From Oculina patagonica (lineage: Eukaryota): 64,000 nt of DNA. Where the stretch lies: positions 24,924,001-24,988,000 of the forward strand of contig NC_135765.1 in the NCBI RefSeq assembly GCF_052425735.1, read 5' to 3'. A program made the translations under genes and the position numbers. Shown piece by piece: positions 1 through 64,000 of this stretch (position 1 is the first letter of the stretch; every line of letters starts with the position of its first letter). The notes below the pieces were generated by a model. It searched no databases. It saw only the letters and a program-made list of their open reading frames with translations, and was not told the origin of the DNA.

Positions 1-198
1 TTCAAGACCCCCAAAGGAGACATTATAGCCTCTGCATGCACTGCTTGTAATTTATCACCTTATCTCAGACCAAGGGATGAATACAAACAGTAGGTGCTTC
101 AAAAAACTATTTCCAAGTTTACAAAGAAATTGATAAATTATCTTAAAAATACCCAATTTCAGAATGGCTAAAAACAATACTCTTTCACCTTGAGGAAA

Positions 199-601
199 GG
201 GGGGGGGGGGGGGGACTCTTTATATTTTTGAGTAGGGGTGTGCTGGTGGGACTCTGTAACCGTACCCTATCCCAGACCATTTTCAGCTTATTTTGCAGTA
301 CCCTATCGTAGTATGCTAGACTACACACTGAAAATCCCTACCCTACCCCAAACTATTGTATGACTATTCCATCTTAAACTCATCTGATGAGTTTTGAAAA
401 CACACAGCAGCACACATGCATTTTCCTATCAAGCTCATATATGGGAGTATTAGGCTTGCTTACAAGTCGAGCTCACAGAGCGCGAAGCCCGAGAGCTCAA
501 TAGCGGAGCGCGAGATCTCCGCACCGGGGTCTACTACCACCAAGCCAGAATCGAGAAGCGAGCGACTTTTGGAAAGTCTATGGGAGTATGGGAGTACCCC
601 C
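199..601. mobile_element. Non-autonomous DNA transposon-like repeat with G-run start and ...GGGAGTACCCC end
   Basis: G-run followed by ACTC at 199-217 and GAGTACCCCC at ~592-601. The terminal style resembles the element at 27622-28033. It carries a nested insertion. Confidence 0.4.
451..580. mobile_element. Short MITE (TAG...CTA ends) with 9-bp TSD
   Basis: Imperfect terminal inverted repeats TAGGCTTGCTTACAAGTCG / CGACTTTTGGAAAGTCTA, flanked by direct repeat TGGGAGTAT (442-450 and 581-589). Confidence 0.6.
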
Positions 602-3244
602 AGCAAGTGGGGAGGGGGTCTTGGGCACCAAAAATACCCATATAGATTTTGAAAGGGAGTATGCCTAAAGCTGTTACTGAGGAATTTGTAAAAGGTCAAC
701 AGATTTGGGGCAGACAAAATTATGAAGAGTTAATTTCAGAAATAAATTGTCATGACACACCTACAATCTGGTTGTAGATTCTCCTGAGCCAGTAGTTCAC
801 TTGACTTATACTTGACTTAACAGTCATTGTACTGGACTGAAATGGGGTTAGTGCAGATCTGAACAACAAATGAATCAGGTAAATTGGCCTTTACAAGTGA
901 ACAAACTCATCATATACATGTAGTTTACATGAAAAATATAAACCTTTTCTTGGGCACCAACAATGTTCAGTCGGGGGTATTTTCGTTTTTATATTCAGCA
1001 TTCATTATAATTTCAAATATAAACAAACATTGAAAAGAGTGTTTCATTGTAAACAAATTATACTGTAAATTAAAAGCATTATTTTCCTTCAATGTCTGCA
1101 TGTATAATTTAGCTTTTTAGACGATCGAAGCAATATAGGGAATATCATTTTTAAGTAAAAAGAAACAAAAACATAAAAAGTCTGTTTGTAACTTAATTAG
1201 TAAATTCATGCAAAGTTCCTTCCTGTAATAAAAAATATATTTTTAATACCAGCCTCGCGATTCACAATATTTCACGCAAACAGTAAAGTTATAGTTTTGG
1301 TAGAAGTTTATGAAGCGACTAGGGTCAGGTTAAGAAAGTAGTGTGTGAATCTAAGTTCAATATAATACAAGAAAGTACAACTTTGGGGTTCCCAGACAAT
1401 GGGTAAGTTTATTAGCGACTTTACCTTCGAATTCTGCATTTCGTCGCAAACGATTTCGCATTAGTCCTGGATTAACGGCTTTCTTTCCAAGTTGGTAATA
1501 AGAGGATAAGCGCCAGGTCTCATTCGAAGTTTCTAGGGCTGGAACACGGACCAAAGTGCAAGATTCTGCTGGAAGCTTTCTGAGAAAAACATGTCGGATG
1601 ATATTGTGTTTGCTGAGCAAAGCCAGCGTGCTTTTGGCATACACATCCTCTCTTTTTCGTCGATCTCAACCATTCCTTGCATCGCTCCTCGTCTTTAAGA
1701 AGATATTTCGAATGGTCATCCGGCTTTATCGGGATTTTAAATGCCAAAAGGTGCAGCAGATCTGGTAGAGACAACAGCACTTTGCTGCATCTTCGCGCGT
1801 CGAAGCTCGCCACATGTGACGTCACAAAATCCATTTCCGACAATTTTCCGAAGCTTTTCCGAACCGTTCCGTTTGTGAAGCGAAGATAAAGGGCTGTCTT
1901 TAACATCGAATATCTCAGCGACGTTTTAACCAAATCGTTTAAAACTTTAGATTATGATTATTCACAGTATTTCCTTTCATTTAAAGTCAAAATGAGTCTT
2001 AAATAAAATTTCATCAAATTTCGTTGCATTTGACCTTTAAAGTGAAATTGAAAACACAAGGATAATTATATAAATACGGGAAGTCCAAGAAAAAAAACGT
2101 AGCCATAACCACATCAGAAAATTCTTCCTTCACATTGAAAAAAAGAGCGTGAGTGGAAATATGTCTTTCCAAGGCCATTAAAATAAATAAATAAACTAAT
2201 TAATTAATAAATTAATTAATTAATTAATAATCACTGTATCTGCGTTATTATATTTAGCACGGCTTGCTCTACTCGTGCTCTTTTTTTCTTCTTTTTTGAG
2301 GCACTGAGAAAAAAAAGGACTGCCCATAGTCCATTTATCTGCTTATAATATACACGATACGAAGCGGCCTAAAGGGCCTTTTGATTTAGTTGTTATTTTT
2401 GTTTATGTTTTTCATTCCTTTTCTTTTTTTTTTATTCCTTGAATTCCTGGGCCACTGTCACCTTGTTTGTATTTTTTTTTCTTTTGTTTTAATACTTCTT
2501 CGATGTTTTAATGTTGAATTTTGCCGTTTAATCTTTAGTATGGGCTGACTTTCATTTATATTTAGATTAACGGGGTTGAAGTCGTGTCATATGCATGCTA
2601 TCAGTGTGATACGAGGTGTGTGCCAGAAAGGGATGAACTGACGAATAATACGTCGTCATACTGTGTTGGTAGTCTAGACCGATCTGGTATGAAAAAAGTA
2701 TTTTTTAGGGAAAAAAACTTGATCCTCGCCCAGATAACAATTCCTCATACAAAATTAATGCCTTGCTTCATTTCCACAGTGTATGGGGATTGCTTGTTGT
2801 ATGCGAGCTTACTTTCGCTGATAAGATGGGAGTCTAAGCAAGTCTAGGCTGCCAGCTGGTAGGTTTTCTACTCCAACGAGATAATTTTTACTTGCACATA
2901 TTTGCCTACCGGGGTTCTGTGCCAAATATATAATTAATGTCTGTAGCTTTTGGCTGGCTGAAAAATACAAATTGGTTCGCTAAAAGATAATCAGGGTTCC
3001 ACTGTTATCCTTTTAAACGAGATCAAGGACACTCATTCCAAACATACATGTAAGCAAGGTAGAGAACTTTGATCTTCATTAAATTGCTCAACTAATTTTC
3101 GAGCAGCTGATCAAAATTATGATTAAGGCAAATAAAATCCTCCAACCAACTGATAAACCTCTTAAACAAAAATAAGCCTCGATACTTTTTTACTATAAGT
3201 GTTCATTTTATTTAATAAATTAATTGTATAAAATTACAAGATTC

Positions 3245-6200
3245 TTATGAGTACTCTGTCTCTTGAATCCTATGAAATAAAACAGAAAAATACATCGGTC
3301 AGTTTTATAACTAAACAAGATCAAAATGTACATGATCATATAAACCAATGTAAGGCATGTTTTTAAAGCTAAAGTTGATAATGAGCCGAAAGCTCGTTCA
3401 AAATACAGGTACGTCTGTACGTGCTAAGTGCCGATGAAGTACAATGGCATCATATATATAATGAGCACAATTTGCCTTTTTGGCCATAACTGTGCACAAA
3501 ACAGTAACAGATTTTGATACACTTTTTAGGAACTATAACTAACAAAAATGTTCTATTCATATAATTATTACACAGCCTTACGAAACTGCTTACTGGTAAG
3601 TTTTTATTTATACTGATAGCTTACTATTATGTACTGTGTTAACTTTAAAGTGTCCTAAAACAGTTAAAATTAAACAATAAAAAAATGAGTTGTTGTCGTT
3701 ATTATTATTCTTGTTGCCATTGCCCTTGTTGTGGTTTTGGTTGTTGTTGTTGTTGTTACCTAATATAACAACTGTGATACATTTTATTTTATATAAGAAT
3801 TTTGTCATCAACTCACATCCCCATGAATATCAAAATTTCTTGCTTTCATTTCAAGTTTTGACTTTTTGATAATCACTGGAGTGTTCATAATTTATGATCT
3901 TGTGTGTTCGTAATGTTGATTGCGTACAGAGATATAATGACTTAATTTCATTTGCCATTTTGTTATGAAATTAACTTAAGGTTTCTTCACATTGCCAGGC
4001 ACTTACTTGCACCGCGGGCAGCCAAAGAACACTGTTTGTCCTTCATCAGCAGACCTTGTTTGTCTTGTGGAATATGTCATGCCCTCATGACCACAGTTTG
4101 AACATTTTCTGTCAACCTATATTCAGGTTAAAATGAGAAAAAAGGAGGCTCCATGATGACATTTCAAACAAAATCATTCATAAATTGGTCAAAAGGCTAA
4201 AGACTGTGCACATGTAAATCTAGACCATCCCATGAAGGGGTGAATGCATGTAAGACCCTAGGTGACTCCTGATCTAATATGAAATTCTTCCTTTGATTTA
4301 TAAGCATTCCAGGAAATTGGAGGGAGAATCTAGCAATTACATCAAAAGTCACTTGGGGCTTTATTCCAGGCACATCTTTACATAATTACTGATACATTTC
4401 AGTTGAAAAATGATTTTCCAAACCTCTATTTCCTGTTAAGAAATAGATTGTTAAGTCCAGTGGACTTAACAATCTAGTCTAATTTCTTTGTGCATATAGT
4501 ATAGGGGGTATACCTAATACACTGTATGGATATAGAGATAAACAACATTTTGAATGTTTTTCAAAGCTATAACTTTGTTAGAGTGTTTTGTGCAATTTAC
4601 TGATCAACACCTTTAAAATGGTGGCTATCTGGTTTTTAATTTTTGTGTTTTGCTGCAGCCGCAATGGCTGCAAGCAAAACACATTGAGAGCTGAAGTTTG
4701 TGCCGTAAGTGCCGTAAGGTGTAAGTGCCGTAACAGAGGAGAAATCTGAACTACCGATGTCAATCAAATCCATGAACAAACAAAATCGAAACCAATGAAC
4801 CGTAGCGCTGATCGCATTCGAAGTTACGGGCCAAAGTATTCGAACGCAAACCACGTTGGACACGTTGGAAAACAGAAAACCGATTTAAAAGTATATCGCA
4901 TTGGGAAAGAAAACAAACTGTGGCGCGACCACTCCAGTTTTATGAGAAAATTATTCTGCAGTTTTCATCATTTACGAAAAGAGCGAAGACTTGGAACCTC
5001 GCCGAAGGTCATAAATATTTTCTCCAAAGGACTGGTTAGTGCACAGTTTGTAAACTTTCGCTTTGAAAATAAACTTACCCCCACCTTGTCTACACTGTCT
5101 ACAGCATACTAGTACTGTATTAACTCTGAACTTCATATTTTAAAATAAAATGTATGAACGTGTAACTTGTCACGCAAAGACAGCTGGAAAGGAATATACC
5201 ATGCTGGTAGGCTGCACCGCTAATTGTAGCTGTATTCGAGCTATATAAAAGACAGCTAGAAACGAATTAATACTAGTAACATCACAATGGGAAAGAAACT
5301 TATTCAGTGGTGCACACCGTCGAAAACAAAGAAATATTAAAGGAAGTTCTCATTCACCAGATTCACTGCATCAGATGCAACATTCGTCAGTTCGTGTTTA
5401 AATGCGTGGCGACCAGTTTGTTTACTAGTTATTAAAAAATAATACGGTCTTCATTTAATAAACAGTTCATCCTTAAATTTCAGCTTTTCTACGACTGACA
5501 GGTAGGTACTATAGTATAAGCCCCGCTAAAATAGCTGGAAAGGGAAAGTTTTTTGAAAAATGAATTTTTGACTGCCAGACGCGCTGGCGCCACATGTTTA
5601 TTTTGTGAAGATTATAATTAAACGCCGTGAAAAATAGAATTTGATGTCCAGCGAGCCACTGCATCTTCGGCTACGCAGTCCTCAGTGAATCCTCCAACTT
5701 CACAAATTTCTAAAACTTTAAGAAAACGAACTTTCGCAGAATCAAAAATTGGTCCTTATCGATCTTCCGATCTTGTTGTGAAGACACTGAAATTCGACGA
5801 GTGTTCATGCGTGAAGGGATGACTGACGAATGATAATAATTATTTGTAAACTTTCGCTTTCAAAATGAACTTTGCGTTACGTTCAACGCCGTCTTTCTGT
5901 TGTTGTACGCCGGTGCGCGTGCGATTATTTATAATTTCTGAATTTTGCATATTTAACTCAGGGTGACACAACAAGTTTGTTAAGAGTTAGTTGTTCCAGT
6001 GTTTAATTTGGGTGAAAGTGGTTAAAGAACCACTGTCTTGTCACTAATAAATATATCACATTGAGTTCTTATAAGGTCAATAGATTCTGTCTTTTTCGTT
6101 GTTGTTAAAACGCTACCATTGTGACAATGATTCCAAATACAACTAACCGTAACCAGTGAGATAACGCCACTAAAAGAATCACATTGAGTTCATTGAGATT

Positions 6201-9200
6201 TTTTTATAATGTTAAGAGTTACTGTTTTTTATCAAAGAGACAATCATGTCAGACATTACGTTAACTTACTAGTAATTAAATTATGTTTGCTGTCTTTGAT
6301 TTCAACATAACATTGATCAGTAAAATTATCAGGATTGAATTAACACAAAGTGACTACAATATAGTGCAATTATTAACCTGCACACAAGTGACAGACAATA
6401 AAAGACGTTGGATTTCAATCTCGACTCACTTGTCTTTCATCAACATGTTCCCTAAGACTTTGCTCTAGCAGCAAAACACATGGACCCATTGGGGCCCTAT
6501 TTTTAGTTTATGAAAAAAGTCCATTTGCCTTATGCAGCAAAGGGTTAAGTCCATAAATGTACATGTGCTCTTTCTTGTTTCAATGACCCCACAAAACCTG
6601 GAACAGGGCAGGTGATGCTACAATCATTGACAAAACCTTGGCACAGTTGCTGTTTTTCTTACTTGAAACATGAAAAAAATCAGTAATTTCCCCTCCCCCT
6701 TGTTGCATGGTAATTTAGAGGTAAAGTCTGTGTCCGAGCCATGAGGCTCATACAGCCGGAGCTTATCCCGGTTTCCGTAGCATTAAGCGACTAGGAGTAT
6801 TGCTACTCCCCCCTGGATGGGATGCTAGTCCATCGCAGGGTTACCCCCCAGCAGTAAATTCGCCGGTACCCATTTGTACACCTGGGTGGAGAGAGGCACT
6901 GTGAGAGTAAAGTGTCTTGCTCAAGAACACAATTGTTGCATAGCATGCAAAAATAATGCCTTCAATTGCTGCCTACTTTTGTTTACAAACTGAAACACAT
7001 TGCACGAGGAGTTTGTGCACATTGTGCTATCCAACACTGAAATTGGGGGATAAGGGTGAGTGGGCCAATGACTTTTGTCCATGATTGTAGTCTGCGAGGT
7101 CACTGCTTGTGATACATGCACATGCATGGAGCTAAGATTTGGCTGAGCTGAGAATGTTGTGGAGCAGGTGCTGTTGCCTATATGCGTATTGCCACAAAGA
7201 ACATAATCAATTAGTCAACCAACCATCTTGCTGTAACAGTAAGTTAAATTTCCTTACCATGGGTCCTACTGACTCCTCTGAATCTTTTGATGTTGCAGTC
7301 TTTTCTCTTGGAACATTGAAAACCTTTCTGGAGTGAACTTCTATTCCTTCAAAGTCTGTTAAGTAAAGATAAGGAAAGTGAAGGCTGGCATTTTTGCTGT
7401 TAGGGTGGGGACAGGTGTGGTGGTCAGCTTTCTGCAACATCCAAGAGAGGTGGGCTACATGACTTTGTATTTTACAACAACCCCAGACATCCAGCAACAT
7501 GTAACAGCTCTTACTTAAATTATTGCAGGATACCTTACAATTTAAGCTGCACTGTGTAGCCCGCTGTACCCCATCAGCATCAGATCACAAGATTTCAGCC
7601 TCAACAGGGGTGCACTGTACATGTACACTGTACATGATTGTATGGGGTTGTACAGAAGTTCTTCAAACCAAACTAGAAGCACATAACTTTATGTTTGATA
7701 CATTATTTTTACTACAAGGGTTGGAAGGTATACTTTCTCACGGCCTTTTACACAACCCCACGTTGGGAACTAGCCCAGGTCGTCTTGCCACAAAGTGTAG
7801 AAAAAAAATTAATGCTTACATGAATCAGAGTTGCCTGGTCGTATTGAAGTTTTAGTTACCATCAAGCTGACCAGGTCAGCTTCGTTTTTCACCAAAAGCT
7901 TTGACAAGCTCTGGTTTTCCTGAACCCTGATGGCTTATAAATGAAAGAAGAAAACAAGGAAACACAATCATTTGTGTCAAAATTCTAACCTGAATTGGTC
8001 ATTTGCAGACTCTAGCCGGGTCAACCCGGGTCTCAAAGAATATAGGACATTTAGCCCCCAAAATGATAAGCCCCAAGTGGATTAGCCCCTAACTGAAGTT
8101 GATAAGTAATAAGCAATTAAAATTTTTTTATGACAGTTATCTGATTACTAACAGATTGATTGTCTCAAAAAGAGGACATTTAATTACAGTCGAAACAATA
8201 AAAGCATGAACACCTAAAACTATTTCTGGGATGTTTATTAGTGACCAATCAGATGCGAGACGTAACTGCAACAAACTGCAAGAGTAATTAGCTGAAAGGT
8301 TTGGATCAGTCACAAACAACGAGTTGGCTTTTTTCCACAATAAATCCTTATTTCTACCATTAACAAATACTGAAATTGTCATTCTTTTTCTATTTCAGAG
8401 CTAATGCATAAGCAACGAATAACCATGAATGATATTTTGTTGAATTGAGCAGTTTGTAATAAATTTAAAGCGTAAAATTCTGCTCTCAGACATGCTGTCT
8501 AGCCATGTCTTTATTTTCAGTTCAATTTTCAATTCAATTACTCTTGTGGTTTGTTGCGGTTACATCTCACATCTGATTGGTTGCAAAACAATAAACATTC
8601 CAGAAATAATTTTAGGCATTCATGCTTTTATGGTTTTGACTGTAACTGTCAATTCCTATGCATTCCCATGGGTTCTCTTCTATTCTCTTCGTGAATGCAT
8701 AAAATGTTTCTCCAAATATCACTTGAAAGTGAAATTCATGGTAGCCTTGAACTGCGCAGGGTATAGATAATTCCACTTACAGTTTTGCCATCACAAACAT
8801 CAATGAAAAGAAATCTAGAATAATTGAAGTCTAGAAACAAGTGTGCTGTGCGAATCCAATTCAAGTGAATATCCGAATATGGGGAAACCATGTGCAATTG
8901 AGTTACCCAGGATGTGTAAATAACTCTGTGATTTATGACTGTTGACTAATCAGTTAAATTGATTATCTGAAAAAATTAACAATAATCAATAGCAATAAGG
9001 ACGTTCTGGTGAGTGAGTATCGATTTTTGTTGATTGGTTGAATCAATCAATAATTTAATCAATTGATTATTACTGATTACTATTGATTATATTCATTTGA
9101 TATCACCGGGAATGAACCCATTGTGTATTTACAAATGTGCACAATGATAAGCGTACAGTCACTTTTTACTAGCTAGAATGAATCAAATTTCACATCTCAA

Positions 9201-9598
9201 GAATATTTTAAATCTTGTGTTTTTAAGTTTTAATCTTGTTTTCGTAGCCTGTAACATACAGAAAATAATTTTATGTGTTTGGGTTACGTTACAATGAAAT
9301 TAAAAAAAAAACTGGATTCAACCTGTAAAGAAAGTCATGAACACATGGTAGCGTTTGTTTTTCAAAAGAAGCCCCCGGAGAAGCCAAAACTAGAGTTTGT
9401 GTCGGGCCAGCGGCCGGTGCTAGTATAAACTATACTCATTTTCGATCTCTTACCGGTTGTATCCTTCTTAAAATCACAGAGACTGCAAGACACGACATCC
9501 GTTAAGCCAGGTAAAGGGAGAATTGACCCGCAGCGAGGACAAAAATCTGGATCGCAACCAAAAGCTTCAACTTGTTTCTTCGACGCCTTCGCCGCCAT
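3245..9598 (-). CDS. POLR1H: DNA-directed RNA polymerase I subunit RPA12, 4 coding exons: 9598-9454, 7355-7258, 4116-4007, 3269-3245 (125 aa)
   Basis: Manual splicing at GT-AG sites gives 378 nt in frame: [82 protein letters not shown]-terminal zinc ribbon, plus a TFIIS-like C-terminal ribbon with [10 protein letters not shown]. Minus-strand AATAAA at ~3207-3212. Confidence 0.95.
4444..4476. repeat. Perfect palindrome with 16-bp arms in POLR1H intron 2
   Basis: TAGATTGTTAAGTCCA-G-TGGACTTAACAATCTA. Confidence 0.85.
6720..6932 (-). mobile_element. SINE fragment with CORE-like domain, 5'-truncated
   Basis: Minus strand reads TTGTGTTCTTGAGCAAGACACTTTACTCTCACAGTGCCTCTCTCCACCCAGGTGTACAAATGGGTACC, which resembles the CORE-SINE central domain. 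No tRNA head is visible. Confidence 0.6.
8182..8647. repeat. Inverted repeat pair (~110-bp arms), probable MITE, in POLR1H intron 1
   Basis: 8182-8289 (..ATAAAAGCATGAACACCTAAAACTATTTCTGGGATGTTTATT..CCAATCAGATG..CAAGAGTAATT) is an imperfect reverse complement of 8536-8647. Confidence 0.7.
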
Positions 9599-9947
9599 CT
9601 TGAATTATGGAAAGCCGCTGAATCGAATTTCCTAACCGGCGGCTCAAGATCGGTGAGCAACTCGTCACCGTTTTCTCGGGAACTTCGCAATCGAAAACAG
9701 GACCCCGGGGAAGGGCGGTGAGGGCGTACTGCCTGTGTAACGTGAACGTCCTATACGGCGTGGCTTATTCTTCAGTGATGTCAGTGATTTTAATAACAAC
9801 GTTAATAACTGTAATATTTATTTTACTTGTTTTGACAACACTTACGGAATAAACACCTGAATGCGGCCTGGTTGTCAAACGATGGATAACGATATCCACC
9901 GCATTGAAATCACTATCCAGGAGATATGGAAATGTTAAAAAAACATA

Positions 9948-11303
9948 CCGTATCTATTCGATTAAGCGCCCTGGCCGCTTATTAAATTTTTGGACCTTGA
10001 GAGTGGACGCTTATTCGAGGTAGGCGCTCATTCGAGGCTGGGCGCTTATTAAATTTTCACCATTTTCAGCAAGTAGTAAGTTTATTTTGTAACGAAACAA
10101 TAAATAGTAACAAAACGTGAAAATGTACCAAAGCAGAATTTTTACTGTTCATTAAAGTTTCTGTAAAATACTAAGAAAAAAATCGGTTTTTGGGGAAGTC
10201 TCTTAGTAGAACTTAGTCAATTTTAACTCCTCTTCTACACTTCACCTTTTTGTGTGGTGGGGGTGGGCGCTTATTCGAGGCTGGGCGCTTATTAACTTTT
10301 CCTACCTTCACGGTGGGCGCTTATTCGAGGCTGGGCGCTTAATTACTTTTCCTACCTCCAGGGTAGGCGCTTATTCGAGGCTGGGCGCTTAATTACTTTT
10401 CCTACCTTCAGGATGGGCGCTTATTCGAGGATGGGCGCTTAATTACTTTTCCTACCTTCAGGGTGGGCGCTTATTCGAGGCTGGGCGCTTAATTACTTTT
10501 CCTACCTTCAGGGTGGGCGCTTATTCGAGGTGGGCGCTAATTAACTTTTCCTACCTTCAGGGTGGGCGCTTATTCGAGGCTGGGCGCTTATTAACTTTTC
10601 CTACCTTCAGGGTGGGCGCTTATTCGAGGCTGGGCGCTTATTAACTTTTCCTACCTTCAGGGTGGGCGCTTATTCGAGGCTGGGCGCTTAATTACTTTTC
10701 CTACCTTCAGGGTGGGCGCTTATTCGAGGCTGGGCGCTTAATTACTTTTCCTACCTTCAGGGTGGGCGCTTATTCGAGGTGGGCGCTTATTAACTTTTCC
10801 TACCTTCAGGGTGGGCGCTTATTCGAGGCTGGGCGCTTAATTACTTTTCCTACCTTCAGGGTGGGCGCTTATTCGAGGCTGGGCGCTTAATTACTTTTCC
10901 TACCTTCAGGGTAGGCGCTTATTCGAGGTGGGCGCTTATTAACTTTTCCTACCGTAGGGTGGGCGTTTCTTCGAGGCTGGGCGCTTATTAACTTTTCCTA
11001 CCTTCAGGGTGGGCGCTTATTCGAGGCTGGGCGCTTATTAACTTTTCCTACCTTCAGGGTGGGCGCTTATTCGAGGCTGGGCGCTTATTAACTTTTCCTA
11101 CCTTCAGGGTGGGCGCTTATTCGAGGCTGGGCGCTTATTAACTTTTCCTGCATACAGGGTGGGCGCTTATTCGAAGTTGGGCGCTTATTCGAGGTTGGGA
11201 GCTTATTCGAGGCTGGGCGCTTAATTACTTTTCCTACCTTCAGGGTGGGCGCTTATTCGAGGTGGGCTCTTATTCGAGGTTGGGCGCTTAATCGAATAAA
11301 TAC
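9948..11303. mobile_element. Tc1/mariner/pogo-type MITE inflated by an internal minisatellite
   Basis: TA + CCGTATCTATTCGATTAAGCGCCC at the left and GGGCGCTTAATCGAATAAATAC at the right; the final GG of the right terminal repeat is missing. Confidence 0.7.
10261..11290. repeat. Minisatellite, ~20 copies of a 49-50-bp unit
   Basis: Unit GGGTGGGCGCTTATTCGAGGCTGGGCGCTTATTAACTTTTCCTACCTTCA, tandem with few variants and no unique spacers. Confidence 0.95.
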
Positions 11304-11651
11304 ATTATTACAATCTTCCACTGGATAGCGATTTATCCAGCGCTAGAGTTATCCATTCTTTAAACCTGGACCTGTAAGAAGACAAACTAAGGTATAAATG
11401 CACTACAAATGAAATCGCGAATTACATAAGCGATTTAAAAAAAAAAAAAAATAAGATAAAAATTTAAGATACGAAGTGACTCTAGCGCTAAATTAGAAAA
11501 CAAGAAGCCAAAAGTAACGTTTAAATTGATTTCGTCACAGCCGTGATATAACAATAGCAATGGTAAACAAAATACTAACCTGCTATCAGTAACAGTAGAA
11601 TGAAAAAGACAAACAAACTAAACAAAGATGATAATCCATCTTACACTTCAG

Positions 11652-11889
11652 GGCCGGGTTGTTCAAAGCACGATTAAGCTAATCCAGGATTAGTGTGAAG
11701 TTTGATTTCAGTTTTTTAACTTCTCATTGAGGTTTTCTGTTTATATTTTCTGTCCTCCATTTTTGACATCGACTAATCTCAAGCTCCACAAAACATAAGC
11801 AATAAAAACACTTTTATCCACGAAAAATTGAACCCTCGATAAACTTTTAATCCTGGGTTAGTGTTAATCGGCTTTCGAACTACCCGGCC
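11652..11889. mobile_element. MITE, PIF/Harbinger-like (3-bp TSD CAG)
   Basis: Terminal inverted repeats GGCCGGGTTGTTCAAAG / CTTTCGAACTACCCGGCC, with CAG on both flanks. Confidence 0.7.
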
Positions 11890-12265
11890 CAGGACGCAAG
11901 CGGCCCTGGCCAGTAGTAATCTATGATTTTGAACCAATCCCACAAAAAATAAGTCATAGTTGATCATTTTTAAGCCCATCATTATGTTGAAATGCTCGCT
12001 GTACGCCCTTTTGTTGAAAAGTATGTGTTTAGTCATGCGCGGGGTCAAGACAAGAATTCAGGTTGGCATTAACATACCAATTATTTTAATTATTCTTTTC
12101 AACCTTTTGACCGAACTTCAGTGTGTTTATAGGCTATCTGCAAAAAATATACTACTTTTTATAGAAAATCGCGTAAAATTTGCCTGAGCCTGAGGAAGTT
12201 CTTATTACAGCCCATACACTTTCCTAAATTTTGGGGCAAATTTCAGTGTTTAAAATGGTTCTTAT

Positions 12266-12675
12266 GGCCATCCCAATAAAATGTTTCGTTTCCCATCGCC
12301 CCGTCTTTTGTGATGATGGGTCGGTCGGTCGGGCAAAAAAAAAAAAAAAAAAGAAAAAACACTTGGGTTCCAGAGAAGGCCGGGCTGCTAAGTAAGAAAG
12401 CCTGATTACAAAGTCAACTCGAAAACGTGGTCTTTTCGTTCGTTATTCCTTATCAAATGTCTAAACAGTCTTTAAATAACGTAGTATCGATATTTAGTAA
12501 AGACAAAGACATCATATACCAATCGTTGTTAATAAAACAAGATCGTGTTCTTGTAAATTGAAGTACTTGCTTCTTTAACTAGTGAATCTGGAATTTTTTT
12601 TTTTTTTTTTTTTTACTTTTCGAAAAAAATGGGTCGGTCGGGCGATGGGAAACGAAACATTTTATTGGGATGGCC
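12266..12675. mobile_element. MITE, PIF/Harbinger-like (3-bp TSD TAT)
   Basis: Terminal inverted repeats of about 35 bp, GGCCATCCCAATAAAATGTTTCGTTTCCCATCGCCC / GGGCGATGGGAAACGAAACATTTTATTGGGATGGCC, with TAT on both flanks. Confidence 0.85.
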
Positions 12676-12729
12676 TATGAAAAAAAAAAGAGTGTAGAAA
12701 GTATAGCGTGACTCATATCAACCCGTGAA

Positions 12730-13640
12730 TTATTTGTAGATTATGACAATCGCAAGTTCTGAGTTAAGTATCTTTCTTCCGCTGCTATCGGAGATGGATG
12801 ATTCAGTCAAATACTCCATCACTTCATTAAACAGCATTCGATCAGCGGTCCCTTCGAAATCGATCTGGTGCGTCAAGTAGTCGAGCAGGACTTTGCCAGT
12901 CTGCGAGGATTTGTCGAAGCAGCTGGTAATGTCCATCTCGTATTGTACCTTGGGAAATTCTTCATATTTCCATTTGTTCCGTTTGGCAATAGCTGCAACG
13001 TCCTTTCCAGTGTAGAATTCAGACTCTGGAAGACATTTCAACTTGCCTTCAAACTTGTGCGACAGCTTGGTGAAGAAAGAGCCTTCTCCAGCGACCATAC
13101 AAAACATTGCACCACCAATTGCTAACTGCTTGAAGCAGTTTCTAAGGGATTCCACTGCATCCATATAATATAATGAGCAAATAAAATGAGCCATGTGGTA
13201 GTGCTCGCTTTCGCGTGACAGAGAATTACAGATGAAATCTTCGAAGCGTGTTTCTCGCCATTCGAACGAAATGTCGGCAAGACTTGCCAAGGACTCGGGT
13301 AATGGCGATACATGGCGATACATTTCTGAAAATCTGCAATTAACGGTGAACTAGGCTCCACGATGCATGTGTGGATCGAGGGTTTCTCCACGTGTGATGA
13401 GCGAAGACATCTAGCTACAATTTTAAGAATTTCAATGTCGTGCTTGCCATCTCCGCTACCTACACCAAGAACGCGAAAGATTGGAGACTTTTTGACGCTG
13501 TCCGTCAGGTTCTGCATGACATGGTCTACTGCTTTACAAGAGTAATTTTTCACCGTTTCTCGTAGAGTAGAGTTTGATAATTTCACTTGAAAAGCGTTAA
13601 AATAAGCTTCATGTGAAGAAGACAGCGGCCGCGGCTCCAT
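12730..13640 (-). pseudogene. HNMT-like SAM methyltransferase copy A, frameshifted
   Basis: Split over ORFs 13122-13670 and 12730-13323. Motifs VLGVGSGDG, CIVEPS, HFICSLYY. A tandem duplication of TGGCGATACA near 13303-13322 gives a net +8 bp relative to intact copies. Confidence 0.85.
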
Positions 13641-14173
13641 TTTGAATACCTTAGGTGATATGGCATTCAATATCTCGCATCAAGGGTTTTAAAGTCACGG
13701 TCACGCAATTTCATGCCCGGGGGGATACAGGGACCGGGAGGTTTGCGTGCAGTTCATCAGAAAAAGGGCGTGACTACCGAAAAGTACGATTTGTGGGGAA
13801 TGCAATGAGACAAAGTGTAATATAAATATTTTGTTTTATTCACTCATTTGTTTATTATTTATTTAACGTTTACTGATTACCGTAGCTTGCTTTCATTTGT
13901 TTACCCTTGATTTCCAGCAGTAAATGATTTACCACAACTGCTTATGCGTGGGACCGGGTCGTACAGGCTACAACTTAAACATAATGAGTTAAAAAAAACA
14001 CTGGCCGGTGGCGACCTAGATGGCTATTCACACGTACACTTAGCCAAGGAGTTGAACTCGGGTCTACCGTGAAAGAGCGTTATCCAGGTAGTGGACCTCA
14101 TTGCAAAAAAAAAAATGAAGTTTTTTGCAATAAATGAAGCACGGCGTGACTCGTAGAGCGATGCCACCGTGTA

Positions 14174-15076
14174 TTATTTGTAGATTATGTTAATAGCATG
14201 TTCACCGTGAAGTATTTTTCTCCCGTTGCTATCGGAGATGGAATATTCAGTTAAATACTCCATCATTTCATTGTACAGCACTCGGCCAGCGGTTCCTTGG
14301 AAATCGATCTGGTGCGTCAAAAAATCGAGCAACAAGCTGCCAGTCTGCGAAGATTTGTCGAAGCAACTGGTGACATCTATCTCGTATTGCACCTTGGGAA
14401 ATTCTTCATACGTCCAGTTGTGCTGTTCGGCTATAGCTGCAACGTCTTTTGCGGTGAAGAAATAAGACTCTGGAAGACATTTCAATTTGCCTTTTAACTT
14501 GTGTGATAGCTTGGCGTAGAAAGAGTCTTCTCCAGCGACCATACAAAACATTGCACCACCATCACCTAAAAGTTTGAAGCAGTTCGTGAGCGAGGCCTCT
14601 GGATCCACGTAATACAAGGAGCAAATAAAATGAGCCATGTGGTAGTGCTCGCTTTCGCCTTGCAGAGAACTACAGATGAAATCCTCGAAGCCTGTTTTTT
14701 GCCATTCAAACGAAACATCCGCCAGACTTCCCAAGGACTCTGGTAATGGCGATACAGATCTCTGAAAATCTGTAATTAATTGTGAACTAGGCTCCACAAT
14801 GCATGTGTGTATCGAGGGTTTCTTCTCGAGTGATGGGCTAAGACTTGCAGCGACAACTTTCAGAATTTCAATGTCTTGCGTGCCATCTCCGCTCCCTACA
14901 CCAAGAACACGAAAGATTCGAGAATTTTTGACGCTGTCAGTCAAGTTCTGCATGATATGGTCTACTGCTTCACAAGAGAAAGCTTTCTTTACTTCTCGCA
15001 CATTAGAGTTTGATAGATTCACTTGAAAAGCTTTAAAATAGGCTTCGTGTGAAGAAGACAGTGGCCGCGGCTCCAT
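14174..15076 (-). CDS. Histamine N-methyltransferase-like class I SAM methyltransferase copy B (300 aa, intact, intronless)
   Basis: SAM motif I VLGVGSGDG, CIVEPS, HFICSLYY and DVTSCF...LLLDFLT are colinear with HNMT (ILSIGGGAG, VVEPS, HMIQMLYY, DISDCF..LLWDFLT). Confidence 0.9.
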   Translation of the reverse strand: MEPRPLSSSHEAYFKAFQVNLSNSNVREVKKAFSCEAVDHIMQNLTDSVKNSRIFRVLGVGSGDGTQDIEILKVVAASLSPSLEKKPSIHTCIVEPSSQLITDFQRSVSPLPESLGSLADVSFEWQKTGFEDFICSSLQGESEHYHMAHFICSLYYVDPEASLTNCFKLLGDGGAMFCMVAGEDSFYAKLSHKLKGKLKCLPESYFFTAKDVAAIAEQHNWTYEEFPKVQYEIDVTSCFDKSSQTGSLLLDFLTHQIDFQGTAGRVLYNEMMEYLTEYSISDSNGRKILHGEHAINIIYK

Positions 15077-15699
15077 TTTGAAGGGAACTTACAAGGTCGC
15101 GCAGAACCCTTGCTCTCATCGTGACTGAGTGTGCCCACCTGCAACAACTGAAGCCGACAACAAACCGAATATTCATTCATGATAATATACTTTTTGAAGT
15201 TATTTGCATAAGTAAAATTAACGCTATTGTTTTTAGTTCGTGTCCAGTACACTGGAACGTAGCAATTAAATTATCACAATTAATTAGATTCTAAACGTTT
15301 GAAAGCGCAAGATGTGGATACTTCGATGGTCTTCAGAAGAGGCAAAACCTGGAATTGTGCGATGTTCGCGTTTTCGTCACGGATATAGAACTTTAGGAAA
15401 TGATTTTCAAGAGAGTTAAACTCAATTGGTTTTTACTCTATTGTATCATCAGTGAAGTGGAATTTCAAGGCTGCCTTTCAAAAGGAAGATGGAAAGTTGC
15501 AAAGCCTAGTTCAGTGTATTTTTACTCTCTTAGAAGCCAGTAACTACTAGTAAGTCTTGTATCGCAAAATCTGCTTTTATCTTGACACAAAGTTAGCCTA
15601 TGATTTATCACTAGGATATAGAATCACGTACTGTGTTTGTTACGTTCCTCTGGCTAAAAACGTGGACACAAAGACGCATTTTCTGCGGTTTATCATTAA

Positions 15700-16153
15700 A
15701 GGTCGGGACACACTAGGCGACAAGTCGCAGCGACAGGTCTCTGCTACAAGTCGCTCCGTGTGTACTACTTCAAAACAAGTCGCTGTGATAAGCTAGGCGC
15801 TTGTTCGTTGCACACACAGCGAATTTTGAAGAGTGGAAATGTGACTAGTTTTCCAATTTTATATGGCAAAAATACATGACGCTCTCTCATTGGTTAATTT
15901 ATATTTTGCCGCAGCGACTTGTCGCAGACTTTTGTGTATACACACGATGCGACAACGCTGCTATCGCTCATGTCGCTGCAATGACATGTGCAATGTGTCC
16001 CACGAATTCAAACTGGTTTGAATTCGTGCGACACATCGCAGCGACAAAATTCTCTCTCAGCGACATAGATTGTCGCAAGAATGCACCATGTCACACGAGG
16101 CAACTTGTCGCCGCGACGTGTTGCAACGAATTGTCGCCTAGTGTGTCCCGCCT
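15700..16153. mobile_element. MITE with TTAA TSD (Kolobok-like AG...CT ends)
   Basis: TTAA|AGGTCGGGACACACTAGGCGACAA ... TTGTCGCCTAGTGTGTCCCGCCT|TTAA. Absent from the paralogous spacers near 25730 and 31690. Confidence 0.8.
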
Positions 16154-16857
16154 TTAATTACAGCAAACGGTAATCTACAAATAAAACGACAACCATGTTA
16201 TAATTCCGTCATTCCTCAACATCCCAGATATGTTTTAGAGAAATCGTTGCATGAATAAAACTGTCTATTGCTTATACATTTATCAATGGGGACCATACCT
16301 AACATTTTTAATCAGCTTTTTAATTATTTTCCCATAATGACCTTAATCGGTATGACATCATAATTACACTAGTTGTTCCTTTTAGACTGAAGTTTTGTAC
16401 AACGTATTGGGAAATCTATAATTATTTCGATTTGAATGATGAACAGAAAACCTCCAAATCCGGTGAAACATGAATTTTGTGCGATCCAGATTTGAACTCA
16501 TAGAAAGAGGCTATACCAATGACCCAAAATAGTAAATAATTTTGTTGCAAAGTTGTACTAACATTGAGTCACTGGAACACTTTCAAGTTAAACGATACAG
16601 AGGGATCGATTGAGCCGCAAAATATTTGCACTACAAGTTCAAGGTTTACAAAATTATGCTAAATTATTCAAATCACTGTGTATTAAAATACTCAAATCAC
16701 TTTAGAATACCGTTTTCTCGAAACTTTGGGTTTTCAAAGCTCCCGATTTTTCGAACCAATTTTGGTTTCCCTTGGATAGTACTTCTCTGTAGTTTTACTC
16801 CCGATGTCCCGAGCCTTCCTTAGGGTTCGAAAAATCGGGTTTCTACTTTCTCTGATG

Positions 16858-17088
16858 TAATGCACCTGTTAATGTTAAACCCCAGGGCGGGAGGTGGGTG
16901 GGCACACCCAGGGGATTTATTTTGGAAGCCAGAGTCAAATTCCCCAACCCTGGGCACCTAGTGAATGTCACATTTCACTCCTCTTAAATTTCTAACCCAG
17001 AAGACCATTTTAGATGTCAAAAATCCCTACCCTGGGTTGCCCCCCCCCCCCCCCCACCCTCGGACTTGACATTGACAGGTGCATATTA
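16858..17088. mobile_element. MITE
   Basis: Inverted ends TAATGCACCTGTTAATGT / ACATTGACAGGTGCAT with subterminal G/C runs. Confidence 0.6.
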
Positions 17089-17163
17089 ATGGCAGGCAGA
17101 AACGAATTACAGAAAACAATGCCACGGTGTGAATTATCACGGGGGAATGAAGTAAACGCTGTA

Positions 17164-18067
17164 TCATTTGTAGATTGCAACAATAGCAAGTTCAGTGCTT
17201 AGTATCTTTCTTCCACTGCTATCGGAGATGGATGACTCAGTCAAATACTCCATCATTTCATTGTACAGCACTCGGCCAGCGGTTCCTTGGAAATCGATCT
17301 GTTGCGTCAAAAAATCGAGCAAAAAGCTGCCAGTCTGCGAGGATTTGTCGAAGCAGCTTGTCACGTCAATCTCGTATTGCACCTTGGGAAATTCTTCATA
17401 CTTCCAGTTGTTCCGTTCGGCTATAGCTGCAACGTCTTTTCCAGTGCGAAAGTCAGACATTGGAAAATATTTCAACTTGCCTTTAAACCTGTGTGGCAGC
17501 TTGGTGAAGAAAGATTCTTCTCCAATGACGAGACAAAACATCGCACCACCATCAGTTAACTGCTTGAAGCAGCTTCTAAGGGAGTTTTCTGCATCCATAT
17601 AATACAAGGAGCAAATAAAATGAGTCATGTGGTAATACTCGCTGTCGAGTGGCAGAGAATTACAGATGAAATCTTTGAAGCGTGTTTCTCGCCATTCGAA
17701 CGAAACGTCGGCCAGACTTGCCAAGGACTCAGGTAATGGCGACACAGATCTCTGAAAATCTGCAATTAACGGTGAACTGGGCTCCACGATGCATGTGTGT
17801 ATCGAGGGTTTCTCCACGTGCGATGAGCAAAGACTTCTAGCTACAACTTTGAGAATTTCAACGTCGTGCTTGCCAATTTCCGCTGCCGACACCAAGAACG
17901 CGAAAGATTTGAGAATTTTTGACGCTGTTCGTCAGGTTCTGCATGATATGGTCTGCTGCTTTACAAGAGTAACTTTTCACCGTTTCTCGTAGAGTAGAGT
18001 TTGATATGTACGCTTGGAATGCGTTTAAATTGGCATCGTGTGAAGAAGACAGTGGCTTCGACTCCAT
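17164..18067 (-). pseudogene. HNMT-like methyltransferase copy C, single frameshift
   Basis: ORFs 17858-18136 and 17164-17895. A +1 base near 17875-17879 (TGCCAATTTCCG vs TGCCATCTCCG in copy F) falls within the SAM-binding motif. Confidence 0.85.
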
Positions 18068-18448
18068 TTTGTCGTTGAGTGATACTGGCTTCACTGTCAC
18101 GCACCAAGGGTTTATATGATATAACGTCACGGTCACGCTTTATTGGCATTGTCACGCTTGCGGGAAAGTTTACACCACCGGAACCATGCCAGCGGTTAGA
18201 GAACAAAATATAAAGACCTCCTATAAACTTAGAGGTACGAATTGTGCCTTATGACACAAACCAGGAGCGTGGCGTGCGACAACTCGGTCGCCATCGAAAG
18301 AAGTTTTAATTTATTTCTTGTCAGGTGTACTCCCTTTAATCTGTAGCAAAAGTTTTGTCGTACTCAATTTGTGCTCCGTCTTCTTTAAGTAAAAGTTCGT
18401 TTAGTACTTGGATGGTTTTCTACGAACGACAGTGAACTAATAGGATAC

Positions 18449-18680
18449 TAGGTCGTAAAGTGTGATAGTCCGGGTGAGAGTAGTTCTGGGAGGAACTGTT
18501 GATGTTGACTGACGTTTCGACAACCTGAGCGGAAGTCATCTTCAAAGTCTGAAGATGACTTCCGCTCAGGTTGTCGAAACGTCAGTCACCATCAACAGTT
18601 CCTCCCAGAACTACTCTCACCCGGACTATCACACAATACGACCTACTGATACTACTGGATTAAAACCATTTGCTATATTA
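18449..18680. mobile_element. Penelope-like element relic: inverted terminal repeat hairpin with hammerhead-like core
   Basis: Near-perfect palindrome with ~95-bp arms (18449-18543 / 18551-18645). Contains CTGAAGA-TGAC..GTC-GAAAC. Absent from the paralogous site near 33920. Confidence 0.65.
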
Positions 18681-18705
18681 TAGGGTATTGTTAATAAGTG
18701 TATTT

Positions 18706-18737
18706 TACCGTGTGAAGAACAGTGGCCGCGGCTCCAT
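18706..18737 (-). pseudogene. HNMT-like copy D, 5' stub only (MEPRPL...) with upstream region retained
   Basis: 18709-18940 matches the start and upstream region of copies B (15047-15300) and E (28582-28835). The rest of the gene is deleted. Confidence 0.75.
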
Positions 18738-18956
18738 TTTGAATAGCGAACTTACAAGGTCGCGTAGGACCCTTGCTCTAATCATGAGTGTCCCCGAACT
18801 GTGACAACTGAAACCGATAACAATCGAAATATTCATGATAATATACTTCTTGAAGTTATTTGAAAAAGTAAAATAAACGCTATTGTTCTTTGTGTCCAAT
18901 GCGCTGGAACGTATCGAATTATCATAATTAGATTCAAAGTTTTAAATAGTGACTGT

Positions 18957-19091
18957 TTTAGTGAACACAACAAGACATGTTTATTCGTCGTCGAATCGAT
19001 ATTACAATATGGTGCAATATATAAACCACGTGATCGCCTAATTTGACTACATTAATAAATTTACATAAATTATATGAAACTGTTTACAACA
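18957..19091 (-). repeat. 3' LTR
   Basis: Direct repeat of 24759-24893. Confidence 0.95.
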
Positions 19092-19236
19092 CTCCCCGGG
19101 GTTGCATCACGACTTAGTGATAAAACGTTTCACTCAACAGTCTAAATCTCAAAAGTCCACAGTTCGATAAATGTCACAACTTTTTCGTTCACTGTTCGAA
19201 ATGACACAATTTCATTGCATGTTTTCACTCCAATGT

Positions 19237-22200
19237 TCACTCAGAAACTTCAACAGGAATTAGGTCCTGTATCACTCTACGTAATACTTGTGGCTTTCGC
19301 TCTCCCTTGCCAGCAACTTTGACTTTGGCTGATCGAATCTGCCCATCTCTGCCTGGTAGCAGTTCTTGAATCTTTCCCAGTTTCCAAAATGTTCTTTTCT
19401 TTAGATCAGACTTCACGATTACTATGTCACCTACTGAGATTGGGCTCTCCTTGTTTTGTTTCTTGCATCTCTCATTAGCACGTTCTCGTAGACTCAAAAG
19501 ATACTCGTGTTGCCACCTTTTGGTAAACTGCTGTAGCAGTCGTTGGTGATGTTTAGCTCGCTTTGTCAAGGTTTGGTTGACACTAACAACTTGGAAATGC
19601 TGGTTACTGGGTTCATAGGTAATTCGTCTGCCAGTAATTAGATGGGAGGGCGTAAGTGGAGTTGAAATGGACTCTTCATCATCATAGACATACGTTAACG
19701 GTCGAGCATTTACGATTGCCTGGATCTCCACCATTATGGTTTGTAACTCATCGTAGTTCAATGTAGTGCGTCCCACTGTTTTCTTTAAGGGTTGCTTCAC
19801 AACTTTAACCATGCGTTCCCAAACCCCCCCCCCCCCCCCCCCACCAAGGGGCTCGCCCAATGATAAAGTTCCATGTGATGCGATTGTCAGTTAAGTATCG
19901 CATAACCTCGTCTGATTGTATGATCTTCCTTATATCTTTGGATGCGGATCTGAAGGTCTTGGCGTTGTCCGACAGGAGGGTGACTGGTAATCCCTGGCGA
20001 TTTACGAACCTCCGAAAGGCTAAGAGAAATGATTCGACACTCAAAGAAGGTGTCAGTTCCAAATGAATCGCTCTTGTGGATGCACAAGTGAATAAGCAAA
20101 TGTACACTTTGTCGGAGCCCTTTTCCTTTGAAGACTTTCCATTGTGTATGTACAGCGGTCCTATGAAGTCCAATCCTGTATGGGCAAACGGCGGGTCCAG
20201 AGACTCGTTCCATTGGTAAATCTGGAGTTGGTGGTGGTCTATATGGAGCCCCTTCTACCCTTCTACAGGTGACACACTTTCGTAGAATTCTCTTCACAGC
20301 TTCTCGACCTCTTGGTACCCAGAATCTCTCTCGAATAGTGGTTAAGGTATCCCTGATGCCACTGTGTTTAATCTTGGAATGCACATCCTGGATGATGAGA
20401 TTAGTAAGTGGGTGCTTAGATGGAAGTAAGATTGGATTCTTGCTTTCTTCAGAGAGCGGTGCATTGCTTACTCTTCCCTTACATCTGATGATTTGTTGGT
20501 CGTTAAGGAACAAGTTAAATTGCGTGACGTAGACAGGTGGGAATGTTCCTCTTTTGCTTTGCAGAAATTCGAGTTCTTTGGCAAATGAGGCTGTCTGTAC
20601 AGTCTTGATCCACAGCATTTCAGCTTGATTTAACTCTTGAGCATTAAGTTCCTTTCTCGATGACTGTTCCGGTGACTTGGGAGTTTCACGGTTTGATACA
20701 CTCTTCTTAGCATTACGTATGAACCGTAATATGTAGGCTGTCACGCGTAATAATCGTGTTACACTGCTGTATCGTTCAATGTCAATAACTTGACTGAGAT
20801 TGACTGAATGGTCTTCCGACTCTGTCGTGACCAGAGAATGCGTGACACTTACGGGGTTCTTTACGACTTCTTGAAGGGCATCTTTGTTCTCAGACAATGC
20901 ACTTGTTTGAGGCGACTCGGGCCAATGATCTCTTGATAACCTCAGAAACTTGGGCCCATTCCACCATGTCTGGTTTTGTGCTAATTGCTCTCCTCCACAT
21001 CCTCGTGATGGGAGATCAGCCGGGTTCAACTCTCCGGGACAGAAGTTCCAGTTGGCTTCGTTAGATAGTTCTCGTATTTTGCTGACCCGGTGTTGTACGT
21101 AAGGTTTCCATGCTTTAGCATTTTTGATCCAACACAGCGTGGTGAATGAATCAGTCCATAGAAATGTTCCTTCAATGGGGAGAACGGATTGTATCGTTTG
21201 CTGCGTTGAATGAACTAGCTGGGCTAGCAATGAAGCTCCTAGCAGTTCCAACCTGGGAATTGACTGACGTTTGATTGGGGCTACTCTCGTCTTGGATGTC
21301 ATGATGCTGACTTGTGTTTCACCATTGCTGAATTCGGTTCTCAGGTACACGACTGCTGCATAGGCTCTTTCCGACGCATCTGAAAATCCATGGATCTGAT
21401 ATGAGCATACGGTTGACTGCGTCGGTGAATAATTGGCATAACATCGGGGAACTCGGATGTTCTTCAGAGCATTTAGGTCATTAATGAACGTTTTCCACTT
21501 TGCCAAAGCCTCTCCTTCCAAGCTTTCATCCCAGTTGACCTTCTCGACACATAGACATTGGAAGAGGACCTTCATGCTGATTGTAAACGGAGTTAACAGT
21601 CCAATTGGATCAAAGATTTTAGCTGACAGTTTCAGTACAGATCGTTTGGTAGCTGGAAGGGCTTCTGCATACTCGAATAGCTCAGAGAGGTCATAATGAA
21701 ATTCGTCTCGGATCACATCCCAATAAATCCCGAGTATCTTCACAAATTGTTCGGTTTCCGGTTTAACATCTTTGGCACTGGCTGACTCTTCTCTCTTGAG
21801 ATTTTGTGCAGTTTCGCTTTCTTCGGCAGGGGCTTCCATAACTGACTGGCCTTTTCTTTCTTCGTCCTGCTTGATTTTCTCGCGGAATGACTGACAGTTA
21901 GAATTCCACTTGCGCAGTGAGAATCCTCCATCTTTCATGATTTCCTGTGCTTTGTCATACAAGTTCACAGTTTCATTTTCGCGAAACACTCCTCCTGCCA
22001 GATCATCAACGTAAAGGCTTGAACTTAACAAAGATGTTACTTCTGGTTCCTTTTCTTCATACTTAGACAGATGGTGTTTTATGGTACTTGCCAGGATAGC
22101 TGGACTTGGAGTTAAGCCAAACACAAGCCTTCGAAACTGGAATTGCTTGATTTGCGGACAATCTTTCTCGATATCATCGAACCATAGAAACCTCAGCATT

Positions 22201-24725
22201 CTTCTGTCTTCTGGGTTGATCTGTATCTGATGGAAGGCCTTTTCGATGTCAGCTACTACAGCAAATGGGTAACCTCGAAACTTAACCACAATATCAAATT
22301 GGTGTGGCACTAAGTTCGGTCCTTTCTCTAAACACTCGTTAATGGAGGCAGTTGACTTGTCAGATTTGGCTGAACCATCAAATACAACTCTCAATTTCGT
22401 AGTTTTCCGGTCTGAGCGAATTACGCCATGATGAGGTAAGAAATGCATTGGAGCTTGGTCGTCGTCAAGTTCTGGTACGGCTTCGATAATCGCTGAATTG
22501 ATTTGATCCTTGATCACATTGTCATAATCTTTTAACAGTTCCTTGTTTTTCTTCAGTCGCGAGTGCAGCTGTCTCAATCTTGTAACACACAATTCGTACT
22601 CGTTTGAAGCAGGAACAAGACTTTCTTTCCACGGCAGACCTACTTCGTATCTTCCTTCCGTCTCATCGAAATGAATGCTCTCCAGGAACTCTTTACCATC
22701 TGACTGTGAGGCAGGTGGTTCCTCTCGTACTCCTAACGATTCAGTGTCCCAGAATTTCTGCAAGGCGTTACATAACTCATCGTTCTCACTATGAATGTCA
22801 CATGGGCTCATGGTCATCAATTCTGGTCTCTCTATGATGAGATTTGTAGTTGTAAACTTCTCTCTTGATTCTTCAGCACTTGTGGGACCAGACAAGACCC
22901 ATCCGAACATGCTGCTAACTGCTACAGGACCACTGCTGCCACGAATGACATCCCCAGACACAATATCGAAGTAATAATCGGATCCAATTAGCACATCTAT
23001 GTCCTGTTGACCTGTTTCAGCGATGCTGATGTCAGCAAGCTCGAGACCTTGTAGATGTGTGTGATTGTCAATGTTAACTTTAGCTGACACCGCCGAGCAA
23101 ATCTTTGGGAAACATAGCGCAGATATTTCGATTTCTCCTTGAGATCCTTGTAACCGCAAGCTGACGACATCACATTGTTGCTTTGTGTATCTTTCGTCTC
23201 CAAAAGTGTTAAGATGCAATGTTTCTGACTTCACAGGGGACAGATTAAGCCTTGATTTCAATCGGTTTGTGACGTAGGTGCGTTGACTTCCAGTGTCCAG
23301 AAGAATTCTGACACGTGCAGTTTTAGAATTGACATCGTTAACAGCCACGGCTTTAGCTGTTTGCAAGAGCACAGTTCCCTTTGCCTTGTTGCTCACTGTT
23401 GTCGTTGTCTTCATTTCTTAGGCTGAAACTTCTTTCGGTTTTCCTTGGTCAAGCGTGGAACAAATCGACTGATGATGCCGCTGTTGGCAGTGTCGACATT
23501 TTTTTTGGATTCGTGCACTCCTTCGTTTCGTGATCAAAACGCAAACAATTGAAGCATCGTTTATCTCGTTCCAAAATACTTCTTCGTTGAGCTGTATCTC
23601 GTACCACGCCGCATGATGCAGAATAATGCTCGTTTCGACAATAGGCACATTTGATTTTGAAGCTCCCACCTTGCTGAGAGACGAGTGAATTCGCAGTTGG
23701 CGTTTGATTTCGAAATTTTGAATCACGGCCGGGCGATTGAGATTTCCCGCCTTCGCTTGTTTTCGCCATGGTCATCTCGCTTGCTTCCCGCGCTTCGACT
23801 TCAACCTTTATCACGTTTAGCAACTCCTCAATTTTCCACACAGAATCCTTAGAGTTCCTGGCTATCTGCAATCGGATCTCAGGTGGCAACTTAGACATAA
23901 TGACAGGAATTAAGAGGCTTCCGTATTGATCCGAAGTTACGCCGAGCGACGCCAAACCGCGGGAATGAACACAAATTTGATCGTAGACGTATCGAAGGCA
24001 TTAGAACACGGCGAAACCTTGAGAAGCTGATCCATATGTGCGCTGATAATTTGTTGGGGACGACCGAAACGCTCTTGTAATAATTTGATTGCTGCGTCGT
24101 AGTTTGCTTCGGTTAAGGTAAGACCCTGGATAGCTCGAGCGGCGGCCCCTTCAAGGACAGAATTGAGATAGTTGAACTTGTCGATGTTGGAAATCCCTTC
24201 GTTACGATGTACCGCCGATTGAAACGAATCCCAGAAGGTATTCCACTTGGTTACATCTCCTTTAAACTTCGGAAGATACAACTTCGGTAATCTCGTACGT
24301 ACTGCATTTTGATTCACTGGCTGTGCAGTCGTTTGAGGTGATCCCACGTGTTGCTGACTTGGCATGTTTACCTTGCTCGCATTCTCAATTTTGCACTTCA
24401 GACGAATAATTGAGGCAGTAATTTCTTCTGACTCTTCGATTTCTTTATCAATCGTTGTAACCTCGCATACAGATAATATTTCTTGGTCCATTTCGATTAG
24501 CGACTCTTGTTTTCCACCCAAGAGTTGTCTCATAACACTGAGCCGTTCGTAATCCTTGTCTTCGCCTTGCAATATTTTGGTTAATTCTTCATCCAGTTTC
24601 GATACTTGTCGTCGGTGTCCTTCACGGATAACTCGCAGTCGTTCCAAATTCGATGTAGTCGCTTGCATACTCGATGTACTTGGTTTGTCGGGTGTTTTCT
24701 TCGATTTAGTCTTTTTTGGAGGCAT
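19237..24725 (-). pseudogene. BEL/Pao gag-pol polyprotein, disrupted
   Basis: Gag (LPKLYLPKFKGD..FWDSF..KFNYL; three Cys/His knuckles), protease LLDTGSQRTY, RT ADIEKAF / LVFGL..SP / YVDDL, RNase H HGFSDAS / WTDS, integrase H..H..CVTC, DFIGP, SDNA, WERMV. Frameshifts near 24000, 23500, 20195 and 19830, and an in-frame TAA at 23418-23420. Confidence 0.9.
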
Positions 24726-24740
24726 TGCAATTGAAAAGTT

Positions 24741-24758
24741 GCCCCACGTTGGGCGCCA
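24741..24758 (-). other. Primer-binding site complementary to tRNA-Lys(CUU) 3' end
   Basis: TGGCGCCCAACGTGGGGC directly after the 5' LTR, the known 18-nt Lys1,2 PBS sequence. Confidence 0.85.
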
Positions 24759-24893
24759 TTTAGTGAACACAACAAGACATGTTTATTCGTCGTCGAATCG
24801 ATATTACAATATGGTGCAATATATAAACCACGTGATCGCCTAATTTGACTACATTAATAAATTTACATAAATTATATGAAACTGTTTACAACA
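24759..24893 (-). repeat. 5' LTR
   Basis: Starts TGTTGTAAAC, ends CACTAAA, and contains AATAAA on the minus strand. Confidence 0.95.
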
Positions 24894-26809
24894 ACTGTAT
24901 AACCTTGTGATAAATCATATCCTCTTTTGTGCCATGACAAAAGCAGATTTTGTGATATCAGGAAGTGCTAGTAGTTTTTGGCTTCTAAGAGAGTAAGAAT
25001 GCAAAAACTAGGCTTTGCAACGTCCAATCTTCTTTTTGAAGGGCAGTTTGAAATTCTGCGTCTGTCATGCACTTCCTAATGAAATTATTGAACTTGAAGC
25101 TGTTTTAGCATTCAAAAACGCCATGGCCGCCCATCTAATAACCCAAAGGCAATTTTATGTTCCTTTTATTTTTATTTCATCAGTTATCAGTAGGTAGTTT
25201 CACTAGCAACCTTTGTGGCTTTTTTGGTGTTGATATAAGGAATCCCATATAGATGGGTTCCCTCTCCACTGATAGAGACTAATGAGTAAAATGGGAATGT
25301 GGAGAGTGTCTGCAGAGATATGGATGTGTAGGTTTAGAAATAAGATGTTAATGTTAATGCTGAGGGACCAACAAACTGCAATGCAGCCACGTCAACCACA
25401 ATGTGTGCACAAAAAAACATAAACAGACAAATAAACATTCAAATAAATTAAAATAAATGAACAAGCAAAAAATAAAGAAAGAAAGAACTAAATAAAAATA
25501 GATACATTTGAGTCAACTATAAAATTTAACTCCCTTGGAAATCATTTTCACAAATTCAGTATATCCGCGACAACGTGGACCGACACAAAATTGAAGATTT
25601 TACCTCTTCCAAAGACTTTCCAAGTTTATAATGTTTACTACAACGTAAACTGTCAAATTTACTACGCTCTTTTGGCTCTAACCGTGGACGCGATAGATGT
25701 ATTTTCTGCAGTTTCAACATTGAGGGCTTAAAAACGTCACAGCAAACAGCAATCTATCAATAAAACGACAACCGCGTTATAATTCCATCATTCCCCAATA
25801 TCCCAGACGACATGCTTTAGAGAAATCAATGCACAAAATTCTGAGAATTAAAAGCTTTATAATATGGCAGCTACTCAAGAAATTTTGCTTATAAGCAAGA
25901 TTATTGCACGACGTCAAGGTCATGTGTCTCCAAACAGTTTTTATCCAGACCACACCTAGCATTTTACTTTAGCTTTTTACTCATCTTCCGTCGGTACCGT
26001 GAAATGCATTTTTAGTTACATGGACATTGCCATGGCAACGATACAAAGAAAACCTCAAAATCAGCCAGACTTGAAATTTGTACGATTCGAATTTCATACA
26101 AAAATCCGGATTATACCAATATCTTAAAATATAGAGTATTGCCAAAAAAGTATACAAGAATGAAAAAAAGAAATGTTTAATTTCGAGTAAATCACAAAAA
26201 ACACTTTCAACGGTGTCTTTTGATAATAATAGTAAATGGACCGACAGATAAACACCACTTTGATAAAATTACCTTAATATAACCTATAAGGCCAAAACAT
26301 GTTTTAAAGTTTATGTTTTGACGTTTGACTTCGTCAAAGTTTTGTTGATTTCCTTTCTTGCGATCCTGAAAACGGGATTTTTTTTCTCAACAATTACTCT
26401 GTCTTTGTAAAAATCTCAAACGGCCGGATTGATTTTCTTGAAACGTTCAAAAATTTACTAGAATTCTTTCAAGTTAACCTATTAAGAGGGGTCGTTTGAA
26501 CAGCAAAAACATTGTGTTATAATTTTTAATTTAAGATCGCAAAATTATGTAAAAATATTCAAATCACTGTTTACTTCACTTTCTTGCACGATGCAATAAT
26601 GTTAAAGTAAAAACGAAATGCAAAAAAAAATATATACAACTGAGTGTATTTATCGCGGATAAATATAGCAAATGCTGTTTCATTTGTAGATTATAACAAT
26701 AGCGAATTCTGTAGTTAGTATCTTTCTTCCGTGGCTATCTGAGGTGGACGATTCAGTCAAATAATCCATCACTTCATTGTACAGCACCTGGCCAGCGGTC
26801 CCTTGGAAA

Positions 26810-27453
26810 TAGGCCTTTCTCGATTATGCTAGTAAAACTGGCATTTAATGCTACTAGAAATTCTCGCATAAAGCCAAAAAAATGCTAAAATAATGCCCGA
26901 TTTCTTTAAAAAATGCCACTTGAATTCCAAATAATGCTTTGTTAAATTTCCGATAAAACGTACAAACTCTTACATTATATGCTCTTATTAACAACAGGTG
27001 ATACTTAATAATTGTTTGTTTATAAAACTTGGGTCAGAATTAAAACTTTTCCAGCCAACAGCAACTAAACAGTCATATTTGAAGCACTACCATGGTCTAT
27101 CTTGCAAGTTCGTGGCCGACGCTATCTTGGCTGAGCAAAAGAAAGAGTTACCTGCTGACCACCCATACCTTTTTTTCCGTTGGTGTACACACACAAGTAA
27201 CACAACACAAGTACACAAGTAACACAACGCACAAACAGTCGAAACAGACAGAAAACAATCAAATTAAGTAATTAAAATTGTGAAACTTTAGGATTATTTA
27301 TTTTCCGTCTGAGTTCTGAGTGCTGAAATCTGGATCACAGTCATGAAAAATGACAGAAATGCTAGCAATTCTTTTTCAAGAAAAAACGAAAAAAAAATGC
27401 TCGTTTTCCCAAAAAATGTCGAAAAAAATGCTAGCATAATCGAGAAAGGCCTA
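26810..27453. mobile_element. hAT-like non-autonomous element (8-bp TSD)
   Basis: Terminal inverted repeats TAGGCCTTTCTCGATTATGCTAG / CTAGCATAATCGAGAAAGGCCTA; TSD CTTGGAAA (26802-26809, 27454-27461). Confidence 0.9.
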
Positions 27454-27621
27454 CTTGGAAATCGATCTGGTGCGTCAAAAAATCAAGCAACAAGCTGCCA
27501 GTCTGCGAGGATTTGTCGAAGCAGCTGGTGATGTCCACCTCGTATTGTACCTTGTGTAATTCTTCATACTTTCAGTTGTTCTGTTCGGAAATAGCTGCAA
27601 CGTCTTTTCCTGTGTAAAAGT

Positions 27622-28033
27622 CCCGGGGGGCACTCCCTATAATGGCCTATACGGGGAGGCTCCGCCCGAAAGGGGTACCTTTTTCATGCTTCAGGTATAT
27701 AAAAGGGTAGGGATTTCACAAGTGTAGGTATATGAAAGGGTAGGGATATCGGTCATTTAGGTTTTTAAAAGGGCCTTCAATTAAATTATTTCGAACAGAC
27801 GCACCTTAACGCTGTATGATTTAAATTTATGAAACGCTGCATAAAAATGACATCCAGACTTCCTGTTTCAGGCCTATGCCATGTCTTTTAGGTATATTAA
27901 AAGGGTACCCTTTTTCAGTAAAAGGTATACGAAAGGGGTGTCTTTTCTGTCAAAATGGTATATAAAAGGGTAAGGGGTTGGACCTCGGGGCGGAGCCTCC
28001 CCGAACAAAACGTTTTTGAGTAGCCCCCCCGGG
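27622..28033. mobile_element. Non-autonomous DNA transposon with CCCGGGGG termini and 8-bp TSD
   Basis: CCCGGGGGG...CCCCCCGGG flanked by GTAAAAGT (27614-27621, 28034-28041); internal AAAGGGTA repeats. Confidence 0.85.
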
Positions 28034-29265
28034 GTAAAAGTTAGACATTGAAAGATGTTTCAACTTGTCTTGAAACTGGTGTGCTAGCTTGGTAAAATAA
28101 GAGTTTTCACCAGCGACCAGATAAAACATGGCACCACCATCAGCCAACTCCTTGAAGCAGTTCCTAAGGGATTCCTCTGCATCCATGCATATAATACAAG
28201 GAGCAAATAAAATGAGCCATGTGGTAATGCTCGCTTTCGCGTGGCACAGAATTACAGATGAAATCTTCGAAGCGTGTTTCTCGCCATTCGAACGAAACAT
28301 CGGCCAGACTTGCCAAGGACTCGGGTAATGGCGATACAGATCTCTGAAAATCTGCAATTAATTGTGTATCGAGGGTTTCTCCCCGAGTGACGAACGAAGA
28401 CTTGCAGCGACAACCTTCAGAATTTCAATGCCATCTCCGCTGCCTACACCAAGAACGCGATAGATTCGCGAATTTTTTACGCTGTCCGTCAAGTTCTGCA
28501 TGATATGGTTTACTGCTTCACAATAGTAACTTTTCTTTACTTCTCGCACATTAGAGTTTGATAGATTCACTTGAAAAGCTCTGTGACGAAGACAGTGGCC
28601 GCGGCTCCATTTTGAATAGGGAACTTACAAGGTCGCGCAAGACCCTTAATCTCATCGTGAGTGCGTACGACCTGCAACAACTGAAGCCGACAACAAACGA
28701 AATATACCAGTTCATGATAATATATATACTTATTGAAGTTATTTGCATTAGTAAAATTAACGCTTTTGTTTTTAGTGTGTGTCCAGTGCGCTGGAACGTA
28801 GCAATTAAATTATCATAATTAGATTCAAAGCCTTTAATAGCGCACGTTGAGGTGATTGAATCGTTATCGACTCGGATGGTTTTTCGGAAGAGGTATAGCC
28901 TGCAATTTTGTGATGTCCACGTTTTCAGCTTGGGTAAAGAATTTCAGGGAATGATTCACAATGGAGTTAAATTTAGTTGATTCAAATGTATCTATTTTAT
29001 TTATTTATTTATTTATTTATTTGTTTGTTTGCAAGGTTCCCATCGCGCATATATGTGTGGAATTTCAAAACAACCTTGCAAAATGAAGATGGAACGTTGC
29101 AAAGCCTAGTGCCATTCTTTTTAGTTTTTAGGGTTGCGCGTCGCATGGGTAACTATTTTCCCGTTCGCGCTATTCCTTTTTGGTCCTTTTCTTTACGTAA
29201 AATTTTGAGACCAATAAAGTTGATAGACGTTAAATTTTAATTACATTTTTACTATCTCATAACTA

Positions 29266-29408
29266 CAGTTGAATCTCGATAACTCGAACCTTTTTCGATT
29301 CACCTCCAGGTCTTTTTCTCACTAACTTGACCTTCGATAACACGAACTCCCGAAATCTCGAACCTCTTGTGATTTCCCCTGAAGGTTCCAGTTATCGGGA
29401 TTCAACTG
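29266..29408. mobile_element. Tc1/mariner/pogo-type MITE (TA TSD)
   Basis: TA|CAGTTGAATCTCGATAACT ... AGTTATCGGGATTCAACTG|TA. Confidence 0.85.
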
Positions 29409-29425
29409 TACCAGCATATCTTGAT

Positions 29426-31231
29426 GTTCGCCAGGGAGACCCACTTTCCCCATTTCTTTTTATTATCGCTCTTGAGACCTTGGCAGTCAACATCCGCAAT
29501 AATAAACAGATAAAGGGTATATCCGTCGATGGAAACGAATTAAAACTAACAATTTTTGCGGACGATATGACATCGTTTGTTCGTGACAGAGCCTCTTTCT
29601 TTGTTCTCATGAACACTGTCAAGCTTTTCGGCATATACGCTGGTTTAAAAATGAACCACGAAAAAACTGAAATCCTTCCACTAGGTAATATGGTGCTACA
29701 CCCCCAGGATTTCGGTGTGGAAGAGATTAAAGACGTTGTTAAGATTCTCGGTGTCTGTTTTACTAACGACCACCTATTGTTTGATAAAAGAAACTTCGAG
29801 TCAATTGAAAAAAGTGTCAAAGAATTTCTGCAAGGTTGGAGTTGGAGAGGCCTCACAATTATCGGCAGAATACAAGTAATCAAATCGTTCGTTATTCCAA
29901 AAATCCTATACCGCGCAGCTTTGGTTTCTTGTAAAAAAGATTTTATTAAAAAACTAAATTCGCTCATCTACTCGTTCGTATGGAAAGGTAAAGATAAAAT
30001 AAAACGAACGGTGCTTATTAATCCAGTTGAGAAAGGAGGTCTAAACATGCCTGATATCGGGTCAATGATCTCTGCACAGAGAATAATATGTATAAAAAGA
30101 TATTTAGATCCGTACACCGCAGGCTGGAAATTTTTTTTAGATACGTATCTTAAAAGGGTGGGAGGCAAATTCCTATTTCATTGCAATTTTGACTTTGAAA
30201 GGCTATCGGTAGTTACTCCGATCTTCTATAAGGAATGTCTAATCCTATGGTCCTCTATGAATAAAACAGATCCCTCTACACTGGAAGAAATTTCTAATGA
30301 AGTAATATGGAACAACAAGTACATCTGTATTGAAGGTAAATCTGTCTTCAGCGCCAAAATACGTGAACATGGTTTATATAAAGTTGGCGAGCTCTACGAC
30401 TGTGCGGGGGAGCTTGTGTTTAAAAAAGAACCTTTGCGATCGGCTCTTTCACCCATAGACACTTTCTTACTGTTCAGTATATACAAGGCTCTTCCATTAC
30501 ATTGGCGAAATACTTTATACGCAAACAGAGGTCTTATACCTTTTCACACACATCCACTAAATCTCTCCACTTTTCATATCAAAATTAACAACGAAGAAAA
30601 CGAAGTAGAAAAATTGCAATCAAAATCTTTGTATAGCAGCCTGATCTCTAAAATTGTACGTGCGCCCGCTGCCATAAAGAAATACGAAGATCTTTTTAAT
30701 ACCGAGTCTTTTCAATTAAACTGGAAAGACATATTCCTTTTACCATTCCAAGTAACCTTGAGTACAAAACTACGCGAATTTCAGTACAAAATATTAAATA
30801 GGATTCTCTACACAAACAAGTCGCTTCATAAATTCAAAATAGTCGACTCCCCATTATGTTACCTATGTAAAGTGGACATAGAAACTATAGAACACTTCTT
30901 TTTCTATTGTCCACGAGTTAGGATGTTCTGGAATGAAGTTGTGAACTTGTTTAGAGACCAATTAAAAGTCTCTAAGGACTTCGAGATCACAGATGTTTTA
31001 TTTGGAATAAGTAATAAAGAAACTCACAGTTCTTTGATGAACTATATCATTCTTGAAGGCAAATATCTCCTGTATCTTTTCAAATTAAATGACAAATTTT
31101 TATCACCAAGACTTTTATTAGAACGTATTAAGAATACTTACAAACTGGAACGTTTCATTGCGAGAGAGAACAATAATCTAAATTACCATTATACGAAGTG
31201 GGAGCCTCTTCTCCCTCTATTATCACCTTAG
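29426..31231 (+). CDS. LINE ORF2 C-terminal part (partial RT and zinc finger), open but 5'-truncated
   Basis: VRQGDPLSPFLF, FADD, ILGV, GGLNMPD, CYLC..ETIEHFFFYC. Confidence 0.85.
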   Translation, partial: VRQGDPLSPFLFIIALETLAVNIRNNKQIKGISVDGNELKLTIFADDMTSFVRDRASFFVLMNTVKLFGIYAGLKMNHEKTEILPLGNMVLHPQDFGVEEIKDVVKILGVCFTNDHLLFDKRNFESIEKSVKEFLQGWSWRGLTIIGRIQVIKSFVIPKILYRAALVSCKKDFIKKLNSLIYSFVWKGKDKIKRTVLINPVEKGGLNMPDIGSMISAQRIICIKRYLDPYTAGWKFFLDTYLKRVGGKFLFHCNFDFERLSVVTPIFYKECLILWSSMNKTDPSTLEEISNEVIWNNKYICIEGKSVFSAKIREHGLYKVGELYDCAGELVFKKEPLRSALSPIDTFLLFSIYKALPLHWRNTLYANRGLIPFHTHPLNLSTFHIKINNEENEVEKLQSKSLYSSLISKIVRAPAAIKKYEDLFNTESFQLNWKDIFLLPFQVTLSTKLREFQYKILNRILYTNKSLHKFKIVDSPLCYLCKVDIETIEHFFFYCPRVRMFWNEVVNLFRDQLKVSKDFEITDVLFGISNKETHSSLMNYIILEGKYLLYLFKLNDKFLSPRLLLERIKNTYKLERFIARENNNLNYHYTKWEPLLPLLSP

Positions 31232-31540
31232 GTTTAATGTCTAATTAAATCCTTTTTAATTGTCACCCTTTCTTTTTCTTTTTCTTATTCTTATTGTAGT
31301 AAATTAACCAAAAATTACCTGTATCTGTACCCGCTGTCGGAGGCAGTTTGTTTGTTTTTGTTTTTGTTTTTTTGTTTTTATTTGGTCCTTTCAATTTGTA
31401 CTAAGTTTAAGTCACGTTGTGCAAGGCTTGTTTAATATTGTAATTCGTTTGTGTCTGTAGCATTGTCATTAGGTTCTTGTATGTATTATTGTCATTGTAA
31501 TTTCTAAAAAAAAATAAAATACAAAAAAAAAAAAAAAAAA
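29426..31540 (+). mobile_element. 5'-truncated LINE (L1/Tx1-like)
   Basis: Begins inside the RT domain. T-rich 3' UTR, AATAAA, poly(A) ending at 31540, and TSD TATCTTGAT (29417-29425, 31541-31549). Confidence 0.92.
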
Positions 31541-32617
31541 TATCTTGATATCGCGAAATCTGATTTTGTCATGACACAAGAGGCTATGATTTATCACCAG
31601 AGTATACGGTCACTTAATTTGCAACGCTCCCTTGGCTTAAAACGTGGACACAATAGACGCATGCTCATTTTCTGCAGTTTCAACATTCAGAGCTTGAAAC
31701 AACACAGTAAACGGCGGATCTACCAGTAAAACGAGAACTATGTTAAAATTCCATAATTCCCCAATATCCCAGATATGCTTTAGAGATATCAATGAACCAA
31801 ATTTTGAGAATTAAAAGCTTTATAATATGACACCTCCTCAAAAAAGTTTGCTAATAAACAAGATTTTTCACGACCTCAAGATCATGTCTCAATACAGTTT
31901 TTATCTTGACCAAAGCTAGTATTTTACTTCAGCTTTTTATTTATCTTCCCGTACATAATTACATAAAAATTACAGCAGTTATTGCTCTTAGATTGAATTT
32001 TGGTGTAATGCACTTTGTGATATCAACATTGCCATGGCAACGATTTACAAAAAACCTCGAAATCAGTCAAAGCGGATCATACTAATACCATAAAATATAG
32101 AGTATTGCCAAACAGTATACAAGAATGAAACAAAAAATGTATGTCTTATTTCGAGTAAATCACAAAAACATTTTCAACGGTGTCTTTTGATAATGATAGT
32201 AAAAAGACCAACAGATGAATACCACATTTATCACCTTAAAAAAAAACTTTTAACGCATATGTTTTGACGTTTGACGTCGTCAAAGTTTTGTTGATTTTTC
32301 TCAACAATTACTCTGTTATCATTTTCTGGAAGGTAAAACGTTGAGCGCTTTTGTAAAAAACTTAAACGGCTCGAAAGATGTTCTTTAAACGTTCAACAAT
32401 TTACTAGAATCCTTTGAAGTTAACTGATGAAGAAGGGTCGTTTGAACGAACAAAAAGTTTGCGTTACAAGTTTTAAGATCTCGAAATTATGCTAAAATAT
32501 TCAAATTACTGTTTAGTACAATTTCTACCGTGATGCAATAATGAAAGAGGTAAAACAAATTACAGAAAATAATACAACGGAGTGTATTTATCACGGAGGA
32601 ATGTAGTAAATGCTGTT

Positions 32618-33520
32618 TCATTTGTAGATTATAACAATGGCAAATTCTGTAGTTAGTATCTTTCTTCCGTTGCTATCTGAGGTGCACGATTCAGTCAAAT
32701 AATCCATCACTTCATTGTACAGCATTTGGCCAGCGGTCCCTTGGAAATCGATCTGGTGCGTCAGAAAATCGAGCAACAAGCTGCCAGTCTGCGAGGATTT
32801 CTCGAAGCAGCTGGTGATGTCCACCTCGTATTGCACCTTGGGTAATTCTTCATACTTCCACTTGTTCCGTTCGGCTATAGCTGCAACGTCCTTTCCTGTG
32901 TAGAATTTAGACATTGAAAGGTGTTTCAGCTTGCCTACAAAATGGTGTGCTAGCTTGGTGAAATAAGAGTTTTCTCCAGCGATCAGATAAAACATGGCAC
33001 CACCATCCGCCAACTCCTTGAAGCAGTTCCTAAGTGATTCCTCTGCATCCATATAATATAAGGAGCAAATAAAATGAGCCAAGTGGTAATGCTCGCTTTC
33101 GCGTGACAGAGAACTACAGATGAAATCTTCGAAGCGTGTTTCTCGCCATTCGAACGAAACGTCGGCCAGACTTCCCAAGGACTCGGGTAATGGCGATACA
33201 GATCTCTGAAAATCTGCAATTAACGGTGAACTAGGCTCCACGATACATGTGTGTATCAAGGGTTTCTCCACGTGTGATGAGCGAAGACATCCAGCTACAA
33301 TTTTAAGAATTTCAATGTCGTGCTTGCCATCTCCGCTGCCGACACCAAGAACGCGAAAGATTGGAGAATTTTTGACGCTGTCCGTCAGGTTCTGCATGAT
33401 ATGGTCTGCTGCTTCGCAAGAGTAATTTTTCATCGTTTCTCGCACAGTAGAGTTTGCTATGTACGCTTGGAAAGCGTTTAAATAGGCATCGTGTGAGGAA
33501 GACAGTGGCCGCGACTCCAT
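32618..33520 (-). CDS. HNMT-like class I SAM methyltransferase copy F (300 aa from MESRPL, intact, intronless)
   Basis: Same motifs as copy B. The ATG at 33520 (AAAATGG) aligns with the starts of the other copies. Confidence 0.9.
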   Translation of the reverse strand: MESRPLSSSHDAYLNAFQAYIANSTVRETMKNYSCEAADHIMQNLTDSVKNSPIFRVLGVGSGDGKHDIEILKIVAGCLRSSHVEKPLIHTCIVEPSSPLIADFQRSVSPLPESLGSLADVSFEWRETRFEDFICSSLSRESEHYHLAHFICSLYYMDAEESLRNCFKELADGGAMFYLIAGENSYFTKLAHHFVGKLKHLSMSKFYTGKDVAAIAERNKWKYEELPKVQYEVDITSCFEKSSQTGSLLLDFLTHQIDFQGTAGQMLYNEVMDYLTESCTSDSNGRKILTTEFAIVIIYK

Positions 33521-34032
33521 TTTGTCGTGATTTTGAGTGATACGGGCTTCACTATCACGCACCAAGGGTTTAGATGATATTACGTCATGGTCACGCTTTG
33601 TGGCATTGTCACGCTTGTATGAAGTTGATCAAGAAAGTTTATAGCGTTTCCGCCGGAACCGTGCTACGGCTTAAGGAACAAAATATAAGCTTTGAGGTAA
33701 GAATTTTGCCTTATGACACAAACCAGGAAGGTGGCTTGCGAGAACTCGGTCGCCATCGAAAAAAGTTTAATATTTTAATTCTTCGCAAGTGTCTTCCATT
33801 ACGTGCAATGTAGCGAAAATTTTGACGTGCTAAAATTTTTGCTCCGTTTTCTTCAACTAACAACCCCTACGTTTAGCCCTCAGCTAGGATGGTTGTTCTA
33901 CGAGCGACAGTCAACTTATGAGGTATCGTTAATAAGTGTAGTTGGTGCTTTGATAGGTGAGTTACATTTAGCTTGCAAGAGCCCGGGGAGGGGACGAAGG
34001 TGCTCGTCGGAGTATTTGAATAAATCCAATCT

Positions 34033-34466
34033 TAGGGCCTGTTTACAAGCAGGTAGGGTAACCCTAGTGTTAGGGTTACCCTAGCAGGAGGGTTACCCTA
34101 GCGCTCCCACATTTATTCTTTTTTTCATCGACGTGTTTACAAGGCAGCTAGGGTTACCCTAGCGCCAGGGTAACCCTAGCGCCTTGTAAACGCTCTGCTA
34201 GGGATAACTCACCTACCCGAAACAACTTTATTTTGGCTCCAAGAAGCTAAATATGTTTTAAAATACCGACAAAAACAGCGAATTGTGACAAAGAAACATC
34301 GTGTTCATTCACAATTTGTCGTATTTTTGCACTGGAACGGAATTATTTTCGAATAACAGCTTCTTACGACAAAATTTTACAAGGTTAACTGAAGCGTAAC
34401 TGGTGTAAGTTGACCCGGGGTAGTAGGGTTACCCTACCTGCGAATTTTTGCTTGTAAACCCGGGCT
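34033..34466. mobile_element. MITE with internal AGGGTTACCCT palindromic repeats
   Basis: Ends AGGGCCTGTTTACAAGCA / TGCTTGTAAACCCGGGCT; several (T)AGGGTWACCCTA motifs. Confidence 0.55.
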
Positions 34467-36056
34467 ATCTTCTAACTCTCTTGCTTTTTTGCGTGGCTCA
34501 AAGCTTTCCTTGACGTTTTTTTTTTTTTTCATTTCTTCAAGTGCAACCTTAAACCATACCTCGAAGGCTAAAAACATGCGTTCTGTAGCAAGACGACAAG
34601 CATCCTCCTTTTTTTCCCAGGAAGTACGAAGCTCGATAGTAGTGAAAGGCAAAACAAACAAACGCAGCAACCAAAAACAAACAACTTAATGAAACCAAAT
34701 TGCAAGTTATCTTAATTCGTATTAAAACAAAACAGAAAAACCCGTGGTTTTTTTTTTCAAATGCAGAGTCAATTTTAGAATATGCAATGCCAGGGACCGT
34801 AATTATCACTTCACACCTGGAAAAAAAAAGAAAAAAAAAGTACATTAGCCGGTTTCAATTTTCCGAGGTAATTTAAGGCTGAAAGGGGATGCTTCCAAAT
34901 TACAGTATCGGCCGCCTTCTAGACTGATGGCGGCGTTGCAAAAAGGCACTTGGGAAAGGCATAATCTTCTTGATTTGTCGATAATTTTTCTGGGCTTTTC
35001 TTTTTTACCCGTCCGACCGACTTACTTTTACAAGAAAGGCGGCGATCGAAAACGAAAGATTTAATGGGGATGGGCTCAGCAGCAATACAAAGGACCCTAA
35101 ACTAACATTGCGGACTTCATTTGTCATTTATGGAAACTGGCTCTAAAACATGATTTGCTATTTACTCGAGAGTGAATAGAAATTCGCTGGAACACTCTTC
35201 TAAGCACTTTGATTTTATATTGAAATAGCTTAGTATCTTATACTTTAGGGGTTTTCCTTTAGTGCGATACAACAATGGAAAAAAAAAACCGAGAGCTCTC
35301 GGCTTTTGTATTGATATTATTTTTTCTTAAAAGCACTTATCAATGGACGTAACATAATTAAAAAAAGTTAGAGTAGATATTTACTTACCGCTGACATAGA
35401 CAACAATGAAAGTTCATTTTCTTCTTACTTGTGTCAACGAATCATTCGCTATAAAGCAAATGGTTGCGTAATTAAAGATAATTTTGTACAGTAAAAAAAT
35501 CAATTTTATTGATATGTTCGTACGTAAACGCGATCTTGGCAGTGAGCTGAGAAAAATGAGGAGTAAAGAAAGGTTAAACGGTAAGAATTCATCATAATTT
35601 ATCTTATTGTGAAATTCGAATGAGAAACTAAAACACTGAAATGCTGAAACCTAAAGCACTTTTTTTGGAGAAACGTAAATGCAACAAAGCGAGGCAGCTG
35701 AATGCGTCACCTCCATGGTTCTGCTTGCTTGCTCGTTATGTAGAGTTCTTTCATCCACACAGTCGCAAAGATATTTTTGTTCGTAGATTTTAAATTTTTT
35801 CCATCCCCATGCCTGTGGCCAAACAAAAAAGTTGAAGGAAAGAACCCTTTTACAAGCTTCCGCATAGATGCAAGGATGTAGTCGGTCTATTATATTGTGT
35901 TGTGCTTGTCGTTTAAGGACGGAAATTGAGAGTCGTTTCGTTGTAATATAGGTTATTTCTCGTTTCGGACTGTCACTGATGAAACTCAAAATAGCTGCAG
36001 ATTGTCAAACGATCATTTCCATCCAGGTTCACACTTGATCACTAGTTAGTCAAACC

Positions 36057-36290
36057 GCCACCTGGTTAGCTTAGTTGGTAGAGCGCCGGACTGCTGTGCG
36101 GGAGGTCGGGTCGAACCCCGACCGGACCAACACTCAGGGTTAAATAAGAGAAATGTGCTGCCTGTTACATCTGAAATGGAGACATTCAGTCTCCGGAAAG
36201 GACGACCGAGTCCGCCCTGTCTTCAGTACGGGGACGAGAACACACACTACGAAGAGTAGGGCGAGCTCCGTGTGTCTGGGAGACGTGAAA
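36057..36290 (+). mobile_element. tRNA-derived SINE
   Basis: A-box-like TAGCTTAGTTGG and degenerate B-box GGTCGAACCC, followed by a non-tRNA body (GACCAACACTCAGGG..ATGTGCTGCC). It does not fold as a complete tRNA. Confidence 0.65.
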
Positions 36291-38013
36291 GAGATGTACG
36301 CGCATTTGAACTTCACATGATGCGCTTTAATTCATTATCTTATCAGTCATTCCCAATATTAGTTTCGACCACCTTAAAAGGATGAAAAAAAAAAAATGTG
36401 GAATGTCACTCAAATCTTGCCCTGGTTCCACACATGAACAGTTCAGTTTTAACCGCGGGGTAGAACCGGCTAAAGGCAAATAAATTCATAGAAATATGCC
36501 GGTTACTTCCCTTGAGAATTCGAATTATTTTCTAGCATATGGCTTTCCTTATACAAATAAAAGGGTACTGAAACAGTTTTTATTATTCAGATTGAAATAT
36601 TAATGATGCTTTTGCACGACTATCGCGGTTTTTAGTTAGTCTTAACTGTTACGAGAAATTGTTCTTATCACCAAGATCTATCACAAGCGTTTCTTATTTA
36701 TGACTGGCGGTTTCAGCTCGTTTAAGCTTGCCGCAGCTTGTGTTTGAATTTAAGAGGGAAAGAAAGTTTCATTTAATTATGTAAAGCGATAGAAGGTTGT
36801 CAACCTGGCGGCTATCAGATCTGCTGTCTCTGTCATGACGTCATCATGGGAAAAGCTGCAATCGGTTCTATAGAACCGATTGAGGAACAATGAAGAAACA
36901 CTGAGATGAGCTGAAACGAACTTTAACATTTAAATTCATGGATGAAATCAGACATTTAAATGACCTTAATGCTCTGACTTCTTTGAGACATTAATAATAA
37001 ATCGAAATCAAGCAAACATGAAAGCATAGATCCCAATGAGTCGAATTCAGAATTATGTGAAGAAAAATTCGAACCTGTAAGTCAAAGACTTAATAGTTGG
37101 AAGAGAAGAAATATAAAGCCAACTATCAAAGGTGCGAAAAAAACACGGCAATCTCAATATGACTGACTATAACATTTTGAGCGAGGCTTAAAAGGTTGCT
37201 TGGATAAGACGATTATCCCTAAGGTCGCGATGAAATATCTTGGGGAAAGCTGTCATTTTCTGACACATTGAAACTACGATGTCAATTCTCTGCAAATTAA
37301 TCACCCCCAGTCTTCAAACTTTGGCAAAGTGTAAAACATGTTTTTTAGCGCATGCAAAAGACACTTTCACCCACAACGAAATATAATGTGGAACAATTGC
37401 AACATAAAATCGATGGTTAAGCACTATTTTATAAAAGCTGGTTCGAAAAAATTAATGTCCGTTTCGAAGACCTTCTTTTCATTAACGGTGGTCTCCTTTC
37501 TTGCAATCAATTTTCTAAAATAGTTTCATCTTAAAACCCCTTTTCCTCTTTCTTTTGGATAAATAAATTCTATTTCCACCACCAGGAAATAAAAATGACT
37601 CCTTCGGAAAATACTGACAAACACAATTTTTACTAAAACATTTACTCTGTTTTTAATTCTTAAAAAATGAGTTTTTTGTACCCTCCACCACGGAGAGCAA
37701 ATATTTGATATACGGTTTTACCAAAGAAAACATTAAGGATTTTATGAACTACCCTTCGAGATAAAAGAAAAATGTCATAAATAGCAATGTTTCAAAATTA
37801 TATTATAGGTGGTTTTTACTGTCACGCCACTGTCACGCCGCGAAAAAATAAATCCAAATAAAGTAAAAAGATCAAGAATATTAAGGTGTAGAAAACTACT
37901 ATATAAACTACATGTTCAAGTCTCAGGTCTGTACGTTATTCCGTACAGAGAAAGTGGCTTTCGCCTACATAACTACACATTTGGTATATCATTGTTTTCC
38001 AGGTGCATAGTAG

Positions 38014-40701
38014 ATGGTTAGAATGGCTACTCCGTTGTGGTTCTACGTGACTTTGTTTTACTGTGCGCTATTCTTCTCAGGAGTAACAGGAACTTACCGA
38101 TACTACCAGCCAGGTGACATCACTCTCGGAGGTCTCTTTCTTTTACACTACACTACAGAAGATGGCAAATGCGGTGACTTTTTCCCCATGGGCCTTGGGC
38201 ATGTAGAGGCGATGATATTTGCTATCGATAAAATCAACAGAAATACCAATCTGCTTCCAAACATAACTCTAGGATACGACATCCGGGACTACTGTGAAAG
38301 CGCTGCAAAGGCGATGGATCACACTTACGATTTTGTCCGACGAAATGATATGGTGAAGGAATTCCAAAACGCTAGCTGTTCATGTTGTGTGAAGGAGAAT
38401 GCCAGAACGCAGAATAAACCTACGTCGATAGCAGCAGTTATTGGTCCAACAGACTCAGGAAGCGCCGTTCTGGTGGCCAGCCTTTTGCAAGTGGCTGGTA
38501 TTCCAGTCATCAGCCACTCGGCAACAAGCAACGAGTTAAGCTCGCCACAGTACCGCCATTTCTTCCGTACAGCCCCTCCGGACGGACAGCAGGCAAGCGC
38601 CATGGCCGATATCATACAGCATTTTAACTGGAGCTACATTGCTGCGGTGGCGATGGACGACTCTTACGGTCGAAATGGAGTCTGGGAATTAGAATCTGAA
38701 GCTGAAAGGAGGAAAGCGTTTTGTATTTCCTTTGCCGAATATATACCCAGACAAGAGTACAATACAAAGTTAACAAGAGCCGTCGCCAAGCTTAAAAGTT
38801 ACCCAAACATTCGAGTCGTAGTGTTGTGGCTTTTCGGTGGATATGGGCGGCGTTTTCTGAAAGAAGCAGTGAAACAGAAGCTTTTTGACCGCACGTGGAT
38901 TCTAAGTGATGCTTTGGCGACAGAAGATGATGCGTTTGTCGGATTAAAAAACAGTGATCAAAAAATTCTTAATGGATCGCTTGGTGTTCAGCCGCGATAT
39001 TTAGACAATCAGGAATTCAAGAACTTCTTGCTTAAGGGAAATTTTAGGTCATCTTCAAGAAGTAAAGTTCCCTGGTGGAAAGAATTTTGGCAGAGCGAGA
39101 ATCAGTATAGCTGCTCTTCAATAGCTGGGCGCTATGACCGGAATGTCTGTATGGAAAGGGCTCTCCGCACTTTATACGACACCTACATCCCCTATGTGTT
39201 GGACGCTGTTTCTGCTGTTGCAAACGCCCTTCAGAACATGGAAAAATGTTCTTCATTAAAAAGTAGAAATTCTGGAGAAGTATGCGTAAAAGCTCAACCT
39301 ACCATAGACCCAGAAGAACTCGAGAAGTATCTTCGCGGTGTTGATTTCAAAGGTTTAACCGGGCGAGTCAGTTTTGACCAATTTGGTGATCCAGTAACAT
39401 CTTCCTATGATATCGTCCATTTTCAGGTCAGCGGTGCACTGTCCAATGCACATCATACTGTAAAGCGCGTCATCGGCTCGTGGGAAAAAGGCCGAAAGCA
39501 AAAACTTCAGTTGAATGATACCATTATCAAGTGGAATACAATGTCTAGTCAAACCGTTCCCCCAAGGTCATTCTGCCATGACGACTGTCAACCCGGCACA
39601 TTTCTGTCACTTACGACCCCTTGTTGTTGGGAGTGCATCAAATGCCCGGCTGGAGCCGTTAGCACCCAAGTGAATGACGTTAACTGCACTGAGTGCCCAC
39701 TAGGACAAATGCCGGATGAAGTAAGGTCAAAATGCCTGGATCTTCCAGAAGTTAAATTACAGTGGTCAAGCTTAACTTCTGTTCTTGTGATATTTTTTGC
39801 CACATTCGGACTTGTTCTCGTCGCCATTTGCAGTTTCATCCTTTACAAACATCGAGCAACACCTTTGGTAAAAGCAGCAAACCGTGAATTGAGTTTTATT
39901 CTTATGGTCGCCATTGCGCTTTCCTTTTCTGTGTCGATTTTGTCACTTGCCAAACCAACAAACTTCACGTGCAGTTTGGTTCACTGCTGGCGGTCCACGG
40001 TGCTCGTGACATTCATTTCCACCTTGATACTTAAAACAATGAAGATACTTAGTGCATTTCGAATAAATGTAATCGCAGAAAGATTCAAAAAGTTTATTCT
40101 ATCAACAAAAAGTCAAACATTTCTTGTTCTGGCACTTATCTCGATACCAGGTCTGTTTCTATCGCTCTGGATTGCGTTAGATTCACCACGTCAAGAACGA
40201 ATCATACAGCCACTGGAAGGCACAATTCTTCTGTCATGTTCTCTGCACCAATCATCTGTTGGAATGACACTTCAGATCGCAATTACTGTTTATACATCGT
40301 TTCTTGCAGTTGTTTGCACGTTCTATGCCTTCAAAGCAAGAACACTCCCAGAAAATTTTAACGAAGCGAGATATATTGGTTTTTCTATGTACATTTTACT
40401 GCTTTCGTCTGTAGCATACTATCCTCTGGATATCGGCCTCAAGGGTTCCTATGCCACAAACTTGACATGTGCGATGACTCTTTTAAGCTCCTATGGGTTG
40501 CTAGCCTGCATGTTCGGCCCAAAAATTTACGTTATTTCACGCCAGCCTGAAAAGAATACCCACGAGGCTGTTAGTTGCCAAGTGTCAGATTACTCGTTCA
40601 GCAGTTTCTTTAAGGGTAAAAACGGCATTTCTCCCGCACAGACAAGCAACCAAGAACACATGCACTTGGAATTTGCGTCTGTCAGTAGCTTGACAAACTA
40701 A
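38014..40701 (+). CDS. Class C GPCR (calcium-sensing / metabotropic glutamate receptor-like), 895 aa, single coding exon
   Basis: Signal peptide; Venus-flytrap motifs GDITLGGLF, NLLPNITLGYDIRDYC, FFRTAPPD, FNWSYI, DDSYG; Cys-rich CCWEC; 7TM with TPLVKAANRELS, LPENFNEARYIGFSMY, FGPKIY. Acceptor TTTTCCAG at ~38002 suggests a 5' UTR intron. Confidence 0.95.
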   Translation: MVRMATPLWFYVTLFYCALFFSGVTGTYRYYQPGDITLGGLFLLHYTTEDGKCGDFFPMGLGHVEAMIFAIDKINRNTNLLPNITLGYDIRDYCESAAKAMDHTYDFVRRNDMVKEFQNASCSCCVKENARTQNKPTSIAAVIGPTDSGSAVLVASLLQVAGIPVISHSATSNELSSPQYRHFFRTAPPDGQQASAMADIIQHFNWSYIAAVAMDDSYGRNGVWELESEAERRKAFCISFAEYIPRQEYNTKLTRAVAKLKSYPNIRVVVLWLFGGYGRRFLKEAVKQKLFDRTWILSDALATEDDAFVGLKNSDQKILNGSLGVQPRYLDNQEFKNFLLKGNFRSSSRSKVPWWKEFWQSENQYSCSSIAGRYDRNVCMERALRTLYDTYIPYVLDAVSAVANALQNMEKCSSLKSRNSGEVCVKAQPTIDPEELEKYLRGVDFKGLTGRVSFDQFGDPVTSSYDIVHFQVSGALSNAHHTVKRVIGSWEKGRKQKLQLNDTIIKWNTMSSQTVPPRSFCHDDCQPGTFLSLTTPCCWECIKCPAGAVSTQVNDVNCTECPLGQMPDEVRSKCLDLPEVKLQWSSLTSVLVIFFATFGLVLVAICSFILYKHRATPLVKAANRELSFILMVAIALSFSVSILSLAKPTNFTCSLVHCWRSTVLVTFISTLILKTMKILSAFRINVIAERFKKFILSTKSQTFLVLALISIPGLFLSLWIALDSPRQERIIQPLEGTILLSCSLHQSSVGMTLQIAITVYTSFLAVVCTFYAFKARTLPENFNEARYIGFSMYILLLSSVAYYPLDIGLKGSYATNLTCAMTLLSSYGLLACMFGPKIYVISRQPEKNTHEAVSCQVSDYSFSSFFKGKNGISPAQTSNQEHMHLEFASVSSLTN

Positions 40702-43221
40702 TTGCTGTTTTTCACTGCCATATCATAAAAAAAATATAATCTATACCATTAAATTAAAAATAAGGTCAAAAAGTGATAGGTTGTAGAAAATCAGTCAACG
40801 AAGTTCTATTCGAAGTCTCAGTTTAAAATGAGTGGTAAACTGAAAGCATTCTGCTGCGGCGGCATCTAAATCGTAAGATAAATTCAGTTAACACAGTGAA
40901 CTATGCTAAGCTGTTTACAGCCCTCAATATTCTTAGGCCGTGGATCGCGAGGCAAAAACTCGTGATCAAAGCAGTCAAGATTGATGACCCTGTACGACAT
41001 CCTCAAGCCACTTATTTCTGAATGAGGAAAGTAAATTCGTTTAAATTGGCAAAGCCATGGATTCTAAGAAAATTCGGTAAAAATATCCATACAAAGCAGT
41101 TAAAGCGATCGCTGAGCTCCCTTTAGGATGAAATTGAAGACAGCTTGGAATATAAGCCCTTGGAAGTTCAAGCAAATTGATACCCCACCGTGGTACAAGA
41201 GGGGGGAGGGGTGGAAGGACGTGGATGGAACACCTCCCCAGGTTTCTCGTTCTATTAACGCGCAACGAAACTATTTTCCACTGGGTTGACAGTTCTTAGC
41301 CTTCTCTACAAGATGACATAATTTTTGTTGGCTGTGACTTCATTAATAAGAAGAACGGAAAATAACGGAAATTAATGCAAAGTCAAGCAAGAATGCTGAT
41401 GGAAAAGTCACGCATCATAGTGGTGACGTAGCAAAATCTACGCAAGGGATGCACGAACAGCTACTGAAAGTAAAACATCTCTTTAAAATTACGGAGAAAC
41501 CTCATCGGGAAGTTTGGCATCCACCCCCTTAGCCCTCCCCCTCTCCCCCGCCCATGTACGTTAGGGGCAATTGCAGCTGCTGTTGTGTTGTTTGTTACAC
41601 GCAATCAGTAAGTCCATTTGCATTTCCACTTAGTCCATCACTACAAAACTTAAGCCCATTTTTGAACCCCACCCACCGTCTCTTTTTCACACCATTACCT
41701 TCTCGTCGGCTGCCAACTTGCCCCGTTTGAAGCCATATTTTTAGCAGCCCCACACCCATTCCCTCATCTAATAAATGAAAGGTCCCTCAGGGAATTGCTC
41801 TCAATTGTTTATTAGGAAAAGTTAAATCACTAAACATTCCGGACCTTAATAATTTTCCCTCCCGCGCTCTTTTTACAACAAATGAATCAAACTGCAAACA
41901 GACGCAAAAACATAATTGTCTGTAAAGCATATTGAACACAGTGAAATCAATTGGCTGAAGAGCATTCCATGAAAGATTTAAGTTTCAATTTGGCAACTGT
42001 TCACGAAATGTTTGCATGGAGTGTCGTTTCCTTATTTACAAATCAGTGACAGGTACATTTTCTGGCTCTGTGGACAACTTTGATCTACTACAGGTAAATT
42101 GTCTGGTTTCGTAAACAACTGTTTACAGGTTGATCAACTGGCTCCGCAAAACAACAGTTGCCTCCAGTGACCGGAGATAAGTTGTCATGGGCGTTAAAAA
42201 ATGCGGCAGCGAATGCAACATGCAGCAATTAAAAAAAAACTGTTACGAGTCATGAAAACAAAAACATTGGGCGGTCAACTTGAATGCGTAGAAAATACAA
42301 ATGGAGTCGCTCTACCGATACTGGGAAGCTGTGAGTTTCTATTTTAAACAACTATAATGAGAAACGAACATTTAGTTATTAGATAAATTTTATTTAAATA
42401 ACCTTTACAATGGCTTTAAGGAAGTGAGAGACCAGATATATTTCTCGGCTTGAGAAAAAGTATGTGGTCAGTGGCATTTGCTTAGCTCATCCTTGGTGTA
42501 AAAACCCGTGAAACTCATCAGTGACGTAAAATTTAAAAACGAAAACAACAACAACAAGCAAGACAACATAAATAGAGCCTCGAAACATAAATAGAGCAAG
42601 GAAACAAAAGCATAAGGGTAGTGATTCAACAGCGTCTTGCTAAGTCTGGCTAAGGATTCGTCTGAGTGGGTCTTGGTTGACTTACCAAGAAAACGAAAAG
42701 AAAAAACTTGTACCTTTATAGGCGTACAGCGGTGAACTGACTTATAGATGTATTGTATTTATGCAAATGGAACTCATGTGGGTTTCTATTTAGAGCATAC
42801 TGCTTGAGTGTAACAGAACGATGAAGTATAGGACACGAAAGAAACTAAAAAGATTGCTTGCCTGCCTTGCCGTTTTTTTGTTCTACACGGTATACAAGAA
42901 TTGGTTTGGAACAGTGAAAACAAATAGCTCGGAAGGTAAGTAAACTTCTGAGTATAATGGAATACGTACTTCTTATACTGGAACATATAACCTTACATAA
43001 TGTAATTAATATTACCGCTAATTTCAATGAAAAATTTTTATTATAAACATTACAATATTTGAAAGACTACAGCAGAAAACGACTAAAGATAAAAAATGCA
43101 ACCAGGTAAAGCCCCTTTCGTTCGTCTTTTCCATTTTTTTGGTATTTTCTATTATTTTTTGAATATGTATTATCACCATTTTTGCATTAACAAATTGCAT
43201 TTTAAATGTAACTTGTTGTTT

Positions 43222-43301
43222 AACGACCATCTTCACTTGTGAGTAAAACTTACGGTGTAAAGTTTCCTCACAACTGAAGATGGTCGTTGAAAAACCGAAA
43301 C
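43222..43301 (+). mobile_element. Short hairpin with hammerhead-like core, possible Penelope-like relic
   Basis: AACGACCATCTTCA...TGAAGATGGTCGTT palindrome; CTGAAGA-TGGT..ACC-GAAAC. Confidence 0.4.
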
Positions 43302-45106
43302 TTTTCGACATGTGACATGTCAAAATCAAATGTGTCCTTTTCTTTCTAAAAATTATAGTCAGGTAATTAATTTTGTTTTTTTAAACAGTATATGATAAAG
43401 CTTAAAAAAGTGCTCGGGCTCCCTGTGCGCGAACGAACCAATATTAATGACTGTCTCTGCACGGACATCGAATTCCTAAATTTTTAAATTTGTCAAATGA
43501 ACAAAGTCTTTAATTTTGAAAACTTTGCCAAAATATTTAAAGCAATAAACTTGATCAGCCACTAAACAGATCGCTCAAAACGCCCACTCAGCCGTTTCCA
43601 GGATAAGAAGGAAGCCAGAAAGAATCCTTTTTACCGTGCCATTTTTTCGCAAACGAGCCTGGGGGCTCTCGATCCGGACAGACCTAAAATGTTCGTGTAG
43701 GTAGATCCTTTCGAGTTTTCCTTTGCTCTATTTCAAAGAACTGCTTTACTCTTAAAGACCAGTTTGTACAACAAGCCTTACATGAGCCGAACCTCTAAAT
43801 ACAATCGGAAAACTGAAATAGCTAAGCGGGGTTTGTTGGTCAGCGTCTTTGAAAAAATCAAATTAACCTGAAGAGATTTTCCTTGTTTGTTCCGGAAAGC
43901 AACATCTTCGGCTTGATATGATCGAAGATATGATTGCTAAAAATTAATTTTAAACATGTATCTGCAGAGTAGACAGATGGTGGTTTCTTTCGTCTTTGTG
44001 AGGGCTCTCCGATCGGATATGTCGTATCAGTTAACGACACAACCGTGCAAGTTTATTCTCGTTCGTTCGTCCTGAAATAAGACATACATGTATCTTCATA
44101 ATTAGCGGTCTTGTTTGTTTCGGTGGTTTGCCTCTATCTACGCGTGCTTTTCAGGAAAAATAACTCTGGTTGAACAACTTCAAAGCCATTCTTTACATAA
44201 ATTTAAGACATAAAAAACATGAAACCCTATACAAATTTTTGGTATCGATTCCGTGGATTCTTTAGTAAATAAAGTCTTTTGAGATGTCCCAGATGAACGG
44301 GATATGTGCCTCACTTTTACGAAACGGATATCTTAATGGTATTTTTCCATTTTTAGACGTGATAACAATCTAGACGTTATCAAAAGAGATTTTAAGTGAA
44401 AGCGAATGATGTTAATGGTATAATCTAGCTACTTTAACCTACTTCACCTATTTTGTCGGAGAACCTCTACAAACCCCGCAGTTTCTGTTCAATGCGAACA
44501 AAGAGGACTGGATTCAAATGTTCGTTTCCAAGTTCTATTTACGGTGATCAGTGCGAACGTTGTAGGTAAATAATCTAAATGCATTAGTCACAAATGCATT
44601 CCTCGTACAATACGAGGTTCTAAACGAATCGACATTATCTACAATTTGAAAATCCAACAATTCTGTACCTACATTATATTCTACCTAAGGTTTCATAGTT
44701 CTGTGTTTCGTGAGTAGATAACACCTAGCTTAGGAACATTCAAATGTCGAAACGACAAGATAGAGCAGTCTTGCCACCTGGCAAATCGAAGGCAAGCAAG
44801 TTGTTGTCGACTAAAAGGAAATCAATAAAAGACGCTCCCCAGTCTCAACCAATCAACATGAGGTACCCCCCCCCCCCCCCCCCAATCACACACACTTATA
44901 TTTGTATAACCTTATAAAAGGAATTGGGGCGGGGAATACCTGGAGAAAGAAAAGTAATCCTGTCCTGTACCGTGGGGAGGGTCTACACTCTTTGGTAAAA
45001 AAAAAAAATAGTTTATTTTTTTAATATATTTTGATATTTATGTGACCTTGAAAATTTACATTTTGGTTATTTATTGGTTTCAGGTTATCCTCAAATTTTT
45101 CCCAAC

Positions 45107-47242
45107 ATGAAGTTTGCCACCGAGAGTAACGATGAGTACAAATACGACATTATCATCATTGGTTCAGGTCCAACAGCCCTAGGCGCTGCTCAAAGAGTTT
45201 TTGAGCTGAACAAAAAGTTTCCTAACCTAACGATTGCTATCCTCGAACAAAATGGCAAGCCAGGTGGGCTTGCTTCATCTGAGAGAGATGATCAAGGATT
45301 CCTCTGGGACATGGGAGGACATGTGATATTTTCACACTACGATTACTTTGATGACACCCTTAACAGGACTGTTAAGAGTTGGAATAGGAGAGAACGAGCT
45401 GCGTATGCCTTCATGAAGGGATCCGATGGCATTAGAAGATTTATCCCCTACCCCGTTCAAAACAATATCGAGGTTATGGACAGAGTGGACCAGCAAAAGT
45501 GCCTATCGGGGCTTGAGGACGTTGCAGCAAATAATGTGACAAAAGGAAAGCCTGTTAATTTCGACCAGTGGCTTGTCCTTAACTTTGGTGTTGGTCTTTG
45601 CGAAGTATTTATGAGAAAGTACAATAGAAAAATTTGGACGGTTGATCCTTCTGAAATGAACTTTGCCTGGGTTGGCGAGCGTGTTGCAGTTCCTAATATT
45701 AGTGAGATAAAGCATAAGATTGAAATGTATGGCAATGAAACCTCACCGAAAGATTCAGCATGGGGACCTAATAACTTCTTTCGATATCCGAAGTATAAAG
45801 GAACTGGTGGAATATGGCAAGCCATTGCTGACCGGCTTCCTGTTAAGTGGTTTAAGTTCTATAATAAAGTCATAGAGCTGAATATCGACACAAGGTCTGT
45901 AACGGTCGAGAGGGCCACACCGGTTAAATTAGTGCAGGAATATACGTTTGACACTGTAATATCTACAGCACCGCTCGACATATTTGTCAATATGATAACT
46001 GGTAGGGACGAGTCTCTAGGGAAGATGAAGAAATTGGCATCCCAGCTAGTTTATTCACGCACTCATGTTATAGGTATAGGCCTTGCTGGTCAACCTCCAC
46101 CGATGCTTTCACACAAGTCTTGGGTGTACTTTCCTGATGCAGACTCTCCATTCTATCGGCTAACAGTATTCTCTAGCTACTCAGACGATCACGTTCCAGA
46201 GCCTAGAAAACAGTGGTCACTCATGTGTGAGGCGGCAGAACCTAAACAAAACTCCAATTCAGAATACTGGAGAAAGGACAATTTAATTAATGCGACTTTT
46301 CAAGCATTGATAGATTATGGATTCATTACATCAGACATGATTGTTTCAAAATACTATCGACGGCTGGAACACGGGTATCCGGTTCCTACTCTCAACAGAG
46401 AAACGATTCTGGACAAAGTCCAGCCTTGGTTGGAGTCTAAAGGCATCTACTCACGTGGTCGGTTTGGAGGTTGGCGATATGAAGTTTCAAACCAAGACCA
46501 CTCGTTCATGCAAGGTGTTGAAGTCGTCGACAGAATGCTGAGAGGAATTCCAGAGGAAACTTACTTTGACCCAAGCCTTGTAAATTCCAGGCGAAACACT
46601 GGTCGGGTTTTTTCTTACGAATTTGTGATTGCTCATTATAACGAAAATCTTGATTGGATTACACCGATAGCCAGTAACGCTCATGTCTATCACAAGGGCA
46701 ACGATCTTCAGCCTCCGCCCGTACAACTGCATGCCTGGGATAGGTTACCTAACGTTGGCCGGGAAAGTCACACTTACCTGCACCACATCATAAACAATTA
46801 TGACAACTTGCCAGAGACAACTATTTTCCTACAGGCAGACAACAGGCATCTTCCTTGTAGATTCTTTACAAGACCTCCAATGGATTACGTTTATGAAATA
46901 AAAAGCATGACATCACTGAACATTACTTGTCAAAAACCCAGACGTTTTACGTCGTGGGAAGAAATTCGCTACTCAAGCAAGTGGCTTAAGATATTGAGAA
47001 GTGGTGAAATGCGTCGTGCTAATTTGACTTTGCGGGATTTTTTCACGGAACTGTTTGGCTTTCCTCCACCAAGTTTCGTTTATTTTTGCCCCGGAGGTTG
47101 TTTCGCTGCAACGCGGGACATGATCAAGAAGCATCCAAAAAGCTTTTACATTAAGGCTGTATCATTCCTAGATAACCATCCTAACCCAGAGGAAGGTCAT
47201 TATTTTGAAAGGCTTTGGTCTACAATATTTTCTTTACCCTAA
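45107..47242 (+). CDS. Eukaryotic-type UDP-galactopyranose mutase (FAD-dependent) fused to a C-terminal DUF3431-like domain (711 aa from ATG 45107)
   Basis: IIGSGPT, GGLASS, DMGGHVIFSHY, PYPVQNNI, FMRKYNRKIW, WVGERVAVP, WGPN.FRYP..GTGGIW, WVYFPD..PFYR, HGYP, SRGRFGGWRYEVSNQDHSFMQGVE follow fungal, trypanosomatid and nematode UGM. After ~46620: VIAHYNENLDWI, LPNVGRESHTYLHHIINNYDNLPETTIFLQ, F.ATRDMI, GHYFERLW.IF. Splice acceptor at 45082-45083. Confidence 0.9.
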   Translation: MKFATESNDEYKYDIIIIGSGPTALGAAQRVFELNKKFPNLTIAILEQNGKPGGLASSERDDQGFLWDMGGHVIFSHYDYFDDTLNRTVKSWNRRERAAYAFMKGSDGIRRFIPYPVQNNIEVMDRVDQQKCLSGLEDVAANNVTKGKPVNFDQWLVLNFGVGLCEVFMRKYNRKIWTVDPSEMNFAWVGERVAVPNISEIKHKIEMYGNETSPKDSAWGPNNFFRYPKYKGTGGIWQAIADRLPVKWFKFYNKVIELNIDTRSVTVERATPVKLVQEYTFDTVISTAPLDIFVNMITGRDESLGKMKKLASQLVYSRTHVIGIGLAGQPPPMLSHKSWVYFPDADSPFYRLTVFSSYSDDHVPEPRKQWSLMCEAAEPKQNSNSEYWRKDNLINATFQALIDYGFITSDMIVSKYYRRLEHGYPVPTLNRETILDKVQPWLESKGIYSRGRFGGWRYEVSNQDHSFMQGVEVVDRMLRGIPEETYFDPSLVNSRRNTGRVFSYEFVIAHYNENLDWITPIASNAHVYHKGNDLQPPPVQLHAWDRLPNVGRESHTYLHHIINNYDNLPETTIFLQADNRHLPCRFFTRPPMDYVYEIKSMTSLNITCQKPRRFTSWEEIRYSSKWLKILRSGEMRRANLTLRDFFTELFGFPPPSFVYFCPGGCFAATRDMIKKHPKSFYIKAVSFLDNHPNPEEGHYFERLWSTIFSLP

Positions 47243-47254
47243 ACAACCCTTTGT

Positions 47255-47431
47255 CAGTGACGGCGGAGCTTGGGTGGCTGGGGGGGGGGGGGGGGGGCTT
47301 TAGCCCCCTCAGAATTTCCGAAAAAAAAAAGACTTACTAAGAGAAGAGTCTTTTAACCCCCCCCCCCCACTTCAAGTCACTAGTCAGCCCCCCCCCCCCC
47401 CCCCACTTGGAAAATTGTTCCGCTGTCCCTG
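47255..47431. mobile_element. Small MITE just downstream of the UGM-fusion stop codon
   Basis: CAGTGACGGCGGA ... TCCGCTGTCCCTG inverted ends with G/C runs; TTTGT on both flanks. Confidence 0.5.
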
Positions 47432-48629
47432 TTTGTGCCAGACTCTGTAATTAAGTTATTTTGGAACTCTCGTCTAAATTCACTCAATATAATCCACCCG
47501 TGCGCAATAGTAAAACAAAAAACCATAAACACAACTTATTTGCTATTGTGTGCTCACTGGAGGCCGCACGGATTATTGACTGCAGAAGTACAAGGAGTCA
47601 AATATCTTAAGAACCTACAAAAACAAACTAGGAAAGTACCAACGAGCGTCCATAGGATGAAAAAACCCACCGCGCCCGAGCGGTAACGCAGAGGAAAAAC
47701 CCCAGCCCTATGGATAGTACTCTCCGACCTGCTGGGCTCGCAAATACTAATATTCGAACGAGATCAAAGATTCAAAATTATCTTTAACGTATCCATCTTT
47801 AGCATTTTCACTTTGCTAACGACCGTGTCCTAAAGAGTCTATCAACAATCCCTGCATTGGCGGCAGGGGCTCCTCCGGTCCTAAGACTGTGAAGACTTAT
47901 CAGGAAACGTCAGTGATGTCCTAAAAGCGTCCATGATCCCCTGGCAGTAGCAGGACTAGCCTTGGTGCCGAAAAGTGGACCGAGAGAGAGAGCAAAAGGA
48001 ACCAAGAAATTGCGGCAGCGATATTTCTCTAAGGCCTCACAGGACAAGTTTTTCCGGTCTGATCTCGCGATTGTAATCCTAGCCCCCACGGAATTCGTCT
48101 GTCTTGGACGACAGAAATATGGACACAAAAGTAGGAAGAACTTTATGTCACAAGCTCTATGGCGTAAAGCCAAGAAACGAAAAAATTCAGCATAACCTAT
48201 AAGACTTAGAGCTCCTGTTCCAGATCCCACAAAGAAGGACACTATCGAAATCTGAATAACAAGCGCCTTATCATTTCCGGAGCGATGGGTCCTCTTCGTT
48301 TTCGGTTTCAGGATTGGGAAGCGCTGACCAAGAAGACTAGGGAGAGAGACGTCGGCAACTGCCAACTTAAGACGAAGGAGAACGACAGGAAAGAGAAGGT
48401 AGACTGCAAAGGAAGAGTTGGTGGAGTGGAAAAAAATTGGACGAGCCCACCTGAAACCGGCAGGGATGACCACCGCCGCGACCGCCGGAGGAAAGCCACA
48501 GAGACACACAAAAGAAAAAGAACAACAACCAACAAAAAAGAAATAAAAATGATCAAACACCACGCAAAAATAACCAGAAAAAAAAATAGAAAAAGAACAA
48601 AAAACATAAACAGGCAAAATAACCCAACT

Positions 48630-49250
48630 TCTGGGCGCAAAAAATAGCCAAAAAATATCATGCACAGATGGTCCAAAACTCATCAGACGCAAATATAACT
48701 TACGTCCCGGACGGACACAGAAGGTCCTATACCCGACCCTTGGGCGCAGAGGCCCTACCTTCAGGAAACATGATCATAGTCTTGAACTTCTTAGGCCCAC
48801 CCTGTCGGGCCGAAGGCCCCACCTCTGGGAGAAAAAAAAAAAAAAGGCCGCTCATTTTTCTAAACATTGAACAAAGATAGTCCCAAAATCCACGGGCGCA
48901 CAAAAAACACTAAAATATTTGGGCAAGACGTCTCATCTCACGGGCGCAAAAAAGGCAAATTTTGGCACAGATGGTCCCATAATCCTCGGGCGCACAAAAA
49001 AGCCGCAAATTGGGCACAGATGGTCCCATTCATCTCGGGCGCAAAAAAGGCCCCTGACAACAGGCACAGATGGTCCCATAATCCTCAGGCGCACAAAAAG
49101 GCCCAAAAATTTGGGCACAGATGGCCCATTCTCCGGGCACAAAAAAAAAGCCCCTAACATATTCGGGCACAGATGGTCCCCACTCGCGGGCGCACAAAAA
49201 GGCCCCTAAAATTTGGGCACAGATGGTCCCATTCACGGGCGCAACCCCGA
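48630..49250. repeat. Degenerate ~50-bp tandem repeat
   Basis: Recurring GGGCACAGATGGTCCC...CGGGCGCACAAAAA, about 6-8 irregular copies. Confidence 0.75.
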
Positions 49251-50299
49251 AAAAAATAAATATTGTCACAGAGACAAACCCCTAAAAAACAAAAAAAACA
49301 AAGGACACGCAAAAACGCACGAAAAGAAAAAAAAAAAAAAAAAAAAGTCGCCCAGAGAGAACACAAGAGAAAAACCACCCACCACCAACACAACCGACAG
49401 AAATCCGCACCGACCCCCCCCCGAAAAGAGCCCGCAAGAGACCGCAAAAAAAAAAAGAACAAGCACCGACAGACGGAGAGAGCAAGCAAAAAAACCCCCC
49501 GCACACGGCGAGCACGGAAAAGAAAAGGGGACCGCAGAACCCCCGCCGAGACAAGACCCCGAGCGAGCGGCCAAGAAGGGGAAGTGCGAGAAGGGAAGTG
49601 GGACGTGGAGAGTGTGTGAAGGCGGCGGGACAGGAGCGTAGATGTGAAACGCTAAAAGTAATATGAAAAAAGATTGCGATCAGGGGAGTAAAAAGGTGAT
49701 CCCAGGAGGTAGGGAAGCACGAAGGGAAGAGAATGAAGAAAACATGGAGATAGTTGATCGCTCAGGAAAGAAAACCCGTATAGCACGACTAACCAGATAG
49801 GCCCAAGAAAAGTAACAGAAGAAAGTGGACGAAAGACCCCGATGGAGACACGGCAGCGCCCCCATTGATAGACAGATGTGAAGAACAATTGACAGTACGA
49901 AGGATGGAAGAAAGAAAGAGAAAGAAGGGAAAAGAAAGAGAGATAAAATAATAAAAGGCAAGTAAAAGAAATGAAGGGAAAATGACTTCTAACAACCACG
50001 AAAAGCGAAAGTCCCGAGAAGGGTAATTAACGAAATGGAAGGAAAAGAAAAGTAGAAGACCGAAAAAGTAGATGACGAAGGACGCCCGATATTGACGCTC
50101 ATAATCAAGATGCTGAAGAGAATTATTTTAGTGTTGAATGACAAACACGTACCGCACGAAACAAAAAGAGAAAGGAGACGATTGGGGACGAATAAGAAGT
50201 GAAGGAAAGAGAGAGAACCGCCAGGAGCGTAAAAGTTGAAGGCGAGTAGAGGAAATTTTGGGCGATTTATCTCTTCTTTCTTGAATGATTTAATCCTAA

Positions 50300-50717
50300 C
50301 ACCAGGCCTTTTTTCCCTTTTTTAATCTCTGAGGCGTCGGCCTCGCCGAGCCAAATCATCCGTGTCGACATTTTGACTGTCGCCCAACCGAATTCAGGTT
50401 TATCCGCCAATTTAATTATCTTCTGTCTATTAATGTATAATCAAAGAAATACCTCTATTCAGCTCTTCCTTGTATTAGGAAATTTCCACTTTCAAGGGCT
50501 CAAGGTGAATTGTTCACAACTTTCCTTTCTTCTTAAAGACGTAGTTGTCGGTTGAGATCCGACGCAATCTGGGCCGTAAATCTGACTGTGCTTTAAGCAA
50601 ATTGGTCTGAAGACTTGAATTTGAGTGTTGACTGCCGTTAATATCGATTTCTCTGTGATCTAAAATGGCACTTAGTTCCGGCGAAATAGAGGCACTAGCT
50701 CCTTCTTGTTCTCCCAT
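50300..50717 (-). mobile_element. Degenerate DIRS/Ngaro-type retrotransposon ORF1 (gag-like) fragment
   Basis: Broken minus-strand frames read YVFKKKG ... EELNRGISL ... RQKIIKLADKPEFGWATV ... DDLA, resembling the RQKLIKLAD..GW.TV.EY..D.LA motif of tyrosine-recombinase retroelement ORF1. Confidence 0.55.
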
Positions 50718-51019
50718 ACGATCAACGAAGACTAAAACTAACTACCAACACGAATAAAATTCAGTCGCCTCCAGAGAAGAACACCAAGATGAAGAAATTA
50801 GCATACAACTACTCCTTTAATACCTACCAAATCCCTAGATAGTTCATACCGACTAGAGAAATTTCCGCTAATTTTTCAAAAACGCGGAAAAATTCGATTG
50901 TACGCGTTGAAATTAATTGATGTGGCAAATAAAGTGAGAACTTTTTGAGTTACTGGGAGGGGCCGGACAGGGAAATATTTGACTCCAGGTAATAGGCCTT
51001 ATCACGGTTTTTGACGCCA

Positions 51020-51490
51020 TCTTGATGGGAAGGCAAAGCGGGTAAAGAAATTACATTGTTTTTATGGGAATCCGACGGCAAATATCTTTTACAAAAATTT
51101 ACTCTGGATTACTTAGGAATTATAAAGTTAAGATACTAGGCAAAAGTTTTTATTCGCCGAGTTTGAAGGATATAGCTGGGCTAGAAAGCATTGAGTTACG
51201 TTTTTAATTTCCCATACATTTGTCTGTATTTTCTCTGCAGATTTACGTTCCGGTTCGGTGAGTGGACGCGGTTTGCGGGAAAAATATAGACAAATGTATG
51301 GGAAAATAAAAACGTAACTGAATACTTTCTAGCCCCGCTACATCCTTCAAACTTGATGAATAAAAACTTTTGCTTAGTATCTTAACTTTACAATTCATAA
51401 GTTGCCCAGAATACAATTTTTGTTAAAGATATTTACCGTCGGATTCCCGTACAAACGCTGTAATTTCTACCCGCTTTACCTACTCGTCAA
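51020..51490. repeat. Long inverted repeat / foldback element (~220-bp arms)
   Basis: ~51020-51240 is an imperfect reverse complement of ~51272-51490 (e.g. GGGAATCCGACGG / CCGTCGGATTCCC; CCCATACATTTGTCT / AGACAAATGTATGGG). Confidence 0.85.
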
Positions 51491-51517
51491 TTCGTCGAAT
51501 TCGCTGCTTTCGCACAT

Positions 51518-51690
51518 TTTGTCGCTGCGATCAGTCGCATGAATTTAAACCAGTGTGAATTCGTGCGATTGATCGCGCAGAGAGAAAGCTTTTCACAAAA
51601 ATGCACCATGTCACACGAGGTGACATGTTGCAGCGACTTGTCCCCGTGACATGTTGCAGCGATTTTTCGCCTATTGTGTCTCGGCCTTTA
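51518..51690. mobile_element. Partial copy (right end) of the TTAA MITE family at 15700-16153
   Basis: Shares GAATTCGTGCGA, ATGCACCATGTCACACGAGG and TCGCCTA.TGTGTC.CG.CCTTTAA. Confidence 0.7.
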
Positions 51691-52534
51691 AGTTATAAGG
51701 CTTTATTTCCCTGATTGTTGAACATCGACTCTTCTTAAATTTACCAGGATTATTGGGAGATGATGGACTTCCATCATGATAGTCGTTTTACTGGCCGTCG
51801 TGTAGGATTATGTTTCAAGCTCTTATCCTTCTAAAAAACTAACTAATTTATGCCTCACCGTGGTACAAGTCCGAGCATTTCGTGATTGCGAGACTTGCTG
51901 TATTTTTCATTGGCTTTTAAGAGAGTGAAAATGTAAAAGTTACGTACTTTGAAATGGTCAATCGTCTTTTCGAAAGACCGTCAGGGTACAACAGGATATT
52001 TTTTCAAGAAGTAAATGATTTTATGTACCCTGGGACATAATCATCTCCCAGCGGTCGGTTGGAGAACTTCCCGTCATCTAGGATATTTCTTCATAGATTC
52101 CGACATGGAAGTGAGGCGAGCTTGAATTCAATTCTCTTTCGCTAAATTCCTCCCCACCCCCCCCCCCCCCTTCCACACCTTTTGCACTACGGCAGAAATG
52201 CAAAATTTATTGGCCAATATTTCAACCAGCAGGGCTAGTCGTCTTTAGGCCAAGTACTATAATCTAAGGAAAATAACGGCTCTAAAATTTGAATTTGGAG
52301 TTTACAGTCTCAGTTGATTTTTATCTAATAAAGGTTACATAATTAGATATTCACATACATACTTTTTCAAACAGTGATTAATCTAGAAGGAGCTTGACGA
52401 AGTTTTCTCAACCAGGGATGGTGCAAACCTTGGCTACAGAAGTACTTAAAAACGTAAAATAACACAGGGCAGTTTGTCATATTTGTCCTCCTAGCCTGAG
52501 CACGGGTTGTGTGTGTGCACGTGTTCGAGGTCAT

Positions 52535-54699
52535 CACTGTAGAGGCAGATTCTCCATCTTGAGTTGTATCGTTGAAGTCTTCCTCGCTTTCCTTTCTGTC
52601 GTCATTTTCTATTGGACTCGACTCTTCTCCTCATTGTTGTGCCTCAGGAAATGCAATGTTGCGCGATTCTTGAGCTTCAACTTCTTCATTTTGCAGTAAG
52701 AATCCCACACTTTTTCCAAAATTGCAATGTTGTTCGATTCTTGATCTTCAGCCTCATCATTCAGTTTGCAGTAAAAATCCCACAATTTTTCTGTCGTCGT
52801 TTTCTCTTGGAATCGACTCTTCTCGTTGTTGTTTTGCCTCCGAAATTGCAATGTTGTGCGATTCTTGAGCTTCAGCCTCATCATTTTGCAGTAAAAATCC
52901 CACAATTTTTCTGTCGTCGTTTTCTCAGTGGAATGGACTCTTCTCGTTGTTGTTCTGCCTCAGGAATTGCAATGTCGCGCGATTCTTGAGCTTTAGACTC
53001 TTCATCTTGCAGTAAGAATCCCACTCTTGGGATATGTGGAACAACAACGTCAATCTCGACAGCCTCAGCCAACCCCTCATTACCCCGGCCTTGTGTTGCA
53101 CCATCACTTGTGTTGCACCATCACTTCTCCTTGTTGTTCTGCCCCAAAAAATTGCAATGTGACACGATTCTTGAGCTTCAACATCTTCATTTTGCAGTGC
53201 GATTCCCTCTATTGGGACATGTGGGGTAACATTGTCCATCTCAACAGCTTCAGCCAATTCCTTATTACCTCGGCCTTGTGTTGGACGATCTCTCTGTTAT
53301 CCTTCTTGAGAACGCGGTGATCCAAAAAGCCTTTTTTCAATTTCCTCTGCTTGTTGAAGAGTTTTCCTTAACAGAAACTGAATGAAAGCCACTCGAACCT
53401 TTTGTTTTCTAACAGTGTAAATCAACGGATTGACCAGGGAATTAAAAATTGATACTGCCGTCCAAACTGAAAGAACTTGAAATTCAATAGTGACCGATGT
53501 TGCATTGTCCAGCAATTTTTCCAGAACAAATTTACTGATCAGTGACGGTACGTAGCATACAGAAACTGCCGATATTATCATGGTTGTTATTTTCAGCGCT
53601 TTCTTCTCTTTCTTAAATTGTTCTCTGGCCTCCGAGGACACTTGATGAGAAATGATTTGCTCCTCGCGTCGACGGACCTCGCGATAAACAACCACTTGAC
53701 AGACGACGATTGTAGGAATACTTGCCACAATGCATATACCCAGCATTGTCAGTATTGGCTCGTTGTTGTTTGATTATTTCAAGCGAAGGAATAGTTCCAA
53801 CGCTGTGGGATGCCATTTATGATATTAAAACCAAAAAGTTTCGGAACTCAGCATGTTTTAATATTTCGGCTTTTAGTGTTTATGTAAGTTGCGGATGAAA
53901 AACTGCAACAACGATCAGAATGAACCGCCGAGTGAACAGCCCAACATGTGCATAAGCACACGAATGGTCTGAACAAACAGTTTGAGCAGACAAAGGTCGA
54001 AAGTGCACAAAACCATCCATAAGACTTATTGACTAGAGAGTTTACTGACTCGATGGTAAAAAAAAGTTCTAATAGTTATGTTTGTGTAAGAAACAGACGC
54101 AATGACTGGCTATGGTGGTTTAATTTGTAGTGATCTGTTGTACTTATTTAATTTTATCGCTTAGGTAAGCTACCATTTTTATTTTAATCAAGGAGTTTAT
54201 AATAGTGAGCTCACTAAAAGTTTTTCTTGGATCGAAGTAGATTGTCATGAAAGCTCAAAGACCTTTGAGAAAACTTGGAGGATCGCTTTATGGCAAAGTA
54301 TCTCTCTCCGCTGATCAAAACTAAATGGAATAACGATGCAAACCAGAAAATAAAGAAAAGCATTTCCTTCAATTTTGACAGAATACAGAAGCCACTCGTT
54401 GTCTGACCTTTTAATGCAATGGTATCCGTATAGATGCGGAGAGGCTGGATTGTCAGTCCGACCATGAAGTCTGTCACTGCTAAACAGGCAAGCAAAAAGT
54501 TGGCATTGGACCTGAGTCGTCTTTGCGTTTTCACCACAATGATAACCAAAACATTCAACAATACGGTTAATGAAAATGACAGCAGATTGACAACGATTAT
54601 AAAAACAAGCCAAATGTGACCAGAGAGGGGCAAATGTTGAGGCACCTTTGGTAACGTGAAGTCTTCACATCCATCGACGCCAGCAGAAGAAGAATTCAT
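52535..54699 (-). pseudogene. Class A (rhodopsin-like) GPCR, disrupted
   Basis: TM1-3 in 54699-54280 (LNVLVI, LACLAVTD..G..IQP, ASLFHLVLISGERY) and TM5-7 in ~53760-53300 (EKKALK, CYVP, NSLVNPLIY). The TM4 region is replaced by ~460 bp of AT-rich non-coding DNA; the acidic repetitive tail carries stops and frameshifts. Confidence 0.75.
52580..53260 (-). repeat. Tandem coding-like repeats (~120-190 bp) of the GPCR C-tail
   Basis: Repeated GFLLQ.EE.EAQES..IAI.EAEQQREESI peptide units. Confidence 0.7.
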
Positions 54700-55689
54700 G
54701 CATGTTCAGAGCCTGTCGGAAAGAAATAACGTCAGCAAAGAAAAAGAATCGAGTTTGTTTTAATCTCTGAATAAAAGTTCATTCCTTATAACTCGAGCCC
54801 CCGGTAACTCGAACATGTTTCCACTTCAGGTAATATCGCTTTCGGTTTTTCTATTACTGACCTTATTTCGCTCGGTCATTAGCAAGAGAAACTTTGGGGA
54901 AATATTATCTTAGCACGGCATGCGCTTATTTAATAAAAAGAAACATATTTTTCTATACTGATAGTTAAAAAAAAAATAGGACAAATTTATTCCTGCAACT
55001 AGATGTCGGCTAATAAAGAAAAACGAAAATGATAAAGAAAGAACAACCTTTGCTTACCAGCCCTTCGCCTGTTTGTAAACAATAGGAAGCGAAACTCTGA
55101 ACTTTGCACTGAAATATGTTCGAAAAAAACGTGCGCTAGTTTGGCGAGAAACTAGATTTTATTTTCATCCGTCGTGTTATTCTGAGGACGTAAAATTTTT
55201 ACCTCGTGTCATAAGGTCGGTCACTGAGGCCTTTCGATGTTTGTGAACTTTAACAAGAAAGCCAGCAATCTTGTTTCTTTTATTTACTATTCACAGGCAA
55301 CAGCTGCAGTTTAATTTTGGCGTGTAAAAGGGTGCCGAACAGTCAGATTTCCCAATTGGACAATCTTTCGCCGTCCGTATACAAGAGAGACGAGACTGTA
55401 AATGACGAGTATGTTAAGAAATGTGAATGAAAATTACAGTTTTAAGGTCACTATTCCTATACTGACGATCTTTCGATTATTGCATCAGCTAAGTAAAGAG
55501 TCACTGAAGAGTGAATGTTACACTGAACGTTGAACACAAGTTGAAGTAACTAAAAATTAATTGCAACACGTACATTTAATAGGTCTTAATTGTCTCAACG
55601 GAGGTCCAAAAAAGTCAGATAATAAAAATGTAAATTAGATTTCTTGCAAATTGTTGTATACCATATTTTACTGAATGTTAATACCACTA

Positions 55690-56009
55690 CCGTAAAATTC
55701 AGGTTATAAGCCCTGGCATTATACAACTTCGTAAGGGGTTTTGGGTGGACTTATAAAGGAGGGGCTCATATCCGGGGGGGGGGGATGGGGACTTATAAAC
55801 GGACTAAATAAAACGTTTCGAAACGAGCCACAGCAGTGTTGTTCAAAATACGTTTTTAAGTTACAAAGTCATAATAAATTAAAGCAACATTAAGCTCTGC
55901 TCAGTACTGTCATCCGGCAGAGAGGGGCTTATAACGGGATATATTTTTTGTTGTTGTTTCCAGGTAGATGAGCCTATAACCAGGGGGGCTTATAACCAGA
56001 ATTTTATGG
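55690..56009. mobile_element. Tc1/mariner/pogo-type MITE (TA TSD)
   Basis: TA|CCGTAAAATTCAGGTTATAAGCCC ... GGGCTTATAACCAGAATTTTATGG|TA. Confidence 0.8.
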
Positions 56010-56560
56010 TATATCAGTACAATAACCGGCTATCAGTACTTTTACTGTACGATTACATCATTCATAGTGGAATCATGAGCTATAGTAGCGTGTAGTAACC
56101 TTAAACGAGTGAAGCATTCTAAATTAAGGATGAAATAACCTTTTATGGACTCCTTAATAAACTGATCGCATTGCATTGCATTATATAAAGAACAGGCAGC
56201 GACTCCTGTCCTTTACATACCATTTGAATTGCATTCTAGTTTTGTACGTAAAAAAATTTAACTTTTCCTAAACTCATGTGTTTCTTCGAAAATTGAAGGC
56301 CCACTTTTAACCTTATTTCTTAAAAAAGCTTACTGAAATTACCATACGTTGGATTATACTATGCGCAATATTAAATTGCCGTCCATTGGCTATTAAAAAC
56401 GGTAAAAAATTATCATTTCATTTAAATAAACGCCCGTCCTGAATAAACGCCGGGTTCAAATGAACGCCAAGTAAACTTTATGTAACATGTTATGAAGTGT
56501 AAGGACGTGTTCGTATGTTGAAATCATGGCTTGAAGGATTTAAAGTCAGCTACAGTCACA

Positions 56561-59500
56561 TTAGAAGCGTGATTTTACTTTCAGATTAACCCCACCATCA
56601 ATTACAAGAGTGATGTTTTGCTTTACACGAGGCGGGATCACTGTGTCTGTTGCCAACTCAAGGCTGTATTTCTTCAGGATCCTTGCCAGCAAAAGCTTCA
56701 TTTCCATCTGTGCAAACCTCAGCCCGATGCAGTTCCGAGGGCCGGTTCCAAATGGCAGATACAAGTAGGGGTCACGTGAACGCTTCATTTCAGGGGTAAA
56801 TCTCTCTGGATCGTATTTTTCTGGGTTGTGCCAGATTGTGGGATCCCGATGAATACTGTATATTGGGATGAAGACGAGTCCTCCTTTTGGAATCATCAGG
56901 TCTTTCACCTTACAGTCCTTTGTACACGTGCGAAAGAGAAAAGGAACTAAAACGGAAAATAATTCGTTTCAGTATGAAGTTAAAAGTAACAATACTACTT
57001 CACTTTGGAACCCCGTTACCACGATCCCTGAATACAACCCACCGTATGGAAAAAAAGATGGCGTCTCTACATTTTACCTCAATACTTTGCGAACACAATA
57101 CAGCCAATACTGTTGCCATGTTTTTGCAAACTTCAACCCTATAAGTACTAACATTATTGTTCATGCTGGGTTTGAATTATATATAAGTAACTGGGTTTGA
57201 AGTTGTCCGCGCGTTTTTATGAGCGTTTTTAGGGGGTCTCTTGACGGAAATATTGTTGAGGCCCAGGAATTGGCTGTAACGACGAATGGGTCGTTTTAAC
57301 TGCGTGATTGTATAAGGCAGGGTTTGCACTGTACTACAATGCGAAGCACTCCACAAATTCACAATATCAGGAAAGTAACTTAAAATTGCAGCTGAAATCC
57401 ACACTTGAAAGTTAGTTTGTGAGTATCGAGTCGAATTGTTTGCGGTTTCGTATGCAACGATGTCTCTGTCGCATTTAAATGATGTACCGTGAAAAGGTCT
57501 TACGTGACACTACTAGGGGTGGAAAAATAAATCAACACTAAGTCAGCTGTGTTGATACTTACCAACAGGATGGAGTCGGAGTGTTTCGGCAATGACCATG
57601 TCAAGATAGGGCAGATCCTTGACTGTGTCGTAGGACGGCATCTCCTCTTCGTCAGTACACACGCTGTCAATCTCTTGATGAAGCTTTTTCTGTACCTCGG
57701 GGTTGGCAGCTATAAAGAAACACGTTAGGCTTAGGGTGACGCTTGTCGTGTCAGAGCCGGCTAGCAAGAAACCGATGGACTGGGCAGCAATTTCATCGTC
57801 ACTGAGCCCTTTGCCTCTTGTCTCAGCGTTTAACATGAGCTCGAGCAAATTCTAAATGAAAAAGAGAACAGAAAAGAGAACTTTCAGACGAAATCAATGT
57901 CAAAAAGGAAGGGCATGCCAATACTTCCAACCTGTGAGAGTTACATTTAACATGCATTGATATATGTAACACCATTCCCAAGGGCCAGGTTATGTCAATG
58001 ACATAGCCATGCAGTGGATATTGAGAACTATTAAAAACTAGCAATGGTATATTGCAGTTCCTGCGTTTTGATTGGTCGAGAGCCAATGGTATATGAGCTC
58101 ATATACCATTGACCACAAATTTGGTAGCCAATTCGCATCAACGAAAACAGCTTGGGAGCTAAAATATTACAATTATTTGGGCGATTTTAATAAAAAAATC
58201 ATTCCACTCACGCTTGTTGGATATGAGATCGTTATCGCCAACTCGGCGATACGCGCGTTGTTAGTTATCTACCATTTCATATGCAACGAGCGCTCTAGAG
58301 TAATTGATAAATGATAACTTGGTTGATAATTACACCCCGTTACCTAACTAGTACCTACGCCTTTCCTTGCCGCAAACGTAGGAACGCGATGGCTTTGATG
58401 CCGCAAAAGATAAAAGTTCTAAGGCGCTTTACAGTTTCAAAATAAATAAGTCTTAAGATCCGCATTAAAGTATTTATAGTCTACTGTCAGTCTCAGATGG
58501 TCGGGTAGACCGTTTCAAAGTGCCGGGGCACAGACAGGAAAGGATCTATCGCCATACTTAGAATTGCACAGAAGAACATGCAGAAGACCCCTAGAAGACC
58601 CGTAATGGCCGTGATGGCACATATCTATCCAAAAGATATGTTATAAAACCATCCTTACTACGAGCTTAAGGGGAGACAGGTTTATCCTCAATACTTGTTG
58701 GAGTACCAGCAAAATAGTCAGCCGAAATTAAGAGATGGTTCTACCTTTTCCGTACCCTCTGCTTTTTCCTTTGATGTCTTTATAACTTGGTCCGCGACAT
58801 TCTTAACGCCTTGAAAATTTTTAAACAGCCACGGAGATAACAGTTTTATCAATTTGGTACCATATGGAAGGAGTAGACCTAGAGCAATTATTGTCAGCGC
58901 AACCGGGCCGAACCGAAGAGCATCACGGACTTGGACCATCGTAGGATCATCTGGATTAGTTTGACATTCTGATTGGACACCAAAGGCAGTTGACAAGATT
59001 ATGTCAAAGGTCAATGTTCGTATATACCTTCGAGAGAAACAACAAAAGAAGTATGTCTTATGTTTTACGTGCTGAACGTGCTTTAAGGAGATTTGGCCCA
59101 TGTACCGTTATTAATTTTAGGTTGCAAAGGCAGTTGTGATAGAGAGAAACGTCCATTTTAACTCTTTTACTGAGCATTAAAGACCACAATCAGTTAAGCA
59201 AGTAAGCAACCAAGCAATAGATTGCTCGATCAGTGCAATTCGATTTAGTAATTTTGACCATCTCTACACGTTTTTTACCTCGTTGTGTTTTATATTAAGC
59301 AGAGGGTTGTTGGTACACAAGAAAGCAAAGTCGGTTGTTACCTATCTATACATTTTACCGTCGATTGGTTGGTCAGTCGGTCGCTCGGCGGTCAGTCATT
59401 NNNNNNNNNNNNNNNNNNNNNNNNNNNNNNNNNNNNNNNNNNNNNNNNNNNNNNNNNNNNNNNNNNNNNNNNNNNNNNNNNNNNNNNNNNNNNNNNNNNN

Positions 59501-59897
59501 NNNNNNNNNNNNNNNNNNNNNNNNNNNNNNCTGTCTGTATGTCTGTATGTCTGTCTGTCTGTCTGTCAGCTGACAAGCAAGTACTAGTAAATAAGAAATC
59601 AACCATTCAGTCAGTCTGTTCTCTTCACCATTCTTCATCGTCGCGGATAATATAGTAGTAACTGTGGTAAATATGAGCGAAGTGAATTTACTCATTAATA
59701 TCGACGCTTTCATCCTGATCGGCCACTTTCTCCAGTTTCTTCATAAACGTGTCACACGCCTGGTTCATTAGAGGCACCATCCGCTTCATTTTCAAAGCAC
59801 TGAAAGAAGGCGACAGCGTACTGCGGATACGTCGCCATTTTTCTCCCTTAACGACACTAAGTAGACTGTTCAGCGGTGGAGGAAACTCGAGCAAATC
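56561..59897 (-). CDS. Cytochrome P450 (clan 3, CYP3A/TBXAS-like), last four exons: 59897-59692, 59027-58745, 57851-57563, 56946-56561; 5' exons not found in window
   Basis: Exon phases join in frame at GT-AG sites. WRRIRSTLSPSFS..KMK, I-helix FLLAGSDTT, ETLR, PERF, heme motif YLPFGTGPRNCIG. Confidence 0.92.
59401..59530. other. Assembly gap (130 N) flanked by (GTCT/GTCG)n microsatellite
   Basis: Run of N inside a P450 intron. Confidence 1.
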
Positions 59898-61203
59898 CTA
59901 AAATGAAACAAAAACAAGATGTTACTGATGTAAGTTGTCCTGCAGAATTCTGTTTTTCATACAGGATCATAAGCCATGTTAAACAGAAATTTGGCTCGTT
60001 GTTGTCGTTTGACTGTGCATATACACATAATGACACAACCTTGTGTTATAACGAAACATCCCAGGGTCCTGTTTGAGTATGCGCACATTACTTGATCGAT
60101 GATCATCGTGACGTCAACGTTTTCAAAAAGCATATTTTTCGCTTTTCACACTGCAACAGAAAAATGGCGTTTTCGAAGGTATTCACGCTGGAGATCGTTT
60201 AGGAACTGCTCCATTTTCGGTGGTGTTGAACACGGATTAGTATGGAAAGACTAAGTATGCCTTTTAAAGGAGAACACATAAGTTTGGACAAGGCCAAAAA
60301 CTGTTCTGAACAAGCATGTCGATGGGTAAAAAACTGAAGCAGGTCGATAAACAAAACATTCTTTGCTTGCCCATTATGTTCCACAAAATGAACTTTTTAT
60401 TGTTGTTGTTGCTGTTTTCTTTAATAGCCAGAGTATTCTTACATTTATTGGACTAAGGGATGTGTAGTAGTGTTTTCGTGTTCTGCTGCTATTATGCTCA
60501 CTCGAAGATAAATTTCAGATCTCGGCGCAACCATGTATTATCCTCTATATATCTATCATTTAAATTTGATATCTTAACAATCAACTAGTCTGTATGATAA
60601 AAATAAACAAAAATAAAAAAATATTGGTTTCTGATACAAAAAGTGTTTTTAAATGGACAATTTGTAACAATAGAGTGTAACAGTGAGGAGCCCAGATTTG
60701 TACGTGTGTGTACGACGGTTTTGGGCTGCTTTCAGAGTTGTGGCTCGTGACGCACACAGCGGTTGCTATTAAACGACGACGAATACGCTATCAGCCTTTT
60801 TTTCCGTGGAGTAAGAAAATAAACCCGCACCGCCCGTTAGCTAACGTGAAATAAAAAAATTACCAAAGATCCCACCCTGTATACGCCATAACGAGCTATC
60901 GACAAAAAAAAAAAAATATGTATTGGATTGTTTATGCACGTTTGCTATTTATACGCGCTGAAACAGGCCTTATTGTGGTTTGTGACGTACGCAGCGGTAG
61001 CTGGCATGTTGCTTTGCATGCACAAGGGTTACTTCTTTTAAAGGTTTCAAATGACTTTATAATTTGCGTGACGAATTATCTTGGTGTTAGCCGAAAAACG
61101 GAAGACAGTTATCAATGTTGATACGTTATACCAGCAGAACACACGGATCCATTAGGGCCCTATTTTTAGCTCATTCTCCAGAATGAGTAATAGAGTGATA
61201 CAA

Positions 61204-61352
61204 ATGTTGACGGAAGTCTGCGTGTACAAAAATTGTGTGGACCGGAAGTGATACAGATGTTGACGGAAGTCTGCGTGTACAAAAATTGTGTGGACCGGAA
61301 GTGAAACATATGTTGACGGAAGTCTGCGTGTACAAAAATTGTGTGGACGGAA
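61204..61352. repeat. Three tandem copies of a 53-bp unit
   Basis: ATGTTGACGGAAGTCTGCGTGTACAAAAATTGTGTGGACCGGAAGTG... Confidence 0.9.
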
Positions 61353-61355
61353 GTT

Positions 61356-61661
61356 GTAGAACGGAAGTAATTTTATATGCTACCCCTGCCCCCTTAGTAA
61401 CGCCAAAAAATAACTTCAGTGAAGCTCAGATGCAAATGTGAAAAGAAATGAAATCATTGTATAGTGTAATAAATAAATTAACATCAAATGACAATTTCGG
61501 AACTACTGGTAGAACGGAAGTAATTTTATATGCTACCCCTGCCCCCTTAGTAACGCCAAAAATAACTTCAGTGAAGCTCAGATGCAAATGTGAAAAGAAG
61601 TGAAATCATTGTTTTGTGTAATAAATAAATTAACATCAAATGACAATTTCGGAACTACTGG
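61356..61661. repeat. Tandem duplication of ~153 bp
   Basis: GTAGAACGGAAGTAATTTTATATGCTACCCC...CGGAACTACTG at 61356 and 61509. Confidence 0.9.
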
Positions 61662-62033
61662 TCTACAATGAACCAAAACTAAAGCTACGTCAACTACGAC
61701 TACAACCCGCACGTGTCGTTATTACAAAAAATTATCAAATATATATTTTCATTTTTTTTTTTCTTTTCTGAGACCCCTCAACATGTCCTCGGCCCTGACC
61801 CCAATCTGTCTATGTCCAACAGAAAGTATAAAGAGCGATCTAAAATATAGAATCAATGGAATTTTTTTGGTATGTTTGAAGTAGAGTTGGTTTTGGCTCG
61901 TGACGTGACGCAGCTGATGTTCACCCGCACGCGTCCCTGCACGCATTTCTGTACGTGTACAATGAACCAAAAATAAACCTTAAGTTACGTCAACTCTCTT
62001 TTTTAGAAATGCACGATCTGCGCACGTCGCCGA

Positions 62034-62064
<31 letters not shown>

Positions 62065-63669
62065 CTTTATTTAAACTCGAATTTAGAGTAGCTTGACAGC
62101 TAATATTTCCGAGAACGAAAATGTATCAAATGTATAGTTTTTATTGAATTTCCTCTTTCTAAGAACCCTGGACACGTCCAAGTAAAACGATAAAGAGCCA
62201 TTCAAAAATTAACTTATGACGTTACGCAGTTGATGTTCACCCGCACGCATTTCTCTATGTGTACAATGAACCAAAAATAAAGCCACGTCAACTCTCTTTG
62301 TAGTAATCTCATTTCCCGTGACTCACGTCATCCGTTTTACACGACGTGTTCGTGCGCATCTTTCTCTCAAATTTCATTCGCTGCTCAATCCATGAACAAT
62401 GATTGTCACTGCCCGGAGGATGCGTGCTGACAGAAAGGTTATTCAAAACGCAATTCAGTAATTTAAAACGGTAACAAATATTCATTTCATTTCTTTTCAC
62501 ATGTGTATCTGAGCTTCGTGGAAGATATGAACTATTTACACACTATCCAACCAGAAGAAAGCTCGTAACCACAATCTCCACACGTTTTAGCAGTAAAAAC
62601 ATGTTCTTCAAATATCGAAATTATATTTGTCAAGAAGCGATGTATTGGTGAAAAATATTGTGAAAGCCCTTTCCGTGTTTAATTGTTATGTAAACATTCT
62701 AGCTTTTCTGTCTATGTTGTTGTTGACTTTACATTTTCCATCAATAATAGCGCTAAGAAGAGCAAACAAGACTGGATGTCTTCGGATGTCTCGTTTTTCC
62801 TGGCACGGAAGGGTAAAGGAATGTGCATGCATGCAAAAAACTTGACTGTTTCGCAATTCCTTTCCGCGTAATACTGATTCTCGACCTAGAATCTTCTCTT
62901 CCTATTATTTATATTTTTATTATGCTTACCGTACCGCGATCCGGAAACGAAATACTATTTCTTTTTTAAATAACTGCTTGTGGACTTTTACGTAGCGGGG
63001 AATGGGGCCATGTAAAATTACTTCCGGCTGCCTCAATGGATTTGATCGCTTGTGTCAGCGCGTGTTAAAATACGTGAAAATACGTTTAGGGTCCCTAAGG
63101 TCTAAACAGCTCGGCAACTTGATTCACGTTGCACCATTTTTAGAAGTTGTGAAATTGTGATTTCATTTCTTTTCACATGCGTATCTGATTTTGACTTTAC
63201 ACGGGACTGTAATTGACTTAAGTGAACTGTACCAGTACATTTCCATTAACCACCACCACTCCCAAACCCTACCCTTCCCACCCCCCCCCCCCCGAAAGAG
63301 GCAGAAGAATGAGCTGGCTCTAAGTGCCCTTTGATTTATAGTAAACGTTTCATTTTCTCGTTTTCATGCATTTCCATCGCTATCGCCCCATTCCGTAATC
63401 CCCAATTTCACTATTCCTACTTCTCCAACGTCACGCTGTGAACAACAAGAGCTGATACCGACTGACAAACAAGACTGAATTGATTTGAAAATTGTGACAA
63501 GAATACGAAACCGAATGACTTTTCTTATTTCGATAATTTATATTAAACTTCCAAAATTTTAACCATCCCCGCTACTTGAAAGAGCACATTAAATCGGATA
63601 AAAAATAAGCAGTTGACACGAGAGTATAGTTTCTTGCGTGACGTCATTAATTATAAAAGAATTGCTTAA

Positions 63670-64000
63670 GGATGCGTTTCTTTGGGAAAAATCCAAATCC
63701 GGATTCTTGATCCAAAAACGGATTTTGCGTTTCTTTACCTATATGCGAAAATGGATTAATCTTGGATCAATGATCTGAAGAATCCACACTTCGAGTGGAT
63801 ACATCAGATCATATCTGAATCCGGATTTTTAGGATTCATGATCCGTGCGTTTCTTTGGGAAAGGATTCGAAAAAAGTACCTTGGTCCAGCGGTCTTTGCT
63901 GTGAAAATACAGGTTCGCTCTTTGTAAACACTGCCATACGGAAAGTTTTAGGCGGTTATTTCGATCAAAATACAAAAATATTTCACGATAAAAGGAAACG
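63670..64000. mobile_element. Left end of a probable MITE running out of the window
   Basis: GGATGCGTTTCTTTGGGAAA after TAA; the motif recurs near 63846, with several GGATT/AATCC subrepeats. Confidence 0.35.

What the first reader, a model, noticed from the sequence alone, without database searches (positions are those of the whole stretch)
45107..47242. Animal UDP-galactopyranose mutase fused to a DUF3431-like domain: candidate one-gene furanose-sugar glycosylation module
Seen: one uninterrupted ORF whose first ~500 aa keep the eukaryotic UGM motifs in order (GGH loop, Arg in GERVA and FYR, Trp in WVYFP, Tyr in HGYP and WRYEV, NQDHS). It runs with almost no linker into a ~205-aa domain with the NVGRESHTYLHHII.NYD.L..TTIFLQ and GHYFERLW signatures. 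Known: UGM makes UDP-galactofuranose and also accepts UDP-arabinopyranose. It is characterised in bacteria, fungi, trypanosomatids and nematodes, is absent from vertebrates, and the characterised enzymes are stand-alone. DUF3431 is uncharacterised. Inference: the C-terminal domain could be a furanosyltransferase or another enzyme that consumes the unstable furanose donor. That would imply furanose glycan synthesis in this animal (arabinose is reported in coral mucus) and give a function hint for DUF3431.
Basis: partly seen in the sequence, partly recalled or inferred. Interest (0 to 1): 0.92.

Follow-up and report, generated by a model that had tools for sequence, protein, structure and literature searches.

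The report
Membrane-anchored galactofuranose mutase–transferase fusion gene
A coral gene joins the enzyme that makes the rare sugar donor UDP-galactofuranose to an uncharacterised domain (DUF3431) that folds like a glycosyltransferase and sits next to, or is fused to, the same kind of mutase in many viruses, so it is a strong candidate for the first animal furanose-sugar transferase.

Summary
ORF 45074-47242 encodes a complete eukaryotic UDP-galactopyranose mutase (UGM; E 1e-114 to solved T. cruzi and A. fumigatus enzymes, all checked active-site residues kept), running with at most 8 linker residues into a Pfam DUF3431 domain.

The ORF is not the whole gene. An upstream exon (42821-42935) splices in frame (GTAAGT...tttcAG) onto 45084. 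It adds a basic tail and a hydrophobic anchor, giving a 757-aa protein predicted to face the Golgi/ER lumen. The annotated Oculina orthologue has the same two-exon layout.

The fusion is conserved in stony corals and echinoderms, with many starfish paralogues, under purifying selection (dN/dS 0.22).

The DUF3431 domain models confidently (pLDDT 93) as a GT-A-like fold without a DxD motif.

The UGM link also appears in viruses:
- 34 of 80 viral DUF3431 loci (15 of 38 lineages) have a bacterial-type UGM gene within 2 kb.
- 22 of 80 viral UGM loci carry DUF3431.
- One giant-virus protein fuses GT41-like, GLF and DUF3431.

Best reading: a lumenal mutase-transferase that makes UDP-galactofuranose and transfers it at once. 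Activity, location and acceptor are untested. The arabinose link is weak. The same stretch was also noted in this scan as s1-294421.

The parts
42821..42935 (+). Coding exon 1: start ATG, basic tail MKYRTRKKLKR, hydrophobic segment LLACLAVFLFYTVY, short spacer. It ends with one base (g) of a split Gly codon.
   Evidence: tblastn of the Oculina protein's residues 1-56 hits 42776-42937 at E 2e-15, 64% identity. Sequence read. The spliced CDS is 2274 nt, in frame, with a single terminal stop. The Oculina gene has the same layout.
42854..42895 (+). Predicted signal anchor (residues 12-25 of the 757-aa protein). There are 7 Lys/Arg before it and 2 after, which favours N-in, C-lumenal (type II) topology.
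   Evidence: Kyte-Doolittle 2.56 over 13 residues, and no other hydrophobic segment in the protein. N-terminal hydrophobic segments are also present in the annotated Oculina and echinoderm homologues.
42936..45083 (+). Intron, 2148 nt, GTAAGT...tttattggtttcAG, phase 1.
   Evidence: The Oculina orthologue has an intron of about 2.2 kb at the same Gly codon.
45084..47242 (+). Coding exon 2 (stop codon included): the rest of the protein, with both catalytic domains.
   Evidence: dN/dS 0.225 against Oculina.
45134..46606 (+). Eukaryotic-type UDP-galactopyranose mutase domain (FAD-binding GSGPT Rossmann start, His loop, both catalytic Arg).
   Evidence: PDB matches at E 1e-114 over the full length. 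Active-site residues checked against PMC3322874. Pfam Amino_oxidase and NAD_binding_8 match; the bacterial GLF model scores below its cut-off.
46616..47233 (+). DUF3431 domain, GT-A-like fold. Conserved residues: E513 (YNE), K530, N549-x-G-R-E553, H555, Q576, and 691-HxNPEEGHYxERxW-704 (numbering of the 711-aa ORF product).
   Evidence: Pfam E 6.2e-17. AF2 model pLDDT 93.2, pTM 0.91. Fold matches. Conservation.

Best explanation
This is a functional two-exon coral gene for a 757-aa type II membrane protein. Its short basic tail stays in the cytosol and its two catalytic domains face the lumen of the Golgi or ER.

Domain 1 is a flavin-dependent UDP-galactopyranose mutase. It contracts UDP-galactopyranose to UDP-galactofuranose, a reaction whose equilibrium lies about 11:1 against the product.

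Domain 2 (DUF3431) is a GT-A-fold glycosyltransferase without the usual DxD motif. It takes the furanose donor made next door and transfers it to a glycolipid, glycoprotein or mucin acceptor. That would pull the unfavourable equilibrium and remove the need for a UDP-galactofuranose transporter.

Shown:
- the gene structure
- UGM identity with an intact active site
- conservation of the fusion under purifying selection
- the GT-A-like fold
- a recurrent UGM-DUF3431 association in viruses

Inferred:
- mutase activity
- transferase activity and the donor
- lumenal location
- the acceptor
For: UGM identity:
- E 1e-114 to solved T. cruzi and A. fumigatus UGMs over the whole domain.
- His-63, Arg-182, Trp-315, Arg-327, Tyr-419, Arg-447, Tyr-453 and Asn-457 equivalents are all kept.

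Gene and anchor:
- Exon 1 matches the Oculina N-terminus at E 2e-15. The GT..AG junction is in frame.
- The Oculina gene has the same two exons.
- Annotated echinoderm paralogues also start with hydrophobic anchors.
- Starfish stand-alone DUF3431 proteins have the classic Golgi transferase layout of anchor, Ser/Thr/Pro stem and domain.

Fusion conserved and selected:
- Full-length homologues occur in Oculina, Desmophyllum, Acanthaster, Patiria and Holothuria.
- dN/dS is 0.225.

Fold:
- AF2 pLDDT 93, pTM 0.91.
- All top PDB matches are GT-A transferases: Foldseek probability up to 0.99, VIA Z 9.7 to heparosan synthase, GpgS, HAS and DPMS, with 720 of 999 chains at Z>=5.
- ESM Atlas models close in structure to its top DUF3431 hit include RgpF, TOD1/MUCI70 and GT2 (that search used the hit's model, not this protein's).

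Domain partners elsewhere are glycan-building domains: GT90, LicD, Nucleotid_trans and GT32-type domains.

Independent link to UGM:
- 34 of 80 viral DUF3431 loci (15 of 38 clusters at 50% identity) have a bacterial-type GLF gene within 2 kb. Sixteen are same-strand with a gap of at most 100 bp, some with 4-bp overlaps.
- 22 of 80 viral GLF loci carry DUF3431.
- One giant-virus ORF is GT41-like + GLF + DUF3431 in one 1130-aa protein.
- In several phage and giant-virus loci DUF3431 is the only transferase-like gene beside GLF.
- The viral sequences nearest the animal clade in the tree are mostly GLF-linked.

Chemistry to explain:
- Acanthaster and Patiria, the genera with the paralogue expansions, have gangliosides ending in beta-Galf, beta-Fucf and alpha-L-Araf. 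Their transferases are unknown (PMC8228791).
- The 11:1 equilibrium and the transporter requirement come from PMC7278926.
Against: - No activity has been measured for either domain.
- The family lacks a conserved DxD. The 'DH' motif that follows Q576 in most family members is not kept in the animal fused proteins.
- PDB fold matches are only moderate (TM 0.3-0.45, Z under 10).
- Only 1 of 16 bacterial DUF3431 loci has glf nearby, and 23 of 38 viral lineages have none within 10 kb. The family may therefore use several donors.
- The hydrophobic segment in this species is short (14 residues).
- N-glycosylation sequons are not significantly enriched (8 against 4.65 +/- 2.0).
- UGM needs reduced flavin, and eukaryotic UGMs use NADPH (PMC3624792). 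No lumenal reductant is known.
- RNA evidence is thin. Small runs of guessed RNA type hold low-depth contigs across the ORF, including one bridging the domain junction (46481-46709). One contig also lies in the intron. The exon 1-exon 2 junction was not examined in reads.
- Galactofuranose has not been reported from stony corals, to my knowledge.
Confidence: 0.55

Rival explanations
1. The DUF3431 domain is a glycosyltransferase for a different sugar. It would build the acceptor for galactofuranose or extend it, and is fused or adjacent to UGM only because both work on the same glycan. The true furanosyltransferase would be encoded elsewhere.
For: DUF3431 is often combined with other transferase domains in multi-step proteins (GT90, GT32-type, GT41-like). 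Most bacterial loci and many viral loci have no UGM nearby. Some viral loci carry other transferases next to the pair (GT1, GT10, GT25).
Against: In the animals the fusion contains no other transferase. In loci such as L013 (RNA polymerase | DUF3431 | GLF) and the L056-type phages (terminase ... DUF3431, methyltransferase, GLF), DUF3431 is the only transferase-like gene beside the mutase. A mutase without a consumer of its product would be useless there. Fusion directly to the donor-making enzyme, arising twice independently, is most simply explained by donor hand-over.
Confidence: 0.17
2. The DUF3431 domain is a GT-A-fold enzyme of another class acting on the furanose nucleotide or its product. 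Candidates are a sugar-1-phosphate (phosphodiester-forming) transferase, a nucleotidyltransferase supplying UDP-galactose, or a hydrolase.
For: Nucleotidyltransferases (IspD, CMP-Kdo and CMP-pseudaminic acid synthetases) and a GlcNAc-1-phosphotransferase appear among the lower fold matches. There is no DxD motif. The domain occurs fused to LicD, a phosphotransferase family.
Against: The best-ranked structural matches are sugar transferases of GT2, GT81 and GT78 type. The N-terminal strand is followed by YNE(D/N)L rather than the glycine-rich loop of nucleotidyltransferases (the comparison rests on my knowledge of those families). A nucleotidyltransferase makes little sense in the Golgi lumen, where UTP and sugar-1-phosphates are not expected.
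Confidence: 0.12
3. The protein is cytosolic or membrane-tethered on the cytosolic face. The upstream exon would be a tether or be unused, and the enzyme would glycosylate cytosolic or small-molecule acceptors such as steroid or terpene glycosides.
For: All characterised UGMs are cytosolic and need NADPH-reduced flavin (PMC7278926, PMC3624792). The hydrophobic segment here is short. An in-frame ATG at 45107 could start an anchor-less form. Starfish steroid glycosides carry Galf and Araf (PMC7278926; titles). Sequon enrichment is not significant.
Against: Seven positive charges precede the hydrophobic segment and two follow it, which predicts a lumenal C-terminus. The anchor is conserved in Oculina and in most annotated echinoderm paralogues, in stand-alone echinoderm UGMs and in stand-alone DUF3431 proteins with stem regions. 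In Oculina the residue aligned with Met-45107 is Val, so an internal start is not conserved.
Confidence: 0.12
4. The gene is a contaminant, a recent horizontal-transfer relic or a pseudogene with no role in the animal.
For: The long single coding exon is unusual for an animal gene. RNA support is thin.
Against: It lies between animal-type sequences: a class C GPCR, a BEL/Pao retrotransposon and a LINE-like reverse transcriptase. G+C content is like its surroundings. It has a spliceosomal intron shared with Oculina. It is intact over 2.27 kb and under purifying selection (dN/dS 0.225, dS 0.35). It is conserved across corals and echinoderms.
Confidence: 0.03

Closest known systems
Eukaryotic UDP-galactopyranose mutases (A. 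fumigatus UgmA/Glf, T. cruzi and L. major UGM, C. elegans GLF-1)
   Same: Full-length homology to solved structures at E 1e-114. It shares the FAD Rossmann start, the mobile histidine loop, both catalytic arginines and the eukaryote-specific Trp-315.
   Different: Those enzymes are stand-alone and cytosolic, and they feed a UDP-Galf transporter (PMC7278926). This one has an N-terminal signal anchor and a C-terminal extra catalytic domain.
Known galactofuranosyltransferases (GfsA of Aspergillus, GT31; GlfT1/GlfT2 of mycobacteria, GT2; WbbI of E. coli; LPG1 of Leishmania)
   Same: The proposed job is the same: transfer of Galf from UDP-Galf. Like GfsA, it has a predicted Golgi type II layout and a GT-A-type fold.
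   Different: There is no sequence relationship. Pfam finds no GT2 or GT31 domain, and hhalign against E. coli WbbI gives probability 0.2. There is no DxD motif. None of the known enzymes is fused to the mutase.
Pfam DUF3431 (PF11913) proteins of fungi, protists, bacteria and viruses
   Same: The C-domain is a clear member at 62.5 bits. It shares the family motifs YNE, NxGRE, FxQ and NPEEGHYxERxW.
   Different: The family has no assigned function. It appears in only 4 papers in the library, none about function. Here it is fused to UGM, which gives the family a testable function.
Bifunctional sugar-nucleotide or glycan enzymes made by fusion (for example WbbM, heparosan and chondroitin synthases, or fungal and plant mutase-transferase pairs acting in sequence)
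   Same: The logic is the same: two consecutive steps of glycan assembly sit on one polypeptide.
   Different: Those join two transferases. A donor-isomerising flavoenzyme fused to the transferase that uses the isomer has, to my knowledge, not been described.

Membership tests
Eukaryotic-type UDP-galactopyranose mutase | Full-length sequence homology to experimentally solved UGMs | tested here: met
   4dsg E 1.1e-114 (query 15-498 against chain 12-473). 3ukh, 3uka and 3ute E about 1e-113 (query 10-500).
Eukaryotic-type UDP-galactopyranose mutase | FAD-binding GxGxxG start and the mobile histidine loop (GGH, His-63) | tested here: met
   IIIGSGPTALGAA and WDMGGHVIFSHY align with the A. fumigatus residues. 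The role of His-63 is described in PMC3322874.
Eukaryotic-type UDP-galactopyranose mutase | Catalytic and substrate residues Arg-182, Trp-315, Arg-327, Tyr-453, Asn-457 (plus Tyr-419 and Arg-447) | tested here: met
   All are identical in the alignment. Roles come from PMC3322874. The roles of Tyr-419 and Arg-447 come from my own knowledge.
Eukaryotic-type UDP-galactopyranose mutase | Interconverts UDP-Galp and UDP-Galf with reduced flavin | not testable with these tools
   Needs an enzyme assay.
Pfam DUF3431 (PF11913) | Score above the family's gathering threshold over most of the model | tested here: met
   62.5 bits against a cut-off of 25. Model positions 3-204 of 219 are covered.
GT-A fold glycosyltransferases | Single Rossmann-like alpha/beta/alpha domain matching solved GT-A structures | tested here: met
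   Model pLDDT 93. All top Foldseek and VIA-align matches are GT-A enzymes, with Z up to 9.7 and 150-165 residues aligned. The scores are moderate.
GT-A fold glycosyltransferases | DxD (or DxH) metal-binding motif after the fourth strand | tested here: not met
   The end of that strand carries Q576 (120 of 125 sequences). No acidic pair is conserved, and the following 'DH' of most members is lost in the animal fused proteins. The structural equivalence of the position is inferred from strand order. Some GT-A families are metal-independent.
GT-A fold glycosyltransferases | Binds a nucleotide sugar and transfers the sugar | not testable with these tools
   Needs binding and transfer assays. The indirect support is the UGM association.
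Golgi type II membrane glycosyltransferase layout | Short cytosolic tail, N-terminal signal anchor, lumenal catalytic part | tested here: met
   Exon 1 gives MKYRTRKKLKR followed by a 14-residue hydrophobic segment. The feature is conserved in homologues. Actual localisation is not testable here.
Known galactofuranosyltransferase families (GT2 GlfT, GT31 GfsA, WbbI) | Sequence membership in one of these families | tested here: not met
   No GT2 or GT31 Pfam hit. hhalign against WbbI gives probability 0.2. If DUF3431 is a GalfT, it is a new family.

The most novel reading that the evidence does not exclude
DUF3431 is a previously unrecognised glycosyltransferase family specialised for galacto-configured furanose donors. 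In corals and echinoderms it is welded to a membrane-anchored, lumenal UGM. The result is a self-sufficient Golgi module that makes and transfers Galf (and, in diverged starfish paralogues, perhaps L-Araf and D-Fucf) without any UDP-furanose transporter. These would be the long-missing enzymes behind the furanose-capped gangliosides and steroid glycosides of starfish. It would also imply that stony corals make furanose glycans.
Probability: 0.45. Interest if true: 0.85.

Novelty: new variant of a known kind. Interest (0 to 1): 0.78.

Why it matters
- Galactofuranose is absent from vertebrates and is studied mainly as a drug target in pathogens. In animals only the nematode mutase has been studied, and no animal furanosyltransferase is known.
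- Starfish gangliosides ending in Galf, Fucf and Araf have been known for decades, with their transferases only postulated (PMC8228791).
- This gene family offers concrete candidates for those transferases.
- It gives a large domain of unknown function (over 4,600 clusters at 50% identity) a testable function.
- It suggests a new cell-biological solution: a lumenal mutase coupled to its transferase, in place of a cytosolic mutase plus a transporter.
- It predicts furanose glycans on coral surfaces, which would matter for coral-microbe and coral-predator recognition.
- The viral UGM-DUF3431 pairs suggest that phages and giant viruses add galactofuranose to their own or their hosts' glycans.

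Tried and rejected
- **Flanking repeats:** direct or inverted repeats flanking the gene looked like a mobile-element signature (joints). They are only poly-C and poly-G runs at 44866-44883, 47280-47297 and 47357-47403.
- **RNA evidence:** They show low-depth contigs over the ORF and one in the intron, so they prove neither transcription nor splicing.
- **Small metagenomic contigs:** context look-ups for stand-alone DUF3431 proteins were uninformative.
- **tblastn of the C-domain:** there was no hit in GenBank phages. There were four weak hits in plasmids. The one context examined, a Planctomyces plasmid, sits near glycosyltransferases but has no glf.
- **E. coli WbbI:** my recollection that this galactofuranosyltransferase is related (via DUF4422) was wrong. 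It has no Pfam hit and hhalign probability 0.2.
- **N-glycosylation sequons:** counting them as a test of lumenal location was inconclusive.
- **Cluster look-ups:** they gave no organism names for the 45-53% identical fused proteins, so the full taxonomic range of the fusion is unknown.
- **Tunicate UGM paper (PMC13390645):** it concerns bacterial-type UGM acquired by Ciona, not this family.
- **'Stand-alone' coral DUF3431 hits:** most turned out to be fragments of fused genes.
Full report
**1. Observation**

ORF 45074-47242 on the + strand is open for 722 codons, and ATG 45107 gives 711 aa. Pfam finds DUF3431 at residues 508-709 (E 6.2e-17, 62.5 bits, cut-off 25). It also finds Amino_oxidase and NAD_binding_8 at the N-terminus. 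The bacterial GLF model scores below its threshold, at 13.5 against 26.3 bits.

Against solved structures, residues 10-500 match the T. cruzi UGM (4dsg) at E 1.1e-114 and the A. fumigatus UGM (3ukh, 3uka, 3ute) at about 1e-113. The matches run end to end. The bacterial D. radiodurans UGM scores only 3e-4, so this is the eukaryotic type.

By alignment, these residues are all identical:
- the histidine-loop His-63
- Arg-182
- Trp-315
- Arg-327
- Tyr-419
- Arg-447
- Tyr-453
- Asn-457

PMC3322874 describes the roles of Arg-182, Arg-327, Trp-315, His-63, Tyr-453 and Asn-457. The UGM alignment stops at residue 500 and the first strand of the C-domain starts at 504.

**2. The ORF is not the whole gene**

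The closest named homologue is Oculina patagonica LOC144665929 (P0002, 785 aa, 84% identical). It carries about 55 extra N-terminal residues with a hydrophobic stretch. Its residues GYRPIFPDV align with GYPQIFPNM of the window, upstream of ATG 45107.

tblastn of that N-terminus finds window 42776-42937 at E 2e-15. Reading the DNA gives this layout:
- ATG at 42821
- 38 codons plus one base, ending at 42935
- donor GTAAGT at 42936
- acceptor tttattggtttcAG ending at 45083
- the split codon g+gt = Gly restores the frame of the long ORF

The spliced CDS is 2274 nt and encodes 757 aa with one terminal stop. The annotated Oculina gene has the same two exons, separated by about 2.2 kb at the same Gly codon. 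An upstream ATG at 42776, where the Oculina model starts, is closed by a stop after five codons in the window.

Exon 1 encodes MKYRTRKKLKR followed by LLACLAVFLFYTVY. Seven basic residues precede the 14-residue hydrophobic segment and two follow it. By the positive-inside rule (established knowledge), this predicts a signal anchor with the catalytic part in the ER/Golgi lumen.

N-terminal hydrophobic segments are present in most RefSeq echinoderm paralogues. They are also present in stand-alone echinoderm UGMs such as P0103, P0112 and P0113. Starfish stand-alone DUF3431 proteins (P0276-P0284) have an anchor, a Ser/Thr/Pro-rich stem and then the domain, which is the standard Golgi transferase layout.

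The anchor in this species is short, and sequon counting was inconclusive at 8 against 4.65 +/- 2.0. The lumenal location is therefore predicted, not shown.

**3. A real host gene**

The window also holds:
- a BEL/Pao retrotransposon
- a LINE-like reverse transcriptase
- a class C GPCR
- a methyltransferase-like ORF

G+C content is uniform across the window. Against Oculina, dS is 0.35 and dN/dS is 0.225.

Full-length fused homologues occur in Desmophyllum, Acanthaster, Patiria (at least ten paralogues, several on one contig) and Holothuria. They also occur in many unnamed assemblies, whose taxa could not be resolved.

Read evidence is weak. Three small runs of guessed RNA type carry low-depth contigs over the ORF. 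One spans 46481-46709 across the domain junction with one mismatch. Another lies in the intron. The very high depth at the flanks comes from homopolymer runs.

**4. What the C-terminal domain is**

A search of 1.84 billion cluster representatives finds 4,602 relatives at E<=1e-3. They fall into three groups:
- stand-alone proteins of 200-300 aa
- UGM fusions
- multi-domain proteins

With a 125-sequence alignment, AlphaFold gives pLDDT 93.2 and pTM 0.91.

Foldseek against the PDB returns only GT-A-fold enzymes, at moderate scores. The best are ArnC at E 6e-4, chondroitin synthase, DPMS and GtrB. Nucleotidyltransferases rank lower. VIA-align gives Z 9.7-8.5 for heparosan synthase, GpgS, hyaluronan synthase, mannosylglycerate synthase and DPMS, with 720 of 999 chains at Z>=5. 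In AlphaFold DB the best reviewed matches are the uncharacterised WxcX (TM 0.6) and y4gN.

ESM Atlas models structurally close to its top DUF3431 hit include RgpF, TOD1/MUCI70 and GT2 families. That structural search used the hit's model, not this protein's. The Atlas lists most DUF3431 clusters as viral.

Conserved residues are E513 in YNE, K530, N549-x-G-R-E553, H555, Q576 at the end of the fourth strand, and 691-HxNPEEGHYxERxW-704. There is no conserved DxD.

Elsewhere DUF3431 is fused to GT90, LicD, Nucleotid_trans and GT32-type domains. So the fold and the company it keeps point to a glycan-building transferase. One hallmark motif of the fold class is missing.

**5. Independent link to UGM**

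A giant-virus-like contig (L009/L010) has a stand-alone DUF3431 gene abutting a bacterial-type GLF gene.

I then scanned IMG/VR with a DUF3431 alignment and searched the 80 loci returned for UGM. The results:
- 34 loci have a GLF gene.
- 31 of those lie within 1 kb.
- 16 are on the same strand with a gap of at most 100 bp, several with 4-bp overlaps.
- After clustering at 50% identity, 15 of 38 lineages are GLF-linked.

In the reciprocal test, 22 of 80 viral GLF loci contain DUF3431, mostly adjacent. Many of these members had been missed by the first scan.

In giant-virus contig L012 a single 1130-aa ORF carries GT41-like, NAD_binding_8/GLF and DUF3431 domains, with the mutase before DUF3431 as in the coral protein. 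The mutase there belongs to the bacterial family, so this fusion arose independently.

In L013 and the L056-type phages, DUF3431 is the only transferase-like gene beside GLF.

In a maximum-likelihood tree the animal fused and stand-alone domains form one clade (support 99/92). Three of the four nearest viral rows are GLF-linked. The trait is scattered across the viral part of the tree.

Bacteria do not show the pattern. Only 1 of 16 loci, a Chlamydiota MAG, has glf adjacent.

**6. Mechanism proposed**

UGM's equilibrium lies about 11:1 towards the pyranose. In fungi the enzyme is cytosolic and a dedicated transporter carries UDP-Galf into the Golgi (PMC7278926). A lumenal mutase joined to the consuming transferase would draw on the ordinary lumenal UDP-galactose pool. 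It would pull the equilibrium by immediate use and would need no furanose-nucleotide transporter.

The full-length model has pLDDT 87 and pTM 0.78. That is compatible with a fairly fixed domain arrangement, but the interface could not be inspected.

The open problem is flavin reduction. Eukaryotic UGMs are reduced by NADPH and run about 1000 cycles before oxidation (PMC3624792). No lumenal reductant is known.

**7. Chemistry that needs such enzymes**

Acanthaster gangliosides end in beta-Galf or beta-Fucf. Patiria gangliosides contain beta-Galf and terminal alpha-L-Araf. The review that lists them postulates unidentified furanosyltransferases (PMC8228791).

These are the genera with the largest paralogue sets. 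All three sugars share the galacto configuration. It is my inference that diverged paralogues might handle different donors.

Mucus arabinose characterises the complex clade and is absent from the robust clade (PMC11189453). The window's nearest relatives, Oculina and Desmophyllum, belong to the robust clade, which is my own taxonomic knowledge.

**8. Novelty**

DUF3431 occurs in four papers of the library, none on function. Recent papers on galactofuranosyltransferases list none on DUF3431. The Ciona UGM paper treats bacterial-type UGM and relies on a domain signature that does not detect this family.

The fused proteins are in public databases as 'uncharacterized' or 'amine oxidase domain-containing'. 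The finding is thus a new variant of a known kind: a mutase-transferase pair joined into one anchored polypeptide, with a candidate new transferase family.

Another first-stage note (s1-294421) on the same stretch pointed to a 5' acceptor. I tested that and confirmed it.

Noticed in passing
L012:7205-10597 (+), IMG/VR contig IMGVR_UViG_3300035703_002088 (719,641 bp): A giant-virus ORF of 1130 aa combines a GT41-like domain, a bacterial-type UDP-galactopyranose mutase and DUF3431 in one protein. This fusion is independent of the animal one, and the mutase again precedes DUF3431.
   Followed up: partly
P0103, P0112, P0113, P0108 (echinoderm proteins): Echinoderms also have stand-alone eukaryotic-type UGMs of about 550-600 aa with an N-terminal hydrophobic anchor. 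This suggests that membrane-anchored, possibly lumenal UGM is general in these animals.
   Followed up: partly
window 42776-42793 (+): An upstream ATG, homologous to the annotated start of the Oculina protein, is closed by TAG after five codons here. It is either a short upstream ORF or a lost alternative start.
   Followed up: partly
window 44866-44883, 47280-47297, 47357-47403: Long poly-C and poly-G runs flank the gene. They explain the very high read depth and the false 'joints' spanning the gene in the laid contigs.
   Followed up: yes
window 19237-24770 (-): A BEL/Pao-type LTR retrotransposon with a 1175-aa open pol ORF (DUF1758-type protease, RT, Peptidase_A17, integrase zinc finger). 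DUF1759 gag-like ORFs lie beside it.
   Followed up: partly
window 38014-40701 (+): A single-exon 895-aa class C GPCR with ANF_receptor, NCD3G and 7tm_3 domains lies just upstream of the UGM gene's first exon.
   Followed up: partly
window 29327-31231 (+): A 634-aa ORF with reverse-transcriptase and zf-RVT domains, i.e. a LINE-like element.
   Followed up: no
P0273 and P0121 (coral proteins): These DUF3431 proteins are preceded by tandem degenerate copies of the UGM start motif (..FNIITDSASTAPG..). They could be a decayed mutase domain or a gene-calling artefact.
   Followed up: no
AlphaFold DB cluster A0A2G7GBW6: This 451-aa protein, automatically named 'Flavoprotein', has a DUF3431-like C-terminal half. 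It may be another flavoenzyme-DUF3431 combination.
   Followed up: no
L056-type phage loci (19 loci, e.g. L056:2119-4405): A conserved three-gene block of DUF3431, Methyltransf_24 methyltransferase and GLF lies close to the terminase gene. It suggests that these phages make a methylated galactofuranose glycan.
   Followed up: partly
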